Of a stretch of 64,000 nucleotides of DNA, positions 1 to 64,000 are shown one piece after another. How positions within the stretch are numbered: the first letter of the stretch is position 1; every line of letters starts with the position of its first letter. The stretch lies in assembly GCA_050115675.1 (NCBI GenBank), contig JASFQB010000008.1, forward strand, positions 10,854-74,853, read 5' to 3'. The DNA comes from Candidatus Woesebacteria bacterium. Its GTDB lineage: Bacteria; Patescibacteriota; Saccharimonadia; Saccharimonadales; EFPC-124. The notes under the pieces were generated by a model, which had not been told where the DNA came from, searched no databases, and saw nothing but the letters and a program-made list of their open reading frames with translations. A program made the translations under genes and the position numbers.

Positions 1-1
1 A

Positions 2-145
2 ATTAGCGCACTGCAAGACATGTCAAATGTCATTATTACTAACCACAACGCTTATAATACAGCCGAAGCTCTGGAGCGAATTAATCAAACCACTGCAGAC
101 AGTATTGCTAAGTTTTTTGACAAAAAAGAGGTACCTACAGTATGA
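2..145 (+). CDS. C-terminal fragment of a D-isomer-specific 2-hydroxyacid dehydrogenase-like protein (5' end outside window)
   Basis: Frame is open from the window edge to TGA at 143-145. The translation ...NVIITNHNAYNTAEALERINQTTADSIAKFF resembles the C-terminal NVxxTPH...EA..R region of the family. The stop overlaps the next start (ATGA). Confidence 0.45.
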   Translation: MSALQDMSNVIITNHNAYNTAEALERINQTTADSIAKFFDKKEVPTV

Positions 146-780
146 GCAAAGGTAAACTTTACATCCTTCGTCATGGCGAATCAGAATGGAACGCCACTGG
201 CCAATGGACAGGATTAACAAATATTCATATTACAAAAAAAGGCGAGCAAGATGCCGAAAAAATGGGCGAAGCGCTAACCGACGTTCATTTTGATATTGCT
301 TACGTTTCTGAGCAAGTTCGCACACTAGAAACTCTGCAGGCCGTACTAAAAACTCAAGGGCAAACAGATTTGCCATACAAGAAGGCTAGCGCAATCAACG
401 AGCGCGACTACGGCGAATATACGAGCATGAACAAGTGGCAGGTCAAAGATAAAGTAGGCGAAGAAAAATTTAACAGCATTCGCCGCGACTGGGATTGCCC
501 AATTCCTGGCGGAGAAATGCTAAAAGACGTATACGCACGCGCCATACCTTTCTACAAAGAGACGATTGTACCTCAGTTAATTGAGGGTAAAAACGTGCTA
601 ATCGTGGCGCACGGCAACTCAATTCGCGCCCTAATGAAGTACATCGACGAAATTAGCGACAAAGATATTGCCAGCGTAGAAATGATTTTTGGAACCATCC
701 TAACTTACAGCGTAGACGAAGAAGGGCATTGCATTGCCAAAGACGAACAAAAGATAGAGACAGCCCTACCACCGGCATAA
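142..780 (+). CDS. gpmA: 2,3-bisphosphoglycerate-dependent phosphoglycerate mutase (histidine phosphatase family)
   Basis: N-terminal LYILRHGESEWN catalytic motif and later HGNSIRAL motif; 212 aa. Confidence 0.88.
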   Translation: MSKGKLYILRHGESEWNATGQWTGLTNIHITKKGEQDAEKMGEALTDVHFDIAYVSEQVRTLETLQAVLKTQGQTDLPYKKASAINERDYGEYTSMNKWQVKDKVGEEKFNSIRRDWDCPIPGGEMLKDVYARAIPFYKETIVPQLIEGKNVLIVAHGNSIRALMKYIDEISDKDIASVEMIFGTILTYSVDEEGHCIAKDEQKIETALPPA

Positions 781-804
781 AACTGTATTAAAAGTAAAAT
801 TGCA

Positions 805-838
805 AATGCCCCGCTAAACAGCAGGGCATTATGATTTT
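805..838. terminator. Hairpin terminator between convergent genes
   Basis: AATGCCC (805-811) pairs with GGGCATT (824-830), followed by a T-rich run. Confidence 0.55.
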
Positions 839-839
839 G

Positions 840-1208
840 CTAGACTGAAAATGTGAATGTTCGCTCGGTATAATCATCAGCACCAAACAACCAGTATTTA
901 AAACTTACGGTGTTGCCGTTGATTTTATAAAAAGCCACGCAATCGCCTTCTTTTCGTGGAACAAAGCCAAGCGGCATAGCTGGAATAGGCATAACAGTGC
1001 AACTATAAGCACACTCAATAAGCCGAACCCCCGAGTAATCTCGAAGAGTAAATACGAGACATACGGCATCAGAAGGCGCAAAGCCCAAGGACTTACTTGC
1101 ACTAACTCCGACAGGACCAAACGCCCCTAAGTGCTGTAGTAGAGTCAACAAAGCCGGAGCGCTCTCCGGGGTGAGCTGATGATATTCTGGGCTTAGGGTG
1201 GACCTCAT
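840..1208 (-). CDS. Hypothetical protein (orphan, GC-enriched)
   Basis: ORF in track. I prefer the ATG at 1208 because AAGGAG lies 7 nt upstream. No recognisable family. Confidence 0.5.
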   Translation of the reverse strand: MRSTLSPEYHQLTPESAPALLTLLQHLGAFGPVGVSASKSLGFAPSDAVCLVFTLRDYSGVRLIECAYSCTVMPIPAMPLGFVPRKEGDCVAFYKINGNTVSFKYWLFGADDYTERTFTFSV

Positions 1209-1334
1209 CGCAAACTCCTTTGTGCAGTCAGGCAAAACCGACTCATTAGTTATATCATACTTTTCAAAAAATAAAAGCTTTCAGATCAAACTGCTACATG
1301 CGTTATCGCTATTTTTTGTAGTATAATAAACGTA

Positions 1335-3623
1335 ATGATCAGAAAAAAAACAAGAAGACGCGCATCAGTTAAGTCGCCCTATCGAAGACAAAAACCCAGT
1401 TGGGTTAAAGATCACTTTGGCTGGCTATATGGTCGTTTTGAGTGGTTTTTTAAAATGTCAAAACCAAAACAGATTGCATTAATTACAGGAGTTGTTGTTT
1501 TAGTTTTGGCTGTAATTGCAGTTATTACTACAATTGTTTTTGCTTCTACGCTTTCTAGTAAAGAAAATATCATGAACAAAAACAAAACTGGTGTTAGTCT
1601 ACTTGACCGCAACGGCGAGGTGTTTTACGAATTTTATAACGCACACAGCGACACTTATGTACCCCTTAGCGACATTTCGCAATACACCAAAGATGCCCTG
1701 ATTGCCTCTGAAGACAAAGATTTTTATAAACACTCTGGTTTTTCTATTCCAGGGGTGGTGTCGGCAATATTTAAAAATGTGCTTTCCGCTGGCAATTCTG
1801 GAGGTGGTTCGACCATAACCCAACAGCTTGTTAAAAACGCTCTACTAACACAAGACCGCAATATATTTCGTAAATACCAAGAATTTGTTTTAGCGGTAGA
1901 GATTGAACGACGCTACAGTAAAGACGAAATTTTAGAGATGTACTTAAACTCCGTATATTTTGGCGAAGGCGCGTTTGGCATAGAAGACGCTGCAAAAACG
2001 TACTTCGACAAACCAGCCAAAGACTTAAGCGCTGCAGAAGCTAGCATGCTGATAGGCATATTGCCAGCGCCTTCTGCTTATTCTCCGATATCTGGCAATC
2101 CAGAATACGCAAAAGAAAGGCAAGAATACGTGCTTGAACGTATGCAAGACGACGGCTACCTAAGCGAATCTGATGCGGATGCCGCATTTGCTCAAGAGTT
2201 AACTTACAGCTCTTCTGCAGAAGACGCATCCGAATATAAAGCACCACACTTTGCATTAATGGTGCGTGATGAACTAATAGAAAAATACGGAGAGCAAGAA
2301 ATTTCGCATTCGGGCTACAAAGTCAAAACAACCATTAACCTTGAGTGGCAAAAGAAGGCCGAAGAGATTGTAGCAGCTCAAGTAGACAAACTAGCCAGCA
2401 GCAACGTAAGCAACGGCAGCCTGGTTGCCATTGACCCTAAAACTGGTGAAATACTAACCATGGTTGGCAGTAAAGACTACAACGACGAAAGCTTTGGAAA
2501 GCTCAACATGGCCACGGCCGAAAGACAGCCAGGATCATCATTTAAACCAATAGTATATGCCACAGGTATTGAACAGCGCGATATAACCGCAGCAACAATC
2601 TTTGAAGATAAATCAACGGATTTTGGTGGCTACAAACCTCAAAACTACAGTGGTCGTTTTTATGGAGACGTAACAACGCGATACGCGCTAGCTAACTCGC
2701 TAAACATTCCGGCCGTGCTTGCCATGCAAAAAGCTGGAGTTCAAGAGGTAATGGATCAAGCCGAAAAGATGGGCATAACCACACTTACAGACTCGGCCGC
2801 AAACTATGGCCTACCACTTGCACTGGGTAGTGGGCAAGCTAGACTAACCGAGATGACAAACGCCTACGCAACATTTGCAAACAGCGGTAAACTCAACACA
2901 ACGCGCACCATTTTAAGTATTTATGATAAAAACGACAAAGAAATCTACATCAGCGAAGCCAAAAGCAGTAGCGCCATCAGCGAACAGACTTCATACATAA
3001 TATCTTCTATACTGTCTGACAATTCCGCACGCACACCTACATTTGGCTCGAGTTTAACCTTATCTAACGGTCGGCCGGCCGCAGTAAAAACTGGCACAAC
3101 CGAAGATTACCGCGACGCCTGGACGATAGGCTACACGCCAAGCTTGGCAGTGGGTGTGTGGATCGGTAACAATGACAATTCAGCTATGAGTTCAATTGCT
3201 GGATCTTCTGGCTCAGGGCCAATATGGAAGCAATTTATGCAGCAGGCGCTAGCCGGCACAGACTTTGAGCAATTTGTACAGCCTTCTGGCGTTGTTGCGC
3301 TGCAAGTCTGCAAAGGCGAAGAAGCTATAGCTAAAAACGCAGGCGATAACACCTACACAGAGTACTTCCGCGCCACAGGCGTTCCGTCTGCCGAGTGCAA
3401 CGCTGAAACCGTTGAGGAGGAAGAAAATACTGAAAGCACATCTTCGGCTGACTCCGCAACAGACGAAGAAGAAACCGTAGACGAAAGCGTTAACACGGAT
3501 ACAGATACTGATACGAGCACAGATACAGAAACCAGCGACGACACAGACGCAGGGACAAGCACCGACACAGACGCAGACACCGATACTAGCAGCACAGATA
3601 CAGAAACCACGACAAGCCCTTAG
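1335..3623 (+). CDS. Class A penicillin-binding protein (bifunctional glycosyltransferase/transpeptidase, PBP1A type) with acidic Thr/Asp-rich C-terminal tail
   Basis: GT51 motifs EDKDFYKHSGF and GGSTITQQL; transpeptidase SSFKP (SxxK) and KTGTT; N-terminal TM helix; last ~110 aa are a TD/TE low-complexity tail. Confidence 0.9.
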   Translation: MIRKKTRRRASVKSPYRRQKPSWVKDHFGWLYGRFEWFFKMSKPKQIALITGVVVLVLAVIAVITTIVFASTLSSKENIMNKNKTGVSLLDRNGEVFYEFYNAHSDTYVPLSDISQYTKDALIASEDKDFYKHSGFSIPGVVSAIFKNVLSAGNSGGGSTITQQLVKNALLTQDRNIFRKYQEFVLAVEIERRYSKDEILEMYLNSVYFGEGAFGIEDAAKTYFDKPAKDLSAAEASMLIGILPAPSAYSPISGNPEYAKERQEYVLERMQDDGYLSESDADAAFAQELTYSSSAEDASEYKAPHFALMVRDELIEKYGEQEISHSGYKVKTTINLEWQKKAEEIVAAQVDKLASSNVSNGSLVAIDPKTGEILTMVGSKDYNDESFGKLNMATAERQPGSSFKPIVYATGIEQRDITAATIFEDKSTDFGGYKPQNYSGRFYGDVTTRYALANSLNIPAVLAMQKAGVQEVMDQAEKMGITTLTDSAANYGLPLALGSGQARLTEMTNAYATFANSGKLNTTRTILSIYDKNDKEIYISEAKSSSAISEQTSYIISSILSDNSARTPTFGSSLTLSNGRPAAVKTGTTEDYRDAWTIGYTPSLAVGVWIGNNDNSAMSSIAGSSGSGPIWKQFMQQALAGTDFEQFVQPSGVVALQVCKGEEAIAKNAGDNTYTEYFRATGVPSAECNAETVEEEENTESTSSADSATDEEETVDESVNTDTDTDTSTDTETSDDTDAGTSTDTDADTDTSSTDTETTTSP

Positions 3624-3636
3624 GCATATGTATCAA

Positions 3637-3678
3637 AAGCCTCTCAAATCTTGGCACTTGCACTGATTTGAGAGGCTT
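3637..3678. terminator. Bidirectional hairpin terminator
   Basis: Perfect 14-bp stem: AAGCCTCTCAAATC (3637-3650) pairs with GATTTGAGAGGCTT (3665-3678). It lies between convergent genes. Confidence 0.7.
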
Positions 3679-3690
3679 ACACAACAGTTA

Positions 3691-4146
3691 CTACATTGGG
3701 TGATCTGGGGCTCGGCGTGCCTTGCGATCATATTGCCAATCATACAAATTAAAGAGAAGTGAGCACACAACAACAAGAATCAGTACCAAAAGTTGGCTGG
3801 GGTCAACTAAACAGACAACGATAGAAGCTGCGGGCACAAGCGCCATCGTGCAAAACCTCGCCAGGTTTCCACTTGCCGCCCAGATGCTAGAGCGTAGCAC
3901 GGCAAGCATAAACGCTTTACATACAAAATATAGCACGTAAGCGGCAATCGTTGCATACACCATAAGCAACGAAAATATATTAAAGAAGTCTTGCGGAAGC
4001 AAGCTGCACAAAACAAGCGCAGCCATTAAAGCATTTACTGCAAGTGCAAAAAAACGACTAGCTGTTACAACCAACCTAGCCCACTGCACGGCTCCTCCTA
4101 TTGTTTTTATCGAACAAAACCCAGAGCAGTGTAAATAAATTTGCAC
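3691..4146 (-). CDS. Hypothetical polytopic membrane protein
   Basis: 151-aa ORF with several hydrophobic helices; no family recognised. Confidence 0.4.
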   Translation of the reverse strand: MQIYLHCSGFCSIKTIGGAVQWARLVVTASRFFALAVNALMAALVLCSLLPQDFFNIFSLLMVYATIAAYVLYFVCKAFMLAVLRSSIWAASGNLARFCTMALVPAASIVVCLVDPSQLLVLILVVVCSLLFNLYDWQYDRKARRAPDHPM

Positions 4147-4164
4147 AAATTGTCAATATATACG

Positions 4165-4803
4165 CTAAGCTTCGATTTGCATTGCCTTGCCGTCCACAGG
4201 GCTCAAAAAAGTAATGCCATTTTGATCGCAAAAATCCTGCAAGGTGATATACGCTTGCTGCCGGGCGGTCACGTTCCAGTGCCAATCGTGTACAGGAATA
4301 ACGTACTTTGGCTTTAGCTGTAATATCAGTTCGGCCGCCTTAACAAGACACCCCCAGGGAGCTGTGACCGGCAGTATCAAAATGTCTTTGCTTTGCGTAA
4401 AGCCATAGCCATCACCAGGATTGGTAATTTTATCTAAATAATGAAATCCGGTGTTAGCAGGGGTTTTACCTACTGGCTCAACTGGCTCGTGATTTACGGC
4501 AAACATCTTAATATTAGCATTACCCTCTGTTTTAACATTAGAAAAGCCAAGCGCTGTTAGCTTTGAGGCCACATCTGGTATTGTGGTTATTACAACATTA
4601 GGAAACGCCTTGACCAGCTCGTGCAGCAAGGGGATATGACAGTGGTCAGAATGTGCGTGTGTAATGATTATATCGTCAAGAGCATTAAAACTCAAAGGCG
4701 TAAAAAAGCCTGCATCATAGCTAAAATTGCCGGGGTCAAATAGTGCCGTACTACCAGAGTCTTCAACCAATAAGCAAGAGTGTACAAATTTTGTGATTTT
4801 CAT
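4165..4803 (-). CDS. MBL-fold metallo-hydrolase
   Basis: THAHSDH zinc-binding motif (HxHxDH); 212 aa. Lies 2 nt downstream of the response regulator gene. Confidence 0.8.
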   Translation of the reverse strand: MKITKFVHSCLLVEDSGSTALFDPGNFSYDAGFFTPLSFNALDDIIITHAHSDHCHIPLLHELVKAFPNVVITTIPDVASKLTALGFSNVKTEGNANIKMFAVNHEPVEPVGKTPANTGFHYLDKITNPGDGYGFTQSKDILILPVTAPWGCLVKAAELILQLKPKYVIPVHDWHWNVTARQQAYITLQDFCDQNGITFLSPVDGKAMQIEA

Positions 4804-4805
4804 TT

Positions 4806-5183
4806 TTACTCCAATGATTCAATAATTTTTAATAAATCGTTTAAGACAATCTCTGCCTTAATAACATAACCATCCATGTCGTCTCTGACTTCTTGGCTAA
4901 GCTTAGTGCCATCGCCCAGATTAGTAAGAAGCACAATTTTGGCCTTTGTGCAACCATATTCTGGCTTGCGGCGCAAAAGCTTTAGAACTTCAAAGCCATC
5001 TTTTTTTGGCATCATAATATCTAAAAAAACAATATCTGGTTTAAATTTTGGAGCAACCGTTAACGCATCATCGCCATCTACGGCTTCGGCAACTTCAAAA
5101 TGATTATACTCAAAAAACGTACGATACAAATGCCGCAGATCATTGTTGTCTTCAACGAGTAATATCTTGCGTAAACCAGCCAC
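4806..5183 (-). CDS. Single-domain response regulator (receiver only, CheY-like)
   Basis: ILLVEDN..., phospho-acceptor context DIVFLDIMMPKKDG, and a conserved K in YVIKA. At 125 aa there is no output domain. Confidence 0.85.
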   Translation of the reverse strand: MAGLRKILLVEDNNDLRHLYRTFFEYNHFEVAEAVDGDDALTVAPKFKPDIVFLDIMMPKKDGFEVLKLLRRKPEYGCTKAKIVLLTNLGDGTKLSQEVRDDMDGYVIKAEIVLNDLLKIIESLE

Positions 5184-7365
5184 GATCCCTCCTAATTGCT
5201 ACGGGCTCTTGCTTGCGAACCTCTGCTAAGCGTTCATCACTATACACAGGCAACACTACCTTAAAGGTTGAGCCCATTCCTTCTTCTGATTCTACCTTAA
5301 TTGCGCCTTTGTGTCGCTCTACAATAGATTTAGCAATAAACAGACCAAGCCCGGTGCCTGTGCTGCCACTGCTAAGACCGCTTTTTACTCTATAGAACTT
5401 GGTAAACAAATTTGGAAGAGCCTCAATTGGGATGCCAATACCCGTATCGACTACACGAATTTCATAATTGCCATCAATGCGCTGCAAATAAACATCAATT
5501 CTACCTGAAGGGGTATAATTTACAGCATTACTCAAAAGATTATTAAATACTTCATGCAGCGCTGTAGCGTCACCGATAACGTATTCACCGCTAGTATTAC
5601 AATGACAGGTAAGAATCAAGTTTTTGCCTTCAGCCATAAAGCGCGCGTCGTTAATTGATTCATCTACAACCTTAGCAATGTCAACTCTACCCAACTCAAG
5701 AGCAAGAGTGCCACGCTCTATCCTGGTTACATCAAGCAAATTATTAATCAGACCACCAAGTTCTGAAGTGCTTTTTAAAGCCTGGTGTAAATATTTTTTC
5801 ATTTCAGCATTAATTTGATTTTTTTCTTTGTAGGTCATTAGTTCTAGATAGCCACGTATAGCTGCAAGGGGAGTTCGAAGTTCGTGCGCCGCCATAGAAA
5901 CAAAATCTATCTTCATGTTTTCTAGCTCACGACTCTTGGTTTGATCATGAATAGTAATAATTGACTGCGAAGCAAATTCAGCATCGTTAATACCGCGCAG
6001 ATGAACAACGACCAGTTTTACATAATGCACAATTCCTAAAGAGTTTTTATATTGCAAATCAGAGTATTCCCCTGGCTCGGCAAAATTAATATCTACAGGC
6101 TGCAAATCTCTTAGCCACTCAAAAACATCTTGCATTTTTTGCCCAACAACGTTGTCTACTGGCAGCCCAGTTAAAGTAGCAACACTGCTATTTGCAGATA
6201 TTATTTTTCCATCAGGATTTACCGCCAATATGGTTTCTTCCGTGCTGTTTAAAATTATCTCTAGCCGTTTTCGTTCAGACTCAATGCTCTGCACAAACTC
6301 ACTCAAGCTAGCACCCATCGTATTTACACTGCTGGCTAGTGTTCCAATTTCGTCGTTGCGATCAACATTAGTACGAGCCGAAAAATCTCCACGACCAATT
6401 TTTTCGGCGATGCGAGCGATGTTTAATATTGGTCCAGTAAAAAACTGCGCCATAAATAATGCCGCAACTACAATTACAGCTGCAGACAAAAAGACCACGG
6501 ATATTAAACCATCGCGCATTTGGTTCACGGGTGCCGTTGCTTCTGATTTATCTATTTTTACAGCCACAACCCAATCTGCAAAGCTAATTAGACGAGTGGC
6601 TTCTATTACTTCGACGTCGCGATAGTCTTTTTCTTTTTGGTAGGTCGTACCATCCGACGCAAACAGGTCTAAACTATTAACGTTAACCTTTAGAGCAGCA
6701 TCTGTATTGAATCTTAGCGGAAACAAACTTACAGAGTTTCCGGCAATGTCTTTAGCCGCAACAATGGTTTCTCCGGTATTGCCCAACCCTGTATAGTCTT
6801 GCACGGCAGCTATTAGATCGTCTGCCCTAAATATCACGGTCAATATGCCAGATTCTTGCTTATTGACATTGATTTTAGTGCTTATATAAAGCTTATTTAT
6901 GCCGTCTTTAGCGTCTTCACGTATAAAAAATACCGTGCTTTTGCCACTTGGCATACTATACTCTTGCTCAGATAGCCTAACTTCTTGTCCGCTGCTTAAG
7001 GTTGAGGCAATTACCGTCCCGTCCAACTTAGCAACATAAACAGCCTGAATGTCTGTAACTTCAATTTTTTTAGCAAAAACTATATCATACAAATCTTTTG
7101 CGCTTGAGCTACTATCTGACTCGAGATAACTGCCCAACGCACTCTGCAAGTCAAAGCGATTAGATAACTTAATAACTTCTTCTTGCTTTTTTTGAAGTAT
7201 GCTAGATATTTTTTGTTCTTGCTTACTAACGGCCGAGGTTAATTGGTTATAGGTATTATTGTTAAGTTCGCTACTAATGGTAACGTAAGCAATAATGCTC
7301 ACAAGCAAGGTCGGCAATAGACCGATAGTCAGCATTAGTACCGTTAGCTTACGACGTATGTTCAC
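5152..7365 (-). CDS. Sensor histidine kinase (extracytoplasmic sensor domain, HAMP, PAS, HisKA, HATPase_c)
   Basis: Two TM segments flank a ~260-aa external domain. H-box SMAAHELRTPL; N/G boxes LLSNAVNYT and GTGLGLFIAKSIVERHKG. Confidence 0.85.
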   Translation of the reverse strand: MNIRRKLTVLMLTIGLLPTLLVSIIAYVTISSELNNNTYNQLTSAVSKQEQKISSILQKKQEEVIKLSNRFDLQSALGSYLESDSSSSAKDLYDIVFAKKIEVTDIQAVYVAKLDGTVIASTLSSGQEVRLSEQEYSMPSGKSTVFFIREDAKDGINKLYISTKINVNKQESGILTVIFRADDLIAAVQDYTGLGNTGETIVAAKDIAGNSVSLFPLRFNTDAALKVNVNSLDLFASDGTTYQKEKDYRDVEVIEATRLISFADWVVAVKIDKSEATAPVNQMRDGLISVVFLSAAVIVVAALFMAQFFTGPILNIARIAEKIGRGDFSARTNVDRNDEIGTLASSVNTMGASLSEFVQSIESERKRLEIILNSTEETILAVNPDGKIISANSSVATLTGLPVDNVVGQKMQDVFEWLRDLQPVDINFAEPGEYSDLQYKNSLGIVHYVKLVVVHLRGINDAEFASQSIITIHDQTKSRELENMKIDFVSMAAHELRTPLAAIRGYLELMTYKEKNQINAEMKKYLHQALKSTSELGGLINNLLDVTRIERGTLALELGRVDIAKVVDESINDARFMAEGKNLILTCHCNTSGEYVIGDATALHEVFNNLLSNAVNYTPSGRIDVYLQRIDGNYEIRVVDTGIGIPIEALPNLFTKFYRVKSGLSSGSTGTGLGLFIAKSIVERHKGAIKVESEEGMGSTFKVVLPVYSDERLAEVRKQEPVAIRRDRGWFTQDITR

Positions 7366-7377
7366 GCTTTTTACTCA

Positions 7378-8589
7378 CTACTCAACCAGTTCAAAGGCCC
7401 CATCTTTTACCTGAAATAGGTCATATTTGTAGTTATCGTTAAAGACTTCGTCACCGTTATCATCGAACTGTATATAGGCTGAAACTCCATCAAAAGATAT
7501 ACTTGGTAGTATGTCTTTTATTCCTTCTCCTGTGATGGCACCCTGCTGAGTGGCTAGCTGCAAGACATGTATTACATCATATGCCTGAGCGGCAGCGTAA
7601 AGCTGTTCGTTTTTTTGGTATTCGTTAAACAACGCTTGCTTAAATTCCTTGTTGCCGGTAGGGAAGGTAGAGACAATTGTGCCCTCGGCAGATTCTGGAT
7701 CGTTGGTGATAATAGTATTATCATATAATATATCTGCCCCAAAAAATGGCACGGTCATGCCTTTTTCGCGGGCGATCTTCATAACTGCGGTGGCAGTAAC
7801 TACAGAGTTTGGTGCAATAAATAGCGCTTCTGGATTGGCTTTCTTTAACTCATCGATTTGCTGATCAAGGTTAATAATGTCAGACTCAGCCGAAGCTGTC
7901 GCTACAACCTTACCACCCAAAGCTTCAAATTGCTCTCGAAAAACAGTATTCATACCACTGCCGTAGGGTTCATTTGTATAAAACACCGCTACATCTCTAA
8001 TGCCTCGATCGTAAATTGCTTGGGCCATAAACCGCCCCTGATAATTATCTGAGGGGATTACCCTAAAAAAGTAGTCATCTGGAATACTTAGCGTTGGACT
8101 CGATGCAGAAGGGCTAATTATTACAACTTTGGCATTATTCGCAGCAGGCAAAGCGGCGACTGTTGCGCTTGAACAACCCTCACCAATAATCGCGACCACT
8201 CCTTGATTTATAAGCTCCTTTACCGCTTCGGCTGCAACCTTTGGATCACATTTTGAGTCCATCTGGATAATCTCAATATTGTCTGCGGCAAGCTGCTCCT
8301 TGGCAAGCAAAACACCTTTCATAGCGCCGTAGCCCATATTGCTAGATCCGCCACTAAAGGCCATCATAACGCCAACTTTGATTTTAGCCGCTGGACGAGC
8401 AGCATTTTGCATAACAAAAAACACCGAAACGCCGATAACAATCGCAGCAACAACAACCATTATGGCAATCAATAACGGGCCTCTTTTTGAGCCGCGCTGA
8501 GGTTTTTCGTTTACAGGTATTGTTGCAGGAGCTGGGGTCTGCGTTGATAGTTCTACATTATTGTCTTGATCTAAGATCACAAGTGACAC
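7378..8589 (-). CDS. Type-1 periplasmic-binding-fold substrate-binding protein (Leu/Ile/Val-binding-like), membrane anchored
   Basis: N-terminal TM anchor followed by a LivJ-like pattern (KIKVGVMMAFSGGSSNMGYG..., CDPKVAAEAVKELI). No adjacent permease or ATPase. A GTG at 8580 with AGGAG 8 nt upstream is an alternative start. Confidence 0.75.
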   Translation of the reverse strand: MSLVILDQDNNVELSTQTPAPATIPVNEKPQRGSKRGPLLIAIMVVVAAIVIGVSVFFVMQNAARPAAKIKVGVMMAFSGGSSNMGYGAMKGVLLAKEQLAADNIEIIQMDSKCDPKVAAEAVKELINQGVVAIIGEGCSSATVAALPAANNAKVVIISPSASSPTLSIPDDYFFRVIPSDNYQGRFMAQAIYDRGIRDVAVFYTNEPYGSGMNTVFREQFEALGGKVVATASAESDIINLDQQIDELKKANPEALFIAPNSVVTATAVMKIAREKGMTVPFFGADILYDNTIITNDPESAEGTIVSTFPTGNKEFKQALFNEYQKNEQLYAAAQAYDVIHVLQLATQQGAITGEGIKDILPSISFDGVSAYIQFDDNGDEVFNDNYKYDLFQVKDGAFELVE

Positions 8590-8749
8590 TCCTAAACGAT
8601 TACGCTTATTTGCTACTTAAATTATCTCCTTATTTATCGCATAAATCAAGAATTCAACAAACATAAACCCCGCCATAAAAACAGCGGAGCAAAAGAAAGG
8701 CGACAATAGCTTACGCACTTCTTGGACTAAAAATTAATGTCAAGCTTGA

Positions 8750-10057
8750 TCATACTTCGTTTTCTAGAATATTCTTGGTTTCAATTTTATACAGATCAAC
8801 GTTTGGTTGATCAAAAGCATTCACATTCATAAGTTGAGCAAGGTACATAACTTCAATCATTTTAAATTGCAAGTACGCGCCTAAATCATGAGCATTAATT
8901 TCGTCTAGCGCAACATGCACATATGGCAAATTCGCCTTTTGATAGGCCGCCATAGTACCATCCAGAATAGCATGCATAATTTCTTGAGCAGACTTTTGAT
9001 TAATCATTGGAGTGATTTGTGGCAGCAATCTTTCTGCAGGAACGTCCAAATGCGTCTCATCATCTACACTCACAAAAGTAGTAAATTTATCTTTTGGCCC
9101 ACCTAAATAAAGTTGTCCTACGGAATGCAAATCCGTCGACCCAATGCTAACAATAGGAGTAATACCAACATAGACATCTTGATCGCTTAGATCTTTTTGC
9201 TTGCCAATACTTTCTGCAATAAGCTGTCTATACCATTTACCAACAGACTCAAGTCTTGGGCTAAAAATAAAATTGTCGTTTATGGATTTTGACTGCAGGC
9301 GATAATAATTAAGCAGGCAAGCAGACGTCATTGCTACACAATGCTCGCCATCTGCCAAACATTTATCGCGCATTTCTAAAGCACCCTGCAGCAGCTCAAC
9401 CGTATCTATTCCAACAGTCTCAAGAGGAAAGAGTCCTGCCGCAGAAAAAACAGAATAACGGCCGCCAACATACCTTGGAATACTTAAGCGATCAATATTT
9501 TTTTGCTGCGCAGCCCGCCAAAGCTCAGAGTCATCATCTGTTATAACCACCACCCTTTGCAAAGATTGCTCACCAAATCTGCCAGTTAAAGCGTGTGTAA
9601 CAATCTCAAAATTTGCAATTGTTTCTGTTGTACCACCAGACTTACTAATAACGCTGACTAAAACTTGATCTGGCAATTCTAGCTTGCCAATCATCTTTAC
9701 AATTGCCTGCAAAAAATCCGCATCTACAGTTTCGACAAAAATTAGTTTTGGGTACTGCACAGACTCTATCACATCATCGTAGCCTAGTAATGCATCATAT
9801 ATTGCTTTCGCGCCAAGGTTCGAGCCGCCAATGCCAACTACGATATGGTATTTTAGCCGAGGGGTAACCTTTTTAACCGCAAGCTGCTGAACTTCTACTA
9901 AAAGCCTGGCATCCACAGGCAAGTTTATTGAGGCCTCGCTCTGGCTATATCCGCCTTCGGATACAACGTGGTTTAGCCTTACAAGATAATTTTTTAGACC
10001 TGCTCGCATTGCTGCAATTTTTTCATCTAACGCAGAATTGTAATGCAAATGTATCAT
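8750..10057 (-). CDS. pgi: Glucose-6-phosphate isomerase
   Basis: SIS-domain motifs GIGGSNLG and SKSGGTTET; 435 aa. Confidence 0.88.
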   Translation of the reverse strand: MIHLHYNSALDEKIAAMRAGLKNYLVRLNHVVSEGGYSQSEASINLPVDARLLVEVQQLAVKKVTPRLKYHIVVGIGGSNLGAKAIYDALLGYDDVIESVQYPKLIFVETVDADFLQAIVKMIGKLELPDQVLVSVISKSGGTTETIANFEIVTHALTGRFGEQSLQRVVVITDDDSELWRAAQQKNIDRLSIPRYVGGRYSVFSAAGLFPLETVGIDTVELLQGALEMRDKCLADGEHCVAMTSACLLNYYRLQSKSINDNFIFSPRLESVGKWYRQLIAESIGKQKDLSDQDVYVGITPIVSIGSTDLHSVGQLYLGGPKDKFTTFVSVDDETHLDVPAERLLPQITPMINQKSAQEIMHAILDGTMAAYQKANLPYVHVALDEINAHDLGAYLQFKMIEVMYLAQLMNVNAFDQPNVDLYKIETKNILENEV

Positions 10058-10116
10058 AGCTAAATTATACTAGATTTTTTAATGACGGCACGGTTATTAT
10101 ATCGTGCCGTCATAAG

Positions 10117-11259
10117 CTACTTCGCATGCCACGCAGACATCATCATACTCAAGGTTGACCAATCTGTCATTTTACTGCCAAGCGCTTGCTTTAAAGTGAT
10201 TATCTCGACTGGAAGACGTGCACCACGCTCGCCTACGACACTAATACCCCTTAAAGACTTAATCTGCTCGATCGAAAGACTTACCGCAACACCTCGAACA
10301 TAATGGGCAGATGTATTCGAGTCTGCCTGATGACTTTCAAGCAGCCTAACACGATCGCGATCAATATTTATAAAAAATGATCTAAAACACGTATGAATAG
10401 CCTCTGCCACAAACCCTGAACCCTGTTTTATCACCAAGTTTGGCAACCGCCACGTCAAGCCAAACGACGAACTAAACGCCCTTACTACGACAAATTCGCT
10501 TTTAAGCGACTGGCGCATATGGCGATAAAGCACAAGCGAGCACGTATCTGGCCTAGAGGATATGATTTCGTTTGGCATAACTACATTTGCATAACCAGCA
10601 TATACCTGAACGCTCATCGTCCACGATAGTACGACCGACCCTGGAGCCCTGATAGTAGACAAAACTCTGGCGTGCACTATACGATTACCGCCAGCCCGCA
10701 AGGTCGAATACCACTGCTGGAATGACGATGTACGCCAAATCATCAATGGAACTTCGCGATCACCATCACTGCGAACGCTACCTTGCCCAAGCAATTGCAA
10801 AGCAACAGCAACTGTTTGTGAAAGAGAAAAAGCATGTGGTACAAGATTCTCAACGGCAAAGGTTCGCATATACGTTGTCTTGGGTGCATCTGGTGGTGCC
10901 CCAAAAACAATCTTGCCTGAACTCTTCCACTCACCCCACTCAATATTCGTCGTAAAAGCTGGCATAACCTCTAGATTGCGCGGGACCCAGACCAAAATAA
11001 CATCTGACATATTCAAGCACTTCGTTTCCCAGCTAATCTGGTCATTATAGTGCGCTTTGTAGGTGACATCCCCATTCTTATTTGGGCGATCCTCAGGCAC
11101 AAAGACTACGCCATCATATCCAGCACGCGCCAGTAAGCTTAACGCCTCTCTTCGCCAGGATTTGACCGAAGACGAACGAGGCGTAGGGCCCATCAAAAAG
11201 ATTGATCGCTCAAACTTTTTAGGAGCTTGCTCACGCGAATAGACCACTACAATAGTCAT
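10117..11259 (-). CDS. Nucleoside 2-deoxyribosyltransferase-like domain protein fused to an uncharacterised ~200-aa C-terminal domain
   Basis: The N-terminal half (SIFLMGPTPRSSSVKSWRREAL...GVVFVPE...VILVWVPR...AFTTNIEWGEW..GKIVFGAP) matches my memory of the Nuc_deoxyri_tr2-type family. I prefer the ATG at 11259 (GGAG 8 nt upstream). The C-terminal half is not recognised. Confidence 0.55.
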   Translation of the reverse strand: MTIVVVYSREQAPKKFERSIFLMGPTPRSSSVKSWRREALSLLARAGYDGVVFVPEDRPNKNGDVTYKAHYNDQISWETKCLNMSDVILVWVPRNLEVMPAFTTNIEWGEWKSSGKIVFGAPPDAPKTTYMRTFAVENLVPHAFSLSQTVAVALQLLGQGSVRSDGDREVPLMIWRTSSFQQWYSTLRAGGNRIVHARVLSTIRAPGSVVLSWTMSVQVYAGYANVVMPNEIISSRPDTCSLVLYRHMRQSLKSEFVVVRAFSSSFGLTWRLPNLVIKQGSGFVAEAIHTCFRSFFINIDRDRVRLLESHQADSNTSAHYVRGVAVSLSIEQIKSLRGISVVGERGARLPVEIITLKQALGSKMTDWSTLSMMMSAWHAK

Positions 11260-11373
11260 GTTCGGCACTCCAAACTAGATCGCTCTGCACTTACGCACTA
11301 TAATATATTATACAATGACCTGTATTTTAGCCAAAGACACCAAATATAGCGCAAAAAGTAGTATCATTACACT

Positions 11374-12702
11374 ATGCAGACCACTCCAGATTCAACCATT
11401 TTAGTTATTGTTGGCATAACAGGCGATTTATCGCGGCGCAAACTCTTACCAGCCATATCCAAAATTGCCAGGGCGGGAGAATTGCCAAGCAATTTTAAAA
11501 TTATTGGCATTTCGCGCCAGAAAATTCAGCCAAAAGACGCTTTAACGCAAGATGTCGACAGCTTAAAAGATTTTATCTGCATGCACAAAATGGACCTTTC
11601 TGACACCAAAGATTACTCCGATCTTAAAAATCTACTAGCCACCACAGAACAAAATCTTGGCGGCAATGCACAAAAGCTTTTTTACTTGTCAATTCCGCCA
11701 CACGCTGCACGACCGGTAATAAAGTCTCTTGGCAAAGCAGGATTTGGTAAGGACAAAACCGTAAAACTTCTACTAGAAAAACCATTTGGCACAGACGAAC
11801 AATCCGCCATACAAACCATACAAGATATTCGCAAATATTTTAACGAGCAACAGATTTATCGCATAGACCATTACCTTGCAAAAGAAGCCGTGCAAAATTT
11901 GACCGTCTTTAGATCAGGCAACTCACTATTTAAACGCACCTGGAATAAAAACTACATCAAATCTATCCAAATAATCTCTAGCGAGACTATCGGCATTGAA
12001 GGCCGTAGCAGTTTTTACGAACAAACAGGCGCTCTGCGCGACGTTGTACAAAGCCACCTAGTTCAACTTGCGGCTCTGGCATTAATGGACCTACCAAAAG
12101 ATAACGACTGGTCTAAAATTCCAAAGCTAAGATTAAGAGCTTTAAAAAATCTAAAACCACCACAAAACATTGCCCAGCAGGTGATTCGTGGCCAGTACAA
12201 AAGCTATAGGCATGAAGTTGATAATCCGCAAACTACAGTAGAAACTTTTGCTTCAGTAACACTGTTCTCTGACGACAAAAAATGGCAGGGCGTACCCATA
12301 ACGCTAACCACTGGCAAAAGCCTAAACCAAAAAACTATCGAAATTCGAATAAACTACAAGCAGCAAAATCAACAAGAAGCCAACAGGCTTGTTTTGCGAA
12401 TTCAACCGCAAGAGGCCATAGAATTTGACATTTGGGTAAAACAACCAGGCTACGGTAAAAGCTTAAAGCAAGTGCCATTTGACTTTACATACAGCAACCA
12501 TTTTAACGACCTACCCGAAGCCTACGAGCAAGTATTTGTTGATGCAATTCGCGGAGACAGAAACCTGTTTACAACCAGCGACGAAGTTTTAGCCTCATGG
12601 CGAATACTCGACCCCATACAACACGCCTGGAGCATGCAAAACTACGACCTAATATTTTACAAAAACGGCAGCGACCCCAAAGATATTGCGCCAAACATTT
12701 AG
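11374..12702 (+). CDS. zwf: Glucose-6-phosphate 1-dehydrogenase
   Basis: N-terminal GITGDLSRRKLLPA dinucleotide motif and active-site RIDHYLAKE; 442 aa. Confidence 0.9.
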   Translation: MQTTPDSTILVIVGITGDLSRRKLLPAISKIARAGELPSNFKIIGISRQKIQPKDALTQDVDSLKDFICMHKMDLSDTKDYSDLKNLLATTEQNLGGNAQKLFYLSIPPHAARPVIKSLGKAGFGKDKTVKLLLEKPFGTDEQSAIQTIQDIRKYFNEQQIYRIDHYLAKEAVQNLTVFRSGNSLFKRTWNKNYIKSIQIISSETIGIEGRSSFYEQTGALRDVVQSHLVQLAALALMDLPKDNDWSKIPKLRLRALKNLKPPQNIAQQVIRGQYKSYRHEVDNPQTTVETFASVTLFSDDKKWQGVPITLTTGKSLNQKTIEIRINYKQQNQQEANRLVLRIQPQEAIEFDIWVKQPGYGKSLKQVPFDFTYSNHFNDLPEAYEQVFVDAIRGDRNLFTTSDEVLASWRILDPIQHAWSMQNYDLIFYKNGSDPKDIAPNI

Positions 12703-13406
12703 TAGTGCTGCGGCAAATATTCGTGTCGCGCCTCTATTAAATCTATCGGTCGATGCTTAAAAACGTCAGTCAACGTAGCCGAGTCATCGCCAAAGGTAAA
12801 CTCCTGCGATGCGTAATCTTCTGGTGTCATCCAGGCATTGCGCCCACCCTCAAACTCCACAATTAAATCGCCCCTAGTATTGTTACATGCTATCATAAAA
12901 AACATTTTATCTTCTAAAAGTCCGCCAGTCTCTTTGTTAAAATCCTGTTTATGATAAAGCTCCTCAAGAACAAAATCAGCCTCCAGGCCCGTTTCTTCCA
13001 TAAGCTCGCGCGCAGCAGTTTGCAAGATTGACTCGCCCCAGCGCACCTTGCCTGTAGGGCGACACCAGTAGCCGTAATACGGATGCTTAAGCCTTTGTTG
13101 CACAAGCAGCAAGCCATCGTCACGCATAATTTTTAAGCAAACAGCAATTTTAGGCTGTTTTTCGATAATTCGCTCATCTGTGTCAAAACGATTAGCGTAC
13201 TCTTTACCGTGGGTCGTTAGTAAATAATTACCACGCTCGTTCTTTTTAACGACATCTTGTTCAATCATTCTTTTAAGATGAAAATTAAAATGATCGCTAG
13301 ATAATTTGCTAGCCTTTTGCAACTGAGCAAAGCTCGCATCTGGCGCAAAAAGCAATGCGCGCAGAATTGCAACTTGGGCAGTGTGCATTGTGTCGTTTAT
13401 TTTCAT
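12699..13406 (-). CDS. NUDIX hydrolase with N-terminal winged-helix domain
   Basis: Nudix box GKVRWGESILQTAARELMEETGL. The N-terminal ~70 aa are wHTH-like. Confidence 0.8.
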   Translation of the reverse strand: MKINDTMHTAQVAILRALLFAPDASFAQLQKASKLSSDHFNFHLKRMIEQDVVKKNERGNYLLTTHGKEYANRFDTDERIIEKQPKIAVCLKIMRDDGLLLVQQRLKHPYYGYWCRPTGKVRWGESILQTAARELMEETGLEADFVLEELYHKQDFNKETGGLLEDKMFFMIACNNTRGDLIVEFEGGRNAWMTPEDYASQEFTFGDDSATLTDVFKHRPIDLIEARHEYLPQHY

Positions 13407-13488
13407 ATCAATCCTTTACTAAATCTGTGGTTAATTCACATAAATTATCACCAAGAGTTAAATAAATTTCTAGTAAAGTCCAGTTTAG

Positions 13489-13956
13489 CTATTTCTTATA
13501 AACATAATCGCAAACCTTGCGCCATTGCTTCGTAGAAACAACGTAACCTTTAATCTCACCATTGACACGCGAAATGCCAACAAGGGCCGGATTATAACGC
13601 GCCAGACTTTCGTAGTAACGCGTATCGTCGCGACTAGTTATATATTTACCCGGAAACAGCTGCTTAAACTTTGCAGTCCCCACGCGCTGAAAATACTCAT
13701 CGTCGCCCCTTGGTGGAATAAACTTTTCTGCTATCAAATTCATACGGCGAGCAATTTGAATAACATCGCCCAGCGTCATCATGTTTGCGGAAGCAACAAG
13801 CAAAAAATGACCACTACTCGAGGTGTCAAACAAAGTAGCGTGCGAGGCCATACCTACAGAAACACCACGCACAATCGCACGCGTAATTGTTAGCTTAGTA
13901 TTAAACTCAGTCTCACAAATATGCTCAATTGCAATATCGTCATATACCGCATCCAT
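13489..13956 (-). CDS. Hypothetical protein
   Basis: 155-aa ORF. TAAAAT lies 7 nt upstream of the ATG (leaderless-type start). No family recognised. Confidence 0.5.
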   Translation of the reverse strand: MDAVYDDIAIEHICETEFNTKLTITRAIVRGVSVGMASHATLFDTSSSGHFLLVASANMMTLGDVIQIARRMNLIAEKFIPPRGDDEYFQRVGTAKFKQLFPGKYITSRDDTRYYESLARYNPALVGISRVNGEIKGYVVSTKQWRKVCDYVYKK

Positions 13957-14041
13957 TAATAGTATTTTACGACAACTTTTATAATTTGACTAATATGGTA
14001 TATAATTCTTATGTCAAATAGGTTCTGTCAAGGGAGCAATC

Positions 14042-14449
14042 ATGCCACCTGTAATGCGTATCATCTACGGCAATGTCCTTCTTGTAAACGGCAAGCCGCT
14101 TGGGCCAGAGTCGCTAGATGGCCAGGAATCCCTAATACACACTATTCGCAATGCCAAAGAAATTATTGGCAGTGCTTTTGAGGAGTTCCCAGAAGTATGG
14201 ACTATGCATCTCGGCAACGAAGCAGAAGTTTTTGTAGAAGGGTTCAACACCGCCGCAGGAGTCTTTGACACGCCTAGCGGCTTAAGGCCCAGGTTTGCCG
14301 AAATCTGGCAGCTTTTTATTGACAACAACTACAGACCAAGGATCAGGATCAGCAGTGGAATGTTCGACGGATACCGCGGAGCGTTTTTGCTTCTCTGTAA
14401 ACCAACCGCAGCGGAAGGCTCATCCGAAGCTTCTTCAGCCAAAAAGTAG
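14042..14449 (+). CDS. Hypothetical protein
   Basis: 135-aa ORF with AGGGAG SD and a downstream hairpin terminator. No family recognised. Confidence 0.5.
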   Translation: MPPVMRIIYGNVLLVNGKPLGPESLDGQESLIHTIRNAKEIIGSAFEEFPEVWTMHLGNEAEVFVEGFNTAAGVFDTPSGLRPRFAEIWQLFIDNNYRPRIRISSGMFDGYRGAFLLLCKPTAAEGSSEASSAKK

Positions 14450-14461
14450 CCGCGCATAACC

Positions 14462-14488
14462 GTGCCCTCAGATTAATTCTGAGGGCAC
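14462..14488 (+). terminator. Hairpin terminator
   Basis: GTGCCCTCAG (14462-14471) pairs with CTGAGGGCAC (14479-14488). Confidence 0.6.
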
Positions 14489-14547
14489 ATAAAATACAAC
14501 ATTATTTTATAGTCATTCACCTCGATGCAGAGTACAATTATTAAGTA

Positions 14548-17500
14548 ATGACATCTTTTAAGGAAGTATACAACCAACTAAACTCAACCCAGCAATTGGC
14601 TGTTGATACTATTGACGGCCCAGTCATGGTTGTTGCTGGCCCAGGAACTGGCAAAACCCAGTTATTGAGCATGCGCGTGGCTAACATTTTGCGCAAAACA
14701 GATGCACTGCCCAATAACATACTTTGTTTGACTTTTACCGAATCTGGCGCAACCGCCATGCGACAGCGTCTTGCAAGCTTAATTGGGCCAGATGCTTACA
14801 AGGTAGCTATTCACACCTTTCATAGTTTTGGCACAGAGGTTATAAATCACAACCCAGAGTTCTTTTACGAAGGTGCGCGCTTTAAACCAGCAGACGAACT
14901 AAGTAGCTTTGAGATTTTAGAGCCAATCTTTAAAAAGCTACCTCACAACAGCCCCTTGGCTGCTACAATGAACGGCAATTTTACTGCCATTCGTGACGTA
15001 AAAGCCGCAATTGGACAGCTTAAAAAAGCAGGGTTAACTCCCCATGAGCTTTTGTCGATTTTGGACCACAACGATAAATTTATAACCAAAGCCGAGCCAA
15101 TCTTGGCAAAAACTTTTGACGTACCACGCCTAGGCAAAAAAGATATCGCAAATTGTGCAGAAGCCGCCAAGCAACTTAGCCAAATTAAAATCACCAAAAC
15201 GCCAATTGCCGTCTTAAAGCCGTTAGCCACAGTCTGTTTGCACGAATTTTACGAGGCCGTAGATGCCGCCACAGAATCTAGCAGCACAAAACCGCTAACC
15301 AACTGGCGCAACCGCTGGCTAGAGCGCGATGCCAACAAAAAATACGTTTTTAAAGATCAAAAACGCAACAACAAGTTACGCACCGTTGCCAAAATATATC
15401 AAGACTATTTGCTAGACATGCAAAAAAAAGAATTGTTTGACTTTGATGACATGATTTTAAACGTCGTTCAGGCAATGATTGTTTACCCAGATTTGCGCTA
15501 CAACTTGCAAGAGACCTACCAATATGTACTGGTAGACGAGTTTCAAGACACGAACGTCGCACAAATGCGTTTACTGCAAAGTTTACTAGATAACGAAATT
15601 GACAACGGCAGACCCAACATCATGGCGGTCGGCGACGACGACCAAGCAATTTACGCTTTTCAAGGCGCAGAAATTGGCAACATTTTGCAGTTTAAAGATC
15701 TTTACAGAGATCCTGTAATTATTACACTAACTGATAACTACCGCTCTACAAACGCCGTATTGCAAAGCGCCCGAGAGGTAATAACTCAGGGGCAATACCG
15801 CCTAGAAACAGAGATAAAAAACATCAACAAAACACTTACGGCTCACGTTAAAGCTCCCAATACTGTTAGCCAGCTACACGATTTTGTCAGCCCAAGCGCG
15901 CAATATAGTTGGATAGTAGACGAAATTAAAAAGCTTATCAAGCAGGGGGCAGAGCCAAACCAAATTGCCGTTCTTGCACGCAACCACAAACAGCTTGCCG
16001 AAGTTTTGCCATACCTGCAAGATGCTGGCCTGGCTATAAACTACGAACGCCGCAACAACGTACTTGAAGCCAAACACATCCGAGCGCTTATTACACTTGC
16101 ACGCACAATTGTTGCATTGGCCGAGCAACGTTTTGACGTTGCCGAATCCAACCTGCCAGAGCTTTTAAGCTACGATTTTTGGGGAATAAAACCTTTAGAC
16201 ATCTGGCAATTGTCAATCGATTCTTACAATCAACGTCGTTTTTGGCTAGAACTAATGCTAGAAAGGCAAGACAGGCTGCGCGCCATTGCCGAGTTTTTAA
16301 TTATTGCCAGTCAACGCTCGCTAAGCGATCCACTAGAGCAAATGCTAGATATGTTAATTGGCAATAACGAGCTGCAAGTTTCTGATGATAATTATTCTGA
16401 CGAAGAAACAGACAAATCTGGCCCCGTAGAAGAGTTTAACTCACCGTTTAGGGCACATTACTTTAACGCCCGGCAGCTTAATGAAAATCCTGCAAAATAT
16501 CTGTCGATGCTTAGCAATCTATCTGCCATCAGACACAAATTACGCGAATATCGTCCAGATCAAGCCTTAACATTAGCAAATTACGTAGATTTTGTTGATC
16601 TGCACCAAAAGACCAACATCAACATAGTTGACACCATGCAACACCAAGAAGATTCGTCGGCAATTCAGGTTATGACCGCACACAAGTCAAAAGGGTTAGA
16701 ATTTGGCACTGTTTTTATAACAAGCTGCCAAGAAGACATTTGGGGGTCGGGCACACGCAGCAGATCAAGCAGCATAAAATTTCCTCATAATATGCCGCTA
16801 GAGCCAGCTGGGCAAAGCGACGATGATTGTTTAAGATTGTTTTTTGTAGCGATGACTCGCGCGCGACATAATCTACATGTGTGCCGCTATCAAAGCGATA
16901 ATTCTGGCAAAGATGCCGCACTGGCTAGCTTCTTGACATCCACCAGTTTAACGGCGCAAAACCATGATAGCACCACCCAAGAAGAATCTTTAGCTAAAGC
17001 TCAAGAGCCAACCTGGACAAGCAAACATACTTATTCGACCAACGCCGACCAAAAACAGCTCTTGCAGCCAAAACTCGACAAATACATGCTTAGCAGTACA
17101 CATTTAAATAATTTTTTGGACGTTGCGAATGGCGGCCCGCAAGCGTTCTTTCTGCAAAACCTTTTGCGCTTTCCTCAAGCCATGAGCATAAATGCGGTTT
17201 TTGGTTCGGTAATGCACACTGTAATTCAGCGTGCACACGTGCATTTGTCGTCAACGGGCGAAAAACGCCCGACCGAAGATATTTTGCACGATTTTGAATT
17301 ACAATTGCAGAACTCCCGGCTAAGTGAACGTGATTTTTCATACCTACTAGAAAAGGGTAGCGAAACTCTGCAAACCTATCTGAAACAGCGCCACGAATCG
17401 TTTAGCCCAACCCAAAAAACAGAATTTGCACTGCGCAAGGTTGCACTAGGCGAAGCCAGGCTTACAGGCTCGCTCGACTTAGTAGATTTTATTGACAACC

Positions 17501-17877
17501 AAATTATTGTAACAGACTACAAAACAGGCAAAGCTCCACAAAGTTGGTCCGGAACAACAGATTACGAAAAAATAAAACTGCACAAATACCGCCAGCAGCT
17601 AATGATGTATAAAATTTTGGTAGAAAATTCGGCCGAACTTGGAGCAAAATACACTGTAAATAGGGGAATACTTGAATTTGTTGAACCAAACCGTAACGGT
17701 GAAATTACACTGCTAGAGCTAGATTTTGACAAGTCCGAACTAGAAGAATTTGCAAACTTAGTGCAAGTTGTATGGAAGCGCATAATAGAGCTAGATCTGC
17801 CAGATACAAGCAAGTATTCGGCCAATTTTAATGGCATGACAGAGTTCGAGCAAGATTTGCTGAGTGGTAAAGCGTAG
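14548..17877 (+). CDS. UvrD/PcrA/AddA-type superfamily-1 helicase with C-terminal PD-(D/E)xK nuclease domain
   Basis: Walker A GPGTGKT, motif II VDEFQDTN, further motifs TDNYRS and TAHKSKGLEF. C-terminal nuclease motif GSLDLVDF...IVTDYKTGK. 1109 aa. Confidence 0.85.
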   Translation: MTSFKEVYNQLNSTQQLAVDTIDGPVMVVAGPGTGKTQLLSMRVANILRKTDALPNNILCLTFTESGATAMRQRLASLIGPDAYKVAIHTFHSFGTEVINHNPEFFYEGARFKPADELSSFEILEPIFKKLPHNSPLAATMNGNFTAIRDVKAAIGQLKKAGLTPHELLSILDHNDKFITKAEPILAKTFDVPRLGKKDIANCAEAAKQLSQIKITKTPIAVLKPLATVCLHEFYEAVDAATESSSTKPLTNWRNRWLERDANKKYVFKDQKRNNKLRTVAKIYQDYLLDMQKKELFDFDDMILNVVQAMIVYPDLRYNLQETYQYVLVDEFQDTNVAQMRLLQSLLDNEIDNGRPNIMAVGDDDQAIYAFQGAEIGNILQFKDLYRDPVIITLTDNYRSTNAVLQSAREVITQGQYRLETEIKNINKTLTAHVKAPNTVSQLHDFVSPSAQYSWIVDEIKKLIKQGAEPNQIAVLARNHKQLAEVLPYLQDAGLAINYERRNNVLEAKHIRALITLARTIVALAEQRFDVAESNLPELLSYDFWGIKPLDIWQLSIDSYNQRRFWLELMLERQDRLRAIAEFLIIASQRSLSDPLEQMLDMLIGNNELQVSDDNYSDEETDKSGPVEEFNSPFRAHYFNARQLNENPAKYLSMLSNLSAIRHKLREYRPDQALTLANYVDFVDLHQKTNINIVDTMQHQEDSSAIQVMTAHKSKGLEFGTVFITSCQEDIWGSGTRSRSSSIKFPHNMPLEPAGQSDDDCLRLFFVAMTRARHNLHVCRYQSDNSGKDAALASFLTSTSLTAQNHDSTTQEESLAKAQEPTWTSKHTYSTNADQKQLLQPKLDKYMLSSTHLNNFLDVANGGPQAFFLQNLLRFPQAMSINAVFGSVMHTVIQRAHVHLSSTGEKRPTEDILHDFELQLQNSRLSERDFSYLLEKGSETLQTYLKQRHESFSPTQKTEFALRKVALGEARLTGSLDLVDFIDNQIIVTDYKTGKAPQSWSGTTDYEKIKLHKYRQQLMMYKILVENSAELGAKYTVNRGILEFVEPNRNGEITLLELDFDKSELEEFANLVQVVWKRIIELDLPDTSKYSANFNGMTEFEQDLLSGKA

Positions 17878-17885
17878 AAATTAAA

Positions 17886-17924
17886 GCGGGTTTCGTGTCT
17901 TCAACAGAAAGGCACGAAACCCGC
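17886..17924. terminator. Hairpin terminator between convergent genes
   Basis: 12-bp stem: GCGGGTTTCGTG (17886-17897) pairs with CACGAAACCCGC (17913-17924). Confidence 0.7.
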
Positions 17925-17949
17925 AGAAGTAAAGTCGCCCTAGACGGCG

Positions 17950-18213
17950 CTATTTAAAATGCAACTTGCTACCGCCTTTTTTGCCGTAGACCAAAACTCC
18001 CAGCGTAAGGGGAACAATCAACCTACCCCTCTCGGGACATTCAACGATATAGCACCCTTCACGCATGATGCGATCAGCGGCCATGGGGTTGGGCGAGTAG
18101 CCGCCTTCCATTACCCTGTTTGAGGGAATGAACTCGACAATATCCCTGTCGAAGCGTGCCAGACCAGGCACCAAAAGGCCAACAACACCCTCACCAAGAT
18201 TACCCTTAGCCAT
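17950..18213 (-). CDS. Hypothetical small protein (GC-enriched orphan)
   Basis: I prefer the ATG at 18213 with GGAAGGA about 10 nt upstream. 87 aa; no family recognised. Confidence 0.45.
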   Translation of the reverse strand: MAKGNLGEGVVGLLVPGLARFDRDIVEFIPSNRVMEGGYSPNPMAADRIMREGCYIVECPERGRLIVPLTLGVLVYGKKGGSKLHFK

Positions 18214-18334
18214 TGCAGTACATTCCTTCCGTAGTTGCAACTTGCGCCTCTGTTAATACGATAACATAAAAAACATATTTTTCAATATCTTATTGCACAC
18301 CACCCCTATAAAAGCTATAATAATTTAAGATTTT

Positions 18335-19282
18335 ATGACAAATTTTTGGCACAATCTACCCAAGCCTTTTTTTGCGCTTGCACCTATGGACGGCGTTACA
18401 GACGTTGTTTTTAGGCATGTCGTAGCCAAGGCAGGCAAGCCAGATTTATTTTTTACCGAATTTGTAAACACAGATAGCTTTTGCAGCGCAAAAGGCAAGC
18501 AAGCCACGGCTTCGCGACTTGCGTTTACGCCTGACGAGCAACCAATAATAGCTCAAATATGGGGAGCAAACCCAGAGCATTACTCCATAGCCGCTAGAGA
18601 GTTAAAAGGCATGGGCTTTGCAGGCATAGATATAAACATGGGCTGCCCCGTTAAAGACGTAATTAAAAAGGGCAGTGGATCAGCCCTAATAACCACTCCA
18701 AACTTGGCGGCAGAAATTATTGCCGCAACAAAAGAGGCCGGTCTGCCAGTTAGTGTAAAAACCAGAATTGGCTTTAAACAACGCAACACAGAAGAATGGT
18801 TAGGCTTTTTACTGCAGCAAAATCTAGACGCATTAACGGTTCATGGACGCACTCAAAAAGAGCAAAGCAAAGCGCCAGCAGACTGGTCAGAAATTAGCAA
18901 AGCAGTACAATTGCGCAATCAAATTTCGCCGCGCACGCTAATTATTGGTAATGGCGACGTCAAAAATCGCGCCGACGGCCTAGACAAAGCACAACAATAT
19001 GGTGTTGACGGAATTATGATTGGTCGCGGTGTATTTGCAAATGTATTTTGTTTTAAAAAAGAACCAAAGCAACACTCACACAAAGAATACCTTGACTTGC
19101 TTATTATGCATTTAGACCTTTTTGAAAAGCAATGGCCAGAAAATCCATTCGCGCCGCTTAAAAGATTTTTTAAGATTTACATCAGGGATTTCTCAGGCGC
19201 AAGTGAAATTCGCGACCGACTTATGCACACCACAAGTACAAATGAAGCTCGCGAAATAATAAAAAGCCTGTTGCAAGCATAA
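18335..19282 (+). CDS. tRNA-dihydrouridine synthase
   Basis: LAPMDGVTD N-terminal motif, GIDINMGCP catalytic-cysteine context, and a TIM-barrel Dus pattern. Confidence 0.85.
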   Translation: MTNFWHNLPKPFFALAPMDGVTDVVFRHVVAKAGKPDLFFTEFVNTDSFCSAKGKQATASRLAFTPDEQPIIAQIWGANPEHYSIAARELKGMGFAGIDINMGCPVKDVIKKGSGSALITTPNLAAEIIAATKEAGLPVSVKTRIGFKQRNTEEWLGFLLQQNLDALTVHGRTQKEQSKAPADWSEISKAVQLRNQISPRTLIIGNGDVKNRADGLDKAQQYGVDGIMIGRGVFANVFCFKKEPKQHSHKEYLDLLIMHLDLFEKQWPENPFAPLKRFFKIYIRDFSGASEIRDRLMHTTSTNEAREIIKSLLQA

Positions 19283-19327
19283 GTACAATCCTGTTAATCT
19301 ATAATTAATTAATAAGGAGCTTTTTGC

Positions 19328-20554
19328 ATGGAAAACGTGCCCGAAGCGAAGTCCAAACAGTCTACCAAAACTGGGATAAACCCAGTAAGACAACATAACA
19401 GCAATCCTTTTTCGACCGCGATTACTGGAATTAAAAACTTGTTCTCTCTAAACACTGGAACACTAGTAGCAACCGTGCTATTTAATATTGGGTTAGGCAT
19501 ACTTGCAGCTTTGACTGCCGGAATCATGCTGGCAGCGCTAATGGCCTACGCGGTAAACCACGCAGCAGAAGTGTTGGCAGGATTCTACAGCATAACACTA
19601 TCCCTTTCCCCACAAATCACAGATTTTAGTGCAGGTTTTAGTGACGCAAGCATATTTGTAACCTGGATCATTGGCGCAGCGTTACTACTGTGTATAGCAA
19701 CTGTAGCCCAAGCCGTGCAGACCAAGCTGGCAACCTCAACCGCTCAAGCTCAACACATTAGTTTTGGCGAGCTATTTAAAAAGAGCTTCGCGAGAATATT
19801 ACCACTGCTTGGTTTTATGGGACTAGCTTTTTTGGCTTTTGTGGTCATTGCGATAGTGCTTGGACTTATCGCTAGCGCACTAGCTATGATTGCAATTGTG
19901 CTTGGCATTTTAGTCGCTGTTGCACTATTTTACTTTGGCATACGGTTAACATTTACAATTTTTGCGATTGTAGAGGAAGCCATGGGCCCAATTCAGGCTA
20001 TCAAGCGAAGCTGGCAAATAACTGACGGACACTTTGCTGAAACAATTGGCATATTAGCAGTAGGTTCATTGATAGTCATGCTGCCAACAGGAATTTTAAG
20101 CGCACTTACACTCACCACAAACGGTAACGTAAGTTCACTAATAGCCCTTATAAACAGTCTATTAGCATTAATAATTGGCACAGTAACGACCGTAGCAATT
20201 GCAGAACGCTTTGAGCAATTGCGCCAAATTGCGGACGGCAAGATTAAATCTACCGAAAAAGCAAATATACAGAACTACTTGGCAATTGTTTATGTAATTG
20301 TTGCAAGTATTTTTGTAAGCATAATTACACCAACCCAAACTTACACCTACGACACTTACGACATCTACAACAACGATAGCTATTATGATGACAGCTATTA
20401 CAACAACACCGACTATAACTACGATGACTACTACAACGATTACAACAACTACCTAAACGACACTTACGACAGTACAGACTACAACTACAATTACGACGAA
20501 TACTATGACGGCTACGAATATGATTACAACTACGACGACTCAACCGTTTATTAA
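19328..20554 (+). CDS. Polytopic membrane protein with Tyr/Asp/Asn-rich C-terminal tail
   Basis: AAGGAG SD. About 7 hydrophobic helices. The last ~75 aa are almost exclusively Y/D/N/T (YNYDDYYNDYNNY...). Confidence 0.6.
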   Translation: MENVPEAKSKQSTKTGINPVRQHNSNPFSTAITGIKNLFSLNTGTLVATVLFNIGLGILAALTAGIMLAALMAYAVNHAAEVLAGFYSITLSLSPQITDFSAGFSDASIFVTWIIGAALLLCIATVAQAVQTKLATSTAQAQHISFGELFKKSFARILPLLGFMGLAFLAFVVIAIVLGLIASALAMIAIVLGILVAVALFYFGIRLTFTIFAIVEEAMGPIQAIKRSWQITDGHFAETIGILAVGSLIVMLPTGILSALTLTTNGNVSSLIALINSLLALIIGTVTTVAIAERFEQLRQIADGKIKSTEKANIQNYLAIVYVIVASIFVSIITPTQTYTYDTYDIYNNDSYYDDSYYNNTDYNYDDYYNDYNNYLNDTYDSTDYNYNYDEYYDGYEYDYNYDDSTVY

Positions 20555-20643
20555 ACCATAGCAATACTACACAACAACAAAGCCGCCCCAGAGCGGCTTT
20601 GTTGTTACATCAACTCACACACAAATCACGGCAACATCAGCCA

Positions 20644-20672
20644 TTGACACAGCCTTAAAACACTGTTATCAT
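20644..20672 (+). promoter_or_regulatory. Sigma70-like promoter for the small zinc-ribbon gene
   Basis: TTGACA (20644-20649), 17-nt spacer, TATCAT (20667-20672). Confidence 0.5.
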
Positions 20673-20717
20673 TTTGTAGCAAACTGATCCCGCTCTTTTA
20701 CAGAGAGGATGGTCGTA

Positions 20718-20873
20718 ATGGCCGTCAAGAGCAGCCCCAACGCCAAAGGCTTTTTCGTAAATCCGATCAAGGTCACCTGCAGCGGGTGCAACGGAAAGTC
20801 TTACGTCAAGCCGTCAGACGGCGGCAACTGGAAGTGCTGCCATTGCAACCATGTAAACGGTACTGGTAGGTAG
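20718..20873 (+). CDS. 51-aa zinc-ribbon-like microprotein (below ORF-track cutoff)
   Basis: Manual translation: MAVKSSPNAKGFFVNPIKVTCSGCNGKSYVKPSDGGNWKCCHCNHVNGTGR. It has paired CxxC...CxxC motifs, a GAGGA SD 7 nt upstream, its own promoter and a downstream hairpin. Confidence 0.55.
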   Translation: MAVKSSPNAKGFFVNPIKVTCSGCNGKSYVKPSDGGNWKCCHCNHVNGTGR

Positions 20874-20950
20874 CCCAGCAGCCAAGCGCTATCAATGGCC
20901 TCGTTTCTGCAAACGCCATTTGCAGTGCAACGAGGTCATATTTTTAATTA

Positions 20951-20990
20951 AAAACAAAACACCTGATATAGAATCCAGGTGTTTTGTTTT
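20951..20990. terminator. Bidirectional hairpin terminator
   Basis: 15-bp stem: AAAACAAAACACCTG (20951-20965) pairs with CAGGTGTTTTGTTTT (20976-20990). A/T runs flank both sides. It lies between the zinc-ribbon gene and atpC. Confidence 0.75.
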
Positions 20991-21011
20991 ATATTGCACG
21001 AAGCAAAAATA

Positions 21012-22837
<1,826 letters not shown>

Positions 22838-22851
22838 TTATATCTCCTTGT

Positions 22852-23721
22852 CTAATCGTTAAGTGCCTGCGCGCCACCTGAAATTTCAGCTAATTCTTGC
22901 GTAATGGCAGCCTGGCGGGCGTTGTTGTATGCAAGCGTTAAATCATCTGTTAATTCGGTAGCATTATCTGAAGAGTTTTTCATGGCCATCATACGCATAG
23001 AATGCTCTGACGCCACAGACTCTAAAAAGCTTTGCAGTAGCTGAGTTTGTAATAATCGCAAAGTAGCGCTTTGCAAAACAACGTCTGTAGATGGCTCGAA
23101 CTCGGCCTCTAAAACAACATCCGTGGGTTTTACTTCAGCAAAACCAGCTGGCAAAAGACGCATTTTATTTGCTTCTTGACGAATGCTAGACACATACTGC
23201 GTATACAAAATGTCTACCGCGTCAATTTCTTTATCTGTAAACATTTGCAAAGCAGTGCTTATTACAGGCTGCAAATCGTTAACGCTGGGATGGTCGGGCA
23301 TGCCGACATAAACGCCCACAACATTTGCTTCGGTCAAGCGCGAGGCTAAGTTTGCGCCCTGACGTCCAATACATATTGTGTATGTTTTTATTTTGTCAGA
23401 GCTGTCTTTTTTAAGCTCGGCAATGTAGTTTTTTAAGATGTTGCTGTTATAAGCACCGGCTAAAGTTCGGTCACTTGTAATCATAATTACAAGGCGCGCC
23501 TTAACTGGCCTTTCAGCAAATAGCTCGCTTGAGGATATTTGCATTTGACTACCAAGCCCAGACAAAATCTCGCGTGCGACCTGACTAAAACGACGAGTAC
23601 GAGCAGCCGTTTCTTGCGCGCGACGCATGCGCGATGCCGCCACAAGTTCCATTGCCTTGGTAATTTGCTTAATGCTTTTTACCGAGGTAATGCGACTTTT
23701 AATTTGCTGACGAGACGCCAT
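22852..23721 (-). CDS. atpG: F1 ATP synthase subunit gamma
   Basis: Operon position between alpha and beta. Conserved N-terminus IKSRITSVKSIKQITKAMELVAASRMRRAQ and C-terminus NNARQAAITQELAEI. Confidence 0.9.
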   Translation of the reverse strand: MASRQQIKSRITSVKSIKQITKAMELVAASRMRRAQETAARTRRFSQVAREILSGLGSQMQISSSELFAERPVKARLVIMITSDRTLAGAYNSNILKNYIAELKKDSSDKIKTYTICIGRQGANLASRLTEANVVGVYVGMPDHPSVNDLQPVISTALQMFTDKEIDAVDILYTQYVSSIRQEANKMRLLPAGFAEVKPTDVVLEAEFEPSTDVVLQSATLRLLQTQLLQSFLESVASEHSMRMMAMKNSSDNATELTDDLTLAYNNARQAAITQELAEISGGAQALND

Positions 23722-23766
23722 GTTACAAACCCTCCTGACTTAAAATTGTAGGAGCAGGGATAAGCA

Positions 23767-25290
23767 TTAGATGCTTAGCTCCTTGGCTACTTTTTTGGCA
23801 ACTTTTAGAATTAGCTCGCGAATTTCTTCGCTTGGCTTGTCGCCCTTGTTTAATTCACGCATTTTGTCTTTGTTATCTTGCCATAGATTTGTTAGCAAAG
23901 ATTCTTTTGCAGCATGAATTTTTTCTACAGGAACTTCGTCAAACTCACCAGCAGTTGCCGCCATAACTACAGCGGTTTGCTCCCAAACACTCATAGGAGT
24001 GTACTGAGGCTGTTTTAACAACTCAGTTAAGCGCTGACCGCGGTTGATCTTTTGCTTAGTGTCAGCATCGAGGTCGCTAGAAAACTGTGCAAAAGCAGCA
24101 AGCTCGCGGAACTGTGCGAGGTCAAGGCGCAAGCTACCGCTCACACTTTTAACAGCCTTAGTTTGAGCCGAACCACCAACACGAGAGACCGACAAACCAA
24201 CAGAGATAGCTGGGCGAATACCCTGATAAAACAAGTTAGTCTCAAGAAAGATCTGTCCATCTGTAATAGAGATCACGTTGGTTGGAATATAAGCCGAAAT
24301 GTCGCCAGCTTGAGTTTCGATAATAGGCAAAGCGGTTAGCGAACCAGCACCTAGTTTGTCGCTAAGTTTTGCAGAACGTTCAAGCAAGCGAGAGTGCAGG
24401 TAAAATACATCGCCAGGAAAAGCTTCGCGTCCTGGTGGTCGCCTTAGCAACAACGACATCTGACGATAGGCAACAGCGTGCTTTGAAAGGTCATCGTAAA
24501 TAATTAAGGCGTGTTGCTTGTTATCGCGGAAATACTCAGCCATGGCCGTACCAGCGTACGGAGCCAAGTAAAGCATAGAGGCAGGATCAGCAGGGCTCGT
24601 TGCGATAACAATGGTCTGTTCCATAACGCCCTCTTGCTTTAAGCGCTCAACAATGCGGCTAACTTTACTTAATTTTTGACCAACCGCAACGTAAACGTTT
24701 ATAACACCGGTATTTTGACGAGCTTGGTTTATCATCGTATCAATTGCGATGGCAGTCTTACCAGTTTGGCGGTCACCAATAATAAGCTCACGCTGACCGC
24801 GACCAATAGGGATCATGGTGTCTACAGACATAAGGCCAGTCATTAAAGGTTCATGAACTGATTTTCTTTCCATAACGCCAGGAGCTGGACGCTCAATAAG
24901 GCCAGTATTTTTTGCCTTGATTGGGCCAGCACCGTCCAAAGGACGACCCAATGGGTCAACCACGCGGCCCAAAAGCTCTGGGCCAACTGGAACATCCAAA
25001 ATTTTTCCGCTTCGCTTTGCGCGTGCGCCAGCTACGACTTTAATATCTTCGCCCAAAAGCACGGCACCGATTTCGTCTTCCATAAGGTTTAGCGCAAAAG
25101 CGCTAACGGTTGAACCATCGGTTCCTTCAATTTCTATAACTTCGTTAAAACCACAAGAGGTTAGGCCGTAAACCCAAGCCACACCGTCACCAACACGGGT
25201 GACAATACCAACTTGTTCTAAGCCCTCTTTGGCTTCTAGCTCGTTGATGGCTGACTGAATATCAGCCGCCAGTTCTTTTACAGATATCAT
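23767..25290 (-). CDS. atpA: F1 ATP synthase subunit alpha
   Basis: Walker A GDRQTGKT, plus [26 protein letters not shown]. Confidence 0.95.
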
Positions 25291-25291
25291 A

Positions 25292-25702
25292 TTATTTTAT
25301 TCCTCCAGATTTTAGACTTGCAAGTTGCTTCATTTTACGTCTAGCAGACACATCCAGCTCGCGGTCGGCGGTATTGATAACCATGCCGCTTAACAGATCA
25401 GGCTCTACAGTTTTTTCTAGCTCAACATGCTTTGCGCCCGTGGCTTGCTTTAAGTAGGCAATAATCTCTAAGCGTGACGCTTCGTTTAGGTCAAATGCAG
25501 AGCGAACCTCTGCCAAAAGCACGCCTTCGCTAATTTCTAGCTCGCGGGCAATATCTTTTACTAACAAATCAAGCTGACTGGCTTGCTTGTTAACAATAAG
25601 ATAGGCCGCTATAGATTTTACAATTTCTGACTGATTTTTTGGATGTTCAGCAATAAGTCGCACAGCTGTTTTTGCAAGTCGTCGCCTGGAGATTCTGGCC
25701 AT
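25292..25702 (-). CDS. atpH: F1 ATP synthase subunit delta (short form, 136 aa)
   Basis: Operon position between b and alpha. OSCP-like C-terminal pattern ([25 protein letters not shown]). It is shorter than typical ~180-aa deltas. Confidence 0.7.
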
Positions 25703-25704
25703 TT

Positions 25705-26256
25705 TTACTTGGCCTCCTTAAGCGCGCCTGCAATCAGCTGAGCATCACTTTTTGCGTCTACTTTTTGCTTAATTACTTGTTCTGTTGCGCTCGCCACAAG
25801 TTGGGCTGTCTCTTTTTTAAGAGATTCACGGGCTGCATTTAGCTCGTTGCTCATTTGAGCGCTTGCCTCGGCAACAATGTGCTCGGCACGTTTTACAGCC
25901 TTTTCTTCAGCGGCCTCAACAATTGTAGCGGCCTCTTTTTGGCCTGTAGCTACCATTGCGTCAGCTTCTTTTCGGGCAGAACGAATAATGTCTGCAACTT
26001 TGTGCTCAACGTTTTTTAATTGTTCTTCAGCTTTTTTGGCATTTTTTACGCCATCTTCAATAGTCTCGCGACGATTTTCGATAGCTTTAATTAGATATGG
26101 GTAAACAAATTTTGCCAAAACCCAAACCATAACCAAAAATGCTAAAGTTTGCAAAATAAGCAACTTGCCATCAATGCCCAAAGCACCCAGCAAATCGCCA
26201 CCAGACGATTCTGTGACTGCTTCTTCGGCTGTTGCAAAATACATAAACAAATTCAT
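25705..26256 (-). CDS. atpF: Fo ATP synthase subunit b
   Basis: Single N-terminal TM helix followed by a long charged helix; operon position. Confidence 0.8.
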   Translation of the reverse strand: MNLFMYFATAEEAVTESSGGDLLGALGIDGKLLILQTLAFLVMVWVLAKFVYPYLIKAIENRRETIEDGVKNAKKAEEQLKNVEHKVADIIRSARKEADAMVATGQKEAATIVEAAEEKAVKRAEHIVAEASAQMSNELNAARESLKKETAQLVASATEQVIKQKVDAKSDAQLIAGALKEAK

Positions 26257-26283
26257 GATGGCAGTTTAAGCTCCTATTACTTA

Positions 26284-26499
26284 CTATTTAAGGAATTTAA
26301 TAATCAAGGCTACGACCAAACCAATGATGGCCAAGGCGTCTACGAATGACATTGCCAAAACCATTAGGGTTCTAACGTTGCCCAAAGTTTCTGGGTTGCG
26401 GCCAACTGCGTTTAGCGCAGCTGCACCAATTAGGCCTAGACCAATGCCACACAAACCGGCACCAATTGCGTAGGTAAGACCAAATGCTAGTGACTCCAT
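26284..26499 (-). CDS. atpE: Fo ATP synthase subunit c
   Basis: 71-aa two-helix hairpin with a GRNPE loop and the carboxylate helix (SFVDALAIIGLVVALI). Confidence 0.9.
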   Translation of the reverse strand: MESLAFGLTYAIGAGLCGIGLGLIGAAALNAVGRNPETLGNVRTLMVLAMSFVDALAIIGLVVALIIKFLK

Positions 26500-26545
26500 A
26501 TTTTTTATTATCTCCTTTATTTAATTTTACAATTTAATTAACCAA

Positions 26546-27346
26546 TCAACTTCCGGCGGTCTGTTTTACAGCAGCAGGGGAATTGGTTTCAATATCTTCG
26601 TGTTGGGCATGATCTCCGTGAGACGACCCTAGCGAAACAAATACAACTGTTAGCATAAAGAACACATAAGCCTGAACTGCGCCAACAAACAGCTCTAGCA
26701 ACATAAATACTGGCAAGCCCAAAGGTGCAGCATATTGGGTAAGATAACCAATGACAGCAAGCAAAACCTCGCCGCCAAAAACATTGCCAAACAAACGCAT
26801 ACTTAAGGCGGTCAATCTAGAAAACTCAGCAATAAATTCTAGCGGGCCATCGACGCTACTTACATAACGCTTAACGTTACCCCAGGGTCCAAGAGCGCGT
26901 ATTGCCCATATTTGCACAGTCACCATAGAAACAATTGCCAGCGCAAAAGTCACGTTAAGGTCAGCAGCTAAACCTCTGAATAATGGCACTCCGTTATACG
27001 TGACAGACGAACCAACAAAAGGCAAAAGCCCCAACCAGTTGTTAACTAAAATCAAAACAAACAATGTTACCGCAAGTGGCGCAATTTTTTTGGCTTTTTC
27101 GCGGCTGCCCATAACGTCAACAATTGTGCCAAATAAGATCTCGAACAGCCACATAACTGCATACATAAAAAGACTTCTAGAGCCCTTTTTAATTAAACGA
27201 GCTGTAGCAAAAAATATGCCGAGCACAATTGCATAACCCAAAATACCCAGCAAAATAGTGTTAGTTATTGGCAGAGGACCAATGTGAAACAGAGTATCTG
27301 GGGTAAGGCTAACATGCGGGCCAGAACTGGCAAAATAATTTTGCAT
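26546..27346 (-). CDS. atpB: Fo ATP synthase subunit a
   Basis: Polytopic protein with the conserved LSMRLFGNVFGGE arginine motif. Confidence 0.9.
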   Translation of the reverse strand: MQNYFASSGPHVSLTPDTLFHIGPLPITNTILLGILGYAIVLGIFFATARLIKKGSRSLFMYAVMWLFEILFGTIVDVMGSREKAKKIAPLAVTLFVLILVNNWLGLLPFVGSSVTYNGVPLFRGLAADLNVTFALAIVSMVTVQIWAIRALGPWGNVKRYVSSVDGPLEFIAEFSRLTALSMRLFGNVFGGEVLLAVIGYLTQYAAPLGLPVFMLLELFVGAVQAYVFFMLTVVFVSLGSSHGDHAQHEDIETNSPAAVKQTAGS

Positions 27347-27350
27347 AGTT

Positions 27351-27617
27351 TTATTTAATCCCTTGTATTCTTACAATTTGCTTTTTAACAAGCCATCCAG
27401 CGAAGGCAAAGCCTAGCACAACGCCTAGAAGAGTTGCCCACGGTTTTACAGACAAGCTTACATCTAGCCAAATACCTAAACCGGCAAACAATATTACTGG
27501 AGTAAAAATTCGCCAGGTGGTATCTGCCATTGTTAGTAAAATAACGGAGGTTGTCAAAGCGTCACTCTTGTTGTCGCTACTGGCTTCTGTCGCATTGGCT
27601 GTATTGTTAGGCTTCAT
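27351..27617 (-). CDS. AtpZ/AtpI-like small membrane protein, first gene of atp operon
   Basis: 88 aa with two TM helices, immediately upstream of atpB. The call rests on position and topology only. Confidence 0.5.
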   Translation of the reverse strand: MKPNNTANATEASSDNKSDALTTSVILLTMADTTWRIFTPVILFAGLGIWLDVSLSVKPWATLLGVVLGFAFAGWLVKKQIVRIQGIK

Positions 27618-27733
27618 TACAGGGCGAATATATCACACGGTGAATAAAAAAGCAATCATCAAATAGTGTTATTTTTATTCAAAAAACAATATATATAATA
27701 GGACATAGGGTTAATTAAGTAGAAAGGCATTAA

Positions 27734-27985
27734 ATGCAACCAACTGTAGTAATTTATTCTTCGCCAGGATGTGCGTACTGCCACGACGCAGCAGAGTTTT
27801 TAAAAGAAAGGCAAATTGACTTCGTTGAAAAAGACATAACTACAGACCAAGAAGCTCTAAAGTACGTTTTAGAAGAAGTAGGCCAAGCAGTTACGCCCAT
27901 AATAACAGTTAACGACGAAGTGATAATTGGATTTGATAGACAAAAACTAGAAAACGCAATTAAAAACTCAAGAAAAGGTGAATAG
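27734..27985 (+). CDS. Glutaredoxin-like protein (NrdH/YruB-type redoxin)
   Basis: 83 aa. VVIYSSPGCAYCHDAAEFL carries a CxxC active site. The TPIITV...IIGFD pattern indicates a thioredoxin fold. Confidence 0.8.
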   Translation: MQPTVVIYSSPGCAYCHDAAEFLKERQIDFVEKDITTDQEALKYVLEEVGQAVTPIITVNDEVIIGFDRQKLENAIKNSRKGE

Positions 27986-28046
27986 TCTGCAAGTCGCAAC
28001 ATAAAGTTTGACTAAATAGATCAGACAGTTATGCTACACTATTTTT

Positions 28047-28640
28047 ATGAGTAGCACGCAACCCAGCCAAATACCCCCTAACGAGTACAAAACAAAAGAC
28101 AGTGTAGTATTAGTTTACACCGGAGAGAATAAAGGCAAAACCAGCGCCGCAATTGGGTTGGTTTGTCGTGCGCTTGGAAACAGCTGGAAGGTGGCATTTG
28201 TACAATTTATCAAACATTGGGAAGTAGGCGAGCATCGTTTTTTGGCGGAAGTTGCTCCTAATTTTGGCGACAAACTTACATTTTATGTAGGCGGCAAAGG
28301 CTTTTATAATGCTCAAAAATTAAGTGCAAAAAACGTCAGTCAAGAACAACACGAGCAAGCCGCTTTAGAAACTTACAATTTTGCCATGAGTTGCGCAACA
28401 TCTGGCGCATATCAGTTGGTGGTGTGTGACGAAATAAACAACGCCGTCAACGACGGACTTCTTGGTGAGCTAGACCTTGCCGATCTTGTTACAAAAAAAC
28501 ACCCCAAAACAAGCTTGTGCTTAACAGGGCGCAACTTTCCTAAAGAGCTTTTGCGTTGCGTTGACATTGCAACAGAAATGAAAAAAATAAAACATCACTA
28601 CGATGACAATTTTTTGGCTAACAGAGGAATAGATTATTAA
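28047..28640 (+). CDS. Cob(I)yrinic acid a,c-diamide / cob(I)alamin adenosyltransferase (CobA/CobO/BtuR family)
   Basis: P-loop VYTGENKGKTSAAIGL followed by VAFVQFIK. The C-terminus ends ...ANRGIDY, as in E. coli BtuR (...QMGIDY). Confidence 0.78.
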   Translation: MSSTQPSQIPPNEYKTKDSVVLVYTGENKGKTSAAIGLVCRALGNSWKVAFVQFIKHWEVGEHRFLAEVAPNFGDKLTFYVGGKGFYNAQKLSAKNVSQEQHEQAALETYNFAMSCATSGAYQLVVCDEINNAVNDGLLGELDLADLVTKKHPKTSLCLTGRNFPKELLRCVDIATEMKKIKHHYDDNFLANRGIDY

Positions 28641-28648
28641 AATTTGAA

Positions 28649-28676
28649 GAGCGGCATCCATGTGCAGATGCCGCTC
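28649..28676. terminator. Bidirectional hairpin terminator
   Basis: GAGCGGCATC (28649-28658) pairs with GATGCCGCTC (28667-28676). It lies between convergent genes. Confidence 0.7.
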
Positions 28677-28691
28677 GGCAATACTCGATAA

Positions 28692-29312
28692 CTACAAAAC
28701 TAGCCTTTGGATTGCGGCCACAGCCGCAGGCAACATATCGCGATAGGCGCGACCATCTTGCGTAGTATCACCAATCATGGTAATCTTCCAGCCGTCACTG
28801 TCATCACGAGACACAACAGCCATAACAATGCCGCGATGATCGTCCTTCAGGGCTGTCAAACTGAATTCCCCAAAGACGGTCTTTGCTCCATTGCTAGTAT
28901 CGTAAACGCGACAGCTAGCGTTGGCAACATCCTTAAAGCTCTGTCCAGAGTATGACCCAACCACAAAGACCAAATAATTAACATTACCCGGAACGCTGTC
29001 AAGGTTAACGGCAATTGTTTCGTTATCACCATCACCTTTACCAGTAAGGTTATCTCCCGAATGACGAACAGCGCCCATGCGAGAACGCAGCCTCCTGTAC
29101 CACACAGAATCCACTTCCTGCCCGTCTGAGCTAAGCATGATGCAAGAAGCATCAAGATCAATCTCGCGAGGCGGTGCAAGGACAGCCCGCCAGCCACTAC
29201 GCTCGACAGGATCCCATCCCAGCCCCATGGCGATACTGGTAAGACCAGCGCCAGACTGAACAGCACCCTTGCGCAGCGAAACTGGCTGGTTCTTGCTAAA
29301 AGAGACTGGCAT
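28692..29312 (-). CDS. TerD-family stress/tellurite-resistance domain protein (canonical)
   Basis: MGLGWDP...DLDAS pattern plus the Ca-binding-type motif SGDNLTGKGDGDNETI. I prefer the ATG at 29312 (GGGAG 7 nt upstream). Confidence 0.85.
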   Translation of the reverse strand: MPVSFSKNQPVSLRKGAVQSGAGLTSIAMGLGWDPVERSGWRAVLAPPREIDLDASCIMLSSDGQEVDSVWYRRLRSRMGAVRHSGDNLTGKGDGDNETIAVNLDSVPGNVNYLVFVVGSYSGQSFKDVANASCRVYDTSNGAKTVFGEFSLTALKDDHRGIVMAVVSRDDSDGWKITMIGDTTQDGRAYRDMLPAAVAAIQRLVL

Positions 29313-29403
29313 GTCAACTCCCAAGGTTTGATGTGACAACTTATATATAATATCATTTTTTAGCGCTACATCAAGGTTGTTTACAAGAAATAAAGCTTAA
29401 AAA

Positions 29404-29430
29404 GCGGCATTCGTATCAGATGAATGCCGC
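29404..29430 (-). terminator. Hairpin terminator after the TerD-like paralog
   Basis: GCGGCATTC (29404-29412) pairs with GAATGCCGC (29422-29430). A T-run follows on the minus strand. Confidence 0.65.
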
Positions 29431-29438
29431 CAACTTGC

Positions 29439-30008
29439 TTAACGTCGCAAATTACGGATTACGTGCTCGGCTACGATATACAGCTCACTTCTGTTCGCTG
29501 TACCTGCATTTGTCTTATTAATTGTCCATCCATCGGTAACGCGTGACAGCACAGCAAAGACAATGCCCTCATACTCACCTGTGATGCGACGAGGTCTCTC
29601 TACTCTGCGGACAGCTAACTCAAACTCACCAAAAGATGTTCTTGACCCGCCACTCGTGTCATAAACACAAGCACTAGCGCTGGAGACCTTGCTAAAATCT
29701 GAATCGAGAGATCTAATAACAAAAGCCATGTAGCCAATGCTACTTGGAATCTTTCTAAAATCGATACCTACCGCTTTTGTATCTCTTCCCTCGGCTTTGG
29801 CAAGACACCAGCCACCTTTGGTATCACTAGTCAGAATGCAATACCTATCAAATGCAAGAACATCTACAGCAGCACTAGGGCGTCTAGCAAAAACTCCCAG
29901 CAGCCTTTTGGTCCTGACAAAATTTAATCTCAGCTCCACATCAATACTGTCAATGTTAGTCCCATTCCTGTGCAAAGCAACAGTAAGATTCTCGTTTAGA
30001 ACAAACAT
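29439..30008 (-). CDS. Divergent TerD-like paralog lacking the acidic GDN/GDGD motif
   Basis: Collinear with the neighbouring TerD (…VDVLAF…IGYMAFVIRS…ASACVYDTSGGSRTSFGEFEL vs …NYLVFVVGS…ANASCRVYDTSNGAKTVFGEFSL). The Ca-motif region reads LTSDTKGGWCLAKAEGRDTK instead. ATG at 30008 with GGAGG 6 nt upstream. Confidence 0.6.
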   Translation of the reverse strand: MFVLNENLTVALHRNGTNIDSIDVELRLNFVRTKRLLGVFARRPSAAVDVLAFDRYCILTSDTKGGWCLAKAEGRDTKAVGIDFRKIPSSIGYMAFVIRSLDSDFSKVSSASACVYDTSGGSRTSFGEFELAVRRVERPRRITGEYEGIVFAVLSRVTDGWTINKTNAGTANRSELYIVAEHVIRNLRR

Positions 30009-30132
30009 AACAGCCTCCAAAACTGGACTCAAATTCACTTATATTATCTGTTCATCTTCTGGCAAGTACAATTTATAATAACTAACGTAAGCATGATACT
30101 TACACAAGAACATAAAATAAAAAGGAGATCAT

Positions 30133-30573
30133 ATGGCATTAATGCGATGGGACCCATTTGCAGAGATAGATGCTTTGCACGGCCAGCTTAACGATTTATT
30201 TAACGATACGGTGCATAACAGGCATCTCGCGCCCGTTACGGATATCTACACCGAAGACAACAAGCAAATCAAAGTCGAGGTGCACCTGTCAAATTTTGAA
30301 GAAGACGAAATTGACGTAGCCACACACGACAATGCCCTAGAAATTAAGGCCCAGCACCAAGAAAAAGTAGAAGACAAAAACAAGCGCCAGTATCTTGTTA
30401 AAGAAAGTAGCAGCAGCTTTTACCGCCACATTGCGCTACCAAAACAGGCAGACGAAGATGCGCTCAAAGCAAATTTCAGCAAAGGCGTTTTAACCGTTAC
30501 GGTTCCGTTAAAAACGTTGCGTAAACCCAAAAAAGTCGCAATTGGAACTGGCGAAAAGAAATCAAAAAAATAA
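30133..30573 (+). CDS. Hsp20/alpha-crystallin family small heat-shock protein
   Basis: MRWDPF start, alpha-crystallin core (ALEIKAQH...F.R.IALP...A.F..GVLTVTVP), AAGGAG SD. Confidence 0.9.
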   Translation: MALMRWDPFAEIDALHGQLNDLFNDTVHNRHLAPVTDIYTEDNKQIKVEVHLSNFEEDEIDVATHDNALEIKAQHQEKVEDKNKRQYLVKESSSSFYRHIALPKQADEDALKANFSKGVLTVTVPLKTLRKPKKVAIGTGEKKSKK

Positions 30574-30587
30574 TTCATAATTTTCTC

Positions 30588-30622
30588 AGCAAAAACTGGT
30601 CACAAGTTGGCCAGTTTTTGCT
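30588..30622 (+). terminator. Hairpin terminator
   Basis: AGCAAAAACTGG (30588-30599) pairs with CCAGTTTTTGCT (30611-30622). Confidence 0.65.
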
Positions 30623-30627
30623 AAACT

Positions 30628-31194
30628 GTGCACATGTCCCGAAAAAATGCGCTAACTTCGATTATTACGTTACTGATAGTTCTGTTTGCTTCAGCCCTCT
30701 ATGGCATGGCCACTGACAAAGTGGATATAACTCAAGCGCCAGAAGCAGGGTACTATGAGGTAATAAAATTTACTGACGGCGACACAATTACGGTTAGCAT
30801 GAACGGCACAGAGGAAAAAATACGCCTGATCGGCGTTGACACACCAGAAACAAAAAAGCCTAACAGTCCAGTACAATGCTACGGCAAAGAAGCAAGCAGT
30901 TTTACTGAGAGCCTAATAGGCAATAATGATGTCAAGCTCGAAGCCGACCCAGTAGGGGATAATCGAGACCGCTACGATCGTCTTTTGCGTTATGTTTATT
31001 TGCCAGATGGCACTCTAGTTAATAAAGAAATAATCGGCCAGGGTTACGGGTTTGCATACTTGAGTTTTGACTTTAGTAAAAGCGATGAATTTGCCACAGC
31101 TCAAGAAGAAGCACAAAACTCCAAGCTAGGGCTTTGGTACGCCTGCACTCCAAAAGAAGAAAGTAGCGGGCGTTGGCAAACAGAGGATCTTTAA
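30628..31194 (+). CDS. Thermonuclease (staphylococcal nuclease-like), membrane anchored
   Basis: DGDTITV...IRLIGVDTPE...GKEAS...DRYDRLLRYV SNase motifs; N-terminal TM helix. Confidence 0.85.
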   Translation: MHMSRKNALTSIITLLIVLFASALYGMATDKVDITQAPEAGYYEVIKFTDGDTITVSMNGTEEKIRLIGVDTPETKKPNSPVQCYGKEASSFTESLIGNNDVKLEADPVGDNRDRYDRLLRYVYLPDGTLVNKEIIGQGYGFAYLSFDFSKSDEFATAQEEAQNSKLGLWYACTPKEESSGRWQTEDL

Positions 31195-31212
31195 GCTAAA
31201 ATTAAGTAAACA

Positions 31213-32262
31213 ATGACGCACAAAACTGCAAAAAAATGCTTCAACAAGAATGTCATATTCACCAAGCTTCGTAAGTGGCTTTTAATTATTGCAGTGATAA
31301 TAGCAGGCTACCTTATAATAGCTAGTCTGCTAAATAATTTTGCATTTAAACCCGTGAATAATCCAAAATACGGCGTTAGTTTTACAAAACAACGCGCAGA
31401 AGAATTTGGACTAAATTGGAAGGCAAACTATACTGCCCTGCTTGACGATATGGGACTCAGGCATTATCGACTAACCAGCTATTGGTCTGAACACGAAGCC
31501 GTCCGCGGAACTTTTGACTTTAGCAGCCTAGATTGGATGATGGACGAAGCCGCAAAAAGAGGAGCAACAGTTAGCCTCGCAATAGGCCTGCGTCAACCAC
31601 GTTGGCCAGAGTGTCACCAACCAGAATGGGCCATGCAACTTGCCGGCAATCAGTGGAAGCAAGCCCTATATGCCTACATGGAGGTCGTGGTCAGCAGATA
31701 CAAAAACCACCCAGCGCTACAAAGCTATCAGCTCGAGAACGAAGCCGTTAACAACTGGTTCGGCGAATGCAATCGCCCCGACCGCCAACGATTAAACGAA
31801 GAGTTCACATTTGTAAAGCAATGGGATCCAGATCATCCAGTAATAATGAGCTTAAGCGACCAGCACGGCATACCAATGCAGGGGCCCGTGCCAGATATTT
31901 ACGGTTTCTCGGTTTATCGCATTGTATATAACACCATTGGACCAAAATTTTACACATATTATCCAACATCCATCTGGTACCATAGGCTGCGCGCAGCAAT
32001 AATAACCGCAATACATCACAAGCCAATAATTATTCACGAACTGCAAATGGAACCTTGGGGACCAATCAATACCAGTCAAATGTCAATTGAAGAACAAAAC
32101 AAATCTATGAGCGCACAGCAAATTCCTAAAAGCTTTAAATTTGCCAAGCAAATTGGGCTTCAAGACATTGACCTTTGGGGAGGTGAGTGGTGGTACTGGC
32201 GTAAAGTACATTTTGGCGACAACAGCATTTGGAGTGCTGTAAAATCAGAGATAAACAACTAA
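31213..32262 (+). CDS. Membrane-anchored TIM-barrel glycoside hydrolase-like protein (clan GH-A; family uncertain)
   Basis: N-terminal TM helix. Candidate acid/base YQLENEA and candidate nucleophile IIHELQMEPW. Confidence 0.55.
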   Translation: MTHKTAKKCFNKNVIFTKLRKWLLIIAVIIAGYLIIASLLNNFAFKPVNNPKYGVSFTKQRAEEFGLNWKANYTALLDDMGLRHYRLTSYWSEHEAVRGTFDFSSLDWMMDEAAKRGATVSLAIGLRQPRWPECHQPEWAMQLAGNQWKQALYAYMEVVVSRYKNHPALQSYQLENEAVNNWFGECNRPDRQRLNEEFTFVKQWDPDHPVIMSLSDQHGIPMQGPVPDIYGFSVYRIVYNTIGPKFYTYYPTSIWYHRLRAAIITAIHHKPIIIHELQMEPWGPINTSQMSIEEQNKSMSAQQIPKSFKFAKQIGLQDIDLWGGEWWYWRKVHFGDNSIWSAVKSEINN

Positions 32263-32306
32263 AAGTGGCCGCCTACGTTTTATTATAGACGGCCAAATGC
32301 TTCGAT

Positions 32307-32777
32307 TTAAGGCGCAACTGCACCACTAAGAACAGCCAGAATCGCACGTTGATTATACTCATTGTAGATATTAAGAGGCTTTACCACTACAACATAGTCG
32401 CCAATCTTAATGCGAGTGGCAATTTCCCAGGCGCCACCAGAGTCAGTAACAATAACATCCTCTGTCTTGCCATTGCCAACGTAAATTTTAGCTTTCCAAA
32501 TATCATGACTCATAAAGTCAACGGGACCAGTCTTAATGCACTCAGTCCAAATAATGATACCTTCGTAAAGTACGTCGTCTGAATTAACATCATCACGCTG
32601 GGCGGTCGTGCTGTCAAGAAACGCATCCAGCTCACCGCTTCTTGAAGACTGTTCGATCTGCTCAACTACAACATCACTCTGTGCCAAGCACCAGACGGAA
32701 CCACCAATTGCCGCAACCGCAAAAATAACTGCAGCCATAATGGCAATACTTCGCAAAAAACTCAACCTAAACTTCAC
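32307..32777 (-). CDS. Hypothetical membrane-anchored protein
   Basis: I prefer the GTG at 32777 with AAGGAGG 7 nt upstream. N-terminal TM helix; no family recognised. Confidence 0.5.
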   Translation of the reverse strand: MKFRLSFLRSIAIMAAVIFAVAAIGGSVWCLAQSDVVVEQIEQSSRSGELDAFLDSTTAQRDDVNSDDVLYEGIIIWTECIKTGPVDFMSHDIWKAKIYVGNGKTEDVIVTDSGGAWEIATRIKIGDYVVVVKPLNIYNEYNQRAILAVLSGAVAP

Positions 32778-32827
32778 CTGGAATCCTCCTTTTGGTCGTA
32801 GCGAACGACCATAATTATATACCATAT

Positions 32828-32857
32828 TTGACAATATAATCAACATTGTTCTACAAT
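32828..32857 (+). promoter_or_regulatory. Sigma70-like promoter for orphan gene 32885-33253
   Basis: TTGACA (32828-32833), 18-nt spacer, TACAAT (32852-32857). Confidence 0.45.
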
Positions 32858-32884
32858 CACCCTAGCTCTACCTGGGGAGGAAAA

Positions 32885-33253
32885 ATGCCACAGCTTAAAA
32901 TCGCCGACGTAGAAAGGGTTATTTTCAGTATTTCGAGCCGTAGCCTACTGCTAATGCGAATCGACAACCATTTAGCACCCGTAGAGTTTTACTGTCAACA
33001 GCATTTTGCCGTTACTGGAGTTGACGGGATTTTTACGCTTCGACCGCTTGGAGCCTTTGCTGCAGATAGAACGACCCTAAAAGTAACAGAGAGCCGCAGA
33101 CGAATCCCCAAAATCAGAACCATGCCGCTAGTTGATCCCACAGGAGTAGTCAGTATGCGAGAGATTCGCAGGTTTCCGGGCTTTACCGCAATCATCCCCA
33201 CACACATAGAGGTAGATACCAGCCAGGTTAATAGGATTTATTGTCCAGAGTAA
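32885..33253 (+). CDS. Hypothetical protein (GC-enriched orphan)
   Basis: ATG at 32885 preceded by GGGGAGG. 122 aa with a downstream hairpin (33258-33285). No family recognised. Confidence 0.5.
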   Translation: MPQLKIADVERVIFSISSRSLLLMRIDNHLAPVEFYCQQHFAVTGVDGIFTLRPLGAFAADRTTLKVTESRRRIPKIRTMPLVDPTGVVSMREIRRFPGFTAIIPTHIEVDTSQVNRIYCPE

Positions 33254-33317
33254 AAATAGAGCCAGCCCACATAAGGGTTGGCTCATCATAATTTCAAAAT
33301 CATAGTATAATAATCAC

Positions 33318-34169
33318 ATGGCCAATAGTCAAAACATTCAAATTTTGGGCAGTAATACGAAGTATTGGATATACAACGCAGACAAAACCCCAACAATAGT
33401 CATGATACATGGCCTTAGAGGCACGCATCACGGACTTGAAGATATCATAAAAAAACTACCTAATTTTAAAATAATCATTCCAGACCTACCTGGTTTTGGC
33501 GAGTCCACCCCAATGACGCAGCAAGCTCACGACATTATTGGCTATAGTGTTTTTGTACAAGAATTTATAAAAAAAATCACACCAAATAGACCCATACTGC
33601 TAGGTCATTCTTTTGGATCAATAGTAGTCTCGCGCGTTGCGGCACTTGCACCAGACTTAATTAGCAAATTAATACTTGTAAATGCCATTGCCACACCAGC
33701 GCTTAAAGGCCCTCGTAAAATCTTTACGCGAATAACAGTGGCCTACTACTGGCTAGGCAAAATATTACCCAATAAAATTGGCACGGCATTATTGTCAAGC
33801 AAAGCCATTACTTTGGGGACTAGCGTTTTAATGGCAAAAACTAAAGACAAAAAACTACGCAAATATATCCACAAAAGCCATTTGGCTCATTTTAGCCAAT
33901 TTAAAAACCGCCAGGTTTTGTCTGAGGCATTTAACGCATCCATCAATCACACTGCAACAGATTTTGCAGCAGACATTACTGCGCAAACCCTGTTGATCGC
34001 AGGAGAAATTGACGACATTGCACCCGCAAAAGGTCAATACACACTAGAAAAAACATTGCCAAACGCAAGGCTAATTATTATTCCAAAAGTTGGACACCTT
34101 ATTCATCACGAAACACCGCAACAAGCCGCAAAAGCAATAACAGATTTTTGCAAAAATTCTATTTGCTAA
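33318..34169 (+). CDS. Alpha/beta hydrolase fold protein
   Basis: HGLRGTHH, nucleophile elbow GHSFGS, C-terminal GHLIHHE. TATAAT lies 6 nt before the ATG. Confidence 0.8.
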   Translation: MANSQNIQILGSNTKYWIYNADKTPTIVMIHGLRGTHHGLEDIIKKLPNFKIIIPDLPGFGESTPMTQQAHDIIGYSVFVQEFIKKITPNRPILLGHSFGSIVVSRVAALAPDLISKLILVNAIATPALKGPRKIFTRITVAYYWLGKILPNKIGTALLSSKAITLGTSVLMAKTKDKKLRKYIHKSHLAHFSQFKNRQVLSEAFNASINHTATDFAADITAQTLLIAGEIDDIAPAKGQYTLEKTLPNARLIIIPKVGHLIHHETPQQAAKAITDFCKNSIC

Positions 34170-34191
34170 AAACTCAAAAATACATTATTAT
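34163..34191 (+). promoter_or_regulatory. Candidate promoter for the non-coding unit
   Basis: TTGCTA (34163-34168), 17-nt spacer, TATTAT (34186-34191). The predicted transcription start is near 34199. Confidence 0.35.
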
Positions 34192-34198
34192 ATGTATG

Positions 34199-34560
34199 CT
34201 ATTTTGTCTAGTTGGGAGGTTTGCATGTCTTTGATTAGCTGGCTAGAGACTGGCCAAGAGGACCCGCGTGTACCTTTTGAGTACAGAGAGTTTCAAAAGC
34301 TACTGCACGGCTCAGGCATCACAACGCAAAGTAGCTTGTTTGCCGAATATAGTGCAGCAGAAACGTCAGACACTTATGGTATCGGTCAATGGTGCAACAT
34401 TGGCGACCGAGTGCGTGGAGAGTTTTTTAGTTTTGGACTTATTACCAGCGAAGCGAAGAACCCCACCCCAGCGTCAGTCAACAGCCTGCGTCGTAGATGA
34501 GAGACTAGCAGGTGCAGGCAAGGACAAAGACTGCATTTTGCCACTGTGTACGAACTTGTT
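34199..34560 (+). ncRNA. Candidate structured RNA with RNase P RNA-like motif order (divergent; unverified)
   Basis: No credible CDS here. These motifs occur in this order: GGGAGGUU then UGCA-U-GUC (34214-34229); AGUGCAGCAGAAAC (cf. AGUGCNACAGAAA); GGUAUCGGUCAAUGGUGC (cf. GGUAAGGGUGAAAGGGUGC); GAACCCCACC; GUAGAUGAGAGACUAG (cf. UAGAUGAAUGACUG); and GGACAAAGACUGCA, which pairs with 34222-34233 leaving a bulged U as in P4. I could not find P3 or P1. Confidence 0.35.
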
Positions 34561-34780
34561 TTTTATATGTTAAATAGAACCCAAGAGTACCCCCATTCAG
34601 ACGTATGCGCACTGGGCACGTATGCGCCCAAAACCCTTAGCCCAAGAGTTCGATCTGCAGTGTTTCCAATGGCAAACAGGACCATTAAGCTACTTCGTGT
34701 ACGCACCATCGGAGAAATGCAGATTTTCATTCCAGATACTAGATATCTGTGCGTAATCACAAACGAATAGCACCACCCAC

Positions 34781-34818
34781 GACCCCTTTTGAGCATTTGG
34801 CTTAAGGGGTCGTTTTTT
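34781..34818 (+). terminator. Rho-independent terminator (plus strand)
   Basis: GACCCCTT (34781-34788) pairs with AAGGGGTC (34804-34811), followed by TTTTTT. The T-run exists only on the plus strand, so it ends a plus-strand transcript. Confidence 0.7.
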
Positions 34819-34823
34819 ATCGC

Positions 34824-36023
34824 TTAAAACGGATTATCTTGATCACCTTCGGGGATGTATTTTTTAATAACATCTTTATAAATTGACTCGAACTCTTTAA
34901 ACGTATAGGTTATATCATGAGTTTTAGCAATTTTTAAGCTTTCTTTGCCCATCTTTTTTTGCAAGTCTTTATCTAACAAAATCTTAAGTATATCGTCTGC
35001 CATTTTTTCGTCGTCGTCTACTTGGCTTAAAAACCCATTGCGTCCATCTTGGCAAAGCTCATGAACAGCACCAACATTTACCGCGACCGTTGGCTGACCA
35101 GAGGCCATCGCTTCTAGCATAGAAATGCATTGCAGCTCTACAGGTGAAGGCATACCAAAAACATCACCGCAATTTTGCATAATTGGCAAGTCTGAATCTT
35201 CAATTCGCCCCGTAAAGGTAACTTTGTCGCTGATTTGCATTTTATCAACTAAGCCTTTTAAATTATCCAAATCTGTGCCACTACCAACAATCAGCAGATG
35301 AACATCCATTTTTTGCATTACACGGTGCGCAGCCTTAACAAGGGTGGATATATGTTTTTCAGCATCTAAACGGCCCAGGTACATAACAATCGGCTTGCCA
35401 GTTGGTATATTAAAGCGTTTTTTAAATTTTGCATCAACTCTTTGCGGTTTAAAACGACTTAAGTCTATGCCGTTTGATACGGCTTTTAGCGGAACTGTAA
35501 TGTCTGGCATGTCGTCAAACATCTTTATGGCAGCCTTTGTGGGCAACGTTACGTAATCGGCATTGCCGTAAAAACGCTCAAAATATTCTTTAATTACATA
35601 ATTTATTGGTTTAGAAAAAGGCGCCAGCAGCCTTAAGTTGTCTATTAGATTCTCTGGCATAGAGTGATTTGTTGCAACTACGGGAATACCGTATTTTTTA
35701 CCCACATTAAGCGCGGCTCGGCCAATTCCAAGAGGGCTTTGTACGTGAATGACATCAGGCTTAAAGTCGGTTACAATCTTTTTTACCTCTGTATATGGCG
35801 AAACTGATATTCTAAAATTTTGATAAAAAGGAAAGGGTAGCGCCGCAGTGCGCGCAATTGTATAATTTTCATCAACTTCTTTGTGTGGTTTTCCACTTTG
35901 AGACGGTGCAATAACCAGCACCTCGTGGCCGCGCTTAGACATTCCTTGCGCTAAATTTCGACTAAATGTAGATACGCCATTTGTGGTTGGCCAGTACAAG
36001 TCGGAAGCTATTAGTATTCGCAT
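34824..36023 (-). CDS. Glycosyltransferase family 4 (GT-B fold)
   Basis: MRILIASDLYWPTTNGVSTF N-terminus and a C-terminal E..LEAMASGQP-type motif. I prefer the ATG at 36023 with TATAAT 7 nt upstream. Confidence 0.85.
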   Translation of the reverse strand: MRILIASDLYWPTTNGVSTFSRNLAQGMSKRGHEVLVIAPSQSGKPHKEVDENYTIARTAALPFPFYQNFRISVSPYTEVKKIVTDFKPDVIHVQSPLGIGRAALNVGKKYGIPVVATNHSMPENLIDNLRLLAPFSKPINYVIKEYFERFYGNADYVTLPTKAAIKMFDDMPDITVPLKAVSNGIDLSRFKPQRVDAKFKKRFNIPTGKPIVMYLGRLDAEKHISTLVKAAHRVMQKMDVHLLIVGSGTDLDNLKGLVDKMQISDKVTFTGRIEDSDLPIMQNCGDVFGMPSPVELQCISMLEAMASGQPTVAVNVGAVHELCQDGRNGFLSQVDDDEKMADDILKILLDKDLQKKMGKESLKIAKTHDITYTFKEFESIYKDVIKKYIPEGDQDNPF

Positions 36024-36066
36024 AAAACTCATTATACTATAATGCAATTTTAGTTAAAAAATTATT

Positions 36067-36094
36067 GGGGCGTCGAGTTGAGGATCGACGCCCC
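36067..36094 (-). terminator. Hairpin terminator
   Basis: GGGGCGTCGA (36067-36076) pairs with TCGACGCCCC (36085-36094). A T-run follows on the minus strand. Confidence 0.7.
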
Positions 36095-36104
36095 TTAATG
36101 CAGC

Positions 36105-36461
36105 TTACACAACGTGCGCAGTCGCAAAAACAGCACGCAGCTGCTCTTCTTTAGTTGGATCACCCAAAAAGTCAACAGGGCGCAGCTTCTTGTCGCGCGT
36201 AGAGAGATATCGATTTTCTGTGCACCACCAGATGCAAGCCTCCCACAGATCAAGAACCCTAAAAAGGGCAGTGTTAATTTCTGCAACTACATCCCTAAGC
36301 TGGCCAGTTTCGTCAACCTGAAAAGCTGGGATTTGAAACGATCCACCATTCTTCGGCAATCGAATTACAGACACACCATAGCAAAGCTCGTCGGTCAATG
36401 CATTCGGATGAACAGCGGACAGACTAAGCATCCTGGCCCGCTCGACAACGGTAGCGCTCAC
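36105..36461 (-). CDS. Hypothetical protein (GC-enriched orphan)
   Basis: GTG start with GGAGG about 4 nt upstream; 118 aa; own terminator. No family confidently recognised. Confidence 0.5.
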   Translation of the reverse strand: MSATVVERARMLSLSAVHPNALTDELCYGVSVIRLPKNGGSFQIPAFQVDETGQLRDVVAEINTALFRVLDLWEACIWWCTENRYLSTRDKKLRPVDFLGDPTKEEQLRAVFATAHVV

Positions 36462-36601
36462 AATTCCTCCAAAAAATAGTGCTTGACGTAAAGGACTTAA
36501 GAAATTTTAACATAGCTATATATAATTAAAAAGGGGCAAAGCCAAAAAATGCAATTTTAAGCACTTTCTTATTTGCAAGACATAATGTTAAAGTAAGTAT
36601 A

Positions 36602-37690
36602 ATGAAAATCATCTACGATGCCCGCTGGACGCGCACAGACACACACGACGGGATAAGCCGCTACGGCGCCAATCTGCTTGAGGCGCTTGCAAAGCAACAC
36701 CCCGTTACAATGCTTATCTGTGACAAAAAACAGCTAAAACTGCTACCAGACGTACCCTACCAGCTAGTTAACAATCCTCAATCTTTTTTAAAAGAACTCT
36801 TTATCGCAAAAAAAATAAATAAATTGGACGCAGATGTAGTGTTTAGTCCGCTGCAGATAATGGGTAGTTGGGGCAGAAAATACAAGCTTATTTTAACTCT
36901 TCAAGACTTAATTTACTATCGCAACCCCAAGCCTCCAACATTTTTACCAGCGCACATCCGCTTTGCATGGTGGCTTTTTTACCAAGCATACTGGCCACAA
37001 AAACTTATTTTAGCTCAGGCAGATTACATAACAACCGTCAGCAAAACGTCCAAAAAGCTCATTCGTAAAACTAAGCTGACTAAGCTGCCAATTGGTGTGA
37101 TTTACAATGCACCTCCAGTACTTAAAAAGCCAGACAAACCTCAAAAGATTAAAAAAGAGCTTGTCTATATGGGCTCGTTCATGCCATACAAAAATGTCGA
37201 GGTCATACTAAAAGCGATGCCCCTGTTGCCAGATTATAAGTTACTTTTACCCAGCAGAATCTCTGCCGCCCGCAAGACCGAACTGCAAAAGTTTATAAAA
37301 AATAAAGACCAAGTTATATTTTACAATGGCGCAGACGACGAGAATTACGCAAAAATGCTTAGCACGGCCACCGCGCTAATAAGCGCATCAAAAGATGAGG
37401 GTTTTGGACTGCCATTAATCGAGGCTATGGAGGTCGGAACTCCTGTAATTTGCACAGATATGGAGATTTTTCACGAAGTCGCAGATGGTGCAGCACTATT
37501 TTTTGATCCAGACTCGCACAAACAACTTGCAGCTCGCGTGCGACAGGTAGAAGACAAAAAGTGCCGAGATCTGCTCATTTTAAATGGACACGAGCAAGCC
37601 AAAAAATTCAGCTGGGACAACTCTGCAAAAGAGCTACTAAAAATTATGCATAAACTAACCAAAGATCAAGAGCATAAAACATCAAAATAG
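36602..37690 (+). CDS. Glycosyltransferase family 4/1 (GT-B fold)
   Basis: C-terminal EGFGLPLIEAMEVGTPVI motif typical of Glycos_transf_1. Confidence 0.85.
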   Translation: MKIIYDARWTRTDTHDGISRYGANLLEALAKQHPVTMLICDKKQLKLLPDVPYQLVNNPQSFLKELFIAKKINKLDADVVFSPLQIMGSWGRKYKLILTLQDLIYYRNPKPPTFLPAHIRFAWWLFYQAYWPQKLILAQADYITTVSKTSKKLIRKTKLTKLPIGVIYNAPPVLKKPDKPQKIKKELVYMGSFMPYKNVEVILKAMPLLPDYKLLLPSRISAARKTELQKFIKNKDQVIFYNGADDENYAKMLSTATALISASKDEGFGLPLIEAMEVGTPVICTDMEIFHEVADGAALFFDPDSHKQLAARVRQVEDKKCRDLLILNGHEQAKKFSWDNSAKELLKIMHKLTKDQEHKTSK

Positions 37691-37709
37691 TCTATAATAA
37701 ATTTCAGAA

Positions 37710-38174
37710 ATGGCAAAAAAGACCAGCACAAACAAGCTAATCGTTAATCGTCGTGCACGATTTGACTACAAAATACACGACCAAATTTGGACGGGTATAG
37801 TTTTAAGTGGCCCAGAGGTCAGAGCAGCCCGCGATGGACATGTTAGCTTGCGAGGCGCCTACGTTACCGTTAAAAATGGCGAGCTATGGCTTACAAATGC
37901 ATCCTTTACCCTGCCAGGGCAAGCAGGCACCCGCGAAACCGTAGTAGACACCACAAGCCGTAAATTGCTTGCAAAAAAAAGCGAAATAAGTAAGTTTGTA
38001 GAGGCAAAAGACCAAGGTCTAACAATTGTGCCACTCGCCATGTCCAACCAGGCAAAATACATCAAAGTCGAAATAGCTACGGCTAAGGGTAAAAAGCTTT
38101 ATGATAAACGCGAAACCATAAAACAACGCGACCTCGACAGAGAACAAAAACGCCTAAATTCTGGCCGCAATTAA
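37710..38174 (+). CDS. smpB: SsrA-binding protein
   Basis: NRRARFDYKI...GIVLSGPEV... pattern; 154 aa with a basic C-terminal tail. Confidence 0.9.
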   Translation: MAKKTSTNKLIVNRRARFDYKIHDQIWTGIVLSGPEVRAARDGHVSLRGAYVTVKNGELWLTNASFTLPGQAGTRETVVDTTSRKLLAKKSEISKFVEAKDQGLTIVPLAMSNQAKYIKVEIATAKGKKLYDKRETIKQRDLDREQKRLNSGRN

Positions 38175-38178
38175 CAAA

Positions 38179-38209
38179 GGGGCTCTACTCACAAATAGCA
38201 TAGAGCCCC
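38179..38209. terminator. Hairpin terminator between convergent genes
   Basis: GGGGCTCTA (38179-38187) pairs with TAGAGCCCC (38201-38209). Confidence 0.65.
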
Positions 38210-38216
38210 AGCATTA

Positions 38217-38528
38217 CTATGACCTCGTCAAAGCCAGCTCAGCACCAAAGGTTTGCCTTTGGGCAAAATAAGCCAAAACAGCAGATTGAATTCTTCTCTG
38301 CAGGTTTCCTCTTCTTGCGGTTCCTACTTGCAGATTACACGCTTCTGCGGCAATGCAGACTAGAGCATAGATGATTGCGCTAACTCTTTCTGAGGAAAGT
38401 TCAATAAGATCGTTCGACTCAGGGTCTACAAGCAACGAGTCCAAACACCGAGTCCAATCAAGACTAAGACTTCCGTCTCTCGCCAGAACATCACAAGCAG
38501 GAAGCCTAACGCTCGAAAACGCTATCAT
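38217..38528 (-). CDS. Hypothetical protein (GC-enriched orphan)
   Basis: ATG with AGGAGG 8 nt upstream; 103 aa; no family recognised. Confidence 0.45.
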   Translation of the reverse strand: MIAFSSVRLPACDVLARDGSLSLDWTRCLDSLLVDPESNDLIELSSERVSAIIYALVCIAAEACNLQVGTARRGNLQRRIQSAVLAYFAQRQTFGAELALTRS

Positions 38529-38605
38529 AACAGCGCCTCCTAAAAAGTCCGACAGTGTGCTGTCATAATATATAATAAAACTATTTTTTATTTAGCGCAA
38601 GTTTA

Positions 38606-39319
38606 TCAGCTTATCAAAGTCCCGACTTGCTCGCCTAAAACTAATCTTTTTAGATTGTCTGGCGTTTTTAAGTCGCAAACCACAATTTTTTGATGATTTT
38701 CCATGGCAAGGCCCATAGCCGCTTTATCCATAACCCTAATTTCTGGATCCGAAACCGCCTTGCCAAAATCAAGTTGATCTATTTTTACTGCATCTGCAAA
38801 TTTAACGGGGTCTTTATCGTAAACACCATCTACCTTAGTTACCTTACAAACAACGTCACAACCAAGCTCAAGCGCAAGGCTTACGGCGCCCGTGTCGGTA
38901 GTTACAAAAGGTCGTCCCAGTCCGCCACCAAGCACTACCACACGACCTTTTTGCATGTGGTGCCAAGCGCGGCGCTGGGTAAATAGATCTGCCGCCAGGT
39001 TAACCTCTAGATTTGTCAGCACAACAGCAGGCAGGTCACTAGCGTTGAACTCATCGCCAACTGCCAGTGCATTAATAAGAGTAGACAACATACCCATGTA
39101 ATGAGCAGTAACGTGCCCAATTCCACCACCAGCAACATCGTTGCCACGCACAAGATTGCCTCCACCCACCACAAGAGCGACTTCTACACCAAGGTTTAAT
39201 GCTTTTTTAATTTCGCCAGCTATTTGTTGAGGCACAGTCTTATCAAAACCGCGTCCGTCAGGCCCAGCCAGCTGTTCGCCCGATATTTTTACAAGAATTC
39301 GTTTATATGCTAAGTTCAT
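38606..39319 (-). CDS. pyrH: UMP kinase
   Basis: ILVKISGEQL and VVGGGNLVRG amino-acid-kinase motifs; 237 aa. Confidence 0.9.
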   Translation of the reverse strand: MNLAYKRILVKISGEQLAGPDGRGFDKTVPQQIAGEIKKALNLGVEVALVVGGGNLVRGNDVAGGGIGHVTAHYMGMLSTLINALAVGDEFNASDLPAVVLTNLEVNLAADLFTQRRAWHHMQKGRVVVLGGGLGRPFVTTDTGAVSLALELGCDVVCKVTKVDGVYDKDPVKFADAVKIDQLDFGKAVSDPEIRVMDKAAMGLAMENHQKIVVCDLKTPDNLKRLVLGEQVGTLIS

Positions 39320-39351
39320 CGCCCTTTAGCGTACCATAGTATAATCAACTT

Positions 39352-40149
39352 ATGAAGATCTACTCCTGGAATGTTAACGGTATTCGCGCAGTTGCTCGCA
39401 AAGATGCTTTTTTGCCTTTTATAAAACAGCATAATCCTGACATAATTTGCTTGCAAGAAACAAAAGCCCAAAAAGGCCAAACGCCAATCGACCTGCCAGA
39501 GTATCACGAATATTGGAGCTCGGCCGAAAAACCAGGCTATTCTGGCACGGCAATTTTTACAAAAATTAAACCCGTGTCTGTAACTCGTGGTTTTCCTTCC
39601 GAATTTGAAGATAAGTACAGTTTTATAGACCAAGCCACACGCAACTCCGCCAAAGAGGGTAGAGTAATTACCGCAGAGTTTAAAGATTTTTATTTAATTA
39701 CAGTTTACACACCCAACACAAAAAGAGATCTAAGCCGCTTGCAATTGCGCAGCGAACATTGGGATCCAGCATTTTTAGCATATTGCAAACAGCTAGAGCA
39801 AATCAAACCTGTGATTTTTTGCGGCGACCTAAACGTAGCGCACACCGATCTTGACCTAGCACGACCCAAAGAAAACGTTGGCAAGGCAGGTTTTACTAAC
39901 GAAGAACGCCAAAGTTTTGACAATTTTATAAAAGCTGGCTTTATTGACACCTTTAGGATTTTTAACAAAAATAACGGCCATTACACTTGGTGGACGCACT
40001 GGGCTAATGCTCGTGCCAACAATGTAGGGTGGCGCATTGACTATTTTTTAGTCTCGCAAGCATTAAAAAATAAAGTAAAAGAGGCAAACATTCACCCAGA
40101 GGTTACGGGGTCTGATCATTGTCCGATAAGCATAAATATTGACGTTTGA
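39352..40149 (+). CDS. xth: Exodeoxyribonuclease III (AP endonuclease)
   Basis: MKIYSWNVNGIRA, CLQETK, GDLNVAH, and C-terminal SDHCPI. Confidence 0.9.
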   Translation: MKIYSWNVNGIRAVARKDAFLPFIKQHNPDIICLQETKAQKGQTPIDLPEYHEYWSSAEKPGYSGTAIFTKIKPVSVTRGFPSEFEDKYSFIDQATRNSAKEGRVITAEFKDFYLITVYTPNTKRDLSRLQLRSEHWDPAFLAYCKQLEQIKPVIFCGDLNVAHTDLDLARPKENVGKAGFTNEERQSFDNFIKAGFIDTFRIFNKNNGHYTWWTHWANARANNVGWRIDYFLVSQALKNKVKEANIHPEVTGSDHCPISINIDV

Positions 40150-40325
40150 TACCTTATACTCCACCTATATTTTCTGGCAGAAAACATTAAAAGTAGCTTT
40201 AATTGGCTAAAATTGACGGAGTTGCTGTCCGCATGCTTTACTTTCGAGTATACGGACAGTACCTAAAAAATACACCAATAGCATTATCCATATTTTTACC
40301 GATAGTTGTATAATAGCTTGTTGGG

Positions 40326-41054
40326 ATGAATACTAATAAACCTATCGCAGTTTTTGACATTGATGGTACATTTTTTAGATCATCACTGTTTTTAGAGTCA
40401 GTAATGGAATTAGACGCCATGGGCGCTATTCCACACGAAATTATAACCGAGATCGAGCCGCACAAGCTTGCTTGGCAACAGCGCGAAGATCAAGAGGCAT
40501 TCAACACCTACATGCGAATGCTCTGCAGTGCTTTTGACAACAAGTACATTACTCAAATTTTGTTAAAAGATTATCTTGAGGCATTAAAACGCGCCGTACA
40601 AAACAAACAAAAATACGTCTATACATATACCAGAGAGCTTGCAAAAAACCTTAGGCAACAAGGCTACACGCCAGTAGCAATATCTGGGTCTCCTCAGGTT
40701 GCCGTAGAACAATTTGCAAAACCATATGGTTTTGAAGTTTTTAGAGGCATGATTTTTGGCGACGACGGTCAGAACCTAACAGAGGTTCTACATATTCCAG
40801 ATAAAGACAAGTCTATCGATTTAACAGACATACTAAAAAAGCACAGGCTGACTCTTGCGGGTTCTGTTGGCATTGGCGACACAGCAGGCGACATTCCTGT
40901 ACTCAACATGGTAGAAAGGCCAATAGCGTTTAACCCCAACAAACAACTTTTTGAGCACGCAAAACAAAAGGGGTGGGAAATAGTAGTAGAGCGCAAAAAC
41001 ATGCACTATCAATTGTCGCCAGGCAAAGCTGGCTCGTATCAGCTGACGTTTTAG
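40326..41054 (+). CDS. HAD-superfamily hydrolase (subfamily IB-like)
   Basis: Motif I AVFDIDGTFF, motif II-like ISGSP, motif IV-like GIGDTAGD. Confidence 0.75.
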   Translation: MNTNKPIAVFDIDGTFFRSSLFLESVMELDAMGAIPHEIITEIEPHKLAWQQREDQEAFNTYMRMLCSAFDNKYITQILLKDYLEALKRAVQNKQKYVYTYTRELAKNLRQQGYTPVAISGSPQVAVEQFAKPYGFEVFRGMIFGDDGQNLTEVLHIPDKDKSIDLTDILKKHRLTLAGSVGIGDTAGDIPVLNMVERPIAFNPNKQLFEHAKQKGWEIVVERKNMHYQLSPGKAGSYQLTF

Positions 41055-41069
41055 TGTAAAATACCTTTT

Positions 41070-41549
41070 ATGATCGAGACTACCATTTTGTTTTTAGTTA
41101 AAGATGGCCAGGTTCTTCTTGCAATGAAGAAGAGAGGCTTTGGTGCTAATCGCTGGAACGGAGTAGGTGGCAAAGTTGATCCTGGCGAGAGCGTTCTACA
41201 AGCTGCAATAAGAGAATGTCGGGAAGAAATTGGCGTAACTCCAACTGAAATTACTAAAGTCGCACATCAAACTTTTCATTTTGCAGACCCCAAACAGGCA
41301 TCCATAGTAAATCACACCTTTATTGCGCACAGTTGGGAAGGCGAGCCACAAGAAACAGAAGAAATGGCTCCTCAGTGGTTTGCCGTCGAAGATATACCCT
41401 ACGATCAAATGTGGGAAGACGACTCCCACTGGCTACCACTCGTGCTTGACGGCAATAAGCTAGTATGTTGTTTTACGTTCGACCCTAACGACAGCATGAC
41501 CGACAAGTCAATTCGAATTGTCGAAGAAAATCACAAACTAATACAATAG
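41070..41549 (+). CDS. NUDIX hydrolase (MutT/8-oxo-dGTP diphosphatase-like)
   Basis: Nudix box GGKVDPGESVLQAAIRECREEIGV. Confidence 0.85.
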   Translation: MIETTILFLVKDGQVLLAMKKRGFGANRWNGVGGKVDPGESVLQAAIRECREEIGVTPTEITKVAHQTFHFADPKQASIVNHTFIAHSWEGEPQETEEMAPQWFAVEDIPYDQMWEDDSHWLPLVLDGNKLVCCFTFDPNDSMTDKSIRIVEENHKLIQ

Positions 41550-41576
41550 CAAAAAAACGGCTTTAACAGCACAAAG

Positions 41577-41607
41577 GGCGGACACAATTGTGTCCGCCAG
41601 TTTTTTA
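41577..41607 (+). terminator. Rho-independent terminator
   Basis: GGCGGACAC (41577-41585) pairs with GTGTCCGCC (41590-41598), followed by AGTTTTTT. Confidence 0.8.
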
Positions 41608-41650
41608 TGTAGGATTATAAAATAACAACTAAAAGTTGTAAAATATAAGT

Positions 41651-42448
41651 ATGTTTGACTACTGGCTAAAACAAACGACCGAAAAACCACTTTTTCCTGA
41701 CATAGAATGGCAAAAACCCGAGCAAAAATCGCTGGCGGGCAAGTTGCTAATTATCGGAGGTAATAAATTGGGTTTTGCAGCAGTAGCACAGGCTTACGAC
41801 GATGCAATAAAAGCGGGTGCAGGAGAATGTAGAGTAATATTACCCGAACCTCTAAAAGCAGTCGTAGATAAGTTAGCGCTTGATTGCATTTACGTCAAAA
41901 GTAATCCATCTGGTGGAATTAGCAAAGAAGCCTTACCTCAAATGCAAGCCGCAGCAGCTTGGGCGGATACAATATTGCTAATTGGCGACATGGGCCGCAA
42001 CAGCGAAACAGCAATAACGCTTGAAATGCTTTTAACAAAAAACAACACGCCCTGCATTATTGCCAGAGATTCAGTAGACCTACTTAAAGGCAATGCGCCT
42101 CAATTACTAAAACGCGACAAAACAATATTTATAGCCACCATTGCACAGCTGCAAAAGATTTTTCAGTCAGTCTACTACCCAAAGGCCATACTTTTTAGCA
42201 TGCCGCTTACAGCACTTGTAGAGGCTTTGCACAAATTCACAATAACTTATTCAGCCACAATTGTAGTATTTCATCAGGGACAATTAATTACTGCTAGCAA
42301 TGGGCGAGTCAGCAGTACGCCTTGGCAAGACCCTTTGATAATTTGGCGCGGCAGCGTAGCAAGCAAAGCTTCAGTTTACGCTATGCAGCACTCTAATGAT
42401 ATTTTTGCAGCTATAACTGCCTCGCTTTATTTAAAAAACAATATTTAA
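41651..42448 (+). CDS. YjeF_C/carbohydrate-kinase-fold protein (NAD(P)H-hydrate dehydratase-like, divergent)
   Basis: GKLLIIGGNKLGFAAVAQAYDDAIKAGAG resembles the YjeF C-terminal domain start. The C-terminal catalytic region is not clearly conserved. Confidence 0.45.
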   Translation: MFDYWLKQTTEKPLFPDIEWQKPEQKSLAGKLLIIGGNKLGFAAVAQAYDDAIKAGAGECRVILPEPLKAVVDKLALDCIYVKSNPSGGISKEALPQMQAAAAWADTILLIGDMGRNSETAITLEMLLTKNNTPCIIARDSVDLLKGNAPQLLKRDKTIFIATIAQLQKIFQSVYYPKAILFSMPLTALVEALHKFTITYSATIVVFHQGQLITASNGRVSSTPWQDPLIIWRGSVASKASVYAMQHSNDIFAAITASLYLKNNI

Positions 42449-42480
42449 AGGGCCTCTAGAAGTATCTAAAGGCCCGCCTG

Positions 42481-43086
42481 CTAACGGCTCTTGTTTGTTA
42501 GTTGCGCTGCAAGATAAAGAATATCCGAATCTTCAACTATCCCTGCGATTCGGCAATAGCATCTTAACGTCGTCCAGAATATCCCCGCATCAACAATGCC
42601 GTCTTGCATCTGAGCACACTCAGCCAGCTGCATCAGGGCCACACTAGGTGTCCTAGAGCGCAAAACCTCTTCTACATCACGAACACTACGCATGTAAACA
42701 ATCTGTGCCTTGCGCCTGCCTGCTGGATTGGCACCAGCTCGATATCTGACATGCTGGCGCGCCAGCTGGCAAACGTTACCAGGCACATTTACCCCAACTT
42801 CACGCAATGACCTAATTGCCAAATCAAAGCTCCACTGCGGCCGATTTGCAATGCCAAATGGATAGGGAACAATACTATACGGAATCGCATATAAAGCCAA
42901 AAGCTGCGCAATATACCCTGGTCGATCACTCACCAAAAAGTAGAAGCCACTGCATCTGCCAAAAACGCGACTACAAATTACATCCTCGGCAAACCCAGAT
43001 TCCACACAAAGCAAATCATCTCGATTAGCACTGATCTCTACGCCTGCAATGTCGTACAGTCGCAAAAACTCTCTAGATCTGAACAT
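42481..43086 (-). CDS. Hypothetical protein (GC-enriched orphan)
   Basis: 201-aa ORF with GGAGG SD. No family recognised. Confidence 0.5.
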   Translation of the reverse strand: MFRSREFLRLYDIAGVEISANRDDLLCVESGFAEDVICSRVFGRCSGFYFLVSDRPGYIAQLLALYAIPYSIVPYPFGIANRPQWSFDLAIRSLREVGVNVPGNVCQLARQHVRYRAGANPAGRRKAQIVYMRSVRDVEEVLRSRTPSVALMQLAECAQMQDGIVDAGIFWTTLRCYCRIAGIVEDSDILYLAAQLTNKSR

Positions 43087-43240
43087 TGTCGCCTCCGTGA
43101 GTAATGGGTCTTATCTGTAAAATACATTATTTATATGCAATATTGCAACTATAAGCTTGTTAACAAATAAAAAACGCGTCGTTCCGCGCAAGGGCAAAAG
43201 CCCAAGCGCGAAACGACGCACAGACGAAACTCAGTTGCGA

Positions 43241-43465
43241 CTAGTAGTCGCTAGTCTCGTCATCCATCTCCGACCCTTCGACATATCCGATGACCAGCGG
43301 GCCTTCAACTTCGTAGTAGCGCCCATTGACGCAGACCACGCAGCGCGCCTGCGAACCGTCTTCGGACACCTCAAGGGTGCCGTCCACGATCACAGGCGCA
43401 GGCTTACCAGCGACCACACACTTGCGCCATGCACCATCGCGACCACCAGGAAAGATTGCAGCCAT
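43241..43465 (-). CDS. 74-aa hypothetical protein in a ~60% GC mini-cassette
   Basis: AGAGG SD; consensus promoter upstream; long hairpin plus T-run downstream (about 43175-43212); acidic C-terminus SEMDDETSDY. Confidence 0.5.
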   Translation of the reverse strand: MAAIFPGGRDGAWRKCVVAGKPAPVIVDGTLEVSEDGSQARCVVCVNGRYYEVEGPLVIGYVEGSEMDDETSDY

Positions 43466-43522
43466 GACTTAACCTCTTTCAAAGTTGGTGCCATTGGAAC
43501 AATCCAAGCAGGATCATTTAGA

Positions 43523-43551
43523 ATTTTAGCACTAATTACCATATTTGTCAA
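43523..43551 (-). promoter_or_regulatory. Consensus sigma70-like promoter for the 74-aa gene
   Basis: On the minus strand: TTGACA (43551-43546), 17-nt spacer, TAAAAT (43528-43523). Confidence 0.55.
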
Positions 43552-43717
43552 TAGCTGAATACATCTATTAGATAAGCCTAAACAGTTCGTGCCCACACAA
43601 AAAGCCCTAAGAATAAACTTAGAGCTTTTATAGTTAAGAATATAATACCTGGCGTCTCTGCATGACGAGACTAGAACCTATTTTGAGGAAAATTGTTGAT
43701 CTGTTACAATCACAAAT

Positions 43718-44485
43718 ATGCTAGTAATTGATGAGGGTTCAATACTCGAACTTATCCTTTGGGTAATTGTTATTTTTGTAGTGATTGGCGTAATTATTTG
43801 GATTATTGGTGCAATTTCGGACGGAATATCCGGCTCAGCTTATGTAGCAAAGGCTGCAGCTCAACAGTCTAAGGATCAGTCTCAAATGAAGGAGATACTA
43901 AATGCTTTGGGTATCCCAAGAAACGGTAAGTTAAGTTCTGATATAGATGAAGATGACTTTATAAGTGCAATAAAGATTTATAACGAAAAGCTAAAAGAAT
44001 TACTTGACCAACAGGATGAAGAGGCAGCCGAGCGTTTAGCAAAGAATTTTTATTCATTAACACAGTTTGATATTTACTTATCTCTGATAAATGACTATAA
44101 GCACGCATACCCTGAAGCCTATGAGAAAGTCTTGGGCAAGAACAATTTCAAGGTTGATTATGGCGATAAATCATTTTTCAAGGTAGATACGACAAAAATC
44201 GTTATTGTTAAAGATGGTACTGAAGCTGTTTGGTATAGTTCGTCCGACGACGAGGAGTACGTTCGTGAAATTGAAGTGTACTCAGGAAAAACCAAAGTCT
44301 TAGATATTACGCTAAAAAGCAGCACAGGCATCTATGATGCTCCCGATTATTCGTTCTTCACTGTGTTCAAGCCAAATGACTGGATTATTGATGTACTTGA
44401 GTTTGGTGAATCTCTAAACGATCAAATTCCAATCACAAAGCAAGAGCGCAAAAATAAGAATACTAGAGAAAGATTATTAGTTTAA
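43718..44485 (+). CDS. Hypothetical membrane-anchored protein (AT-rich)
   Basis: 255-aa ORF with an N-terminal TM helix. GC is visibly lower than its surroundings. No family recognised. Confidence 0.5.
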   Translation: MLVIDEGSILELILWVIVIFVVIGVIIWIIGAISDGISGSAYVAKAAAQQSKDQSQMKEILNALGIPRNGKLSSDIDEDDFISAIKIYNEKLKELLDQQDEEAAERLAKNFYSLTQFDIYLSLINDYKHAYPEAYEKVLGKNNFKVDYGDKSFFKVDTTKIVIVKDGTEAVWYSSSDDEEYVREIEVYSGKTKVLDITLKSSTGIYDAPDYSFFTVFKPNDWIIDVLEFGESLNDQIPITKQERKNKNTRERLLV

Positions 44486-44508
44486 GTCGGTTGTCTTGCT
44501 ATCTGCTT

Positions 44509-44886
44509 TTACAAATTGTGCCATACGAATATACCCATCACCACACCACCAATCAGTGCGCTGAATGCCTGTAAGATAAGAAAAAGAATTGTATACCTAA
44601 TGCTCCTGAAAAATAGTTGTTGGTTGTAGTGGCTTGAAAATGCGTTCTTAAAAAAGCCCTGCATAATATCGCCGTCCGTCAAACCCTCTTTGGCACGCTC
44701 GCCATCTGTTTCTGTACGGCCGTGGCTAATAAGGCTATCTAGCATGGCTATATGTACAAGCAGGTGCATTAGTACGCTTAGGGCCAGTGTCGCCCACGCC
44801 CATTTTAGATATGCCGTATCTACTATGCCACCCTGAAGCCCCAGAAATGTTAGTGACCCCGCGAACGTAACCGTTACTGCCGTCAA
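44509..44886 (-). CDS. Hypothetical membrane protein
   Basis: 125-aa ORF with 3-4 hydrophobic helices. The track start is TTG, so the true start is uncertain. Confidence 0.4.
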   Translation of the reverse strand: MTAVTVTFAGSLTFLGLQGGIVDTAYLKWAWATLALSVLMHLLVHIAMLDSLISHGRTETDGERAKEGLTDGDIMQGFFKNAFSSHYNQQLFFRSIRYTILFLILQAFSALIGGVVMGIFVWHNL

Positions 44887-44888
44887 AA

Positions 44889-44920
44889 GTGCTTTAGAAG
44901 TGCTTTAGAAGTGCTTTGCA
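44889..44920. repeat. Short tandem repeat, 11-nt unit GTGCTTTAGAA x about 2.7
   Basis: Copies at 44889-44899 and 44900-44910, plus a partial copy at 44911-44920. Read directly from the sequence. Confidence 0.8.
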
Positions 44921-45260
44921 ACTCCTCTCCTGCCAACAAAAAAGTTGAGCGCGTATCTATATCCGCCAACTGAAAACGGCGTTTTTTAGTAACATACTTC
45001 TCCAGAGGCGTCTTTTTTTGTAGCCATACCACAAATTATATCTCTAATAACTTCTATTTTCTATCTGCGCTTTAGCGCAGGCGAACCGACAGAAAAACCG
45101 GCTTTTCATTTAGAAAAATAAGGAACGGCGGGGGGAAATCTAAAAAATTCAAAGGCGGTTTTCTGGCGGTGCGCACCCCGACTTGTCGGGGTATGCGGCG
45201 GAGCTTGTGCTTTTCAGGCGTTTTACTCAAAATAGGTTCTAGCCTTGTCGTACAAGGACA

Positions 45261-45299
45261 CCATAGACGGTAAAAAATTGAATTTTTTACCGTCTATGG
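45261..45299 (-). terminator. Perfect 17-bp hairpin immediately 3' of tRNA-Leu
   Basis: CCATAGACGGTAAAAAA (45261-45277) pairs with TTTTTTACCGTCTATGG (45283-45299). One arm includes the encoded CCA of the tRNA. Confidence 0.75.
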
Positions 45300-45383
45300 T
45301 GGGCAAGGAGGGACTCGAACCCTCACGTCCTAATGGACACCAGATTTTGAGTCTAGCGCGTCTACCAATTCCGCCACTCGCCC
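45297..45383 (-). tRNA. tRNA-Leu (anticodon CAA), CCA encoded
   Basis: The reverse complement reads GGGCGAGTGGCGGAATTGGTAGACGCGCTAGACTCAAAATCTGG...GGGTTCGAGTCCCTCCTTGCCCACCA. It has a long variable arm, a 7-bp acceptor stem and anticodon loop CTCAAAA. Confidence 0.9.
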
Positions 45384-45465
45384 ATATACACAAGTCTTAT
45401 ACTCGACTTTAACACTATGCATTATATAATAGATACAGGCATCTGTTCAAGATTACTTTACTTTT

Positions 45466-46623
45466 ATGAAAAATAACAAATTTACGCTACCACAACCTAT
45501 ACCGCTCGAAGAAGAGCCAAACATCACCAGTCAACCCAATACAGCGGCTGATGTTGCACGCCAAAAGGTTACAAAGGCGTATGTTCAATCACCACCAAAT
45601 CAAGCAGACAACAAATCCAGAAACACATTGAGCGACGCAAGTTACAATAGAACATATGCAAATTATGACTGGCAACAATACCACAGCGCTTGGCAGCAGT
45701 ATTACCAGCAATATTACCAAAGGTATTATTTGCAGCAGCTATACACGCAAAGACAAGAAACAATAGCTGCAAAAATAAATGAGGCCAGTTCGAAAGAAGG
45801 CAACAGCACAACTTTAAAAAGTCGCAAGTCCCAAGCCAAAGAATTACGAGGTGAACTTCTTAAAAAAATACAACAAAGAACAAACACAGCGAAAAAGAGT
45901 CGTCATTTTGTGCCAATTTTAAGCGGAATTATCGTAGCTGCCGTATTTTTATTTTTACAGTATAACCGTATTTTAGTTGCCGACGTACAAGCTTACGTTA
46001 GTCCAGGAACTACGATAAACGAGTCTGACACTATTTTAGTTGATCCAACAGCCAATCTTAACGTTGGTTCAGAGTCTAAGCTTATTATTCCAAAGATAAA
46101 TGTAAACATTAAAGTAGTTTACGATGTTACGACGCTAGACGAATCATCTGTGCAAGATGGCCTACGCAAAGGAGTGGTGCACTACAATCTTCCTGGAGCA
46201 AATAGTCTGCCCGGGCAAGTTGGCAACACGGTAATACTGGGTCATTCTAGCAATGATATATTTAATCCTGGTGATTATAAGTTTGCGTTTGTTTTACTAG
46301 ACAGACTACAAACAGATGACATTTTTTACATTCACTACGAAGGCAAACGCTACATTTATAAAGTAGCTGAAAAAAAGATCATAAAGCCATCAGAAATCAG
46401 CGAGCTTAAAATTAGCAACGGCAAGCCAATGGCAACGTTAGTAACATGTACGCCGCTAGGAACCGATACAAACCGCCTGCTTGTAATTGCCGAACAAATT
46501 AGCCCCGACCCAAGCACGGCTCAAATAGCCGAATCAGATGCGCAGGGCAGCTCAGGCGCAACAAGCGTACCTTCGGGGTCTTCGTCGACCTTGCTAAAAA
46601 AAATAATAAACTTCTTCTTTTAG
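45466..46623 (+). CDS. Sortase-family transpeptidase with Gln/Tyr-rich cytoplasmic N-terminal extension
   Basis: Catalytic TLVTCTP motif, upstream ILGHSS histidine context, a TM helix near aa 150-170, and an N-terminal YQQYYQRYYLQQLY low-complexity stretch. Confidence 0.8.
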   Translation: MKNNKFTLPQPIPLEEEPNITSQPNTAADVARQKVTKAYVQSPPNQADNKSRNTLSDASYNRTYANYDWQQYHSAWQQYYQQYYQRYYLQQLYTQRQETIAAKINEASSKEGNSTTLKSRKSQAKELRGELLKKIQQRTNTAKKSRHFVPILSGIIVAAVFLFLQYNRILVADVQAYVSPGTTINESDTILVDPTANLNVGSESKLIIPKINVNIKVVYDVTTLDESSVQDGLRKGVVHYNLPGANSLPGQVGNTVILGHSSNDIFNPGDYKFAFVLLDRLQTDDIFYIHYEGKRYIYKVAEKKIIKPSEISELKISNGKPMATLVTCTPLGTDTNRLLVIAEQISPDPSTAQIAESDAQGSSGATSVPSGSSSTLLKKIINFFF

Positions 46624-46627
46624 GCTA

Positions 46628-48100
46628 TTAGTTACTAACTGTCATGTCAGATCTTTGAAAGCTAAATCCATTCGCATCGCCCCTACCAATGCTAAACAAG
46701 CTTTTACCACCACTACTTAGAGTGACACTTTGCCCCGCTACCACCTGAACGACTTCATTTAAATTGGTGCCATCAAACTCAAAAACATGTAATAGTTCGC
46801 CAGCGGTTGTGTATAGATAAAAATCATCTAACCACCTGTATTGAGCGTTTACCTCTGCACCAATATCTAGGGTTTTGCTATACGATCTAGATTCTTCTAA
46901 ATCATAAGTTGCAAAGGCGCAGTTGTTTTGCGCAACAAGCATGCGACCGTTGCTACTAAAACTAATCCATTTTGGCGACATACCCAAGCTAAACTGCGCA
47001 AATACAGCACTATCTGCCTCGGCGTTATCAGCAGGATCTCTGATAATATTAACATCGTTTGAGCCTTGAACGCCAACCGCCAAGTAATCGTGTCCGTCAT
47101 ACTCGCTATAGTTAAAAACAATCTTGTCATCTAGCAAGTACTTACGTACAACAGTTGGCTGGTTTTTATTCCACACACCCAAGATTTGCCCTGGCTCATT
47201 GCCTGCAATAGAATCATCCGTGGCAACATAGGCAATCTTTTCGTCACCGTAAACAACAAATGAGCTCAGCTTATTCACCAAAACTCCAGAAGCACTTTTA
47301 CTACTTACATCAAGGCGTCTAAGTACGCCGCTTGTGTTGGCAAAGATTATATTTGAACTATTGCCAGAATAATGCGCCTCGGTAATGTTAAATCCAAAAA
47401 CCTTAGTAAGATTAACTGCCTCATTTGGCTTAGAGCGGTCAAGACTTATAAACTCTATAACATCTGCATTTTGATGCTTGAACAAAATATTTTGAGATTT
47501 TAAATCCCATTCGACAACAGTAAACGTACCATAAGAATCGTTCTTTTTAGTTAGCGATGAATCAGGTATTTGAATATCTGTAAATTTTGGCTGCTTTTCA
47601 TCTGATATGTCCGCCAAAACAAATACTGGACTTTTAGATTCTGTTTGCAGCAATACCCAGTGCTTATCAGGTGAAGACAGATTGCTTGAAACATTGCTAA
47701 AATCTCGAGCTACTGAAGTTTTAACATCCTCTGGAATCAAACGAGCATAGTTTAACCAAAGTAGTTCACTACCAGCAAGGTCAAAAGTCTTTGTCCATTC
47801 GTGATAGCCCTGCAACGACATACTTACAGTGTGCTGCCCAGCAAATAAGTTAGCCTTACTTGGCGTACGGGAAGACTGCTTTTGTCCGTCGATATAAACG
47901 TCAGCACTTTCTGGAAAAGTTTTGAATTGCACCAAACCGCCCTGCGCAAAATTAAAATCTTTATCTAAACGATAACCTAGTGCAAAAAAAATCATAATAG
48001 TAGTTATTACCACCGTGCTTATGGTCATTACTCCATAAGTAAAAAATCTTAAAGCTAATTTTGCGCGTTTTGAGGAAAAATCAATATTAAACATATACAT
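46628..48100 (-). CDS. PEGA-domain protein with large C-terminal beta-rich domain, membrane anchored
   Basis: TM helix, then a PEGA-like segment FPESADVYIDGQKQSSRTPSKANLFAGQHTVSMSLQGY. The remainder is repetitive beta-strand-like sequence. Confidence 0.65.
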   Translation of the reverse strand: MYMFNIDFSSKRAKLALRFFTYGVMTISTVVITTIMIFFALGYRLDKDFNFAQGGLVQFKTFPESADVYIDGQKQSSRTPSKANLFAGQHTVSMSLQGYHEWTKTFDLAGSELLWLNYARLIPEDVKTSVARDFSNVSSNLSSPDKHWVLLQTESKSPVFVLADISDEKQPKFTDIQIPDSSLTKKNDSYGTFTVVEWDLKSQNILFKHQNADVIEFISLDRSKPNEAVNLTKVFGFNITEAHYSGNSSNIIFANTSGVLRRLDVSSKSASGVLVNKLSSFVVYGDEKIAYVATDDSIAGNEPGQILGVWNKNQPTVVRKYLLDDKIVFNYSEYDGHDYLAVGVQGSNDVNIIRDPADNAEADSAVFAQFSLGMSPKWISFSSNGRMLVAQNNCAFATYDLEESRSYSKTLDIGAEVNAQYRWLDDFYLYTTAGELLHVFEFDGTNLNEVVQVVAGQSVTLSSGGKSLFSIGRGDANGFSFQRSDMTVSN

Positions 48101-48241
48101 AAGTTGCTATTATTTATAGCACAACTGAGCTTGTGATTACATATTTTTATATAAGCATATGCAAAAAGCTTGCCTAAATTATTAAAGGCTCGTAGTATAT
48201 AATCAGTTAGATGTAAAGAAATTGCGAGATAGTTACAATCA

Positions 48242-49246
48242 ATGAAGGGTAGAAACACAATTACAATAAATGGACGACTGTACGATGCCGTTAGCGGTAT
48301 GCCCGTTGTTAGCAATGAACAAAGGACTAACTCGACTCAGTCGCCACAAAGCATTCAGCGAAACAGCTTAGATATTACTGCACCAGCAAAAAGAACAGTA
48401 CAGTCCGATATACACATGCGCCCACAAAGGTCAAAAACGCTACACCGCGCTGCGTTAACGCGGCCAGCAATAGCTAGCAATAGCACCGCACAGCAGACCT
48501 CAGCAAAGCCGCAAATTCAAAGGAGCCCCGCCATTAGCAAGTTTGGCAACACCCTACAACAAGCTGCTAGCGCACCTCAAAACCCAAATCCCAAACAGAT
48601 TAACGACGAGCCACCACAAGCCCATCCGGTTGTAGCAAAAGCACTTCAAAACATTGAGCAACGACAAGCACCACAAAAACCAGAACAGGTTCAAAGTTCA
48701 AAAGAGCTAAAAGAAGCCTTAATAAAAGAAAGGCTGTCAGAAGTAGACAAAACCGAACGTAAGCAACCCAAAAAAAGCAAGAATCCTTTTAAACGATCAC
48801 GTCTTTCTGCAGTTGCAACAAGTGCGCTTTCTGTACTTTTATTGGGCGGATATTTAACCTACCTAAACCTACCGAACATATCTATGCGCGTTGCCGCAAC
48901 ACATGCCGGAGTAGCGGCTAATCTTCCAAGCTATCAACCGGCAGGATATAGCTTTAATGGTCCGATCACATATTCTCCTGGCGAAGTTGCAATTAACTAC
49001 AATTCAAAAGACGACGACAAAAATTACACAGTTAAGCAGAAAAGCTCAAACTGGAACAGCCAAGCTGTACTAGACAACTACATATTAAAGCAAACGGATT
49101 CTTATCTAACATACCAAGAAAAGGGCCTAACAATTTATTCTTACGACAACAAAGCAGCTTGGGTTAATGGCGGCATTCTTTACACTATAGAAGGCAACAC
49201 AGCCTTAAGTGGCGAGCAAGTATTAAGTATTGCTACAAGCATGTAG
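48242..49246 (+). CDS. Membrane-anchored protein with DUF4367-like C-terminal domain
   Basis: Disordered Q/P/S-rich N-terminus, then a TM helix. The C-terminal pattern LPSYQPAGYSF...AAWVNGGILYTIEGNTALSGEQVLSIATSM resembles DUF4367. Confidence 0.5.
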   Translation: MKGRNTITINGRLYDAVSGMPVVSNEQRTNSTQSPQSIQRNSLDITAPAKRTVQSDIHMRPQRSKTLHRAALTRPAIASNSTAQQTSAKPQIQRSPAISKFGNTLQQAASAPQNPNPKQINDEPPQAHPVVAKALQNIEQRQAPQKPEQVQSSKELKEALIKERLSEVDKTERKQPKKSKNPFKRSRLSAVATSALSVLLLGGYLTYLNLPNISMRVAATHAGVAANLPSYQPAGYSFNGPITYSPGEVAINYNSKDDDKNYTVKQKSSNWNSQAVLDNYILKQTDSYLTYQEKGLTIYSYDNKAAWVNGGILYTIEGNTALSGEQVLSIATSM

Positions 49247-49248
49247 TT

Positions 49249-50331
49249 TTGATGGAGCAGCAAAAACTAAACAAATTTGCCAAACTTGCTGCTTTTGTTA
49301 AAAAGCATAAATTGCCAATAATAATTGTTAGCGTTGCTCTTGTAGTTACCGCAGGCATACTTGGTTATTTGTATTTTGTTTCTAATAATCTAAAGGCGCA
49401 AGAATCAACGCCAATCGCAAAAGCACCTGAGCCGCCCAAGGTAAAATATTTTTCTCCTTTGTCAGGCCTTGAGGTGCCAGACGAAGCTACAACAAAAAAG
49501 CAAGTAAAAGCCGTAATGATAGAAAACAGCCCATCCGCCAGACCACAATCTGGACTAAATGATGCTGGAGTAATTTTTGAGGCAATTGCCGAAGGTGGAA
49601 TAACAAGATTTTTAATCTTCTACCAAGAATCCAGCCCAGATCTAATTGGCCCCGTACGCAGCTTGCGACCGTATTATGTAGACTGGCTTGCTGCATTTGA
49701 CGCTACAGTGTCACATGTGGGAGGAAGCAAAAACGCGCTAGACGAAATACGCAACGGAACATACAAAGATATTGATCAATTCTTCAACGGAGCATACTAC
49801 TGGCGGGCTACAGACAGATACGCACCGCACAACGTCTATACAAGCACTCAAAAGTTAGACGAGCTAAACGAAAAAAAAGGCTACACGTCTAGCTCGTTTA
49901 CAGGTTTTGAAAGAAAGGACGAAGAGCCGAGCGAAACGCCTGACGCGACATCAATTGATATAGATATTTCATACAATCTTTTTAACGTTCATTACGACTA
50001 CGACAAGCCAACTAACTCTTACACGCGCTACGAAGCAGGCGAGCCACACAAGGACCGTGAGGCCGGCCAGCTTCAACCAAAAAATGTAATTGTGATAAAG
50101 GTCCCCGCAGAAATAGCTTTCGAAGACGGCTATCGCGAACAAATGACCACATTAGGCAGTGGAGAGGCAACAATTTTTATTGACGGCACCGTACATCAAG
50201 GAACATGGGAAAAACCTGATAAAAAATCGCAAATAGTCTTTAAAGATGACAGCGGAGAATTAATAAAATTAAATCGCGGACAAACATGGATTAGCGTTAT
50301 TGCACCCGAAAAGAGCGTAGTATGGCAGTAA
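49249..50331 (+). CDS. DUF3048 domain protein (YerB-like)
   Basis: AVMIENSPSARPQSGLNDAGVIFEAIAEGGITRFLIFY and RSLRPYYVDW match my memory of DUF3048. N-terminal TM anchor. Confidence 0.72.
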   Translation: MMEQQKLNKFAKLAAFVKKHKLPIIIVSVALVVTAGILGYLYFVSNNLKAQESTPIAKAPEPPKVKYFSPLSGLEVPDEATTKKQVKAVMIENSPSARPQSGLNDAGVIFEAIAEGGITRFLIFYQESSPDLIGPVRSLRPYYVDWLAAFDATVSHVGGSKNALDEIRNGTYKDIDQFFNGAYYWRATDRYAPHNVYTSTQKLDELNEKKGYTSSSFTGFERKDEEPSETPDATSIDIDISYNLFNVHYDYDKPTNSYTRYEAGEPHKDREAGQLQPKNVIVIKVPAEIAFEDGYREQMTTLGSGEATIFIDGTVHQGTWEKPDKKSQIVFKDDSGELIKLNRGQTWISVIAPEKSVVWQ

Positions 50332-51848
50332 AAATACATCAATTTTTTAAAAAACATCAAAGTGAAGCAATACTCTTTACGGTACTCCTGCAGCTATTTG
50401 TCATCGCGCTGGCATGCAGTATAACTTGGGCTACCTGGCAGTATTACCACCTCAACCCATTACATGCTTTTGTCTTGTATACATTTTTGCTACTTACATT
50501 TGAAATCATCTTTGTGCCAGCCTCAATTGCAGCAGTGTCGCGCCCGTTTAAAATTTTGTCGCAGGCAGTTGCTCATGTTTCGGATGACCCTGTACAAACA
50601 CCTCCGCCAGACATAAGTAGCAAAGAAGCTGAGCACACAGGACTCCGTGCAATGGTTCAGACCATCTACAGATTAGCAGCAGAACAAGAGCGTTCGGGTC
50701 AACAAAAAACTAAAAACCTAGACAGCTATAAAGTTATTTTTGATAACTCACCCGTTGGGATAGCGGCTATAAATGCCGAAGGCAACATAATTGCCCACAA
50801 TTCGCTTGCTCCAGTACGTCGGGACACAAACAACCAAAACGCCTTGCAATTACTTTTTGAACAAAGCAACGGCCTTGACAGTTGGCTAAAAAATGCCAAA
50901 GACAATAAAGTTCGCGACACAAAAACATGGCATCGCGTTGCAGACAAAATACCAGGCGAAGAAGATCGCAAAATATTTGACGTAATAGCGTATTACAACA
51001 AAAACGGTGAATCAAATGTTGAAACAATTTTGATAACAGTCGACCGAACTGTAGATTATGCTCCTGAAGATGAGGATATGGACTTTGTTGCCCTGGCAGC
51101 ACATGAACTTCGCGGACCAATAACTGTAATTCGCGGATATCTAGACATAATGTCCGACGAGCTTGAAAGCAAATTACAACCAGAGCAACAAGAACTTGTA
51201 GATCGCCTACAGGTATCTGCAGAGCAGCTATCTGGATACGTAAACAACATACTAAACGTATCGCGATATGACCGCAATCATCTAAAACTACACTTACACG
51301 AAGAAAAAGTAATAGACATAGTACAGTCCATGGTGCCAGATTTAGCCCTGCGCGCAAAAACCAAAAGACGCAAGTTAACCTTTAATATACCGCAAAACCT
51401 GCCAACAGTCGCGGTTGACCGCAGCAGTGTTAGTGAGGTTTTAAGCAATTTAATAGACAATGCCATAAAATATAGCTACGAAAACGGCGAAGTGCTCGTA
51501 TCTGCACAACAAAATGGCGACTTTGTCGAAATTACCGTACAAGACTTTGGCATTGGAATGCCAGTATCAATTGTTGGAAATTTGTTTAACAAATTTTATC
51601 GCTCACATCGCTCACGCCAGCAGTATAGTGGCACTGGGCTAGGACTTTACATCTGCAAAGCAATTGTAGAATCGCATGGAGGCAAAATTTGGGTAACCTC
51701 TGTAGAAGGACAAGGCTCAACATTTGGTTTTAGCTTGCCAGTTTACAGCACGGTTGCAGATAAGCTTGGCAAGAGCGATAATAGTAACGAGCAGATAATT
51801 CAGCGCTCAGACGGCTGGATAAAAAATCATGCAATGTACAGGCGATAA
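50322..51848 (+). CDS. Sensor histidine kinase (TM, PAS-like, HisKA, HATPase_c)
   Basis: H-box LAAHELRGPIT, N box LSNLIDNAIKYS, G box GTGLGLYICKAIVESHGG. Overlaps the upstream gene by 10 nt. Confidence 0.85.
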   Translation: MAVKIHQFFKKHQSEAILFTVLLQLFVIALACSITWATWQYYHLNPLHAFVLYTFLLLTFEIIFVPASIAAVSRPFKILSQAVAHVSDDPVQTPPPDISSKEAEHTGLRAMVQTIYRLAAEQERSGQQKTKNLDSYKVIFDNSPVGIAAINAEGNIIAHNSLAPVRRDTNNQNALQLLFEQSNGLDSWLKNAKDNKVRDTKTWHRVADKIPGEEDRKIFDVIAYYNKNGESNVETILITVDRTVDYAPEDEDMDFVALAAHELRGPITVIRGYLDIMSDELESKLQPEQQELVDRLQVSAEQLSGYVNNILNVSRYDRNHLKLHLHEEKVIDIVQSMVPDLALRAKTKRRKLTFNIPQNLPTVAVDRSSVSEVLSNLIDNAIKYSYENGEVLVSAQQNGDFVEITVQDFGIGMPVSIVGNLFNKFYRSHRSRQQYSGTGLGLYICKAIVESHGGKIWVTSVEGQGSTFGFSLPVYSTVADKLGKSDNSNEQIIQRSDGWIKNHAMYRR

Positions 51849-51853
51849 AATAT

Positions 51854-52234
51854 ATGTCACAGATTAAAAAAATACTATGCATAGAAGATGACTTATTCAT
51901 AGGCGAAATGTACCGTCGCAGCTTGAAACAGGCTGGCTATAAAGTAGATCTAATTAGTGAAGGCGACAAAGGTCTAGAAGCAGCAAAAACAGGCAACTAC
52001 GACCTAATTTTGCTTGATATTATGCTGCCGCAAAAAAAAGGTACAGAAATTTTACGAACCCTCAGAGGCGAGGGTGCAGACCTAGTGCCAAATAGCAGAA
52101 TTATTGTATTAACAAACTTTGACCAAGACGACGAGTCTAAACTTGCGATGCAAAGCCAAGCGGAGGGCTATCTTATAAAAGCAGATATAACTCCACGCAG
52201 ATTATTAGAAATTATTAAATCTTTAGATACATAA
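51854..52234 (+). CDS. Single-domain response regulator (receiver only)
   Basis: ILCIEDD..., DLILLDIMLPQKKG, YLIKA. At 126 aa there is no output domain. It is a paralog of 4806-5183. Confidence 0.85.
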   Translation: MSQIKKILCIEDDLFIGEMYRRSLKQAGYKVDLISEGDKGLEAAKTGNYDLILLDIMLPQKKGTEILRTLRGEGADLVPNSRIIVLTNFDQDDESKLAMQSQAEGYLIKADITPRRLLEIIKSLDT

Positions 52235-52301
52235 TTGCCATCTTGCCAATTATCTGATAACATATCTAGGTCACTTTTGGCCTGATTTTTGGGAGGCAAA
52301 A

Positions 52302-52532
52302 ATGGCCACAGCACCTGACATTCTCGACGTTGAGCGCGGCAAGTACGTCATCCTCAAAGCTGATCTTTCTAGCGAACAGATTTCGGTAGAAGCCTACGGC
52401 AAGAGGGTTGGCGAAACTTACGGCATCAGCAATCCTCGCGTGGTAAGTGCAGTAATTGGCGATGAACGCAGCGACCATTACGCAATCATCGTAACTCGCC
52501 GTGGAAGCGGCAGTGGAGGCTGGGGCGGATAG
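52302..52532 (+). CDS. 76-aa hypothetical protein (GC-enriched orphan)
   Basis: GGGAGG SD 6 nt upstream, a downstream hairpin (about 52537-52571), and a Gly-rich C-terminus RRGSGSGGWGG. Confidence 0.45.
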   Translation: MATAPDILDVERGKYVILKADLSSEQISVEAYGKRVGETYGISNPRVVSAVIGDERSDHYAIIVTRRGSGSGGWGG

Positions 52533-52640
52533 TCATTTACCAGGGAGCCGCCAAATGGCACCCTGGTAAACAAAAACCACAACAAAACCCCTAGCAAAAA
52601 ACGACATAATATTATAAAATGTAAAGCGTAAACCACTAAT

Positions 52641-52717
52641 GGCCCCTTCGTCTAGTGGTCCAGGACGTCAGGTTCTCATCCTGAAGATCGCGGGTTCGAC
52701 TCCCGCAGGGGTCACCA
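52641..52717 (+). tRNA. tRNA-Glu (anticodon CUC), CCA encoded
   Basis: GGCCCCTTCGTCTAGTGGTCCAGGACGTCAGGTTCTCATCCTGAAGATCGCGGGTTCGACTCCCGCAGGGGTCACCA folds as a cloverleaf with anticodon loop TTCTCAT. Confidence 0.9.
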
Positions 52718-52732
52718 TGACATTACAAAACC

Positions 52733-52762
52733 AAAACCCCACAAAATATGTTGTGGGGTTTT
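52733..52762 (+). terminator. Rho-independent terminator after tRNA-Glu
   Basis: AAAACCCCACAA (52733-52744) pairs with TTGTGGGGTTTT (52751-52762). Confidence 0.75.
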
Positions 52763-52841
52763 GCAGCTAAATTCATCATACTAATTTCGCTCAGACTTCA
52801 TTAAAATAAAGTCTTCACTAAATTATATAAAGAGATAATAA

Positions 52842-52870
52842 TTGACAAGAGCAATATTACTTGTTAAAAT
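52842..52870 (+). promoter_or_regulatory. Consensus sigma70-like promoter for the HisRS pair
   Basis: TTGACA (52842-52847), 17-nt spacer, TAAAAT (52865-52870). Confidence 0.55.
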
Positions 52871-52912
52871 TTATTTGACCACAGTCTAACTAATCGATGA
52901 GGAGTATGAAGG

Positions 52913-54220
52913 ATGGTTAACACGAGAGCAATGACCGGCTTCATGGAATTGACGCCGGGCCAACAGCTCGAGTTTGACAGGATTAGAAGAGTTATCGAGC
53001 AGGAATATGTGCGTTTTGGCTTTACGCCAATCGACACTCCCGGCATCGAACGCTCCGAGGTCCTACTAGCAAAAGCTGGCGGTGAAACGGAAAAACAGAT
53101 TTACCGTTTCACTAAAGGTGGCGACGACGTTTCTTTGCGTTTCGATCTTACGGTACCTCTGGCGAGGTATGTCGCCGAGCACTACAGCGAACTCGTATTC
53201 CCGTTCCGAAGGTCGCACATCGCCAAAGTATATCGCGGCGAGCGCCCTCAAAAGGGTCGCTATCGCGAATTCTACCAATGTGATATTGACGTAATCGGCG
53301 AGTGCACTCTCGGAATCGCCTATGACGCTGAGATTCCCAGAGTAATCTACTCCACCTTCTCCCGTCTTGATTTCGGTAAGTTCACCATAAAGGTTAACAA
53401 CCGAATGATCTTGTCCGGTTTAATGTCGCACCTTAATGCAGAATCGATTTCTACTGACGTCCTTAGGGTCGTCGATAAGATCGAAAAAATTAGTCACGAG
53501 GAGTTCATCTCCGAGCTCAAAGCTCTTGGCCTGAGCGAATCTCAAGTTAACGACGTCGTTCGATTCATCCGCATTAAGGATGACCCGGACTCAACAATTG
53601 ATCAGTTACGAGCCATGGGCGTCGAGGATGATAAGTTCGAACAGGGCGTGAATGATCTGGAAACAGTCGTTCGCCTGATGCGCACCATGGGCATTCCTGA
53701 CAGCCACTTTGCGATCGACTTGTCGATTGCTCGTGGCCTTGATTACTACACCGGTACAATTTACGAGACAACCCTCGACAACCACTCGCGCATTGGCTCC
53801 ATTTGCTCTGGCGGACGTTACGACAACCTCGCTTCATGTTATACAGACAGAAGGCTTCCAGGTGTCGGAATCTCCATCGGTCTCACTCGGCTCTTTAGCC
53901 AGCTGCTTGAGCTCGACATCGTCGGGAGCAATAAAAAAACAGTTGCAGATGTCCTCGTTATTCCTTTGACGGATAGCGAGGTTCAGTCTGCGCTAACTCT
54001 TGCTAACCAACTACGCTCAAGCGGCAACAATGTTGACGTGCTGCTCACGTCTGCGCAAGTCAAAAGGAAGTTTAGGTATGCTGATAGAATCGGCGTGCCG
54101 AATGTAATTGTTGTTGGCGCCGATGAAGTTGCAAGCCAGTTGTTCACTCTTCAAAATATGAGCACTGGCAACAAGCTCTCGCTTACTGTTAACGAGATTT
54201 CCGAACGACTCACCAGCTAA
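52913..54220 (+). CDS. hisS: Histidine--tRNA ligase (class II, canonical motifs)
   Basis: YRGERPQKGRYREFYQCDIDVIG, GGRYDNL, and a C-terminal anticodon-binding-like domain (VLVIPLTD...VDVLL...KRKFRYADRIGVPNVIVVG). GAGGAG SD. Confidence 0.85.
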   Translation: MVNTRAMTGFMELTPGQQLEFDRIRRVIEQEYVRFGFTPIDTPGIERSEVLLAKAGGETEKQIYRFTKGGDDVSLRFDLTVPLARYVAEHYSELVFPFRRSHIAKVYRGERPQKGRYREFYQCDIDVIGECTLGIAYDAEIPRVIYSTFSRLDFGKFTIKVNNRMILSGLMSHLNAESISTDVLRVVDKIEKISHEEFISELKALGLSESQVNDVVRFIRIKDDPDSTIDQLRAMGVEDDKFEQGVNDLETVVRLMRTMGIPDSHFAIDLSIARGLDYYTGTIYETTLDNHSRIGSICSGGRYDNLASCYTDRRLPGVGISIGLTRLFSQLLELDIVGSNKKTVADVLVIPLTDSEVQSALTLANQLRSSGNNVDVLLTSAQVKRKFRYADRIGVPNVIVVGADEVASQLFTLQNMSTGNKLSLTVNEISERLTS

Positions 54221-54234
54221 GGAGCGTGGTCGGC

Positions 54235-55524
54235 ATGACCAATCGTCATCATGCTAGTCATATACCGGCTGGCACTAGCGAAGTGTTTGGTGTTGAGATG
54301 CTGCGACTTCAGGACGTCATCGACACTATCAGGGGGACATATGAAGCTTTCGGCTTCGACCCCTTGCACACGCCAATCCTTGAGCACGCCGAGGTGTTCA
54401 ACGGACATCACGGAGAGGGTGAGAAGCTACTATTTAAATTCTCCGACTCTAGCGGCACACAACTGGTGAACCGCTACGATCTCACTGTTCCGCTTGCTCG
54501 ATTTGCAGGCACGCACCCTGAAACCCCACGTCCACTAAAGCGCTATCAAATTGCTTCAGTATTCCGTGACGACAAGCCAGATCTTGGACATTCTCGCGAA
54601 TTCACTCAATGTGACGGTGATGTCGTAGGAAATTCGTGCTTGTCGACCGATGCCGAAGTAATTTGCGTGGCATATACCGGGCTAACACGCCTAGGCTTTT
54701 CAGCATTCAGAATTCGAGTCAACCATCGCGGAATCATCAAAGCAATTGCAGAGAAAGCGGGCATTAAAGATGCCAATGGAATAGTCATGATCCAAAGAGC
54801 GCTCGACTTCTCCGATAAAATTACAAAATCGGGATTGTCCGGAGTCGAGGCTGACCTTTCCGACCATGGAGTTCCGCAAGAGGCTATCGACGCAATAATG
54901 GAGATGGTCACGCTTGATGGCAACGGGCCGCTTGATAAGCTCGATAAAATCCAGCGATCACTCAGTTTTTCTGAAATCGGAAGAGCTGCCACGGATGAGC
55001 TCGACACCATCCTCAGGATGTTGCCGCCCACTGTTCTTGAAAAAGTAACTGTCGACCTTACGCTGGCGCGCGGAGCCGACTATTACACTGGATTTATTCT
55101 TGAAGGTGTAATTGAGTCAATTCCAGTTGGCGCCGTTCTCGGTGGCGGGCGCTATGACAACCTAATTGGCAAATTTGGCAACAAGCCAGAACCTGCCGTT
55201 GGCATGGCGTTTGGTCTCGAACGAATAGTCACCGCAATGAAACTCTCGGGTATATTCGACAGCACCAGGCTTCAACAGAGAGTCCTTGTTGTCGCAAATC
55301 CAGAGATGGATGAAGGGCGAATAATCAGTATCGTCAACCGATTGCGAATCGCCGGAGTCTCGGTCGACTACTTGCCTCACGGCATTAACAGCAATCCTCT
55401 TGGCTATGCTCAGCATCGTGGCTTCTGCGCTGTCATTGAGCTTTCCGACAACTGTCACACCGCTACAGCAGTATTTGAAGCGGGCGAAGAGCTTCTTTCG
55501 AGAATTCTACCCTACCTCAGCTAG
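54235..55524 (+). CDS. HisRS-like paralog with degenerate catalytic motifs (HisZ-like or novel function)
   Basis: Collinear with HisRS (DLTVPLARF, GGGRYDNLIGKFG). The ERPQxGRYREF block reads FRDDKPDLGHSREFTQCDGDVVG, and the C-terminal domain is degenerate. AAGGAG overlaps the hisS stop, with ATG at 54235. Confidence 0.7.
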   Translation: MTNRHHASHIPAGTSEVFGVEMLRLQDVIDTIRGTYEAFGFDPLHTPILEHAEVFNGHHGEGEKLLFKFSDSSGTQLVNRYDLTVPLARFAGTHPETPRPLKRYQIASVFRDDKPDLGHSREFTQCDGDVVGNSCLSTDAEVICVAYTGLTRLGFSAFRIRVNHRGIIKAIAEKAGIKDANGIVMIQRALDFSDKITKSGLSGVEADLSDHGVPQEAIDAIMEMVTLDGNGPLDKLDKIQRSLSFSEIGRAATDELDTILRMLPPTVLEKVTVDLTLARGADYYTGFILEGVIESIPVGAVLGGGRYDNLIGKFGNKPEPAVGMAFGLERIVTAMKLSGIFDSTRLQQRVLVVANPEMDEGRIISIVNRLRIAGVSVDYLPHGINSNPLGYAQHRGFCAVIELSDNCHTATAVFEAGEELLSRILPYLS

Positions 55525-55565
55525 TTGTCGGCGCGTGCAAGAAATAGTTAGTGGTTAATCAACGT

Positions 55566-55597
55566 CCATGTTCCCCTTTGCAAATCGGGGAACATGG
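55566..55597 (+). terminator. Hairpin terminator after the HisRS pair
   Basis: CCATGTTCCCC (55566-55576) pairs with GGGGAACATGG (55587-55597). Confidence 0.65.
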
Positions 55598-55770
55598 CCA
55601 CACACTTTACTCAATCAATCAGTCGTGATAATATCAATTTAATGTTTTTAACACTTTTCAACCATCATACAAACGCCCTCTAAAGGAGGTTTGTTTGCCG
55701 GTTGAATAAACTGCATATAGTGGCCTCCTTATGGAAGCTATTTTTTTATTGTGCAAAAAGAAAGGTCAAC

Positions 55771-56766
55771 ATGATTCCAGAGAAATTAAAGCCAGGCGAT
55801 GAAGTGAGGATAGTTTCGTTTGCCAAATCCGCGTCCAGCATAGATAAAAATGTGCTAAATAAATCGATTGCCGTGCTCGAAGGCATGGGCTTAAAAGTTA
55901 CTTTTTCTGCGAATGCTTTTTCGCAAAAGCAAAGAGGCTGCCCAACCGACCAAGAAAAGATTTTTGACTTGCACAAGGCTTTTAAAGATAAAAACGTCAA
56001 ATGCATTTTGGCGGCAATTGGCGGTTTTAACTCAAACCAACTCCTTAGCCTTATTGATTGGGATTTGCTGCGCGCCAATCCAAAAATTATGGCAGGCTTT
56101 TCGGATATTACGGTTATAAGCCACGCAATTTTAGCCAAAACCGGCATGATTTGTTACGCTGCGCCAAATCTTTATTGTTTTGGCCTGCCGCCTGAATCGA
56201 GTTATTCTGTAGAATATTTTAAAAAATGTCTGTTTACCAACCTTAGCGCCGACTACCAAATTAAAAATTCAAATGTTTTTTACGATTACCCCTGGGATTA
56301 TGACGATAAATCCAACAGAACGCCAAATCAGAATATTGGCATTCAAGTTTTGCAGCCCGGCCAGGCCGCCACTGGCACGATAATTGGCGGCAACATGTGC
56401 AGCCTTAATTTGCTCAATGGCACTGAATATTTTCCAAAAATTGATGGCGATATAATTTTATGCATCGAGGACGACAGCTATGATTCAATTCCAGAAACCT
56501 TTGAGCGGAATTTTCAGTCAATTATTCAGCAGCCGTATTTTAAACAGGTCAAGGCAATTCTTATCGGCAGGTTTCAAAAAGAATCTTGCACCACTGAGCA
56601 GGCGCTAACAGATATAATTATGTCTAAAAATATTCACAGCAGCATTGCCGTGGCGTATAATTTTGACTTTGGCCACACTGATCCAAAATTTACATATCCA
56701 ATTGGCGGCAAGATGTCTGTTGATTTAAATGCGGATCAGCCGCAAATTAGAATTATAAAGTATTAG
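55771..56766 (+). CDS. S66-family serine peptidase (LD-carboxypeptidase / MccF-like)
   Basis: N-terminus KPGDEVRIVSFA, nucleophile motif AGFSDITV, C-terminal FDFGHTDP histidine motif. I prefer the ATG at 55771 over the upstream TTG at 55702. Confidence 0.8.
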   Translation: MIPEKLKPGDEVRIVSFAKSASSIDKNVLNKSIAVLEGMGLKVTFSANAFSQKQRGCPTDQEKIFDLHKAFKDKNVKCILAAIGGFNSNQLLSLIDWDLLRANPKIMAGFSDITVISHAILAKTGMICYAAPNLYCFGLPPESSYSVEYFKKCLFTNLSADYQIKNSNVFYDYPWDYDDKSNRTPNQNIGIQVLQPGQAATGTIIGGNMCSLNLLNGTEYFPKIDGDIILCIEDDSYDSIPETFERNFQSIIQQPYFKQVKAILIGRFQKESCTTEQALTDIIMSKNIHSSIAVAYNFDFGHTDPKFTYPIGGKMSVDLNADQPQIRIIKY

Positions 56767-56772
56767 CGTTTG

Positions 56773-57072
56773 TCAAAAAACAGCCGATACACCCAGTGCT
56801 TTTAGCTGTGGTTCGAGATATTCCAACTCACCGAAGATGGTTTCGACCTGTTTCGTGCTGGGGGTCACCAAAGAATGATTTTCAAAACCCTTGAGCCTAA
56901 AAAGCTCGTTCACCCCTGTCATTTGGCAGGGGTTTTGGGTTCCACTGGCGATTTCTGCGTAGGTTGGCAGACTGTTAAAGATTAGGCCAGAATACTCAGC
57001 TTTGGCTACTGGATTACTCTGGTGGAGGAGTAATTCTTTTGGTGTTCCATCAGGTATTTTATGTGTGTATGT
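56773..57072 (-). pseudogene. Start-less open frame (99 codons), probable frameshifted tail of the adjacent recombinase remnant
   Basis: Manual translation on the minus strand is stop-to-stop: TYTHKIPDGTPKELLLHQSNPVAKAEYSGLIFNSLPTYAEIASGTQNPCQMTGVNELFRLKGFENHSLVTPSTKQVETIFGELEYLEPQLKALGVSAVF. There is no start codon or RBS, and the frame differs from ORF 57059-57742. Confidence 0.4.
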
Positions 57073-57742
57073 CTAGCGGCCGGGATTCAGCTGCCTCTTG
57101 TTTTTGCTTTTCCATGGCGGCTATTTCTGTGTCGATTTTCACTAGCTCGTCCTCCATACATTTAATTGCTATCTCTGTAGTGAGTATTTTAATTTTATTA
57201 GCGATGGCGCTGGCCTGTGTGCGCAGTGACGCGATACGTTCATCGTGATTAACAAGCTTTCCTTGTTCTTCAGTTTGGCGGCGATCCCACTCGGCTACCA
57301 CAGCTTCCATAACGGTATTTATATATTCTGGCGTTAGCTGGAAGTTTTTAACAAATTCCTGCACCGTATTCTCCATTTTTTCTTTAGATATGCGGAAGTA
57401 ATGACCTTGTTTGCTGCAATGGTAAGCTGAATAATATTTGCCCAATTTGCTGCGATCAAGCCTGACGGGCATATAGTCCGCCACCTGTTTTATTTGGATA
57501 GCTTGATTGTAGGTGAAAATTGCCTGCATAAAAAACATAACTTTGCGTTTTGGAACGCGCATTGTAAACCGTACGCCGTCTGCGCAGGTAGAGACAATCT
57601 CCGGCGCAAAAATAATGGGACTAGGCAGCAGTTTTGCTGGCATTTTTCTACTTGCAAACAAACCGTATAAATTAACAAACAATTCCTGCGTGGCTTCTGG
57701 CGAGCGGCTAATTTGCGCTGGCGGCGTCAGCTCCAGCACCAC
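57059..57742 (-). pseudogene. Chimeric gene remnant: N-terminal fragment of a CPR-type secretion/HerA-VirB4-like ATPase fused to the zinc-ribbon/coiled-coil C-terminal part of a large serine recombinase
   Basis: aa 1-90 (VLELTPPAQISRSPEATQELFVNLYGL...IIFAPEIVSTCADGVRFTMRVP...) resemble the N-termini of CPR DUF87/HerA-type ATPases, from memory. aa ~95-227 (YYSAYHCSKQGHYFRISKEKMENTVQEF... then a heptad-rich segment) resemble the post-catalytic region of a recombinase. No catalytic serine domain is present. Confidence 0.4.
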
Positions 57743-57748
57743 ATAACC

Positions 57749-57886
57749 CTAGCCAAACAAACGCCGCAACCCCAAAAACTTCATCAGTAGCCACGCCACC
57801 AGAAAAATAGATGCAATCGCTCCTAGTAAAAAGCAAGTCCACGGTAAAATTTGCTCTAAACCATTCAGCCAATCGCCAGTGGACAT
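57749..57886 (-). CDS. 45-aa single-pass membrane peptide
   Basis: ATG at 57886 with AGAGGGGGG SD. MSTGDWLNGLEQILPWTCFLLGAIASIFLVAWLLMKFLGLRRLFG. It ends 7 nt before the next ORF. Confidence 0.4.
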   Translation of the reverse strand: MSTGDWLNGLEQILPWTCFLLGAIASIFLVAWLLMKFLGLRRLFG

Positions 57887-57959
57887 AACCCCCCTCTTTG
57901 CCCACCGGTTAAGTGTGTTTAGTTTCATGGTAGCGGGTTTGGAGTGGTTGAGCAAGGCA

Positions 57960-57987
57960 TTGTAATTTCTTGATAATATGCTATAAT
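57960..57987 (+). promoter_or_regulatory. Candidate AT-rich promoter upstream of the high-GC gene
   Basis: TTGTAA (57960-57965), 16-nt spacer, TATAAT (57982-57987), about 125 nt before the ATG at 58116. Confidence 0.4.
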
Positions 57988-58115
57988 GTAAACTGTCTTC
58001 GGCGTTGTCACTATGGTGAGGTTTAGAAAATACGTTTACCTCGGCTTGTGACTGCGCCAACAAGATGCTCAGCTAGTGCTCTGGACTGCAGTACTCGTAC
58101 ATCGGAGGGATCGCA

Positions 58116-59345
58116 ATGGGTACACTACGTAAAGAGCTGCCGGTCATCCGCATGGGTGAAATTCTGACCATGGCGCCTGAGAGCGACGTACTCAACGGTG
58201 ACGTGATCGCCCGGCTGGGAACAGCCTGGTCCGAGATTCCCGCTGCCGATATTGCCCAGCAGGGCGTGTTCGGTCTTGCTCGTAATCTCATGGTCGTACT
58301 CCCAGACAACGGTGGGTTCAGCAATGCGCTGCGCCTTAGGGTTGCTGAGGAGTTGGTGGCCTTGTTGAAGAGGTTCAACGTCGAGGAGTCGGTGCCACAG
58401 CAGACCGTGACAACCGTTCGGGTCGAACGAAACTTCAGTGAGATGTCGCTCCGACAACTACTGGAAACGATCGTGATCGACCCGTCCTTGTACCGCGAGG
58501 CGCTCCGCCACATCAAGGCTCACCCAGAGCTGCGGAACGCGGCGCGCAAGACCTACAAGTGGGTCGTCCCGGTCAACTCGGACGGCACTGGCATCGACGT
58601 TGACGCTACCATGCAGTACGTGCTGGAGCTTGACAAGCCCCACGCCGTACCGCAGCGGAGGGTGACCGGTCATCGCCGACCGGTCTGGCTCGGACGCGCC
58701 ATGGGCGCGAACGACCTGCCGCTGGTGCACGTCATCACCGGAAGACTGACACAGGGGCCAGACGAGAACGGGTTCGACTGGTCGACCCGACCCAAGGAGC
58801 TTCTCGAAGCGATCCTCTGGGCCAGGAAGACCAGACACTCCCAGCTACCCGACCTCCAGTCGGACGTCTACGGGTGGAGCGAGCAGCTCTTCTGTGATCC
58901 GCTGCCAAGGCGCTTCCAAGACATCCTGGGCGATTACCTGGACGCCAAGGAGTCGCGGGTCAGCACGACCGACGGCATCCGTGCCGACTGGCCGGAGGAC
59001 CTGCCGTTCGACAGCGCGTTCACGTTCGTCGTCACGGTCAAGGCCGCGGCGGTCGACTACGAGGCGCTGGTGTGCGAAGCTGCCAATCTGGTGGCTCCGC
59101 TCCACGCCTCGGGCATGGGTACTTCGGTACGCGGCGGCGTCTACTCGACCATCAAGGTCTCTGGCATGAACGCCTACATCGACGGCGTGATCGTCATCAA
59201 CGGCGGCCAGGTCAGCGGAATGAGCGTGTCCGGTACGGTATACATGCCGCCCGGCAGGAGTCTCCGCGTCAGTGGGATGAACGCAAACGTCCGGGTCATC
59301 AACCAGACCTGGAGGCAGCTCGCCGAACGGCTCGGTCTGGTCTGA
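58116..59345 (+). CDS. 409-aa protein of unknown family encoded in a >60% GC island; C-terminal V-S-G-M repeat region
   Basis: This is the only frame spanning the whole island. GGAGGG (58104-58109) lies 6 nt before the ATG. Codon third positions show strong G/C bias. The C-terminus carries repeats: KVSGMNAYIDG..QVSGMSVSG..RVSGMNANVRV. Confidence 0.7.
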   Translation: MGTLRKELPVIRMGEILTMAPESDVLNGDVIARLGTAWSEIPAADIAQQGVFGLARNLMVVLPDNGGFSNALRLRVAEELVALLKRFNVEESVPQQTVTTVRVERNFSEMSLRQLLETIVIDPSLYREALRHIKAHPELRNAARKTYKWVVPVNSDGTGIDVDATMQYVLELDKPHAVPQRRVTGHRRPVWLGRAMGANDLPLVHVITGRLTQGPDENGFDWSTRPKELLEAILWARKTRHSQLPDLQSDVYGWSEQLFCDPLPRRFQDILGDYLDAKESRVSTTDGIRADWPEDLPFDSAFTFVVTVKAAAVDYEALVCEAANLVAPLHASGMGTSVRGGVYSTIKVSGMNAYIDGVIVINGGQVSGMSVSGTVYMPPGRSLRVSGMNANVRVINQTWRQLAERLGLV

Positions 59346-59416
59346 CCAGGCCATTCAACCACAAATGCGACTAGCTTAATCTAAGCTGGTCGAAGTCCGA
59401 AAATTCTTTCGGGCCA

Positions 59417-59486
59417 CGGCAGGTGATCCCTGCATCCATACCGTTCACCACAAGTGAACAGTGTATAGGATGTATATCACCTGCCG
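59417..59486. repeat. 70-nt imperfect inverted repeat / long hairpin at the 3' edge of the high-GC island
   Basis: Outer 11-bp arms: CGGCAGGTGAT (59417-59427) pairs with ATCACCTGCCG (59476-59486). Inner stem: GTTCAC (59443-59448) pairs with GTGAAC (59454-59459). CATCCATA and TATAGGATG are near-complementary. Confidence 0.7.
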
Positions 59487-59604
59487 GCTACACCAGAATT
59501 ACGATATTATTCTTATAGGTTTTAATAAGGTTTGGTTTTTTGAGACAAAAAAGTTGATTCTGTATATACCTTCATTGTAAAATAATCCTGTCCTACTCAT
59601 AGCT

Positions 59605-60111
59605 ATGAATGGAGAGGCTGTGCTCAAAACAATTACGGCAGACGCACTTGCGATCGGCAGCGCCAAGAGAATCGCACTCGCTCAAGTTATCGCCGGACTA
59701 ATCGGAAGAATAGCACGATTGTCTGTTGTACAACAAGCTACTAGCCTTGCAAACTGTAGCAATAGATTAATCATGGACCAGCCCGGCACCTACCGGATGA
59801 CCTTAGAAGGAGTGGTTGTAGAGATTCATGACTTTTGCCATAGGCCTCAAAATGATGGCTGGACAGAAATACGACCGCTGGCGACACCCTTCGGACGCTG
59901 GCGCATCTGCCCTGGAACATGCAATGGTGGTGGCGATGTATTTATTCGTCAAACCGATCTTGACCGCCTTCTAACGGAATGTGACGCTACGGATCTTCCT
60001 AGTACAGACGCCCTAAACTATCCTGTACGCCAAAAGTACACACGGCTCAAAGCACTAAGACGCATTAACGACACAGCATTACCAGAAGCAATTGGCGTCT
60101 TTTTATGCTAA
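59605..60111 (+). CDS. Hypothetical protein
   Basis: 168-aa ORF with no clear SD and no family recognised. Confidence 0.45.
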   Translation: MNGEAVLKTITADALAIGSAKRIALAQVIAGLIGRIARLSVVQQATSLANCSNRLIMDQPGTYRMTLEGVVVEIHDFCHRPQNDGWTEIRPLATPFGRWRICPGTCNGGGDVFIRQTDLDRLLTECDATDLPSTDALNYPVRQKYTRLKALRRINDTALPEAIGVFLC

Positions 60112-60211
60112 ATTCAAAAGACTGGAATGGCTTAGACGTCTCTAAAATTACAAAAGATGAAATTGAAGAACTGCTATTATGTTCCGGCAATGAAGCCTGC
60201 AAAAGGACAAA

Positions 60212-60649
60212 ATGACTAAAACTTTAATCAACAGAGCAAAAGAACGTAAGCCATCAAAAACCTACATTGCCTTGTTTGTATTTTTTGCAGCAATGTTTGT
60301 TTGGCGTTTTTCGAACGTAGCTTGGTTTTCGCCAATATCTAGCCATTTGTCAAATTTTGCCATCACCGGACTAGCAATACTTATACTAATAGGGCCAAAA
60401 GATTTTAGCGCAAAATCAAAAAAAACAACACTATTTGGCATTGTATGCTTTTTTATTTCTATAAATATAATTGTAGAACTACTCAATATTGGCGACCTAA
60501 GCATAAACAACCAAGTTAACATTGAAAATATTAACACGGCCGATCTAGCAGACGCGATGTTTGGAATATTAGCCGCAATAATTGTGTGGACGAGTTATTA
60601 TAAATTTACGCTCCGGCACAAATCAAATAAACCAACTCAGCAATTTTAA
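60212..60649 (+). CDS. Hypothetical membrane protein (AT-rich)
   Basis: 145-aa ORF with 4 hydrophobic helices. Confidence 0.5.
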   Translation: MTKTLINRAKERKPSKTYIALFVFFAAMFVWRFSNVAWFSPISSHLSNFAITGLAILILIGPKDFSAKSKKTTLFGIVCFFISINIIVELLNIGDLSINNQVNIENINTADLADAMFGILAAIIVWTSYYKFTLRHKSNKPTQQF

Positions 60650-60687
60650 ACCCAGTGGCACTGCAATCGCGCCACTGAGCCATGCAG

Positions 60688-61110
60688 TTAATCTTCTGGT
60701 AAAGCGCCATTCAACCAATTCAGCAAATCTGACATCGTCGTATTGATGACCGCTTTAAACTCTTCAAATTCTGCCTTTGTTGCTTGATTCTTGCGCAAAA
60801 AAATGCCACGACGCTCCAACACAGCTACACCATAATCAATAGTTGCTTGATGAAACAAGTGACAAATAGTTGCGCATCTAGTAGCAGCAGGTAGAAACAC
60901 AAAAACAAGATCTGCGTTAAGATGATTAATACAATCAGTTACATCTTGCAGCGAATCCCTGCGCCTGTAGGTCGTTGACTCCAAAATCTCCTTGGCTCGG
61001 CTAAGATCATCGATCGCCTTTTTAATATACAACTTCACTCGTTCGCGCAAAGCCTCATCAGCTTCTACTTCGAGACCCACAAACAGTGCGTCAAATCCCT
61101 GCCGTGACAT
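60688..61110 (-). CDS. Hypothetical helical protein
   Basis: 140-aa ORF predicted all-alpha by eye. It contains RCATICH (an Rx5H spacing), which is too weak to call HEPN. Confidence 0.45.
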   Translation of the reverse strand: MSRQGFDALFVGLEVEADEALRERVKLYIKKAIDDLSRAKEILESTTYRRRDSLQDVTDCINHLNADLVFVFLPAATRCATICHLFHQATIDYGVAVLERRGIFLRKNQATKAEFEEFKAVINTTMSDLLNWLNGALPED

Positions 61111-61274
61111 TGATGCCTCCTTGAGTAGATTGTCAACCTCGCAATACTACCACAAAAACCGTCAAGTAACAAGACATCTGTCATTTGCATCACATAATAA
61201 TCCCGCCCTTTACATTAGCCTAGATCTAAAACAGCTTGCTAGTCAATTAGGCTAGTGCTAACATAAAGATTAAC

Positions 61275-62507
61275 ATGCAAAATATGCAACAGAACCAAAA
61301 CAAAAACAACATCATACTAAACACAAAGCAGCCAGGCTCTAAAAAAATAATTATCACGGTAATTATTGTAATATTATTAATTGCAGGCTTGATAATTGGC
61401 GGATACATATGGTGGCAAAGCACTCAAAAAAATAGCTCGAATAGCGCAAGCGAAGTTGATTCGGACACAAGCAGCCCAGTGTCTATTTCACAAAATATTT
61501 TAGATAACAAATTTGGCTTTTTGGGCGGGGGAGCAGAGGACAACGGCGAAGCTATCATCAATACTGGCGCAGGATGGGTTAGGCCCCATCCAGGTGCATT
61601 TGTTTGGGATATGATGCAACAGCAAAAAACCGATACAATAGATTTTACAGATTCCGATCAAGAAGTAAAAAACTTTCAAGCAGCCAAGCTTGGCACTCTG
61701 GCAACCATTTGGCCCTTTGCAGAATGGGACCAATTAACCTCCGCAGATTTAGTAAATTGCAAAGTGTCAGAAAACGACGAATTTTTACCAAACAACGACC
61801 AAAAGGATAGGGGAGCATACTTACCATTGCATCGTTGCAACCCACAAGACTGGCAGGCCTATCGAACCTGGGTTAAAGCCATCGTGGAGCGCTACGATGG
61901 AGATGGTACAAATGACATGCCTGGCTTAAAGCTGCCAATAAAATATTGGGAGGTCATGAACGAGCCAGATTTAACCTGGCAAAGCGACCTAGGTGAAGGC
62001 AGACTAACCTTTTACAAGCAAGGACCAACCGAATACAGCGAACTGCTTAAACAAACTTACACAGCCATAAAAGAAGCCGATCCAACTGCACAGGTACTAA
62101 TTGCCGGAGCAGCGGGCGGTGACCAGCAATTTATTGGATTTTACCAAAAAGTCTTTGCCGATACTCCTGACATTAAAGATTATTTTGATATTGGCAATGT
62201 TCATTGCATCTCTAATGACCAAGAGACACATGATTTTAATGTTGGAGTTTACAAAAACGCTATGATCAACGCAAAAATTGACAAGCCCATTTGGGTAACC
62301 GAAGCAGAGGCAATGTACGGACAATCGGCCGAAGAAAACTTCAACAGCACAAAAACCAGCACCGCCAATGCACTGGCAGCGGGAGCTCAAAAAATCTTTT
62401 ACACACGATATCACTTTGACGACATGCGCACTGACATGTCAGAAAAAACAAATAGCGGCAGCTACCCAAGCTCGCAAAAGTACAAAGAAATGTTTGAAAG
62501 TTTTTAA
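61275..62507 (+). CDS. Membrane-anchored TIM-barrel glycoside hydrolase-like protein (clan GH-A)
   Basis: TM helix. Candidate acid/base YWEVMNEPD and candidate nucleophile IWVTEAEA. Confidence 0.6.
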   Translation: MQNMQQNQNKNNIILNTKQPGSKKIIITVIIVILLIAGLIIGGYIWWQSTQKNSSNSASEVDSDTSSPVSISQNILDNKFGFLGGGAEDNGEAIINTGAGWVRPHPGAFVWDMMQQQKTDTIDFTDSDQEVKNFQAAKLGTLATIWPFAEWDQLTSADLVNCKVSENDEFLPNNDQKDRGAYLPLHRCNPQDWQAYRTWVKAIVERYDGDGTNDMPGLKLPIKYWEVMNEPDLTWQSDLGEGRLTFYKQGPTEYSELLKQTYTAIKEADPTAQVLIAGAAGGDQQFIGFYQKVFADTPDIKDYFDIGNVHCISNDQETHDFNVGVYKNAMINAKIDKPIWVTEAEAMYGQSAEENFNSTKTSTANALAAGAQKIFYTRYHFDDMRTDMSEKTNSGSYPSSQKYKEMFESF

Positions 62508-62508
62508 A

Positions 62509-62924
62509 ATGAACAGCACTTGGACATGCCCTAAATGCAACAGAATATTTAAACACAAAAACCAGATGCATAGTTGCCGCAAAATACCTATTGAGCAACA
62601 CTTTATAGATAAGAACCGCGCCAAAATATATTTAACGAGCTACTAAGCCAGCTAAACGACAATGTTGGCCGATGTAAGATAATTTCGCTCCCATGCTGCA
62701 TACATCTGTTTAGCAGCTATGATTTTTTAGCCGCATTGCCAAAAAAAGACTCGCTAGAAATTCGCTTTAATTTAAACAGAGCAATAGACGACCCGCAAAT
62801 AACACAGTCTGTAAAAATATCAAAAAACTCTTACAAAAACTGCCTCGAACTAACAGAAAAAAGTCAAATACAGCAAAAACTTTTATTTTGGCTAAAAGAA
62901 TCTTACCATCAAAAAGGGAAGTAA
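62509..62924 (+). pseudogene. DUF5655-like gene split by a single frameshift
   Basis: Frame 1 reads MNSTWTCPKCNRIFKHKNQMHSCRKIPIEQHFIDKNRAKI... to a stop at 62646. After shifting frame near 62625-62635 (AAAATATATTT), the reading continues FNELLSQLNDNVGRCKIISLP...ALPKKDSLEIRFNL...WLKESYHQKGK to 62924. Confidence 0.5.
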
Positions 62925-62934
62925 AGCCTAAAAG

Positions 62935-63180
62935 CTACTCTTTACCATTGCCACTGCACCGCGGGCAGGTAACTTTTTTGCTACCGTCACAATGAGGACA
63001 AACCATTTCGCCCTTACCTTTACAATGCTCGCAAGTGTCGTAGCCGCCATCTCCCTTTGGGACCTGGCCAGTTCCGCTACATTTTACGCACTCTACAGAG
63101 CCATTGCCATGACACTTTGGACAAGTTATCTCACCCTCGCCACCGCACATTGTACATTTGTTTGTTGCATTTTCTTCCAT
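62935..63180 (-). CDS. Stand-alone DnaJ-type cysteine-rich zinc-finger protein (six CxxC motifs)
   Basis: MEENATNKCTMCGGEGEITCPKCHGNGSVECVKCSGTGQV...CEHCKGKGEMVCPHCDGSKKVTCPRCSGNGKE has repeated CxxCxGxG motifs. I prefer the ATG at 63180, with TATAGT 7 nt upstream and TTGACC at -35. Confidence 0.7.
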   Translation of the reverse strand: MEENATNKCTMCGGEGEITCPKCHGNGSVECVKCSGTGQVPKGDGGYDTCEHCKGKGEMVCPHCDGSKKVTCPRCSGNGKE

Positions 63181-63303
63181 ATTTGCAACTATAAGCTTAA
63201 TAGAATAAATGGTCAAGACAACTAAAACCACATTCTGTGTTGATTCACTTTATCAACATTGTTAAGCTTAAAATAGATAATATTATTAACTATAGAGGAA
63301 ACC

Positions 63304-64000
63304 ATGCAGAACATAGATAACAATGAAACACCAAATGTCATCAAAAATTTACAACAAAACGACCCTGAGCTTAAGGCTCGGTTTGACACTAAACTAGAAA
63401 CAGTCGCCCACATACGAGGCAACATTTTTGGCTCGGCTGGCGCAAAAGCCATTTCTTCCAGGGCAACAATTAGCGCGACAGAAAGCAAAGTAAAGGACTT
63501 TGTCAGAGAGAATCGGGAGTTGTTTGGAGAAATAGACGCAAGCAACCTAGAGGCCATTCATGAGAGCACCGATCCTGATGGTAGTAAAAACATCGTCTTT
63601 CAGCAGTACCACGGCAGAGCCAGGGTAATTGGCGGAAGCGTACGCTTTAAAATCAAACCGTCAAACGAGCCAGACACCATCAGCAACAGATTATTCGACG
63701 ACATAACAGACCTCCCTAAAAGAGCCGCAAAATCTGCCGAAAATGCGGTTATAAAAGCCGAAAAAGCTACCGGCTGCAAGGCACAATCCGAAAAAACAGA
63801 ATTAGTAGTGTTCAGGAAAGGCAGCAAACCGCACCTAGCTTGGGAAGTTGAGCTTGTTGGCCCGATGAACGAAAAGCCAAGCTCCAGAAGCAAGCATTCT
63901 ATGCTGGCTGGCAATAGCGACTTACCAGAAGACTGGATTGTATACATAGATGCCATAAACGGCGAGGAGCTACTAAAATACAATCAAATTCAAACCGCAG
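63304..64000 (+). CDS. M4 (thermolysin-like) metallopeptidase, N-terminal propeptide region (3' end outside window)
   Basis: Manual translation from the ATG at 63304 (GAGGAA SD) stays open to the window end. FTP/PepSY-like propeptide pattern: ...VFQQYHGRARVIGGSVRF...ELVVFRKGSKPHLAWEVELV...DWIVYIDAINGEELLKYNQIQTA. Confidence 0.65.
   Translation, partial: MQNIDNNETPNVIKNLQQNDPELKARFDTKLETVAHIRGNIFGSAGAKAISSRATISATESKVKDFVRENRELFGEIDASNLEAIHESTDPDGSKNIVFQQYHGRARVIGGSVRFKIKPSNEPDTISNRLFDDITDLPKRAAKSAENAVIKAEKATGCKAQSEKTELVVFRKGSKPHLAWEVELVGPMNEKPSSRSKHSMLAGNSDLPEDWIVYIDAINGEELLKYNQIQTA

Follow-up and report, generated by a model that had tools for sequence, protein, structure and literature searches.

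Two reviews of aminoacyl-tRNA synthetase (aaRS) paralogs, one of them PMC9437257, list HisZ as the sole paralog of histidyl-tRNA synthetase (HisRS). HisZ is related to the catalytic domain of HisRS, binds histidine without acting as a tRNA ligase, and is tied to the histidine economy of the cell; it has lost adenylation and works with HisG-S. In paralogs resembling other synthetases, namely EpmA/PoxA (LysRS-like), AsnA (AspRS-like) and the amino acid:carrier-protein ligases (SerRS-like), the class II adenylation site is intact, anticodon reading is lost or relaxed, and the amino acid is transferred to a non-tRNA acceptor (PMC9437257 and general knowledge). In insect mitochondria, SLIMP, a synthetase paralog without the canonical function, pairs with the active enzyme SerRS2. 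In MccF immunity and in the aaRS-inhibitor systems with the auxiliary aaRS copies AbmK and AgnB2, an MccF-clade hydrolase is encoded beside synthetase-family genes on a mobile unit. In enterobacteria, His-tRNA charging is sensed by hisL, in which a cluster of His codons in a short ORF precedes alternative terminator and antiterminator hairpins. His leaders have also been predicted upstream of hisZ and of the hisS paralog in bacilli, in a survey that assigns leaders of this kind to bacilli as well as to Proteobacteria and Actinobacteria (PMC2965389).

The locus described here resembles each of these systems in part. It lies in a window of 64 kb (the whole stretch of DNA that was analysed), in which two full-length HisRS-fold genes, g1 and g2, follow a tRNA-Glu gene head-to-tail, as the preliminary description stated. 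The S66 hydrolase gene and the His-leader attenuator located downstream, which are the strongest functional clues, were missed in that description. The genes and upstream signals of the locus are:

52641..52717, + strand: tRNA-Glu(CTC) gene (ARAGORN; Rfam tRNA, 63.1 bits)
52712..56802, no strand assigned: cassette of 4.09 kb comprising hairpin, promoter, g1, g2, attenuator and S66 gene (blastn against the related locus L105)
52732..52763, no strand assigned: palindromic GC-rich, terminator-like hairpin between the tRNA gene and the promoter (inverted repeat I2; 16-nt arms, 94% complementary)
52842..52870, + strand: promoter P1 driving g1-g2, TTGACA-17 nt-TAAAAT with an extended -10 TG (11/12 matches)
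52913..54220, + strand: g1, canonical HisRS gene (hisS) of the housekeeping type, 435 aa (PF13393, PF03129, TIGR00442)
54219..54224, + strand: Shine-Dalgarno sequence of g2 (AAGGAG), which overlaps with the TAA stop of g1 (54218-54220)
54235..55524, + strand: g2, member of an uncharacterised HisRS-paralog family (PF13393; GHHGEGE, FRDD..D.GH[F/Y]REF and RGADYY; diverged C-terminus)
55771..56766, + strand: S66 serine hydrolase gene, MccF-like clade (PF02016, PF17676)

The cassette is mobile and has recently been exchanged between genomes. It is 97.6% identical to L105 over 4092 bp (blastn), while elsewhere the two contigs share regions at 72-78% identity (the genomes are otherwise about 75% identical), and the genes upstream of the cassette differ. 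The segment upstream of g1 differs from that of L105 at 1 position in 201 nt. The left edge of the cassette (52712) coincides with the last 6 nt of tRNA-Glu; terminal repeats and an integrase were sought at the cassette ends and none were found, and a tblastn check for plasmid carriage returned only ordinary hisS matches (at most 34% identity). The promoter and the overlap of the g2 Shine-Dalgarno sequence with the g1 stop codon are as previously described, and so is the atypical codon usage of the pair (CTC 0.27/0.03, TTC 0.61/0.10 and ATC 0.45/0.15 for g1 and g2 together and for the rest of the window, respectively). With GC3 values of 0.56 and 0.50 versus 0.33-0.45 (chi-square p 9e-14), the pair is compositionally foreign in the window. 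The proposed co-translation of g1 and g2 as a unit is plausible; the spacing in relatives ranges from -35 to +65 nt, with recurrent gaps or overlaps.

The first gene, g1, is the working HisRS of the cell. It contains both the catalytic (PF13393) and the anticodon-binding (PF03129) domains, and scores 374.5 bits on the hisS equivalog TIGR00442 (cut-off, 286.75). A protein 100% identical to it (P0121) is named histidine--tRNA ligase [Ca. Woesebacteria], and a relative at 54% identity lies in the gene order relA-dtd-hisS-aspS. The 435-aa HisRS of Southlakia has the same domain architecture as g1 and is essential (PMC10633639 supplement). In the index of the assembly collection, one g1 variant of human-associated Saccharibacteria appears in 171 blocks. 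A recent tandem duplication giving rise to g1 and g2 can be ruled out because the two are only 31% identical.

The second gene, g2, is not decayed and is very probably not HisZ, and belongs to a small, sharply bounded family of HisRS paralogs. When 1.84 billion representatives are considered, the family falls into some 18-20 clusters (50% identity) and stands sharply apart from ordinary HisRS. In a metagenome scan, true family members were found in 3 of 80 loci, the rest being mostly ordinary HisRS. Two start codons are available to g2, GTG at 54226 (1 nt past the Shine-Dalgarno sequence) and ATG at 54235 (10 nt past it); based on this spacing and on the length of 429 aa of both NCBI MGD8374429.1 and P0001, a relative with 96% identity, ATG 54235 is probably the true start. 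On TIGR00442 g2 scores 270.6 bits, 16 bits below the cut-off, and on the hisZ profile TIGR00443 it scores 197.8 bits (cut-off, 271.65), nearly the same as g1 (181.5 bits). PF13393 is its only Pfam match. The C-terminal domain, previously regarded as degenerate, indeed fails the Pfam anticodon-binding model (PF03129), but it is a true remote homolog of the anticodon-binding domain (hhalign probability, 98%; E 7e-14). Database names of the family vary among HisRS, 'HisS family protein' and HisZ.

The preliminary description also held that the catalytic motifs of g2 are degenerate. The motifs it quoted are present, but the alternative motif-2 block is conserved in 120/120 closest relatives and the catalytic residues were found to be retained on alignment, so this reading is largely refuted. 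All of the 120 nearest homologs have FRDD..D.GH[F/Y]REF.QCDGD and RGADYY in common, with a private F120S change in the first of these motifs in the window g2. Across 48 aligned family members, the motif-2 Arg, the motif-3 Arg, the Asp/Thr histidine pocket and Gln128/Asp132 are invariant, while the HisA Arg and both Tyr residues are at least 90% conserved; mapped against canonical HisRS, this is the adenylation and histidine-pocket residue set. The family differs from HisRS at other positions (E. coli numbering): R121 is His in 100% of the family and Arg in 100% of canonical HisRS, Q118 is Asp in 95%, L261 is replaced by Ala, RGLDYY reads RGADYY, and the GHHGEGE loop, including its K to H switch, is new. 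In E. coli HisRS, the basic motif-2 loop with R121 and Q118 provides ATP gamma-phosphate and acceptor-end contacts. The net charge of the motif-2 loop is -1.6 (-4 to 0) in the g2 family versus +2.8 (+1 to +3) in 187 canonical HisRS, the ranges being disjoint.

Over 13 paired loci, the catalytic core is as conserved in g2 (63.3% identity) as in g1 (63.6%), while the identity of the C-terminal domain is 18.4% versus 32.4% (p 2e-14). Since the core is conserved as in the essential partner HisRS, g2 is not a decayed pseudo-enzyme. The pN/pS of the window g2 versus L105 is 0.57. The AF2 model of g2 (pLDDT 89.7) is a complete HisRS fold, whose best structural matches are active HisRS, with HisZ ranking 42nd. 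Judged from these residues and conservation patterns, the motifs of g2 are retooled and under strong purifying selection, not degenerate. It is very probable that g2 binds histidine and ATP and makes histidyl-adenylate, although R121H might impair adenylation. On the other hand, g2 seems to be devoid of the means by which canonical HisRS reads tRNA-His, namely a motif-2 loop of basic charge and an anticodon-binding domain under constraint. In its intact adenylation site g2 resembles EpmA/PoxA, AsnA and the carrier-protein ligases, which stem from other parent synthetases; unlike them, it keeps a full-length C-terminal domain, and its partner is a hydrolase and not an acceptor protein.

The divergences of g2 and hisS are correlated (Mantel r 0.80, p 2e-4), indicating co-inheritance; in at least five lineages g2 has no neighbouring hisS, yet still adjoins a hydrolase or an exporter. 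The distribution of g2 is patchy, and in the cultured Saccharibacterium Southlakia no g2 adjoins either the g1-type hisS or the S66 gene, which together with the recent exchange of the cassette bears out the earlier expectation that the pair is not universal in the lineage. The histidine pathway was likewise said not to be visible, and no his-biosynthesis genes were found in the window or in 24 of 25 other g2 loci; the exception is L092, where a his operon encoding a 206-aa (short-form) HisG precedes the pair, and in that genome a HisZ-like role of g2 is conceivable. A further link to histidine is hutH, which is found adjoining g2. In two cultured Firmicutes the neighbour is EamA (amino-acid-exporter-like), and MarR plus an ABC exporter, a RimL-type GNAT and an HIT gene occur near some modules. 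tRNA-His genes adjoin the module in three loci, and an unusual tRNA-His substrate can be ruled out because all three have the canonical G-1:C73. In L016 g2 has a Fur gene as its neighbour, which is the housekeeping Fur and whose position is probably coincidental, and a 35-aa ORF upstream of g2 in L093 yielded nothing informative.

Bioinformatics analysis of the S66 protein revealed the motifs GFSDIT, FGHT and IEDD, which contain the Ser-His-acid triad. Its best PDB matches are Lmo1638 and BA_5613 (E 1e-75 and 1e-72), followed by MccF (1e-33 to 1e-37) and LdcA (1e-11 to 1e-20), and it scores 108 bits on the LdcA equivalog (cut-off, 378); by sequence, the hydrolase is assigned to the MccF clade and not to LdcA. 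No functional description of Lmo1638 or BA_5613, the nearest solved S66 homologs, was found in the literature searched. The hydrolase beside g2 varies in fold among S66, M42, metallo-beta-lactamase (MBL) and S33. The partnership is therefore independent of fold, which points to a shared small molecule and not to a protein complex. The locus resembles the MccF systems in pairing an MccF-clade hydrolase with synthetase-family genes on a mobile unit. Unlike in those systems, no biosynthetic cluster or toxin lies nearby, the putative target is HisRS, and M42, MBL or S33 enzymes replace the hydrolase in relatives.

The S66 gene is under the control of a predicted His attenuator, which is present in the spacer downstream of g2, is conserved in relatives and switches in silico. 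The spacer (folding z = -3.3 versus shuffles) contains:

55566..55597, + strand: 11-bp hairpin directly after the g2 stop codon, an operon end or RNA stabiliser
55606..55634, + strand: promoter P2, TTTACT, a 14-nt gap and the extended -10 TGATAATAT
55642..55683, + strand: leader ORF of 13 codons, MFLTLFNHHTNAL, with tandem His codons at 55663-55668
55677..55747, + strand: attenuator switch (constrained folding)

The hairpin occupies the post-g2 position in all aligned spacers, and the differences between the window and L105 in it are compensatory or stem-lengthening. The extended -10 (TGnTATAAT-like) is kept in register in L001, L099, L007, L008 and L009. The leader ORF begins 7 nt past the -10 box, i.e., it is leaderless, and contains two His codons only; its positional counterparts in relatives are MTKLFSQRHHHLHV, MTRLFLQHHHHSHD, MNSILEINFHLNHHHC.., MSLSTFCCYYYHCHCHYFRF and MNQFCVYAHHHHRPHPGDDS. 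In the antiterminator, segment A (AAAGGAGG, 55682-55689) pairs with segment B (GGCCUCCUU, 55722-55730), while in the terminator B pairs with segment C (GGAAGCU, 55733-55739), followed by U7 (55741-55747). With a ribosome stalled at the His codons, the constrained fold forms A:B (-24.9 kcal/mol) and the U-run is left without a hairpin; with the ribosome at the end of the leader, on its stop codon, B and C form a hairpin that borders directly on the U-run. A clean switch is seen for the window and L099, and also for L001 when the stall is set at the last His codon. In the stalled fold of L095 the 5' arm of the terminator hairpin is paired away, and the minimum-free-energy folds of L008 and L009 are ambiguous as to the switch.

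In 446 kb there are 13 intergenic mini-ORFs with His clusters; 10 of them precede a module hydrolase, at a distance of 68-114 nt, and neither g1 nor g2 is preceded by one (probability by chance, 0.05-2% per spacer). Relatives have this arrangement in front of S66, M42 and MBL genes alike; the leader is missing in the S33 and EamA types, the M42 modules L093, L097 and L111, the MBL module L012 and the S66 locus L092. A known regulatory RNA (T-box, riboswitch) can be ruled out, as Rfam gave no match in the g2-S66 spacer at E up to 1 and none in relatives at gathering thresholds. Compared with hisL, the leader has the same elements but controls S66, M42 and MBL hydrolases instead of genes for biosynthesis or for synthetases, has no Rfam match, is leaderless at S66-type loci, and occurs on Patescibacteria, Bacteroidota-labelled and gut-metagenome contigs. 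The attenuator is thus predicted in contigs assigned to Patescibacteria, for which no leader attenuator of this kind was found to be reported in the literature.

Our reading, put forward tentatively and with less than even confidence, is that g2 activates histidine by adenylation for transfer to an acceptor other than tRNA and that the starvation-induced hydrolase reclaims the histidine, the whole locus forming a mobile three-part histidine module (g1, g2 and S66). Promoter P1 would lead to the joint production of HisRS and g2, and g2 would transfer activated histidine onto an acceptor, probably cationic, to give a hydrolysable conjugate (His-X). While His-tRNA-His is plentiful, the 13-codon leader would be completed, with the ribosome masking segment A and the terminator forming; when it is scarce, the ribosome would stall on the His codons, the antiterminator would form and the S66 hydrolase would be made. 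Under histidine starvation, the induced hydrolase would then cleave His-X and return free histidine to HisRS. Several points speak against this model: a ligase that consumes histidine and is made in equimolar amounts would seem expensive for a presumed auxotroph, the attenuator does not control g2, and the hydrolases could merely free histidine from ordinary peptides. The low number of His codons in the window leader, the F120S change and pN/pS of the window g2, the possible effect of R121H on adenylation and the modules that have no leader count against it as well. Moreover, we know of no bacterial histidyl conjugate that fits His-X.

The coupling of g2 to hisS, with overlaps of up to about 35 nt, suggests that the two proteins are made 1:1 and would fit a g1:g2 heteromer equally well. 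According to this explanation, g2 is a HisRS partner that does not bind tRNA, either in a g1:g2 heterodimer or as a histidine/ATP sensor tuning HisRS, and the hydrolase is linked only through a shared histidine regulon. Coupling or overlap in many lineages, the correlated divergences and the retention of motif 1 and the class II core would fit it, and the relaxed C-terminal domain and acidic loop suit a subunit that no longer handles tRNA; SLIMP and SerRS2 offer a precedent, although a eukaryotic one, the heteromer here being putative. Lineages in which g2 stands beside a hydrolase or exporter without an adjacent hisS argue against a partner subunit, and an invariant adenylation set in a core conserved like that of an essential enzyme exceeds the need of a pure scaffold, so that we consider this explanation rather unlikely. 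We are about as doubtful, or slightly more so, of an inducible defence against an inhibitor of HisRS that mimics histidyl-adenylate, in which the His leader would sense low charging, the MccF-type hydrolase would cleave the aminoacyl-nucleotide, and g2 would serve as an insensitive enzyme or high-affinity decoy. Immunity to known aminoacyl-nucleotide toxins is provided by S66/S51 peptidases, GNAT, HIT and extra aaRS copies (PMC8323819; bioRxiv S51 paper), which is in line with the MccF clade of the hydrolase, the exporter, MarR, GNAT and HIT genes near some modules, the mobile and patchy cassette and the intact adenylate pocket of g2. However, g2 is not inducible and is devoid of the tRNA-reading features needed by a resistant synthetase, and the hutH and his-operon neighbours suit metabolism better. 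To our knowledge, M42 and S33 aminopeptidases are not immunity enzymes. A natural Trojan-horse compound directed at HisRS is not mentioned in the review PMC8323819, in which 'HisRS' and 'histidyl' are absent.

That g2 is a second, divergent HisRS isozyme still charging tRNA-His is improbable. The full-length fold, the score just below the hisS cut-off, the tRNA-His genes beside three modules and the frequency of aaRS duplications (PMC9437257) would be compatible with such an isozyme; the fixed R121 replacement, the Q118 to Asp change, the reversed loop charge and an anticodon-binding-like domain that evolves almost freely would not, and neither would the constancy of the signature in phyla with canonical (G-1:C73) tRNA-His genes. 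The his operon of L092 and the NCBI name of the family member P0084 ('ATP phosphoribosyltransferase regulatory subunit') might suggest that g2 is HisZ, which regulates ATP phosphoribosyltransferase of the short form, but this is very improbable. HisZ is without adenylation activity (PMC9437257), whereas every adenylation residue is present in g2, and structural matches favour HisRS. In agreement with the preliminary description, an ordinary HisZ can be ruled out by the profile scores, the retained catalytic residues and the lack of his genes nearby, with L092 as a caveat. The host lineages are, moreover, generally auxotrophic.

Beyond HisZ, the g2 family would represent a second HisRS paralog, and one with an intact active site. 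Its inconsistent database names distort metabolic reconstructions of Patescibacteria and of gut and oral MAGs. The predicted attenuator would provide a direct regulatory read-out by which hydrolases of three unrelated families are tied to histidine starvation. Human-associated Saccharibacteria carry the module in abundance, and its presence in two cultured Firmicutes makes the hypothesis directly testable. If the defence explanation were true, it would predict an undiscovered natural HisRS inhibitor. It is possible, if on the doubtful side, that the g2 family represents unrecognised tRNA-independent histidine-activating enzymes which, together with starvation-induced hydrolases, make and reclaim a histidyl conjugate in a reserve or carrier cycle that may spread as a mobile cassette among auxotrophic and host-associated bacteria.

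Downstream of tRNA-Glu(CTC), two plus-strand ORFs of the HisRS fold were found in tandem, the hisS gene g1 (435 aa) and its paralog g2. This agrees with the preliminary description, which had also named the promoter, the Shine-Dalgarno sequence and the atypical codon usage of both genes, all of which were recovered here. The contig bears the label Candidatus Woesebacteria.

Features of the g1–g2 pair
52641–52717, tRNA-Glu(CTC), upstream of g1
52842–52870, promoter TTGACA-17-TAAAAT
52913–54220, + strand, g1; passes the hisS equivalog model, HGTP anticodon domain present
54219–54224, Shine-Dalgarno sequence AAGGAG of g2, overlapping the g1 stop codon
54235 (or 54226)–55524, + strand, g2; HisRS core domain only

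As the start of g2, ATG 54235 is favoured over GTG 54226 because of the Shine-Dalgarno spacing, and the NCBI entry MGD8374429.1 (429-aa 'HisS family protein') agrees. On profile models, g1 scored 374.5 bits for hisS (cut-off, 286.75), whereas g2 remained below the cut-offs of both hisS (270.6 bits) and hisZ (197.8 bits vs. 271.65).

By sequence comparison, g2 is a member of a distinct, conserved and previously undescribed HisRS-paralog family. All 120 of its nearest database relatives (43–96% identity) share FRDD-xx-D/N-x-GH[F/Y]REF-x-QCDGD and RGADYY; the corresponding motif-2 block of g1-family HisRS reads YRGE-RPQK-GR[Y/F]REFYQCDID. Across 48 aligned g2 members, no variation occurs at the arginines of motifs 2 and 3, in the Asp/Thr pocket for histidine or at the Gln/Asp pair; the HisA Arg and the two Tyr are kept in at least 90%. 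The sharpest switches relative to 187 canonical HisRS are R121 to H (100% vs. 100%), Q118 to D and L261 to A, together with a new GHHGEGE loop containing a K to H switch; numbering follows what we take to be the E. coli HisRS sequence, used solely as a ruler. Loop charge in motif 2 separates g2 (acidic; −1.6, from −4 to 0) from the canonical enzymes (basic; +2.8, from +1 to +3).

Remote homology links the C-terminal domain of g2 to the anticodon-binding domain (hhalign probability, 98%), but the conserved basic patch of the latter is missing. Across 13 loci with both genes, the core is equally conserved (63.3% in g2 vs. 63.6% in g1), while the C-terminal domain is far less conserved in g2 (18.4% vs. 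32.4%; p = 2 × 10−14). The AF2 model of g2 is a complete HisRS fold (pLDDT, 89.7). The earlier view of g2 as a copy with degenerate catalytic motifs is largely contradicted by its adenylation and histidine-pocket residues and by its core. The preliminary interpretation, as distinct from the observation of the pair, is supported in part. A wrecked gene was ruled out, given the signature common to all nearest relatives and a core conserved like that of g1. Only ~18–20 signature carriers occur among 1.84 billion cluster representatives, beyond which scores fall to ordinary HisRS with R121 and RGLDYY. Public database names for the family are inconsistent, and two reviews of aaRS paralogs name HisZ as the sole HisRS paralog.

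Codon 120 of the window g2 (54592–54594) gives GH-S-REF; Phe is found in L105, the cassette locus of a sister genome, and in 92% of the family. F120S, a one-base difference (TTT to TCT) at a site of high conservation, is private to the window copy in this comparison. One g2-like protein, P0032, has a Peptidase_S66C match and is either a natural g2–S66 fusion or a frameshifted assembly.

The family is patchy across labelled lineages, with contigs assigned to Saccharibacteria, Woesebacteria, 'Doudnabacteria', Babeliales, gut Alphaproteobacteria, Muribaculaceae, Lutibacter, Enterocloster and Bacilli, and isolates represented by Paenibacillus wynnii and Anaeromicropila populeti. A g1-type hisS adjoins g2 in ~14 of 19 lineages, often at a spacing of a few nucleotides or with overlap, and the divergences of the two genes are correlated (Mantel r = 0.80, p = 2 × 10−4). 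Since g1 and g2 of the window are only 31% identical, they are old paralogs travelling together. As a class, the g1-type enzymes are housekeeping HisRS of the ordinary kind: one 54% relative lies in relA-dtd-hisS-aspS without g2, and the 435-aa HisRS of Southlakia epibionticum, which shares the domain architecture of g1, is essential and lacks an adjoining g2 (PMC10633639 supplement). The same supplement lists a second, non-essential HisRS-like gene of 390 aa, SEML1_0496, with weak PF13393 and PF03129 matches.

The recurrent second neighbour of g2 is a hydrolase, the fold of which varies by g2 subclade.

Hydrolases beside g2
S66: window (MccF-like serine hydrolase), L001, L004, L007–L009, L092, L099, L105
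M42 aminopeptidase: L091, L093, L095, L097, L111
Metallo-beta-lactamase (MBL) fold: L010, L012, L087
S33 prolyl-aminopeptidase-like: L014, L015, L018

In both isolates, g2 neighbours EamA, an amino-acid-exporter-like gene. Further neighbours include a true hutH, a his operon with a YerC/YecD-family gene, and MarR with an ABC exporter; canonical tRNA-His genes lie near g2 in 3 loci. In L111 (1–4393), two g2 copies flank M42, a 149-aa ORF and g1. Directly 3' of g1 in the M42-type module of L093 (10313–12050) are a RimL-type GNAT (Acetyltransf_3) and a HIT-family gene, both from families that include enzymes acting on aminoacyl-nucleotides.

Comparison with the sister genome indicates that the window unit (g1, g2 and S66) is a mobile cassette. 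Positions 52712–56802 are 97.6% identical to L105 across 4092 bp, whereas the remaining shared DNA is 72–78% identical and the genes upstream differ. The block runs from inside the 3' end of tRNA-Glu to 36 nt past S66, which is therefore included despite its native-like GC. Neither an integrase nor terminal repeats were found at the window cassette. Comparison of the two copies gives pN/pS values of 0.25 (g1), 0.57 (g2) and 0.20 (S66).

The left edge (52712–52717) falls within the tRNA-Glu(CTC) 3' end, as in tRNA-targeted integration; no flanking direct repeat or integrase was found at this edge. In L105 (1–2304), MC6/MC8 and DUF2326 genes precede the cassette, where the window has a kinase/regulator pair and the tRNA. 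Just past the cassette, two minus-strand ORFs (227 and 104 aa; 57059–58063) have no family match, and a strong AT-skew dip occurs at 57000–57300; the 57059–58063 region may be a mobile-element remnant. A 1.3-kb patch of 60–65% GC (58050–59400; window, ~42%) contains an ORF (58116–59345) with a GC3 of 0.80 and gave no Pfam or PHROG matches on either strand. Positions 59211–59341 show 75% resemblance to an L105 segment adjoining an rve integrase gene.

The hydrolase is predicted to be controlled by a His-leader attenuator. Alignment of the g2–S66 spacers from six divergent trios revealed four in-register elements: first a hairpin past g2, then an extended −10 box that is conserved, then a His-codon-rich mini-ORF, and finally alternative hairpins whose closing U-run lies immediately 5' of the S66 ribosome-binding site.

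Predicted leader peptides
Window, L105: MFLTLFNHHTNAL
L099, L007: MTKLFSQRHHHLHV
L008: MTRLFLQHHHHSHD
L009: MNSILEINFHLNHHHCKG..
L001: MSLSTFCCYYYHCHCHYFRF
L004: MNQFCVYAHHHHRPHPGDDS

The same device lies 5' of M42 genes (L091, L095) and MBL genes (L010, L087). A two-strand scan of 446 kb yielded 13 intergenic His-cluster mini-ORFs, of which 10 are positioned 68–114 nt upstream of a module hydrolase and none upstream of g1 or g2; the chance of one per spacer is 0.05–2%. In constrained folding of the window RNA, a ribosome on the His codons leaves segment A (55682–55689) paired with B (55722–55730) as antiterminator, with no U-run hairpin, and a ribosome at the stop codon leaves the B:C terminator hairpin adjoining U7 (55741–55747). 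L099 switches as cleanly, as does L001 given a stall at its final His codon; for L095, the fold with a stalled ribosome sequesters the terminator hairpin's 5' arm, and L008 and L009 give ambiguous results in simple folds. For bacilli, His leaders have been predicted ahead of hisZ and of a hisS paralog (PMC2965389); no report was found in the literature of a His leader that governs peptidase genes or of one from Patescibacteria. In the S66-type modules (stretch 55626–55644 of the window, and the equivalent spacers of L001, L007, L008, L009 and L099), leader ORFs start 6–10 nt past the −10 box and are therefore probably translated from leaderless mRNA; leaders of the MBL type (L010, L087) come with a Shine-Dalgarno sequence.

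Under such control, scarcity of charged tRNA-His would cause the hydrolase to be made, so that it would either supply histidine or remove a block on charging. That the hydrolases partnered with g2 have unrelated folds speaks for a small molecule in common and against a protein complex, and g2 looks like an adenylating enzyme no longer reading tRNA. In the simplest scheme, possible though short of probable, g2 would make a histidyl conjugate open to hydrolysis, and the hydrolase would recover histidine from it. It is rather unlikely that g2 acts as a partner or regulatory subunit of the HisRS beside which it so often lies. An inducible defence of the module against a HisRS-directed aminoacyl-nucleotide has precedents in MccF, MccG, MccE2, MccH and auxiliary aaRS, and is unlikely. 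The best structural matches of the g2 model are active HisRS, with HisZ at rank 42. That g2 is a divergent HisRS isozyme seems quite improbable, and that it is a HisZ, very improbable indeed. With the histidyl-conjugate scheme as the tentative preference for its function, g2 represents an undescribed HisRS-paralog family within a mobile and, by prediction, histidine-starvation-responsive module.
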